DNA from: an uncultured virus (IMG/VR IMGVR_UViG_3300025671_000003)
Taxonomy: Duplodnaviria; Heunggongvirae; Uroviricota; Caudoviricetes
DNA: 20,000 bases
Virus record (IMG/VR): IMGVR_UViG_3300025671_000003
Reading direction: 5' to 3' (one strand)
Shown one piece after another: positions 1-20,000 of this stretch. The notes beneath the pieces are model-generated. The model worked only from the letters and a program-made list of their open reading frames with translations. It was not told the origin of the DNA and made no database searches. How positions within the stretch are numbered: position 1 is the stretch's first letter; each line of letters starts with the position of its first letter. A program made the position numbers and the translations under genes.

Positions 1-27
1 TTAATTTTGTAGTATAACTATTTGTAT

Positions 28-1047
28 ATGACAATATTTAATAAAGTAGAAAACGGTTTTCAAATCAATATTGATGATGAAATCGGCTTTTGGGGTATTA
101 CTCATCAAGACTTTACAAATCAACTTAACGAAATCGGAGAGCAAGACGTTCAACTTAATATAGCTTCATACGGTGGGGCTGTTTCCGATGCTTTTGCAAT
201 TTACAACTCTTTAAAATCTCACAAAGGCAGAATAGTAGCAAACATCTACGGAGATAGTGCTTCTTCTGCAACATTTATAGCTATGGCAGCAGATGAGATT
301 AGAATTGTAGATAATGCTTTGTTTTTGATTCATAATGTTTGGGGTGGTGTTACTGGTGAAGCTGATGATTTAAGAAAGGCAGCAGATGATATGGATAAAG
401 TAAACTCTAATATTATTGATGTTTATAAGAAAAGAACTGGTTTAAACAAAAACACTATTAAGTCTTTAATGAATAAGGGCGACTGGTGGACAGCAAAAGA
501 AGCTAAAGCTAATGGTTTTGTTGATGCAGTTGTTGAGCCAAGTGAAATAATCAATAGAAGCGAAACTGTTTTAATGAATTGTGCTAATGAAGAAATGAAA
601 GAAGCACTAAAAGAAAAAGTAAATCAATTAAATAATAATAAAAATCAAATCAAAATGACAGAAGAAAACAAGTCGTGGTTCTCTGGAAAGTTTGACGAGT
701 TAATGAACTCTTTCAATAAGAAAGAAGAAGTTGCTCCGATAGTTGACGAGCAACCAAAAGAAGAAACTATTTCAAAAGAAGAAGTTTCTGAAATGCTTAA
801 TTCAGTTAAAGATGAGATTTCTAAATCTAAAGAAGAAAACGAAGCTATCGTTAATTCTAAAGAAGAAGAAATTAAAAACTTAAAAGCTGAATTAGAAAAA
901 TTAAACGCTAAGGCAACAGAGCCAAAAGCAGAAAACAAATCTCCAGAGGGAGATAGTAAAAAAGAAGTTGAAACGACTTCACCGTTTATCAACAAAACTG
1001 TTGCAAGGTTAAATAATAAGTATAAAGGAATTTTAAAAATTAAATAA
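28..1047 (+). CDS. ClpP-like (S14) prohead maturation protease with C-terminal acidic/coiled-coil scaffold region
   Basis: Motifs INIASYGG-like LNIASYGG, GDSASSATFIAMAAD (catalytic Ser), LFLIHN (His), WWTAKEAKANGFVD; E/K-rich C-terminal third; directly upstream of capsid gene. ATG at 28 preferred over TTG at 22. Confidence 0.92.
   Translation: MTIFNKVENGFQINIDDEIGFWGITHQDFTNQLNEIGEQDVQLNIASYGGAVSDAFAIYNSLKSHKGRIVANIYGDSASSATFIAMAADEIRIVDNALFLIHNVWGGVTGEADDLRKAADDMDKVNSNIIDVYKKRTGLNKNTIKSLMNKGDWWTAKEAKANGFVDAVVEPSEIINRSETVLMNCANEEMKEALKEKVNQLNNNKNQIKMTEENKSWFSGKFDELMNSFNKKEEVAPIVDEQPKEETISKEEVSEMLNSVKDEISKSKEENEAIVNSKEEEIKNLKAELEKLNAKATEPKAENKSPEGDSKKEVETTSPFINKTVARLNNKYKGILKIK
655..1047 (+). 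CDS. Putative nested scaffold protein (internal in-frame start in protease gene)
   Basis: In-frame ATG at 655 preceded by AATAATAATAAAAATCAAATCAAA, like other A-rich starts in the window; downstream 130 aa are E/K-rich helical sequence. Confidence 0.55.
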   Translation: MTEENKSWFSGKFDELMNSFNKKEEVAPIVDEQPKEETISKEEVSEMLNSVKDEISKSKEENEAIVNSKEEEIKNLKAELEKLNAKATEPKAENKSPEGDSKKEVETTSPFINKTVARLNNKYKGILKIK

Positions 1048-1050
1048 ATT

Positions 1051-2082
1051 ATGGCTGATGTAATTGCTGCGTCAATGACGCACTCATACGCTGGAGAAGA
1101 ACTAATTAATGAATTGTTCTATCAACCGCAAGAAAACGTACCTGCTTTATCAAGTATGTATCGTTTTATACCAGTTAGAGGGGATAAAGTAAATGTTTAT
1201 TTACCACAAACTCTATCTAAAATATTAAGAAAATACTCAACTTGTGGATTTAGTGCTGCTGGTGGTACTACGACAATCGTTGATAAGACTTTATCTGTTG
1301 AAAAGATTAAAGCAAACTTAGAGGAGTGTGTTGATGCTTGGGATGACACTATCTTTGCTGAATTAATGAAAGGTGGAGTTAATAGAGATGATTTAAGTGG
1401 AACTGTTATTGATAATGTTATCAGAACACAATACTTAAAAGCTGCTGTTTCTGACATTCATAGAATTGCTTGGTTTGCTGATGCAAATGATGCTGATAAT
1501 GACTGGAACCAATTTGACGGTTGGATTACCAACTTCACAGATAGCTCTGCTACAATCGGAACTACTCGTTTTATTGATATGGATGCTACATCTTTTGAAA
1601 CTGGAGATGCTTTAGCTACTGATGGTGCTTTAGGTATTTTAAGACAAATATGGTCAGCTCAAACTGCTACATTAAGAGCAGTGCCAAATATGGATAAAAA
1701 ATTCTATGTAACTAATACAGTTATTGATAACTATGCTACTACTTTAGAAAATCAAGGAAACATTGAGGGACAAAGATACATTCAAGATGGTGTTGCTAAA
1801 TATATGTTTAGAGGTGTTGAATTAGTTGCTGTACCAGAATGGGACACTAACTTAGCTGACTCAACTAACCCACACTACACGGGAAGTGGTCTTGGTATCG
1901 GTTCAAACTTAATTGTTTATACTGCTAAAGATAACTTAGTATTTGGTTCTGATGTTGTTGAAGGTTCTACTTCATTTAAAGTAAGATATGCTGATGATGA
2001 TGATGAGAAAATGAAAGTAACAACTAAATTCAAGTTAGGAGTTCAGACTATGCATTACGAATATGTTTGTGTAGCATACTAA
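1051..2082 (+). CDS. Major capsid protein (HK97 fold, inferred)
   Basis: 343 aa, directly after protease/scaffold; features such as STCGF, FDGWI, YMFRGVELVAVP, NLVFGSD resemble Bacteroidota phage capsid proteins; followed by hairpin. Confidence 0.85.
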   Translation: MADVIAASMTHSYAGEELINELFYQPQENVPALSSMYRFIPVRGDKVNVYLPQTLSKILRKYSTCGFSAAGGTTTIVDKTLSVEKIKANLEECVDAWDDTIFAELMKGGVNRDDLSGTVIDNVIRTQYLKAAVSDIHRIAWFADANDADNDWNQFDGWITNFTDSSATIGTTRFIDMDATSFETGDALATDGALGILRQIWSAQTATLRAVPNMDKKFYVTNTVIDNYATTLENQGNIEGQRYIQDGVAKYMFRGVELVAVPEWDTNLADSTNPHYTGSGLGIGSNLIVYTAKDNLVFGSDVVEGSTSFKVRYADDDDEKMKVTTKFKLGVQTMHYEYVCVAY

Positions 2083-2091
2083 TATAATTAT

Positions 2092-2115
2092 AGAGGGGGT
2101 TTAAATACTCCCTCT
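2092..2115 (+). terminator. Stem-loop after capsid gene (terminator or RNA-stability element)
   Basis: AGAGGGGGT-ttaaat-ACTCCCTCT, 9 bp stem with one G-U; U-tract weak. Confidence 0.65.
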
Positions 2116-2136
2116 TAACTTAAAAAATTAATAAAA

Positions 2137-2703
2137 ATGGCAGAATTATCTAATGATATTCTTATAACGTGTGATGATGAAAACAGACGTGGTGGAATTA
2201 AGCGTTTATTTGTTATAAACAGAGAAAACGTAACTTCTTTTACTGCTGGTGCTTCTCACGACTATACTGCTGTTACTTTAGATGCTACTTCTGATGTTTG
2301 GTATGAAATCCAAATTGATGACGAAAGTGGAAGTTACAATGCAGAAGGGTCAAGAGAAAACGGAAGTTCTTTACAAGAACATACTGTTGAAGCAATGACA
2401 CCAAGAATAGACAAAGCAAAAGCTAAAACTTTACAAGAATTATTTACTTCGTGTAAATTGATTTGTTTAGTTGAAACTTATATTTCTACTGGAACTTATA
2501 ACCAATCTTTTATTGTAGGTTATGATGAGATATTAGGAAGTGATGCAGCTTTAAGAGCAAATATCACAACAATATTAGAGGCTGAATTACAAGGTCAAAA
2601 TGCATATATGATTACAATGAGTGGTAAATCTGGCGAAATTGCTAGAGAATACGTTGGCGACATTGACACTAATGCAAGTGGTACAGTTAGCTTCGGAAGT
2701 TAA
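2137..2703 (+). CDS. Putative major tail (tail tube) protein
   Basis: 188 aa, acidic, beta-rich; N-terminal C-x5-GGIKRLFV, SRENGS and terminal ITMSG pattern resemble Bacteroidota siphophage structural proteins that follow the capsid gene. Confidence 0.6.
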   Translation: MAELSNDILITCDDENRRGGIKRLFVINRENVTSFTAGASHDYTAVTLDATSDVWYEIQIDDESGSYNAEGSRENGSSLQEHTVEAMTPRIDKAKAKTLQELFTSCKLICLVETYISTGTYNQSFIVGYDEILGSDAALRANITTILEAELQGQNAYMITMSGKSGEIAREYVGDIDTNASGTVSFGS

Positions 2704-2708
2704 TAATT

Positions 2709-2735
2709 AGAGGGGTTTAAAATCCCCTCTTTATT
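2709..2735 (+). terminator. Intrinsic terminator-like stem-loop
   Basis: AGAGGGG-tttaaaat-CCCCTCT followed by TTATT; near copy of the 2092 hairpin. Confidence 0.7.
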
Positions 2736-2748
2736 AAAACAAAAATTT

Positions 2749-3018
2749 ATGTATAGAATTAAAGAGAGTGGTTTGGGTAAAAAGTGGTGTGGAGATGGTA
2801 TAATCATTTTAACACACGAATTAAGCCAAAGAAAACTAAAAAAATTATTCAACGCAAGATGCGAATTTATAGAAGAATATGAACAAGAAACCACAAGCGA
2901 GGAAACCGAGACATCGAGCAGTACCGCAAAAGAAAACACCGCAGATAAAAGCAATGGCGGTAACAACGGACATAAATCAAACACAAGAAAAGGAAGCAAA
3001 AAGCACAAAGCAGACTAA
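2749..3018 (+). CDS. Hypothetical protein overlapping the portal 5' end
   Basis: 89 aa ORF with A-rich leader right after the hairpin; C-terminal half low complexity and in the overlap. Confidence 0.55.
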   Translation: MYRIKESGLGKKWCGDGIIILTHELSQRKLKKLFNARCEFIEEYEQETTSEETETSSSTAKENTADKSNGGNNGHKSNTRKGSKKHKAD

Positions 3019-4186
3019 GTGGTTTCCATTTTTCAAGGATAGTGATAATATCTATATTAATGATTTAGCAGCAAGGGCTAAAAGAAGTCCTACTCACGGT
3101 GCTATATTACAATCTAAAGCAGTTTATACTGCTGGACAAGGCTTTTCGTATAAAGTTGATGGAGAAGATAAGCAGGAAGAAGATTTAGACGTTAAAACTC
3201 TTGATTATCTAAACGAAGTAAATAACAAAAGACAATCTTTACATTGGTTATTTAGCAAATCTGCTTATGACTTTATTTATAGTGGTAACGCTTATATTGA
3301 AGTTCATAAAGGTAATGAGTTTACAAGTCTATTTTATCAAGATGCAAGTAAGGTAAGAATAAGTGAAGAAACGGCTTATATTAGTGCTTATTGGCGTGAT
3401 ATTGAAAACCAACCAACTTATAATGATAAAGACTACCCAGTTGAAACATTAGAGCTTTGGAATGGAGAATTAGACACAACACAAAAAAAGTTTATTATAC
3501 ATCTTAAAAACGATGTACCCGAATACGATTATTATGGTTTACCAGAACATTTACAAATACTAAAATGGGCTGATGTAGAATATAAAATTGTACAATTCAA
3601 TCTTGACAAACTTAAAAACGGTTTCTTTCCAAGTGTTGCTATGGATATTGTTGGACAAGCTCCAGAGGGAATGACAGAGCAAGAATATGTTGATAAGATT
3701 AAAGACAGTTTTACAGACGAGGGTAACAATCACAAAATGTTAATTCAATTAGTTGATAGTTTAGACCAAGCAACTAATATAACTGAATTTACAACGGCAA
3801 GAGAGGGAGAATTATTAGAACTACAAAATTTAGCCACACAAACTATAATTGCAGGTCATAGATGGTTTGCAAGTTTAGCTGGTATATCTCAAGCAGGTAG
3901 TTTAGGTAGCAATCAACAAATAAGAAACGAGTACAATATAGCTTTAAAAGGTGTTGTTGTGCCACAATTTCAAAACCCATTATTAAGAATGTTTAACGAC
4001 TTACTTACAATAGCAGGGTTTGAGAATGTTAAATTAGGTGTCTTAAATGTTGCTCCAGTAGGAATAGAAGATAAAATTGAGCCTAAAGAAGTATTATCAA
4101 TTAATGAGCAACGTGAGTTGCTTGGGTATGAACCAATAGAAGAAAAAGAAGATGAGCCGAACAACGGAGATGATAACAACGACTGA
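2879..4186 (+). CDS. Portal protein
   Basis: 435 aa; SPTHGAILQSK, YDFIYSGNAYIEV, YYGLPE, NGFFPS, IIAGHR, VVVPQFQ, LSINEQRELLGYEPI are portal-type motifs. Alternative start at 2954. Confidence 0.9.
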   Translation: MNKKPQARKPRHRAVPQKKTPQIKAMAVTTDINQTQEKEAKSTKQTKWFPFFKDSDNIYINDLAARAKRSPTHGAILQSKAVYTAGQGFSYKVDGEDKQEEDLDVKTLDYLNEVNNKRQSLHWLFSKSAYDFIYSGNAYIEVHKGNEFTSLFYQDASKVRISEETAYISAYWRDIENQPTYNDKDYPVETLELWNGELDTTQKKFIIHLKNDVPEYDYYGLPEHLQILKWADVEYKIVQFNLDKLKNGFFPSVAMDIVGQAPEGMTEQEYVDKIKDSFTDEGNNHKMLIQLVDSLDQATNITEFTTAREGELLELQNLATQTIIAGHRWFASLAGISQAGSLGSNQQIRNEYNIALKGVVVPQFQNPLLRMFNDLLTIAGFENVKLGVLNVAPVGIEDKIEPKEVLSINEQRELLGYEPIEEKEDEPNNGDDNND

Positions 4187-4643
4187 GATTAAAAGTTTAG
4201 CTATTGTTGATGCAAATATTGATACGGCTTACTTTGACCAGTATATCTTAATGACTCAAAGAAAGTATATAAAACCTTTTTTGGGTGTTGATTTTTATGA
4301 TGAATTAACTACACAAATTGCAGGAGCTTCTTTAACTACTGCAAATGATACTTTGTTAGATGACTATATAAAACCAGCATTAGCTCACTATGTAGTATAT
4401 GTTTCTTTACCACAATTAAGAAGTCAAGTAGCTAAAGGTGGTGTGTTTTTAAATTTATCTGATACTGCTGATGCGGTTAGTGATTTAGGTTATGGACAAA
4501 TAAGAGATGATTATTTAGCTAAAGCAGAAACTTTTATAGATGAAATAGATAATTATATTAAAGAATACAGAAAAACAAATACTAACGCTTATCCGTTATA
4601 TTGTGGTAAACAATCACAAAACGGTGGGATAATATTATATTAA
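4152..4643 (+). CDS. Putative head-tail adaptor/connector (DUF6712-like)
   Basis: Follows portal; QRKYIKPFLGVDFYDEL and LLDDYIKPALAHY helical motifs. Start may be 4170. Confidence 0.65.
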   Translation: MSRTTEMITTTEIKSLAIVDANIDTAYFDQYILMTQRKYIKPFLGVDFYDELTTQIAGASLTTANDTLLDDYIKPALAHYVVYVSLPQLRSQVAKGGVFLNLSDTADAVSDLGYGQIRDDYLAKAETFIDEIDNYIKEYRKTNTNAYPLYCGKQSQNGGIILY

Positions 4644-4644
4644 A

Positions 4645-4926
4645 ATGGATGATAATAGTAAATTAATAGGAGAAAACGGTTGTATGTTTGTTGATAATTC
4701 AGCAACAAATCAAGATATTTATATGATTACAGTTTTAGAAGCTGCAACATTTACGACTTTAAAAGAAGGCTCTAACAAGTCTGTAACTGGTACAGATGTT
4801 ATGAGTGATATTAACTTGACTGGGAAAACTATACCAGCAGGAGCAATATTGACACCTTATGATGAAGTTTTTACAGATGTGACGGTTTCTGGTGGTAGTT
4901 TAATGGTTTATAAACTTGGGAAGTAA
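4645..4926 (+). CDS. Small beta-rich virion protein (possible spike base/decoration)
   Basis: 93 aa, T/V/G-rich, TIPAGAIL...VTVSGGSLMVY; in structural cluster. Confidence 0.45.
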   Translation: MDDNSKLIGENGCMFVDNSATNQDIYMITVLEAATFTTLKEGSNKSVTGTDVMSDINLTGKTIPAGAILTPYDEVFTDVTVSGGSLMVYKLGK

Positions 4927-5633
4927 TGCCTAGTATATATAAATTTTTAAGTCCTTTCGGAGTAAATAATACACCTTTCAACCCTTTAAGTGTTAGTGGT
5001 CTTCAATTATATTTAGCCAAAAACAATGCAACGGCTTCAAGTTGGTTAGACCAAAGCCCTAATGCTTTTGATTTTGTGCAGGGTACAGCAATACAACAAC
5101 CTACAGTAAGTGCTAATTCAGTAGATTTTGACGGTGTAAATGACATAATGGTTAAATCAGTAGCTAATGCTTATAGCGGAGATAGTGGTGGTATTATTTT
5201 TTTTAGTGGTTATAATACTGGAAATACACAGCGTTATTTATCTTCTTCTGATACTGCAACAGCTAATAATTGGCTTGGTTTTTCGGTGTTTAATAATAAG
5301 ATTGGAATTTTCACAGATATTGGTGGAACAAGTAATTTTTGCCAGTGCGATACGGTTATTCCATTAGGCTATTTTTACGGATATATTGAGTCTGATGGCT
5401 CAAGTTATGAAATGAGTGTTAACGGAGCAATAAATACATTCTCTGGTACAGATAACGGTAATTGGTTTGCAGATGTTGCAGGTAGAGATGCTTTAGAGAT
5501 AGGTGGTGTTTTAAGAAATTCACCTTTATACGGAGATGGGCAATTAAACAAAATATTATATTCCAATGCATCTCTAACAACATCTGAAAAAGCTGCTATA
5601 AATAGCTTTATGAGAGTACCAACAAATTATTAA
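4926..5633 (+). CDS. LamG/concanavalin A-like domain virion protein (fibre / adhesin)
   Basis: WLDQSPN..FVQGT..QQPT..VDFDGVND signature, LEIGG, and terminal LTTSEKAAINSF helix typical of phage LamG-like domains. Confidence 0.7.
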   Translation: MPSIYKFLSPFGVNNTPFNPLSVSGLQLYLAKNNATASSWLDQSPNAFDFVQGTAIQQPTVSANSVDFDGVNDIMVKSVANAYSGDSGGIIFFSGYNTGNTQRYLSSSDTATANNWLGFSVFNNKIGIFTDIGGTSNFCQCDTVIPLGYFYGYIESDGSSYEMSVNGAINTFSGTDNGNWFADVAGRDALEIGGVLRNSPLYGDGQLNKILYSNASLTTSEKAAINSFMRVPTNY

Positions 5634-5634
5634 A

Positions 5635-5886
5635 ATGAAAGCAATTATATTTAATACAGAAAATGAAGCAATAGAGCTTAACAACAATCTAACTGAATGT
5701 TGTTTAAAGTTGTTTGATAAAAAGACAACAAGTTATTCATATATTTTAAAACATCCATCTAAAGAATTATTTTGTGTTCCTATTGACGATAAAGGTATTT
5801 ATTCTGATGTAGTAAAAAAAATAACTAAGGCTTATGATGTTGATGAGTTAACTAAAGATTGGTTACCAAAAGAAGATGAATTTTAA
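5635..5886 (+). CDS. Hypothetical protein (possible fibre-associated)
   Basis: 83 aa ORF tightly coupled to the LamG-like gene. Confidence 0.6.
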   Translation: MKAIIFNTENEAIELNNNLTECCLKLFDKKTTSYSYILKHPSKELFCVPIDDKGIYSDVVKKITKAYDVDELTKDWLPKEDEF

Positions 5887-5909
5887 ATAGTTATATTAAA
5901 GTAATTGTA

Positions 5910-6116
5910 ATGCAACAACAACTAAACGATATGGAGAAAAAGCTGGATAGCATACACGATGCTTTAGTAGGCTCTAAATTAAACCCTAAAGGTGTGATTA
6001 AAAGAGTTGAGGAAGTTGAAGCATATCAAAGTAGAGATAAAAAGCAGAAATGGATGGTTGCAGGTGGTTTTATAGTTATTAGTGCTGTTGTTAAATTTTT
6101 TAAAGATATATTCTAA
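5910..6116 (+). CDS. Small coiled-coil protein with C-terminal TM helix (holin/XhlA-like)
   Basis: N-terminal coiled coil, C-terminal WMVAGGFIVISAVVKFF; upstream of endolysin candidate. Confidence 0.5.
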   Translation: MQQQLNDMEKKLDSIHDALVGSKLNPKGVIKRVEEVEAYQSRDKKQKWMVAGGFIVISAVVKFFKDIF

Positions 6117-6523
6117 TGGAATTATTAAAAAAGAATGTAGTATCAATAGTTTTGTTTTTAATTACCTCTTTGGGTGGTTTATGTTGGGCTTTAATACAAA
6201 AAGGGGCAGAAGTAGAGTTCAAAGACAAAGTTGCTAATGTAATTGAAGAAAAAATCAATTCTAAAGACTTTATGGATAAAGTAATGACTTCTAATTATAT
6301 GAAAGAGTACAAAGTTATTCAAAGAAAGCAAATGATAACAGTAATGTTAAACAGTAATGACAGTGCAAGAGTTAAGTTTTCAGCTAAATTAAGTGCTAAA
6401 ACTGGTTTAACAGTTGATGCTTTAGTAGATAGTTTAGCAGCAAGAGTACAAGAAAAGCAATGGACAGAAAGAGAGATAGTTGAATTAATAAGAATGTATA
6501 ATCGTAGAATAGCTATATTATGA
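6116..6523 (+). CDS. Membrane-anchored hypothetical protein (lysis region)
   Basis: N-terminal TM segment VVSIVLFLITSLGGLCWALI then helical soluble domain. Confidence 0.55.
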   Translation: MELLKKNVVSIVLFLITSLGGLCWALIQKGAEVEFKDKVANVIEEKINSKDFMDKVMTSNYMKEYKVIQRKQMITVMLNSNDSARVKFSAKLSAKTGLTVDALVDSLAARVQEKQWTEREIVELIRMYNRRIAIL

Positions 6524-6990
6524 GTAAGTTAGATTTTGACGCTTTAATACAAAGACCTAACCCAATTTCAACAGTTCAAAACATTGGAGAGTTAACCATA
6601 TATGAAGATATGGAGAAACCAATATTTGATTGTAAAACGGTTGAGTTAGGATGGCACGATAATGTAAGAAAAATTAGTTGTATTCCTAATGGCTATTATG
6701 AAGTAGTAAAAAGAACTACTGCAAAACGTGGCGACCATTGGATATTAAAAAACGTACCTAATAGAACTTATATTTTATTTCACGACAAAGTTAATTTTGT
6801 GGGAAGTAAAAACCCCAAAACTGGTCACTCAGATATAATGGGATGTATAATACCAACATTTGAGTTAATTGATTTGAATAAAGACGGCATTTTAGATATT
6901 GCACCACGTTCAAGCACAAAGGCTTTAAAAAAGATGAATGAAGCATTAAAATACATAGGTAAAGATAAATTTATTTTAAAAATTATATAA
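6520..6990 (+). CDS. DUF5675-family putative endolysin (L,D-transpeptidase-like fold)
   Basis: CKTVELGW..N...ISCIPNGYYEV, LKNVPNRTYILFH, SDIMGCII (His/Cys pair), STKALKKM; flanked by membrane-protein genes. Confidence 0.8.
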   Translation: MSKLDFDALIQRPNPISTVQNIGELTIYEDMEKPIFDCKTVELGWHDNVRKISCIPNGYYEVVKRTTAKRGDHWILKNVPNRTYILFHDKVNFVGSKNPKTGHSDIMGCIIPTFELIDLNKDGILDIAPRSSTKALKKMNEALKYIGKDKFILKII

Positions 6991-6991
6991 G

Positions 6992-7189
6992 ATGACTGAA
7001 ACAATTAAAAACGCAAAAACAAGACTATTTAAAAACTATGCAACTACGATAGTAGGATTAATTCTAATGTTAGGTGCTGGATATTTAGCAGTAATTGAAA
7101 AAGATAATGTTAATGCCTCTTTTATTGGTGGTTATGCTTTAATATTTTTAAGAAGTAAAGACAGTTTGATAGGGTTGAGTGCTAAATAA
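6992..7189 (+). CDS. Putative holin (2 TM)
   Basis: 65 aa, KNYATTIVGLILMLGAGYLAVI and ASFIGGYALIFL..KD; directly after endolysin candidate. Confidence 0.7.
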   Translation: MTETIKNAKTRLFKNYATTIVGLILMLGAGYLAVIEKDNVNASFIGGYALIFLRSKDSLIGLSAK

Positions 7190-7196
7190 AGTTTTA

Positions 7197-7227
7197 TTTG
7201 CAAATTAATTTATTTTGTTTATCTTTG
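7197..7227 (+). promoter_or_regulatory. Bacteroidota sigma-A-type promoter (-33/-7)
   Basis: TTTG (7197-7200), 19 nt spacer, TATCTTTG (7220-7227). Confidence 0.7.
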
Positions 7228-7231
7228 TTTT

Positions 7232-8203
7232 ATGGCAAAAACTAAAGGAGCAAAAAACATTAAACTTTCTACAAGTCAAAACCAAAGACTTATCGACTTA
7301 TACCAAAGCTCAAAGTCTAAGAAAGAAGTTCAGAAAATTTTATCAAAAGAGTTTGGTTGTACAGAGAGAACTATAAGAGATTTAGCAAGTAAATTAAATC
7401 TCAATCAAATAGCATCGAATATATCCAACGATAAAATAATGGTTTACGATATTGAAACAAGTCGTGTAACTGCTGATTTATGGTGGACTGGTAAACAATA
7501 TGTAAATTATAAACAAGTAAGCTCAGAGCCAAAGATAATTAGTATATCTTGGAAGTGGTTAGGAGATGATAAAGTTCACGCTTTAACTTGGGATAAAGAC
7601 CATTGTGACAAAGCAATGTTAGAAAAGTTTGTGCCAGAGTATAATAAAGCACTAATGGTTATCGGACAAAACAATAATATGTTTGATAACAAGTGGATAA
7701 AAACAAGAGCTGCCAAACATCGTATTCACGTTAATAGATTTGTAAAGAGTTTTGATATTTACAGAATGGCTAAAAGTACATTTAGGCTAATAAGTTATTC
7801 AATGGATTATATGGCTATGTACTTCGGTTTAACACCTAAACAATCACACGAAGGTATTTTAATGTGGGAGATGGTTGAGAAAGGCAATCCAAAAGAGCAA
7901 AAAGAGTATTTAAAAAAGATGGTAAATTATAATGTAGGAGATATTATAACTACTGAAGAACTTTACTTAACTTTACAACCGTACTTTAACAATCAGACTA
8001 ATGTAGCAGTAAAGAAAGGATTACCAAAATGGGCTTGTCCAGTTAGTGGTTCTTTAAATGTTAAATTACAGAATACAATATATAGTTCAATGGGTACAAT
8101 ACAAAGAATATTATATTGTGAAGAAAGCAAACAGCAATTTAAAGTAAGTAATAAGACTTACCAAGATTTTTTACAAAGAGCATCAACTAAATACTGGGAA
8201 TAA
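7232..8203 (+). CDS. HTH + DnaQ/RNase H-like (DEDDy) 3'-5' exonuclease
   Basis: N-terminal HTH (LSKEFGCTERTIRDLA); ExoI VYDIET, ExoII GQNNNMFD, ExoIII YNVGD; degenerate C-terminal Zn-ribbon CPVSGS...YCEES. Confidence 0.85.
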   Translation: MAKTKGAKNIKLSTSQNQRLIDLYQSSKSKKEVQKILSKEFGCTERTIRDLASKLNLNQIASNISNDKIMVYDIETSRVTADLWWTGKQYVNYKQVSSEPKIISISWKWLGDDKVHALTWDKDHCDKAMLEKFVPEYNKALMVIGQNNNMFDNKWIKTRAAKHRIHVNRFVKSFDIYRMAKSTFRLISYSMDYMAMYFGLTPKQSHEGILMWEMVEKGNPKEQKEYLKKMVNYNVGDIITTEELYLTLQPYFNNQTNVAVKKGLPKWACPVSGSLNVKLQNTIYSSMGTIQRILYCEESKQQFKVSNKTYQDFLQRASTKYWE

Positions 8204-8475
8204 TGAAAATAAGTAAATTAGAAGTAAATAAGTTAATATCTGATGAATTAGACTTATTTAAAGCTGAGTTAATACAAAAGAATGATGATTATAACAATAG
8301 TTTGCACCGTCCTAATATATTTAAACAAGAACCAATAGAGGGTTTAAAAGCTCGTATGAGTGATAAACTTAATAGAATAATATCTAAAGGCTTAGATGAT
8401 AAGACAGAGGACAGTTTAAGAGATTTATTCGGCTATTATATTCACTATAAAATTATGACTAAAGATGTTGTTTGA
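8203..8475 (+). CDS. DUF1599 / nucleotide-modification-associated domain (all-alpha NTP-PPase-like) protein
   Basis: KNDDYNNS, ARMSDKLNRI, EDSLRDLFGY match the KN.DYG.S / R..DK..R / D.L.DL..Y family pattern. Confidence 0.8.
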   Translation: MKISKLEVNKLISDELDLFKAELIQKNDDYNNSLHRPNIFKQEPIEGLKARMSDKLNRIISKGLDDKTEDSLRDLFGYYIHYKIMTKDVV

Positions 8476-8662
8476 GTGTTTTGTACCATATAGCCAAGCA
8501 GATGTAACAGTTATTGAAGCAAACGGTGGAGAAATAGAAGAATTTTACTTTAGTTTAGAGGAATTAATAGAGTATTGTGGGGAAGTAGAATATACTAAAA
8601 TGTCAATAGATGTAGATATGAGTGGTTTAGGCGTTGATATGACAACTTTAAAAGATAATTAG
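8465..8662 (+). CDS. Acidic hypothetical protein
   Basis: 65 aa ORF filling the gap between flanking genes. Confidence 0.55.
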   Translation: MLFECFVPYSQADVTVIEANGGEIEEFYFSLEELIEYCGEVEYTKMSIDVDMSGLGVDMTTLKDN

Positions 8663-9127
8663 ATGAAATACTTAATAATAATATTAGCATTGCTTATAAC
8701 GTCTTGTAACCCGTTTATTTCAAAAGAGCTTAGAAGAAAAAACAAAGTAAACAGAAAATTAGAAAAGTTTGTAAAGAAGTTCCCAGAAGTATTAAAAAAA
8801 GACACTTTAATAGTAAACTTAGACACAACAATAGTAACTAATGAAGTTAGAGTTGATACTTTAGTAAGTACTAATTTTGATACTTTAGAAATAATTAAAG
8901 ATAAATTCCATTTAAAACTTATTAAAACTACTGATACATTAATTATAGACGGTGGGTGTGATGCTGATACAGTTTATGTAAATGTAATTAAGAAAGTACC
9001 TTATAATGTAGTTAAGCCAGTGCAGTTAACAATATTAGACCATATATCTAATTGGTTTAGTCGTTTTTGGTGGTGGTTAATCATTGCTTTTCTTTTATAT
9101 ATAGCTTATAATAAGTTATTGAAGTAA
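8663..9127 (+). CDS. Lipoprotein with C-terminal TM helix; putative unimolecular spanin
   Basis: Signal peptide II MKYLIIILALLITS-C; beta-rich DT repeats; C-terminal FWWWLIIAFLLYIAY followed by NKLLK. Confidence 0.65.
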   Translation: MKYLIIILALLITSCNPFISKELRRKNKVNRKLEKFVKKFPEVLKKDTLIVNLDTTIVTNEVRVDTLVSTNFDTLEIIKDKFHLKLIKTTDTLIIDGGCDADTVYVNVIKKVPYNVVKPVQLTILDHISNWFSRFWWWLIIAFLLYIAYNKLLK

Positions 9128-9187
9128 AATTAAATTACTTGTAAATCAACAAGTTAAGTATTTATTTTAATATTTGTTTGCAAAAAG

Positions 9188-9246
9188 TTTGCAGATTAAA
9201 AATAAAGGTATATATTTGTACTATAAATTTAAAACAAAACGATATG
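9188..9246 (+). promoter_or_regulatory. Early promoter (-33/-7) plus conserved leader
   Basis: TTTG (9188-9191), 19 nt, TATATTTG (9211-9218), then ATTTAAAACAAAACGATATG. Confidence 0.75.
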
Positions 9247-9369
9247 AAAAACTTATTAAACAAAATTGAAAACTTAGAAAACAAACAAGAAAACGGAACT
9301 ATAACAATGAGTGAAGAAACTCAACTTTGTAGATTAATAGAAATAGTTGAAAAATCTTTATACAAATAA
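9244..9369 (+). CDS. Small hypothetical early protein (41 aa)
   Basis: ATG at 9244 in the conserved AAACGATATG leader; the upstream TTG start at 9178 overlaps the promoter and is unlikely. Confidence 0.6.
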   Translation: MKNLLNKIENLENKQENGTITMSEETQLCRLIEIVEKSLYK

Positions 9370-9370
9370 T

Positions 9371-9565
9371 ATGAGAATATTCAAACATAAGCTAAACGGT
9401 AAACACTACCGTTTAGTTATTAAACGAAAAAGTAATGTTAATACTTATGTTGAGGTTGACAATAATAATAATGTAATATTAAGAACTGGGTTTTGGACTG
9501 ATAAAGAATATGAGCAGGAGGCTATAATTTATGGCTTTGATAAATTAATAGAACTAAAAAAATAA
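9371..9565 (+). CDS. Hypothetical protein
   Basis: ORF 9347..9565; ATG at 9371 (MRIFKH) follows the previous stop. Confidence 0.6.
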   Translation: MRIFKHKLNGKHYRLVIKRKSNVNTYVEVDNNNNVILRTGFWTDKEYEQEAIIYGFDKLIELKK

Positions 9566-9582
9566 CAAATAAAACAAACGAT

Positions 9583-9939
9583 ATGAAAGTAATAAAAAAC
9601 ATAGATTGGGATATAGATAGAGATTTTCCAGATACTAACGATATGAAAGATGAAACATATTTTGCAGATGATTGTTGGAGTGTAAAGTTTGATTGGAATG
9701 GATATGATGTAACTGCAATAGTAGATTTAGAATTGACTTTAGCAACAACTTCTGAAACTGGTGCAAGAGGTCTTTATAACTATGATGATAGTGAAGTACT
9801 TTACAATGTTGAAGTAGTAGGAACTCATTTAGAATTAAAAGAGTTGTATTATAAAGATGGAGAAGATTTTATTGTAGATGCTAAAGAGTTTCACGAAATA
9901 CAAACTCAATTATTAACAGAGTTAAATATTTTAGTATGA
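9583..9939 (+). CDS. Highly acidic hypothetical protein (possible DNA mimic / host-takeover factor)
   Basis: 118 aa, D/E-rich with aromatic residues; conserved leader upstream. Confidence 0.65.
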   Translation: MKVIKNIDWDIDRDFPDTNDMKDETYFADDCWSVKFDWNGYDVTAIVDLELTLATTSETGARGLYNYDDSEVLYNVEVVGTHLELKELYYKDGEDFIVDAKEFHEIQTQLLTELNILV

Positions 9940-10181
9940 AAAACGAATACAAAAAAAGAGATGCTAAAGGCAACAAACTACCAGAGCAAATCGGTAAAGG
10001 ATTAAATTTAGAACATTGTAATAAAGTACTAAAAGAAAGAGAAAACCTCTCAGAAACAGTATCATTTAGGGTTACTAAAGTAGATAAAGAGAACTTCTTA
10101 AAACAATGTAAAAAGAATAATCTTGACCCTACATTAGTAAACAGAGAATTATATAAAAATTTCGCTAACAATAAAATATAA
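9936..10181 (+). CDS. Putative ribbon-helix-helix DNA-binding protein
   Basis: ETVSFRVTKVDKENFLKQCKKNNLDPTLVNRELYKNF resembles RelB/DinJ-type RHH. Confidence 0.55.
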   Translation: MKNEYKKRDAKGNKLPEQIGKGLNLEHCNKVLKERENLSETVSFRVTKVDKENFLKQCKKNNLDPTLVNRELYKNFANNKI

Positions 10182-10185
10182 TAAA

Positions 10186-10644
10186 ATGAAATTAAAAGAT
10201 TTAAAAAAAGAAATTCCATTTCAATGGAGAGTTCAACAAGCAACAGAATATGGAGCTAATTGTGTAGCATATATTGATGCAAGAGATGTTCAAGATTTGT
10301 TAGATGATGTTTGTGGTCAAGATGGATGGCAATGTAAATATGAAGAACATAAAGGTAATTTATTTTGTAGTATAGGCATAAAAATAGGAGATACTTTTGT
10401 ATGGAAGTCAGACTGTGGAACTGAAAGCAATATAGAAAAACAAAAGGGAGAAAGTTCTGATGCTTTTAAACGTGCTGCTGTAATGTGGGGAATAGGTAGG
10501 TTTTTGTATTCTAAAGAGATTATAAAATTAGACTCAATGAAAAATAAAGCTGGTAAATGGGTAGCAAGTTATAACGGTAAAATACTTTATGGAAAACAAG
10601 TTTCTAAGGCTTGTAACTATATACTTGAAAATAAAGAAATATGA
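10186..10644 (+). CDS. sak: Rad52/Sak-family single-strand annealing protein
   Basis: AYIDARDVQDLLDDVCG..GW, WKSDCG, EKQKGESSDAFKRAAVMWGIGRFLY. Confidence 0.9.
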   Translation: MKLKDLKKEIPFQWRVQQATEYGANCVAYIDARDVQDLLDDVCGQDGWQCKYEEHKGNLFCSIGIKIGDTFVWKSDCGTESNIEKQKGESSDAFKRAAVMWGIGRFLYSKEIIKLDSMKNKAGKWVASYNGKILYGKQVSKACNYILENKEI

Positions 10645-10883
10645 AAACAAGTAAAGAATTTTTTGAAGAACTAAGAGAGGGGGATGAATACCTTTCTTGT
10701 ATGATGACTAAAGAAGTTTATAACGGTATAGATTTAGAAAACAGAGAAAGAATAGTTGTTAATACAGTAAGACAAAAAAACTCTAAGTTTAAAAATGATG
10801 AAGTTCATAAAGCATTAGTTAAGAAAGTAACTAAAGTAAATAAAGAGTTAAGAGATTATGAATTTGAAAATAACCATAAATGA
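10641..10883 (+). CDS. Hypothetical protein
   Basis: 80 aa ORF with ATGA overlaps on both sides. Confidence 0.65.
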   Translation: MKTSKEFFEELREGDEYLSCMMTKEVYNGIDLENRERIVVNTVRQKNSKFKNDEVHKALVKKVTKVNKELRDYEFENNHK

Positions 10884-11236
10884 AAAATTTACTAAAACAA
10901 GTTACATTAGATAGATGTAATAGAAAAAAGGATAAAAGCGTTTCAATGACTTTTATAACACAATTAGAACAAAGCCCAGAGGAATTAATGGAAATAGACA
11001 AACTTTTAAACGACTCTGGTGTACTTTACTTTAAGTCTAATGGTAATTTAACAAAAGAAGAAATTAAAGAGCTTGAAAGCGTTGAAATAGAAGTTGAGGG
11101 TAAAAGTAAAAGTCAAAGATTAAGAAATGTTTTATTTATTTATTGCAAACAATTAGGAAAAGAAAAAAGTTTTTCAGACTTTTACGCTAACGAAATGGAA
11201 AAGATAATTGAACACTACAAAACTAAATTAGATTAA
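10880..11236 (+). CDS. Conserved phage hypothetical protein
   Basis: 118 aa; KSKSQRLRNVLF...FYANEMEKIIEHYK motif familiar from phage early regions; function unknown. Confidence 0.7.
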   Translation: MKNLLKQVTLDRCNRKKDKSVSMTFITQLEQSPEELMEIDKLLNDSGVLYFKSNGNLTKEEIKELESVEIEVEGKSKSQRLRNVLFIYCKQLGKEKSFSDFYANEMEKIIEHYKTKLD

Positions 11237-11238
11237 TT

Positions 11239-12534
11239 ATGAAGATTTATAATAAAAATAAAAATGTTTATGATGCTGCTAATGAAAGAATTGAATTTAT
11301 ATTTAAAAACTTTAAAAGAATATATGTTTCATTCTCTGGTGGTAAAGATTCTGGTATAATGTTAAACTTATGTTTAGACTATATGAGAAAAAACAACATA
11401 ACTGAAAAGATAGGATTAATGGTTATGGATAATGAAGCTAACTATGAGTATTCTCTAAAGTTTATGCACGAAATAGTACAAGAAAACTTAGATTTATTAG
11501 ATGTTTATTGGTGTTGTCTACCAATAACACTTCCTTGTACAGTTAGTAGTTATGAGATAGATTGGCAATGTTGGGGTGTTAATGATGAGAGTAGATGGAT
11601 TAGACCAATGCCAAAACAAGATTATATAGTGAATATAGATAATCATAAATTTGATTTCTTCCAAGAGAATATGGGATATGATGAGTTTTGGGATAAATTT
11701 GGTGATTGGTTTGCACAAGGCGAAAGTTGTGCTTGTTTGATTGGTATTCGTACTGATGAAAGTTTGAACAGGTATAGGGCTATTATGAATAAAAAGAAAG
11801 GAATGATTAATAACTTATGTTGGACAAAGAAAAATACTGAATATGTTTATAATTGTTACCCTATTTATGATTGGAGAACTGATGATGTTTGGGTTGCAAA
11901 CGCAAAGTTTGACTGGAAATATAACGAGCTTTATGATATATTTTGGAAGGCTGGTTTAACAGTAGCACAAATGAGAGTTGCAAGTCCATTTATGAGTGAA
12001 GCTAAGAGTAGTTTGAATTTATACAAGGTTATCGATTCTCACGTGTGGGCAAGACTTTGTGCAAGAGTTTCTGGAGCTAACTTTATGGCTACATATGGTA
12101 AACAGCTAAACTATCGTTCATTTTCTTTGCCAGAAGGACACACTTGGAAGAGTTTTACAAAGTTCTTGTTAGATACTTTACCTAATGAGTCTGGAGAAAA
12201 TTTTAAGAAACGCTTTATTCAGTCAATTAAGTACTGGTGGAGAATAGGGCGTGGGTTGCCAGATAATGTTATTGAAGATATGAAGGAAAATAAAATAGAA
12301 TTTATTGAGGGTGAAAAAACAAGGCACGGAAATAAGGATAAAACGTGTGTAAGAATGTTGCCCCCAGACCACCTTGATATGTTGAAATGTCATAATTCGG
12401 ATGTTACAAGCTGGAAAAGATTTGCTATAACTATATTAAAAAATGACCATACTTGTAAATATTTAGGGTTAGCACCAACACACGAACAAGCAAAAAGACA
12501 AAGAGAAATACAAACTAAATATAAAAACATATAA
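11239..12534 (+). CDS. ibrA: IbrA/YbdN-like PAPS-reductase-family (PP-loop) protein with DUF3440 C-terminal domain
   Basis: YVSFSGGKDSG PP-loop, WCCLP, LIGIRTDESLNRY, YPIYDWRTDDVW, QMRVASPF, RVSGANF, LPEGHTWKSF, SWKRFAITILKND. Confidence 0.92.
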   Translation: MKIYNKNKNVYDAANERIEFIFKNFKRIYVSFSGGKDSGIMLNLCLDYMRKNNITEKIGLMVMDNEANYEYSLKFMHEIVQENLDLLDVYWCCLPITLPCTVSSYEIDWQCWGVNDESRWIRPMPKQDYIVNIDNHKFDFFQENMGYDEFWDKFGDWFAQGESCACLIGIRTDESLNRYRAIMNKKKGMINNLCWTKKNTEYVYNCYPIYDWRTDDVWVANAKFDWKYNELYDIFWKAGLTVAQMRVASPFMSEAKSSLNLYKVIDSHVWARLCARVSGANFMATYGKQLNYRSFSLPEGHTWKSFTKFLLDTLPNESGENFKKRFIQSIKYWWRIGRGLPDNVIEDMKENKIEFIEGEKTRHGNKDKTCVRMLPPDHLDMLKCHNSDVTSWKRFAITILKNDHTCKYLGLAPTHEQAKRQREIQTKYKNI

Positions 12535-12545
12535 AAACAAATAAG

Positions 12546-13013
12546 ATGAAAGTAAGAACTATTAAAGAAATTGAAAACACAGAAAGAGATGTTAATTTTA
12601 AGGAGGGTAAAAGTTTGAGAATTGTATTAGCTAAAGATAATATGGGATTCTCAATACATAAAACAATAATACCAAAAGGGCAAAAAGGTCATTGGCATTA
12701 TAAACATCATTTAGAATCTTGTTACTGTATAAAAGGTAGTGGAATTTTAACCAACTTAAACACAAAAGAAGTTTTTAATATAAATGTTGACACCGTATAT
12801 TCTTTAGATGATAATGATAATCACACATTTGAAGCTCTTGAAGATGTTGTTTTGATAAGTGTTTTTAATCCACCAGTTACTGGAAATGAAATACACCAAA
12901 AAGATGGTAGTTATTCTATGAATAAAGCTAAAGATATTGTTTACTCAATAAGTGAATGCACAAATGATTATGATGCAATAGAAAAAGTTAATGAATTATT
13001 AATGAAAAAATAA
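12546..13013 (+). CDS. ectC: Ectoine synthase (EctC)-like cupin, orphan, with C-terminal extension
   Basis: MKVRT..E...TERDV, R..LAKDNMGFS.H.T.I, HYKHHLESCYCI.G.G, VY.LD..D.H, VFNPPVTG.E.H..DG.Y track the EctC consensus over its length; metal-ligand equivalents E57, Y85, H93 present. Confidence 0.88.
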   Translation: MKVRTIKEIENTERDVNFKEGKSLRIVLAKDNMGFSIHKTIIPKGQKGHWHYKHHLESCYCIKGSGILTNLNTKEVFNINVDTVYSLDDNDNHTFEALEDVVLISVFNPPVTGNEIHQKDGSYSMNKAKDIVYSISECTNDYDAIEKVNELLMKK

Positions 13014-13019
13014 AAAGAA

Positions 13020-13541
13020 ATGGAAAAGTTTATGTCACCAGTCTATAACGTACTTAGAGTTCCAATAGACAAAATACAAGCAAATGATTATAACCCTAAT
13101 AGTGTTGCTCCACCAGAAATGGAACTACTTGAAACATCAATTTGGGAAGATGGATATACTATGCCAGTTGTATGCTTTAGAGATGAAGAAAATGATAAAT
13201 ACATTGTTGTTGATGGATTCCACAGATATACAGTATTAAAAAACTCAAAAAGAATATTTGATAGAGAAGAAGGGATGCTTCCAATATCTGTAATTGATAA
13301 GGAGCTTGGCGATAGAATGGCTTCTACTATTCGACATAATAGAGCAAGAGGTTCTCACAATTTAGAACTTATGAGTACTATAGTTAGTGAATTGGTTGAG
13401 ATGGGGAAGGGTGATGCTTGGATATGTAAGCACGTTGGTATGTCTCCAGATGAACTACTAAGAATGAAGCAAATAACTGGTTTAGCCTCATTATTTCAAA
13501 ATAAAGATTTCTCAGATAGCTGGGATGCTGAAATGGTATGA
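13020..13541 (+). CDS. ibrB: IbrB/YbdM-like ParB/Srx N-terminal domain protein
   Basis: ANDYNPNSVAPPEMELLETSIWEDGYTMPVV, IVVDGFHRY, RMASTIRHNRARGSH, C-terminal HTH-like ICKHVGMSPDELLRMKQITGL. Confidence 0.92.
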   Translation: MEKFMSPVYNVLRVPIDKIQANDYNPNSVAPPEMELLETSIWEDGYTMPVVCFRDEENDKYIVVDGFHRYTVLKNSKRIFDREEGMLPISVIDKELGDRMASTIRHNRARGSHNLELMSTIVSELVEMGKGDAWICKHVGMSPDELLRMKQITGLASLFQNKDFSDSWDAEMV

Positions 13542-13975
13542 TTCAAGTTTATCATCCATATTGGAAGTGGGAATGCTATAAAAATGGTATGTGGTTAAAA
13601 TCAAGTGACTATGATAATCAACTAAAAGAGGCTATCAAATTTACTGGAAACCACATACTTTATGGTAACGCAATGAATGAAGTTATTTATTCTTGGAGAT
13701 ACACAATAGAACACCACTTATCAAATAAATCAATTAATAGAAGAGCTTTTATTGGTCATTGTGCTGTATTTTATAAAAAATTAATACCTGAATATATTGT
13801 TAGGGATGCTTGGAAACATCTAAGCGACAAGCAAAGAACATTAGCAGACAATGAAGCAGAAAAAGCTATTAAAGAATGGGAATTATGGTACACAAAAAAG
13901 TTACAGATTATATCAAAACTTGGGAGTCAAGAGGATATAAAGAAGGGATACCAGATGAAGCTCCTTTTGAGTTAA
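13538..13975 (+). CDS. Trp/His-rich hypothetical protein coupled to ibrB
   Basis: 145 aa; YHPYWKWECYKNGMW, WRYTIEHHLSN.SINRRAFIGHCA, AW..L; ATGA overlap with ibrB. Confidence 0.75.
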   Translation: MIQVYHPYWKWECYKNGMWLKSSDYDNQLKEAIKFTGNHILYGNAMNEVIYSWRYTIEHHLSNKSINRRAFIGHCAVFYKKLIPEYIVRDAWKHLSDKQRTLADNEAEKAIKEWELWYTKKLQIISKLGSQEDIKKGYQMKLLLS

Positions 13976-14145
13976 AAGATAAAGTTCCTTCATATAAAAA
14001 TATATGTATAGCTTTATTAAAAAATGATATGAATTTAACTTCATTAGGATATAAGCCAAAATATACTAAGTATTATTCTGTTTTAAAAAGAATAGAAATA
14101 GATGCCAGACCAACAAAGTATAAACAACTAAAGTTAAAAATATGA
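13876..14145 (+). CDS. Stand-alone DUF3440 C-terminal-like protein
   Basis: YIKTWESRGYKEGIPDEAP...VPSYKNICIALLKND..LTSLGYKP aligns by eye with IbrA C-terminus (IKYWWRIGRGLPD...VTSWKRFAITILKNDHTCKYLGLAP). Confidence 0.72.
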   Translation: MGIMVHKKVTDYIKTWESRGYKEGIPDEAPFELKDKVPSYKNICIALLKNDMNLTSLGYKPKYTKYYSVLKRIEIDARPTKYKQLKLKI

Positions 14146-14759
14146 ATTTACCTAAAAAAGATAAAAACGGCAATAGTTATTTAAGCTATTCACAAATATC
14201 ACTATTTAAAAGAGATAAAGACGAATACTACCAAAACTATATTATAGGTAAAAAGTTTGAGGGTAATGAATATACTGATTTTGGAAGCAAGGTTGGTGAG
14301 GCTTTAGAAAAAAATGACTTTACAAGTTTTAGCGAACAAGAAAGTAATATATTAAAACAAGTTACAAGGTTAGATGAATTTGAAAGGCGTGTAATACTAA
14401 AGTATGAAGGTTTTTATATTGTCGGATATGTTGACACAAATAAAAAAGACTTAACAAGAATAATAGATTATAAAACTGGAGGATTAAAAAAGGAGTGGCA
14501 ATATGTTAAACCAGAGTATACACAGCTACATATTTACGCTTTATCAATAAGGCAAGAAACTGGAATAACGCCGACCAAAGCAAGTGTTGAATTTATAAGA
14601 AGAACTGGAAATGCTTATAAAGGTCAAAAACTTAAAGTTGCAAATGAAAGTCCTACAACAATAGAAGTAGATGTTAGTATTAATAAATTAAAAAGAGTTT
14701 ACTGGGAAACATTAGAAACAGCAAAACAGATAGAAAAATTTTATAAAAAAACATTATGA
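14142..14759 (+). CDS. PD-(D/E)XK exonuclease (RecB/Cas4-like)
   Basis: LSYSQISLF, FGSKV, GYVD, IIDYKTG, QLHIYA. Confidence 0.85.
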   Translation: MNLPKKDKNGNSYLSYSQISLFKRDKDEYYQNYIIGKKFEGNEYTDFGSKVGEALEKNDFTSFSEQESNILKQVTRLDEFERRVILKYEGFYIVGYVDTNKKDLTRIIDYKTGGLKKEWQYVKPEYTQLHIYALSIRQETGITPTKASVEFIRRTGNAYKGQKLKVANESPTTIEVDVSINKLKRVYWETLETAKQIEKFYKKTL

Positions 14760-14953
14760 ATTGGAAAGTATTAAAACAAACTTTAATTGCTCTTACGCTA
14801 ATATTTTTAATCGGTTGGATAACTATATCGGAAAATAAAAGAAAGTCGCTTAGAAGTGAGATAAAGAGCCTTAAAAAGCACATTGAAGTATTAAAAACAA
14901 TTAACAATAAAAATATATGGGCATACACAAATGTAAGGGCAGAAGAAAAATAG
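14756..14953 (+). CDS. Small membrane protein
   Basis: N-terminal TM helix TLIALTLIFLIGWITI plus coiled coil. Confidence 0.55.
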   Translation: MNWKVLKQTLIALTLIFLIGWITISENKRKSLRSEIKSLKKHIEVLKTINNKNIWAYTNVRAEEK

Positions 14954-15219
14954 AGGCGCTAACAAAGCAAGAACAAATTAAACTATTAAATAATAATTCG
15001 CTTTATGAAGTTGCTGGAGTTTATAATGTATCTTATCAAACAGTTAAGACTATTTATGATAAATTATTTGAAAATAGAGATATTGGATTTGGTGATGCCG
15101 ATTTAAAAAAAGAATTAATAGAAGAAAAAGATTTAATTATTCCAAAAGATATTTGGATGAAATCAAAAGAAAGACTATATTTACAAACAATTAAAAAAAC
15201 AATAAATTATGAACATTAA
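14917..15219 (+). CDS. Hypothetical protein, possible HTH
   Basis: SLYEVAGVYNVSYQTVKTIY resembles a helix-turn-helix; start uncertain. Confidence 0.5.
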   Translation: MGIHKCKGRRKIEALTKQEQIKLLNNNSLYEVAGVYNVSYQTVKTIYDKLFENRDIGFGDADLKKELIEEKDLIIPKDIWMKSKERLYLQTIKKTINYEH

Positions 15220-15544
15220 AGGAAAATTAAGTAAAAAATTGCCAATAGAAAGTGGTACAACTAAAGCAGATAAAGAGTGGAGAAAGCAAAGTATAGTGAT
15301 AGATACAGAAGCTCAATATAATCCATTAGTAGCAATATCATTTTTTGGAGATGATAAAATTAAGATGCTTGAAAAGTATAAAGAAGGGCAAAGTGTAGAT
15401 GTAGGAATTAATATTTCAAGTAGAGAATTTAATGGTAAATGGTATCATTCAATTGATGGTTGGAAAATTGATAATGTTGGAGAAAGTAAACCAGCAAAAT
15501 TAAATAATAGTGATGAAGATTTAGAAGATGATTTACCATTTTAA
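15209..15544 (+). CDS. DUF3127-family OB-fold protein (putative SSB)
   Basis: GTTKADKEWRKQ, QYNP, FFGDDKI, INISSREFNGKWY.SIDGWKI, acidic tail EDDLPF. Confidence 0.88.
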   Translation: MNIKGKLSKKLPIESGTTKADKEWRKQSIVIDTEAQYNPLVAISFFGDDKIKMLEKYKEGQSVDVGINISSREFNGKWYHSIDGWKIDNVGESKPAKLNNSDEDLEDDLPF

Positions 15545-15551
15545 ATAATAT

Positions 15552-15643
15552 AAGCCCCACTCAAATTAATTAATTTATTATAAACTTTAAACAAGCGAGT
15601 GAGGACTCGGATTCGGTTAATAAATACTTAAAGAGTGGGGTTT
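15552..15643 (+). ncRNA. Candidate structured RNA / long nested stem-loop
   Basis: Nested pairings 15552-15562/15633-15643, 15573-15580/15618-15625, 15596-15600/15605-15609 filling an intergenic gap. Confidence 0.45.
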
Positions 15644-15656
15644 TAAAAACTAAAAT

Positions 15657-15830
15657 ATGAAGATATCAATAACTGAGAATGAATTATCAACTTTAGAGCA
15701 AGAAAAAGACGGCTTTAGTTATCGTTTAAACGGAGATTTTAAAAGAAGTGGTTTTAAGACTAAGGAAGATGCAATAAAAGATGCTGAACATCATTTAAAA
15801 AAGTTTGTTTTACAAAGAATTAAAAAATAG
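15657..15830 (+). CDS. 57 aa protein with Arm-DNA-binding-like motif (not in ORF track)
   Basis: MKISITENELSTLEQEKDGFSYRLNGDFKRSGFKTKEDAIKDAEHHLKKFVLQRIKK; SGFKTKEDA motif. Confidence 0.6.
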   Translation: MKISITENELSTLEQEKDGFSYRLNGDFKRSGFKTKEDAIKDAEHHLKKFVLQRIKK

Positions 15831-15836
15831 AAAAAT

Positions 15837-15998
15837 ATGGAATTAATAAGCACAGTAATAGGTTTAATAGTATTAATAATTATACTAACCTTACCAAGTA
15901 AACTAAACAAGATTTTAACTAATCAAAAGAACTTAGATAAGAAATTAGATATTATTTCTAAAAATCAAGGTGTAATTGAGGGTAAGTTAAAAAAATAA
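15837..15998 (+). CDS. 53 aa membrane protein (not in ORF track)
   Basis: MELISTVIGLIVLIIILTLPSKLNKILTNQKNLDKKLDIISKNQGVIEGKLKK: TM helix plus coiled coil. Confidence 0.6.
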   Translation: MELISTVIGLIVLIIILTLPSKLNKILTNQKNLDKKLDIISKNQGVIEGKLKK

Positions 15999-16002
15999 TT
16001 AG

Positions 16003-16126
16003 TATATTTGTATTTTATAAAACAATAAAAACGACCAAATGAAAAGCAAAATTAAATAATTAAAGCACCCTTTAGCAAGTTTCGGTTTCTTGGTCGTTAC
16101 CTATGTCTTGTTGATGTGGTGCTTTA
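16003..16126 (+). promoter_or_regulatory. -7 promoter element and structured 5' leader of the replication operon
   Basis: TATATTTG at 16003-16010 (no clear -33); hairpin 16061-16126 whose loop is complementary to 16030-16038. Confidence 0.5.
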
Positions 16127-16141
16127 TAATATACGGAATGT

Positions 16142-16666
16142 ATGAAATTTTTAGAAAAAGATTTGGAACAAATCATTTATGAAACAGAGCCATTGGAATT
16201 ATGTAAAAGAGGGATTTATTTTTTAGATGGTAAGGCTTTAAGACAATTAAGGATTGGAAATTATGGTGTTGCTGATTTAGTTTATTTTAATAGGGAATTA
16301 ACAACAATGGATAATAAATTTGAACCGTTTCTTAATATAAATATAGTTGAGTTGAAAAAAGATAAGATTGGTATATCTGCTTTATTACAATCAGTAAATT
16401 ATTTAAAAGGAATTAAGAGTTATATTGAACAAAGAAAACCTAAATTACATGTATCTTATAACATCACTTTAATAGGAAAAACAATAGATACATCTGGTTC
16501 TTTTATATATCTAACAGATATTATTAATGCTGGTGATTGTTTTGGGTTTAATGAATTTAATAGCTTATCAAAATTGAGTTATTATACTTATGATTATAAT
16601 ATTGATGGGCTGAAATTTAAATCTCATTGTAATTACACACTAAAAGATGAGGGTTTTAAATTATGA
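16142..16666 (+). CDS. Restriction-endonuclease-fold (NucS-like PD-(D/E)XK) protein
   Basis: LEKDLEQII, RQLRIGNYGVADLV, IVELKK, ALLQSVNY. Confidence 0.7.
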   Translation: MKFLEKDLEQIIYETEPLELCKRGIYFLDGKALRQLRIGNYGVADLVYFNRELTTMDNKFEPFLNINIVELKKDKIGISALLQSVNYLKGIKSYIEQRKPKLHVSYNITLIGKTIDTSGSFIYLTDIINAGDCFGFNEFNSLSKLSYYTYDYNIDGLKFKSHCNYTLKDEGFKL

Positions 16667-17442
16667 GAATTAACGGATTTACACAGATAAAAGCGTTTTA
16701 TTCTTGGACTTTTAGTCATCAAGAAAAACAAATAAAACCACAACATATTAGTTTATACTTATTCTTACTTAATCAAAACAATCGTAATAATTGGATTGAG
16801 TGGTTTAAATGCCCTTTTGATTTAGCTATGACTGGTAGTTGTATTTCAAGCAAAAAAACTTATTATAAGTGCTTAAACGAGCTACAAGAGTGGAAGTTAA
16901 TACAATATCAAAAAGGTAGTAATAATTGGAAAGCTCCACTAATAAAAATAGAGGTACTAAAAGACGCCTCTACTGTACCTCAAAGTGAACCTCAAGTGTT
17001 ACAAGCAGACGAACCTCTACTTACCCTACTACCTACCCATATATATAAACTAATAACAGATAACATAGAACGTGTAAGTAAACATCTCCCGCAATGGATT
17101 TCTAATTTAGACGGTGAGCCTATAAAAAATGATTTAGATTCTAATGAAAAATTTTTAAGCTGGTTTAATAAAGGTAGAACTTTATATTTAGAAATACCAT
17201 CAAATGTTAATAGATTAACTCAAATAGATAAATCTAATCTACATAAACTTAAAGAAAGTTATTCTAAAGAAGATTTTAATATAGCTCTACATAATATCTG
17301 TAATGATAAGTGGGCTAATGAAACTAATAACATAATGCCTAAACACTTTCTAAATGAAGATAATTTTGCTAAATATCTAAATATGGAAAAGAAGCCGTTA
17401 ATATCTAAGTCTAAAAAAGTGAGGTTAGGATGGAAAATATAA
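16663..17442 (+). CDS. Replication initiator / replisome organizer
   Basis: N-terminal wHTH-like region (ISLYLFLL, SKKTYYKCLNELQEWKLIQY), repetitive linker, C-terminal helical domain (PKHFLNEDNFAKYLN); upstream of helicase. Confidence 0.75.
   Translation: MRINGFTQIKAFYSWTFSHQEKQIKPQHISLYLFLLNQNNRNNWIEWFKCPFDLAMTGSCISSKKTYYKCLNELQEWKLIQYQKGSNNWKAPLIKIEVLKDASTVPQSEPQVLQADEPLLTLLPTHIYKLITDNIERVSKHLPQWISNLDGEPIKNDLDSNEKFLSWFNKGRTLYLEIPSNVNRLTQIDKSNLHKLKESYSKEDFNIALHNICNDKWANETNNIMPKHFLNEDNFAKYLNMEKKPLISKSKKVRLGWKI
16972..17043. repeat. Degenerate 12-bp tandem repeats, putative origin iterons
   Basis: ACTGTACCTCAA AGTGAACCTCAA GTGTTACAAGCA GACGAACCTCTA CTTACCCTACTA CCTACCCATATA followed by AT-rich DNA, inside the initiator gene. 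Confidence 0.5.
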
Positions 17443-18353
17443 CAAAACAAGATAGCATAAACGAATATTTACAAGACTATCACGCTGGTAAAATATCTAA
17501 AGGCTTAGATACTGGATTATCTAAATTAGATGATTCAATAAGATTTAAAGATGGTCAATTAGTTATTATAAATGGGTTAGATAATGTTGGTAAAACAATA
17601 TGGATGCTATGGTATTTTCTTTGTTTATCAATTAAACATAATCTTAAATGGTGTATTTATAGTGGAGAGAATAAAGCTGGTCAATTAGTTAGGCAATTAA
17701 TACAGTTTAAGACTGGTAAGAGATTAAAAGATTTACAGTTAAGTGAAGTTTTTAGACACGAAATAGAAATAAAAGAATGGTTTACTTTTGTAGATAATTC
17801 TAACTTATACAAAACAAAAGACTTGTTTAAGATTTATAAGTCTGGAGATTTTAACGGTTGTTTAATAGACCCTTTTACTGGATTAGATAGAGAATTTACT
17901 CACGCTGCAAATTATCAGTTTTTAAATGAATGTAGAGATTTTTGTAATCAAACAAATAAAACTCTTTATGTTAATACACACGTAGTAAGTGAGGCAGCAC
18001 GTAGAACTTATGGAGAGGGTCACGAATACGCTGGTTATCCATTCCCACCAAGTAAAGCACAAAGCGAGGGTGGTCAACCATTCGGTAATAGAACAGATGA
18101 TTTTATTACAATTCATAGATTAGTAGGGCATCCAATTAAAAACTATATTACAGATGTTTACATAAGAAAAATAAAAGATACTGAAACTGGTGGAATGGTA
18201 ACTTCAATAGAAGACCCGTTAGAATTTAATTTTAATGCTGGATTAGGTTTTACTTTAGATGGAATTAACCCATTGAGTGAAACTAAAAAAGATGATTTAG
18301 AATTAAGCAGTTTAGAAACAAATAAAGATTTTGACAATGAGTGTCCTTTCTAA
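17430..18353 (+). CDS. DnaB-like (SF4) replicative helicase, motor domain only
   Basis: GLDTGLSKLD, Walker A GLDNVGKT, YSGEN, Walker B CLIDP, NTH, NRTDDFITIHR, KIKDTETGG. Confidence 0.88.
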   Translation: MENITKQDSINEYLQDYHAGKISKGLDTGLSKLDDSIRFKDGQLVIINGLDNVGKTIWMLWYFLCLSIKHNLKWCIYSGENKAGQLVRQLIQFKTGKRLKDLQLSEVFRHEIEIKEWFTFVDNSNLYKTKDLFKIYKSGDFNGCLIDPFTGLDREFTHAANYQFLNECRDFCNQTNKTLYVNTHVVSEAARRTYGEGHEYAGYPFPPSKAQSEGGQPFGNRTDDFITIHRLVGHPIKNYITDVYIRKIKDTETGGMVTSIEDPLEFNFNAGLGFTLDGINPLSETKKDDLELSSLETNKDFDNECPF

Positions 18354-18558
18354 AGACGATATAACTAAATTAAAAATAAACGATAGTATTCAATTTTTAC
18401 AAGGTCAATTAGAACTTTATAAGATAGAATTTGCTAATACTGGAGATAATAAGTATATTGCTACAATGAACGATATTAAAAAGTCTATTGAAGTTATTGA
18501 TTTTTTAGATAGGGCTTTAATGTATAGGACTAAGCAATATATAAAACTAAAAAGATAA
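18331..18558 (+). CDS. Hypothetical protein
   Basis: 75 aa helical ORF; start may be 18337. Confidence 0.55.
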   Translation: MTMSVLSKDDITKLKINDSIQFLQGQLELYKIEFANTGDNKYIATMNDIKKSIEVIDFLDRALMYRTKQYIKLKR

Positions 18559-18567
18559 AAACAAATA

Positions 18568-18795
18568 ATGAAACCAATAAACAAACATCTTGTATCAATA
18601 AACACTATATTCACAATACACGAAAAGAAGTATAAGGTGATAACAATAGGTAAATTAAGAGGAACTAAAAGAGGTTGGTTTATTAGACCTTTATCTGGTG
18701 GTAGAGATTTCTTTAAAGACGCTTATGAATTAGATAAAATACTAAGAAAGCATAAGGCAGAAAATCAACATCTTTTGTATGATGTAAATTTATGA
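18568..18795 (+). CDS. Hypothetical protein
   Basis: 75 aa basic ORF with A-rich leader. Confidence 0.6.
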   Translation: MKPINKHLVSINTIFTIHEKKYKVITIGKLRGTKRGWFIRPLSGGRDFFKDAYELDKILRKHKAENQHLLYDVNL

Positions 18796-19037
18796 AGAAA
18801 TATAAAAAAATATATATTGACTATTATGATTATTGCGAAAGTGATGTAATACTTTGTGAGATTTGTAAATCTGTTGCCGTTGATATACACCATTTAATAG
18901 CTAAAGGAATGGGTGGTAGTAAAACAAAAGATTATATTGAAAACTTAATAGCAGTTTGTAGAGATTGTCATAACAAATGCCACGCAAGTATAGAGTTTAA
19001 TAGTAAAGCCAAAGAGATACATAAAAACAATTTATGA
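18792..19037 (+). CDS. HNH endonuclease
   Basis: CEIC....DIHH.....MGGS.....IENLIAVCRDCHNKCH. Confidence 0.9.
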   Translation: MKKYKKIYIDYYDYCESDVILCEICKSVAVDIHHLIAKGMGGSKTKDYIENLIAVCRDCHNKCHASIEFNSKAKEIHKNNL

Positions 19038-19357
19038 AAGTAAACATTAAACCACTATCAGTTAATCAATGTTGGCAGGGCAAAAGATATAAGACACCAA
19101 AGTATAAGGCTTATGAAACTGAATTAATGTATTTATTGCCTAATATAAAGCTACCTAAACCACCTTATGAGATAAAGTTTACATTTGGTTTCAGTAGTAA
19201 GTTAAGCGACTGGGATAACCCTATAAAACCGTTTCAAGATATACTTCAAAAGAGATATAATTTTGATGATAGAGATATATTTATAGCAGTAATTGAAAAA
19301 AAGATTGTTGCTAAAGGTAGTGAGTTTATTGAGTTTGATATAAAAAGCATAAAATAA
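19034..19357 (+). CDS. rusA: RusA-like Holliday junction resolvase
   Basis: KPLSVNQCWQG, SDWDNPIKPFQDIL, FDDRDI. Confidence 0.85.
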   Translation: MKVNIKPLSVNQCWQGKRYKTPKYKAYETELMYLLPNIKLPKPPYEIKFTFGFSSKLSDWDNPIKPFQDILQKRYNFDDRDIFIAVIEKKIVAKGSEFIEFDIKSIK

Positions 19358-19378
19358 ATTAAAAAAGATTGATAAAAG

Positions 19379-19435
19379 TTTGTATATATAAAATATATAT
19401 GTATCTTTACATTATAATTTAAAACAAACGATATG
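19379..19435 (+). promoter_or_regulatory. Promoter (-33/-7 variant) plus conserved leader
   Basis: TTTG (19379-19382), 19 nt, TATCTTTA (19402-19409), then ATTTAAAACAAACGATATG; parallels 9188-9246. Confidence 0.65.
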
Positions 19436-19663
19436 AAAAATTTAGAAACTTACAAAAAAGCAAACTTAGAAACTTTAATACCTACAACTATTAGATTAAA
19501 AGATAATAGCACTGAAATAGTAATGATACCAAAAAAAGAATTATGGTACGAAGCTACTGCTTTTAGTGGACATAAATCATCTGGTTTTAGATTGGATAAA
19601 TTACAAATAGCATTAGACAATAGAGATGTAAATTATAAAACTGCTTTTTATGCGTTCATCTAA
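19433..19663 (+). CDS. Hypothetical protein in its own transcription unit
   Basis: 76 aa ORF bracketed by promoter/leader and downstream hairpin. Confidence 0.7.
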   Translation: MKNLETYKKANLETLIPTTIRLKDNSTEIVMIPKKELWYEATAFSGHKSSGFRLDKLQIALDNRDVNYKTAFYAFI

Positions 19664-19708
19664 AAAGAAACTAATTGAAGTTTCAGAAATTTTTAAGTAA
19701 ATAATAAA

Positions 19709-19733
19709 TAAAGGGGAGTGAAATTCCCCTTTA
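19709..19733 (+). terminator. Terminator-like hairpin
   Basis: TAAAGGGGAG-tgaaa-TTCCCCTTTA. Confidence 0.65.
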
Positions 19734-19746
19734 AAAATATTGAACT

Positions 19747-19881
19747 ATGAAAGACAAAACAAAAGGCAAGATACTAAACTTAAAAATAAGCTGGTGGGAA
19801 GCATTAGAAAAGCTATCTAAAGAAAAGAGTACTAATGTAACAATAGAGATAAGAGAAGCTATAAGAAAACATCTAAAATAG
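19747..19881 (+). CDS. 44 aa ribbon-helix-helix (CopG/Arc-like) protein (not in ORF track)
   Basis: MKDKTKGKILNLKISWWEALEKLSKEKSTNVTIEIREAIRKHLK: beta strand, helix, helix with IREAI. Confidence 0.65.
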   Translation: MKDKTKGKILNLKISWWEALEKLSKEKSTNVTIEIREAIRKHLK

Positions 19882-19888
19882 ATTAGTT

Positions 19889-20000
19889 ATGAGTATAGAA
19901 GAAATAAAAATACATAATTGCAATAATAATACAACAATTTTTAATACGGATGATTGGATTAAGAATGATGATTTTATAAAATTTGCTAAGTCTAAACAAC
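19889..20000 (+). CDS. Partial ORF truncated by window end
   Basis: MSIEEIKIHNCNNNTTIFNTDDWIKNDDFIKFAKSKQ..., open to 20000. Confidence 0.45.
   Translation, partial: MSIEEIKIHNCNNNTTIFNTDDWIKNDDFIKFAKSKQ

Follow-up and report, generated by a model that had tools for sequence, protein, structure and literature searches.

A five-gene cassette built around an IbrA/IbrB pair

The window analyzed here is a 20,000-nucleotide stretch of an uncultured virus of the Caudoviricetes (IMG/VR record IMGVR_UViG_3300025671_000003). Between positions 11239 and 14145, the ORF listing contains five co-oriented, tightly packed genes on the plus strand (Table 1), which are separated by gaps of 11 nt and 6 nt and then overlap by 4 nt and 100 nt, with another 4-nt overlap into the next gene. 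This agrees with the layout described in an earlier reading made from the letters alone (the sequence-only reading), and Pfam matches likewise agree with its placement of the cassette between a Sak-region gene and a PD-(D/E)XK nuclease. Both of these flanks, as well as a 118-aa ORF directly upstream of the cassette, are without a relative in the 17 loci that we compared; thus, the conserved unit is exactly 11239-14145.

Table 1. Cassette genes and flanking features in the window
Feature	Position	Strand	Length	Pfam match (E-value)
Rad52/Sak-type flank	10186-10644			PF04098 (3.4e-14)
IbrA-like PP-loop enzyme (PAPS-reductase-like core + DUF3440)	11239..12534	+	431 aa	
EctC-like cupin (ectoine-synthase family, divergent substrate pocket)	12546..13013	+	155 aa	
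IbrB-like ParB/Srx-fold protein	13020..13541	+	173 aa	
unk145 (no known family)	13538..13975	+	145 aa	
mini-DUF3440 (free-standing copy of IbrA C-terminal segment)	13876..14145	+	89 aa	
PD-(D/E)XK flank	14142-14759			PF12705 (6.1e-7)

The IbrA-like protein matches DUF3440 in Pfam over profile positions 1-181 of 182 (PF11922, 2.3e-56), PAPS_reduct (PF01507, 2.5e-10), and phrog_2302 in PHROGs (1.9e-110). The PP-loop motif S-[GAC]-G-K-D-S and the residues R171, E174, and S175 are unchanged in 108 IbrA rows, one of them gapped at the motif. The match to DndC is remote and local (PADLOC, 2e-8, residues 162-262 only), and the score against the NCBIfam DndC model TIGR03183 is 23.2 bits (2.8e-5) versus a cut-off of 290.4, which places the protein outside the DndC/SspD equivalog.

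The IbrB-like protein matches phrog_2159 (7.8e-79), is 64.5% identical to a Streptococcus phage CHPC877 protein annotated as IbrB, and has relatives in 152 of 50,697 phage records; mean column identity across 12 sequences is 82%. Its matches to ParB families are weak and below cut-off (Pfam ParB_N, 2.3e-4; NCBIfam TIGR00180 parB_part, residues 13-155, 1.5e-4), and the alignment with ParB runs through the helix-turn-helix region of ParB. The best solved relative is SbnI (5uje), with an E-value of 0.003 over ~60 residues and a D-G-x-H-R-Y-T stretch common to both. In PADLOC, no match to a named Dpd component or to DndB was found at E <= 0.01. The two proteins have the composition of an IbrA/IbrB pair, that is, a PP-loop domain with DUF3440 and a small ParB/Srx-fold partner in the same operon, and in the window IbrB is set apart from IbrA by the intervening EctC-like gene. 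The family assignments of the sequence-only reading hold at the superfamily level, given the intact IbrA PP-loop, the remote match to DndC, and the similarity of IbrB to SbnI.

The remaining two genes encode smaller proteins. We found no family match for unk145 in Pfam, PHROGs, NCBIfam, or PADLOC; its relatives comprise 614 clusters and 807 representatives at 50% identity. The AlphaFold2 model (pLDDT 90.6) predicts an all-helical protein, for which none of the fold matches was convincing (best E of 0.94 with Foldseek, best Z of 4.5 with VIA). The mini-DUF3440 protein matches positions 138-175 of PF11922 (2.4e-5, with a score of 24.6 bits that falls marginally short of the cut-off of 25) and phrog_15645 (3e-8). 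Its profile also matches IbrA C-termini, most strongly in cassettes that have no separate copy (1.4e-25, 5e-22). The 100-nt overlap in the window lies at the 3' end of unk145, and in most of 70 adjacent pairs the conserved region of mini-DUF3440 begins ahead of the unk145 stop, in any frame; most of the mini-DUF3440 genes in these pairs have their own ATG.

The EctC-like cupin retains its iron site and has lost Trp-21

The EctC-like protein matches the full Ectoine_synth profile (PF06339, 2.9e-45; 154.1 bits versus a threshold of 27) and the NCBIfam ectoine-synthase model NF009806 (157.9 bits versus a cut-off of 128), as well as the EctC structures 5bxx (4.9e-26) and 5onm (2.4e-24) in the PDB. 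We mapped its residues to the roles published for EctC (PMC6344544, in excerpt). [quoted passage not shown] According to the same excerpt, Trp-21 is required for EctC activity and is conserved in EctC from ect clusters and even in orphan EctC. Allowing for a shift of +/-4 residues, this tryptophan is present in 41 of 47 bacterial EctC proteins and in 0 of 63 cassette copies; the site is occupied by Gly in the window protein, and C59 is specific to the cassette. Judged by these residues, the EctC-like enzyme looks active but retuned, and the loss of Trp-21 together with the new cysteines argues for a substrate other than the ordinary ectoine precursor. An EctB-type (PF00202) aminotransferase was found neither in the window's contig nor in any of four complete phage records, in a search whose control was positive in 14 of 14 genomes.

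The cassette is a conserved unit with an optional EctC-like gene

The five genes constitute one conserved unit, parts of which are fused in other genomes. The full set occurs together in 14 of the 17 first loci, the others being two loci cut by contig ends and one genuine ectB-ectC locus; two loci (L008 and L009) have a permuted gene order with the gene set intact. All 107 longer EctC relatives are EctC~IbrB fusions, unk145 is fused to mini-DUF3440 in 4 of 150 listed representatives, and we also observed an IbrA~IbrB fusion (L025) and an EctC~methyltransferase-like~IbrB fusion (L123). The EctC-like gene is recurrently linked to ibrA and ibrB, often by fusion to the latter. The sequence-only reading had offered an unlinked EctC-like gene in other genomes as grounds for its own refutation, and this does not apply. 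The cassette recurs in many uncultured phages and in a few cultured ones, namely Mycobacterium phages Gaia and Nebkiss and Pseudoalteromonas phage XCL1123.

A search with unk145 recovered IbrA and IbrB beside its relatives in 76 of 80 viral loci, a set made up of the top 80 by similarity among 274 confirmed hits, and in 18 of 18 genome loci. unk145 is the constant third partner of this IbrAB lineage. Among the 76 core viral loci, 43 contain EctC and mini-DUF3440, 12 contain mini-DUF3440 only, 21 contain neither, and none contains EctC without mini-DUF3440; since the loci represent the best 80 of 274 hits, the share of cassettes with EctC is biased upward. In the IbrA tree, the EctC cassettes make up one clade, which counts 54 rows, has an SH-aLRT of 100 with two state changes, and sits on a long stem. 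The EctC-like gene was gained a single time; it lies outside the core of a wider IbrAB form with three or four genes, to which it was added late and optionally. Six IbrA cysteines (C92, C93, C100, C111, C274, and C406) are present in 51-53 of 53 EctC-clade rows and are variable at the same sites in other IbrA clades.

Related cassettes carry additional putative tailoring genes

An EctD-like (ectoine-hydroxylase-like) gene lies inside the cassette in seven related contigs and is absent from the window. It is located between IbrA and EctC in all four IMG/VR hits and in the three closest of 80 metagenome hits, while a fourth metagenome contig of 1.4 kb contains only the EctD-like gene and EctC. 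The encoded protein matches the PhyH family (PF05721, 3.5e-30), its best matches are EctD (PDB 3emr, 3.1e-40) and TIGR02408 (3.9e-46), and it shares 13 of the 17 residues that form the signature stretch of EctD (F143-P159 of VsEctD; PMC3979721, in excerpt). Its TIGR02408 score is 157.6 bits versus a cut-off of 336.5, with an ORF that is cut by the contig end, and its identity to bacterial EctD is 34-39% versus 40-95% inside the phage-type group. A methyltransferase-like gene is found in two related cassettes. Both kinds of in-cassette gene are new here. By sequence similarity, the EctD-like gene reinforces the case for a probable ectoine-type chemistry, and the joining of EctD-like and methyltransferase-like genes at the same place, together with the fusions among the parts, strengthens the earlier idea that the genes serve one pathway.

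Genomic context and previous annotation

Pfam matches of 234 ORFs flanking 36 loci belong to replication, recombination, and nucleotide-metabolism families (DnaA_C, Rad52, ERF, RecT, YqaJ, SSB, DUF3127, primase-helicase, NinG, DNA methylases, ThyX, and dUTPase), and none to terminase or portal families. The same matches, together with those of the 14 window ORFs, contain no cysteine desulfurase, DndD, or DndE and no DpdA-type transglycosylase family. The pair has packaging instead of replication genes as neighbours in some cultured phages, which counts against a role in DNA modification: in Flavobacterium phage FCOV-F46 it is found between terminase and portal, and in XCL1123 it lies ~800 nt upstream of the portal gene.

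The sequence-only reading knew of no description of this gene arrangement. Our literature searches found no paper that discusses the EctC/IbrAB arrangement, but the fusion has been annotated: GenBank lists Gaia gp104 and XCL1123 genes as 'ectoine synthase/ParB multidomain protein' beside 'PAPS reductase'. The searches also found no mechanistic study of the plain IbrA/IbrB pair, which GenBank names 'co-activator of prophage gene expression', a name that points to a regulatory role.

A candidate modification system with ectoine-type tailoring

We propose that the cassette is a multi-enzyme modification system with ectoine-type tailoring, most likely acting on phage DNA, and assign this reading a probability of roughly 0.45, slightly short of even. 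The products of the five genes would make up a single enzyme system of several subunits that elaborates on the phage IbrA/IbrB pair. IbrA, as a PP-loop ATP pyrophosphatase, would activate the substrate with ATP, and IbrB, with its ParB/Srx fold and ParB-like helix-turn-helix region, would bind nucleotide and most likely tether the complex to DNA; unk145 and mini-DUF3440 may act as an accessory subunit that mimics the IbrA tail. The EctC-like iron cupin would be the tailoring enzyme and perform ectoine-synthase-type chemistry, in which a metal-activated amine attacks an amide or carbonyl to form a cyclic amidine, or the reverse, on a substrate that presumably exceeds N-acetyl-diaminobutyrate in size or differs from it. 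What results is likely an ectoine-like group carried by nucleic acid, with the replicating DNA of the phage itself as the most probable site; this DNA would then be shielded from host nucleases. The enzymes borrowed from the ectoine pathway suggest that the chemical group made by the cassette is ectoine-like and probably sits on phage DNA; we infer complex formation, what the target is, in which order the steps run, and what the biological role is, as we do every functional step of the cassette.

A precedent for ParB-like partners of DNA-modifying enzymes comes from DpdB, which partners the DNA-modifying DpdA (PMC12839542, in excerpt), and from the ParB-like activator needed by phage T-dioxygenases (PMC13229309, in excerpt). 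In both cases, according to these excerpts, an enzyme of post-replicative DNA modification requires a ParB-fold protein that is encoded alongside it, although the catalytic partners are a transglycosylase and an Fe/2OG dioxygenase and the likeness to IbrB is at the fold level. Against DNA as the target, the matches of IbrB to ParB families are weak and below cut-offs, and SbnI, its closest relative with a solved structure, is a kinase of small molecules, so that a metabolite pathway would be an equally good fit. Against the proposal as a whole, the source of a diamino-acid substrate is not encoded, as judged by the missing EctB-type gene in the four complete phage records.

A more specific version, which we regard as doubtful, is that the cassette installs a new hypermodification of phage DNA, an ectoine-like cyclic amidine group of the tetrahydropyrimidine-carboxylate type. 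Here, IbrA would use ATP to activate a carboxyl, carbonyl, or phosphate linked to a base or to the backbone, a diamino-acid-like donor would be coupled on, and the IbrB-tethered EctC-like cupin would close the ring with the substrate on DNA. Some phages would then hydroxylate (through the EctD-like protein) or methylate the group, and the versions of the cassette with three, four, five, six, and seven genes would represent successive grades of one pathway.

Alternative interpretations

It is unlikely, in our estimate, that the product is a free small molecule, such as an ectoine-like or nucleotide-linked metabolite, rather than modified DNA. IbrB would then be an SbnI-like ATP-using kinase and IbrA an adenylyl-transferring enzyme, and tailoring by the EctC-, EctD-, and methyltransferase-like proteins would yield a product that could serve in anti-defence or signalling. 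This would fit the serine kinase and regulator SbnI as the best solved relative of IbrB, the small-molecule chemistry of EctC and EctD, whose ligand-contacting residues are largely kept, and the varying tailoring genes, which are typical of metabolite pathways. However, the ParB-like protein to which the tailoring domains are fused aligns with ParB through the helix-turn-helix region, a precursor-supplying enzyme such as EctB is not encoded in the window's contig or the four complete phage records, Trp-21 has been lost and new cysteines gained, which speaks against the ordinary ectoine precursor as the substrate, and the cassette lies steadily among replication and recombination genes.

Quite unlikely is a system that chiefly regulates phage or prophage expression or packaging, with the cupin acting as a non-enzymatic ligand sensor on a DNA-binding ParB-like protein. 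Such a role would agree with the GenBank co-activator name, with the Ig-binding and serum-resistance phenotypes to which E. coli IbrAB has been tied (phage FCL-2 paper, PMC4541368, in excerpt), with the PDB title of SbnI, by which it is also a transcriptional regulator, and with the position of the pair beside terminase and portal genes in some phages. Yet the unchanged PP-loop motif in 108 IbrA rows and the EctC iron triad in 62 of 63 copies argue for catalysis, EctD-like and methyltransferase-like enzymes at the same position are hard to reconcile with a sensor-only cupin, and regulation could itself follow from nucleic-acid modification.

We consider it very improbable that the cassette performs Dnd/Ssp-like phosphorothioate modification of the backbone, with IbrA acting as DndC and IbrB as DndB. 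DndB and DndC, like SspD and BrxP, likewise combine a PAPS-reductase-like PP-loop enzyme with a ParB-superfamily protein (for DndB, PMC10853773, in excerpt), DndC is the only defence-system match of IbrA, cysteines specific to the EctC clade occur both in IbrA and in the EctC-like protein, and phage PAPS-reductase-like genes have been suggested as DndC/SspD-like anti-defence candidates (2026 paper, PMC13551039, in excerpt). In contrast, the similarity of IbrA to DndC is remote and covers ~100 residues, at 23 bits versus a 290-bit cut-off, IbrB has no DndB match at E <= 0.01, and neither DndA (cysteine desulfurase) nor DndD or DndE was seen in the window ORFs and 234 flanking ORFs. Moreover, the cysteines are variable in IbrA clades without EctC, and the accessory enzymes differ, EctC- and EctD-type enzymes not being called for by Dnd chemistry.

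Finally, an ordinary auxiliary metabolic gene boosting host ectoine synthesis for osmoprotection is scarcely credible even though the EctC-like protein passes the Pfam and NCBIfam ectoine-synthase thresholds and an EctD-like gene lies alongside in some phages, because an EctB-type aminotransferase is absent from the window's contig and found in 0 of 4 complete phage genomes, on which ground we rejected the ectoine pathway, Trp-21, reported as required for activity (PMC6344544, in excerpt), is missing in 63 of 63 cassette copies, and the EctC-like gene always lies within an IbrAB cassette, often fused to IbrB.

Relation to known systems and implications

The cassette has the same PP-loop/DUF3440 and ParB/Srx make-up as IbrA/IbrB (E. 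coli YbdN/YbdM; 'PAPS reductase' and 'ParB-like' in phages), and IbrA proteins of two-gene forms fall on the same tree as those of the cassette. It differs from the plain pair by an EctC-like cupin between the two genes, unk145, a free copy of the IbrA tail, and an EctC-clade IbrA that lies on a long branch with six clade-specific cysteines. Membership of the EctC-like protein in the EctC family of ectABCD operons is clear, and sequence similarity ties the EctD-like protein to EctD, with the iron ligands and the majority of ligand contacts preserved; unlike these operons, the cassette has no ectB, has lost Trp-21 and gained C59, and carries the genes within or fused to IbrAB. With the ParB/Srx-fold free-serine kinases SbnI and SerK, the link is the D-G-x-H-R-Y-T stretch common to IbrB and SbnI; the match, however, reaches an E-value of only 0.003 over ~60 residues, and SbnI works in a siderophore pathway, where it lacks a PP-loop partner.

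Annotation routinely gives IbrA/IbrB-type pairs a wrong label, either 'PAPS reductase' of sulfur metabolism or partition protein. The EctC-bearing variant provides a first chemical handle on this system, since it has recruited two enzymes with well-understood ectoine reactions, one of them fused to IbrB, and it narrows the likely product to something with an amide or amine able to close into a cyclic amidine. Because the cultured phages Gaia, Nebkiss, and XCL1123 carry the cassette, the question is directly testable. If the target is DNA, the cassette would represent a new class of phage DNA modification, with a bearing on restriction evasion, sequencing artefacts, and enzyme tools; if it is not, the cassette would represent a new phage-encoded metabolite pathway.

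The cassette is one conserved unit

The window is the final 20 kb (GC content 25-34%) of a 37,942-bp uncultured viral contig (CheckV completeness estimate, 53%) with the gene content of a tailed phage, including a head protease, a portal protein, a DNA polymerase exonuclease subunit, a primase-helicase and HNH and RusA-like proteins. ORF listing bore out the five plus-strand genes that the sequence-only reading had placed here, which are spaced by gaps of 11 and 6 nt and then by overlaps of 4, 100 and 4 nt. Upstream lies the gene of a Rad52/Sak-type protein and downstream that of a PD-(D/E)XK nuclease, followed by that of a DUF3127 protein of the ssDNA-binding type; none of the immediate neighbours recurs alongside the cassette among the 17 loci compared.

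Coordinates and family matches of features in the window and in related loci (E-values unless stated otherwise)
Record	Feature	Coordinates	Strand	Match or description
Window	Whole cassette	11239-14145	+	
Window	IbrA		+	DUF3440 2.3e-56; PAPS_reduct 2.5e-10 (Pfam)
Window	EctC-like		+	PF06339 2.9e-45; NCBIfam ectoine synthase, 157.9 bits against a cut-off of 128
Window	IbrB		+	phrog_2159 7.8e-79; ParB_N 2.3e-4
Window	unk145 (145 aa, all-helical)	13538-13975	+	No family match in four libraries (Pfam, PHROGs, NCBIfam, PADLOC)
Window	mini-DUF3440 (89 aa)	13876-14145	+	Tail of DUF3440, 2.4e-5
Window	A-AAA-AAG heptamer	13894-13900		In register with the unk145 frame
Window	DUF3127 protein	15209-15544		phrog_4932 'single strand DNA binding protein'
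L003 (MT835761.1)	ectB-ectC locus	Reverse complement of 13290-18907		Class-III aminotransferase, then full EctC (9.7e-57)
L024 (Microbacterium phage Rasputia)	Three consecutive ParB-like genes	1-1890		Left genome end
L025 (MT836384.1)	IbrA~IbrB fusion	218-1840		One 541-aa frame
L036	S-adenosylmethionine decarboxylase-family ORF	7379-7681		PF02675, 4.3e-12
L065	Second, shorter PAPS_reduct-domain ORF	8102-8899		1.5e-6

The EctC-like gene proved to be linked recurrently to ibrA and ibrB, the whole cassette being conserved as a unit. When cultured phages were queried by tblastn with the EctC-like protein, five records matched, and four of these have the five genes: Pseudoalteromonas phage XCL1123, Mycobacterium phage Nebkiss and, in two records, Mycobacterium phage Gaia. 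The same query found 14 loci in IMG/VR. All five genes are present in 14 of 17 loci, two being cut by contig ends and one being an ectB-ectC locus; in two loci (L008 and L009) the gene order is permuted with the gene set intact. IbrA and IbrB of the low-GC window phage are 62-78% identical to those of the Mycobacterium and Pseudoalteromonas phages. MT835761 was rejected as a fifth cassette phage and dropped from the counts, being a real ectB-ectC fragment; its record is titled 'UNVERIFIED: Bacteriophage sp.', and the arrangement is that of ordinary bacterial ectB-ectC genes.

unk145 marks the lineage and the EctC form arose once

IbrB relatives occur in 152 phage records, the majority lacking EctC, and the best marker of this IbrAB lineage is unk145. 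At 90% identity its relatives fall into 614 clusters, and at 50% identity they are covered by 807 representatives; none of them contains a Pfam domain. Searching with an unk145 alignment confirmed 274 IMG/VR stretches. Our comparison covers the best 80 of these, a choice that favours close relatives, plus 18 loci from genome bins. IbrA and IbrB adjoin unk145 in 76 of these best 80 viral loci and in all 18 genome loci; three of the four viral exceptions lie at contig ends, the fourth being L043. Among the 76 viral loci (from the best 80 of 274), 43 carry both EctC and mini-DUF3440, 12 mini-DUF3440 only and 21 neither, with corresponding numbers of 4, 2 and 12 among the 18 genome loci; EctC without mini-DUF3440 was found in none of either set.

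In an IbrA tree of 108 rows, which left out four duplicates of other contigs and the ectB-ectC locus, the EctC-bearing cassettes form a single clade of 54 rows (SH-aLRT 100). The three other rows inside this clade are two truncated loci and L043, and two changes suffice to explain the EctC state. The genome bins with EctC bear the titles Flavobacterium, Pelobium, Planctomycetota and Thiotrichaceae. Together with the hosts of the cultured phages, Pseudoalteromonas and Mycobacterium, this shows that the cassette has crossed phylum boundaries.

Structure comparisons with a confident model of unk145 returned no convincing fold relative in the PDB (best Foldseek E 0.94) or among 48,161 chains searched with VIA-align (best Z 4.5), and the ESM Atlas gave no usable feature match (structure TM <= 0.38). 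The unk145 homologue of Microcystis phage Mwe-JY13 (L020, PP438406.1) carries the annotation 'ParB/sulfiredoxin'; this phage has a three-gene form, IbrB-unk145-IbrA, directly upstream of YqaJ and RecT recombinase genes. In L065, the second PAPS_reduct ORF lies downstream of an unk145-mini-IbrA-IbrB cassette. The ParB-like genes of phage Rasputia precede an HTH protein and terminase; the first of them is an IbrB relative (53.6% identity), and IbrA was not detected in the 4.1 kb examined.

Fusions tie the cassette parts together

A single frame encodes EctC together with IbrB in 15 of the 76 viral loci (from the best 80 of 274), and among longer relatives of the EctC-like protein both domains are present in every one of 107. 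Fusions of unk145 to mini-DUF3440 account for 4 of the 150 representatives listed, and IbrA is joined to IbrB in L025, where the IbrA part ends at profile position 358 and thus has no tail resembling mini-DUF3440. These fusions tie the parts of the cassette together. The mini-DUF3440 profile matches IbrA C-termini, most strongly in cassettes without a separate copy (1.4e-25 and 5e-22), so the small gene is a duplicated and detached IbrA tail.

The overlap of mini-DUF3440 with the end of unk145 is retained in most of 70 adjacent pairs, in either frame (+1 in 47, -1 in 23). At the A-AAA-AAG heptamer of the window, a -1 slip leads from the unk145 frame into that of mini-DUF3440. We rejected a programmed -1 frameshift joining the two as a conserved feature: an in-register heptamer occurs in 4 of the 23 pairs in the -1 frame, and most pairs have their own ATG. 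In so A-rich a genome, the heptamer has probably arisen by chance.

Catalytic residues are kept and one substrate contact is lost

The AlphaFold2 model of IbrA was poor (pLDDT 56.1, from an 11-row alignment). In the 108 aligned rows, the PP-loop motif together with R171, E174 and S175 is invariant, one row being gapped at the motif, and six cysteines are fixed in the EctC clade only. We mapped the window EctC-like protein onto Paenibacillus lautus EctC, in which Thr-40 contacts the alpha-amine and Tyr-52 and Glu-57 the amide nitrogen (PMC6344544). The iron triad and these three residues, as well as Arg-25, Ser-23 and Phe-106, are all present in 62 of 63 cassette copies. With catalytic residues intact, the cassette enzymes look active.

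Trp-21 of EctC, which presses on the diaminobutyrate chain, is reported to be needed for activity and to be conserved in orphan EctC proteins too (PMC6344544). None of the 63 cassette copies has it, whereas 41 of the 47 bacterial EctC proteins from ect-type loci that served as a control in the same alignment do. Position 59 is a cassette-specific cysteine in 62 of 63 copies, whereas 43 of the 47 bacterial proteins have valine. Judged from these residues, the EctC-like enzyme would catalyse a reaction of the same kind, but its substrate would differ and would probably be bulkier.

Some cassettes contain further tailoring genes

In L043, an ORF overlapping the end of IbrA by 4 nt encodes a PhyH-family dioxygenase (3.5e-30) whose best solved relatives are ectoine hydroxylases (EctD 3emr, 3.1e-40; 4mhr, 4.4e-38). 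Its best NCBIfam model is likewise ectoine hydroxylase (3.9e-46; 157.6 bits against a cut-off of 336.5, the ORF being cut by the contig end), and it agrees with the EctD signature stretch at 13 of 17 positions. Identity is 40-95% in the group of its nearest relatives, against 34-39% for named bacterial EctD proteins. An alignment of this group found four IMG/VR loci, in all of which the gene directly follows IbrA, and EctC comes next in the three complete ones. These include L122, a close relative of the window cassette that shares a contig with L027. A metagenome scan returned 80 loci: the three best have the same IbrA-EctD-like-EctC arrangement, a fourth contig (1.4 kb) carries EctD-like and EctC genes, and the remaining 76 have the appearance of bacterial loci lacking IbrA and IbrB. 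The contigs are distinct at the DNA level, save L122 and L125, which are 80% identical over 2.1 kb. No EctD-like relative was found in the cultured-phage collection.

Two contigs additionally encode a 177-aa protein that weakly resembles methyltransferases (E 0.003-0.016). In L027 it has a gene of its own; in L123 a version 64% identical to the L027 protein stands between EctC and IbrB in a fusion of all three (EctC~X~IbrB). No such gene was found in the metagenome loci.

Replication and recombination families among the flanking genes

A Pfam scan (E <= 1e-5) of 234 ORFs flanking 36 loci matched families of replication, recombination and nucleotide metabolism: DnaA_C (7), DUF3127 (5), Rad52, DNA methylases and primase or DnaB helicases (3 each), ERF, SSB, NinG and YqaJ (2 each), as well as RecT, ThyX, dUTPase and dCMP deaminase. 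None of the 234 ORFs matched a terminase or portal family. Counter to a simple placement rule, however, the two-gene form of Flavobacterium phage FCOV-F46 lies between terminase and portal, and in XCL1123 the portal gene follows a short distance downstream of the five-gene form. The DUF3127 protein and small DnaA C-terminal helix-turn-helix proteins recur near the cassette in the window, L028, L045, L057, L065 and L097. Downstream of the three-gene cassette in L036, the S-adenosylmethionine decarboxylase-family ORF adjoins an N6/N4 DNA methylase.

Proposed function

The cassette unites an ATP-pyrophosphatase-type enzyme with a ParB/Srx-fold protein, two accessory proteins and between one and three tailoring enzymes whose catalytic residues are intact; the set is conserved, inherited together and in part fused. 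Enzymes of the PP-loop type use AMP to activate a substrate oxygen, and IbrA, by family membership, would do the same. IbrB, given its ParB fold, may bind an NTP and partner a DNA-modifying enzyme. DndC is described as an ATP pyrophosphatase that may adenylate its target (PMC10853773), DpdB is a ParB-fold partner of a DNA-modifying enzyme (PMC12839542), and ParB-dependent phage thymine dioxygenases provide a further precedent (PMC13229309). We therefore tentatively favour, at a probability of roughly 0.45, a complex that would build an ectoine-like group on a nucleic acid, with replicating phage DNA as the likeliest target.

A pathway to a free metabolite, for which the best solved relative of IbrB, the serine kinase SbnI, would argue, seems unlikely to us, and a mainly regulatory role, as the GenBank label 'co-activator' would suggest, somewhat more so. 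We give little credence to sulfur insertion of the Dnd kind. Plain ectoine synthesis is the least credible reading: no EctB-type aminotransferase was found in the window's contig, in the complete genomes of two GenBank phages or in two IMG/VR contigs with a completeness rating of 100%, so the cassette is not an ectoine pathway. Ectoine-pathway enzymes have instead been drafted into it as tailoring steps.

Relation to existing annotation

The sequence-only reading knew of no description of this arrangement. In GenBank, the IbrAB pair and the fusion are already annotated, the cultured carriers showing an 'ectoine synthase/ParB multidomain protein' adjoining a 'PAPS reductase'; no functional account was found in the literature searched on IbrAB, DUF3440, ectoine synthase/ParB or the named phages. 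The main texts of PMC10853773 and PMC12704722 do not name IbrA, IbrB, cupin or ectoine, and in a genomics paper the XCL1123 gene is interpreted as a PAPS reductase of the sulfur cycle (PMC10232697). Several points are apparently new: the forms with three to seven genes nest in a series; the EctC form has one origin, with cysteine changes in IbrA to match; the EctC-like protein has lost Trp-21; and EctD-like and methyltransferase-like genes have been recruited. There is a real chance that the cassette hides a new kind of nucleic-acid modification.
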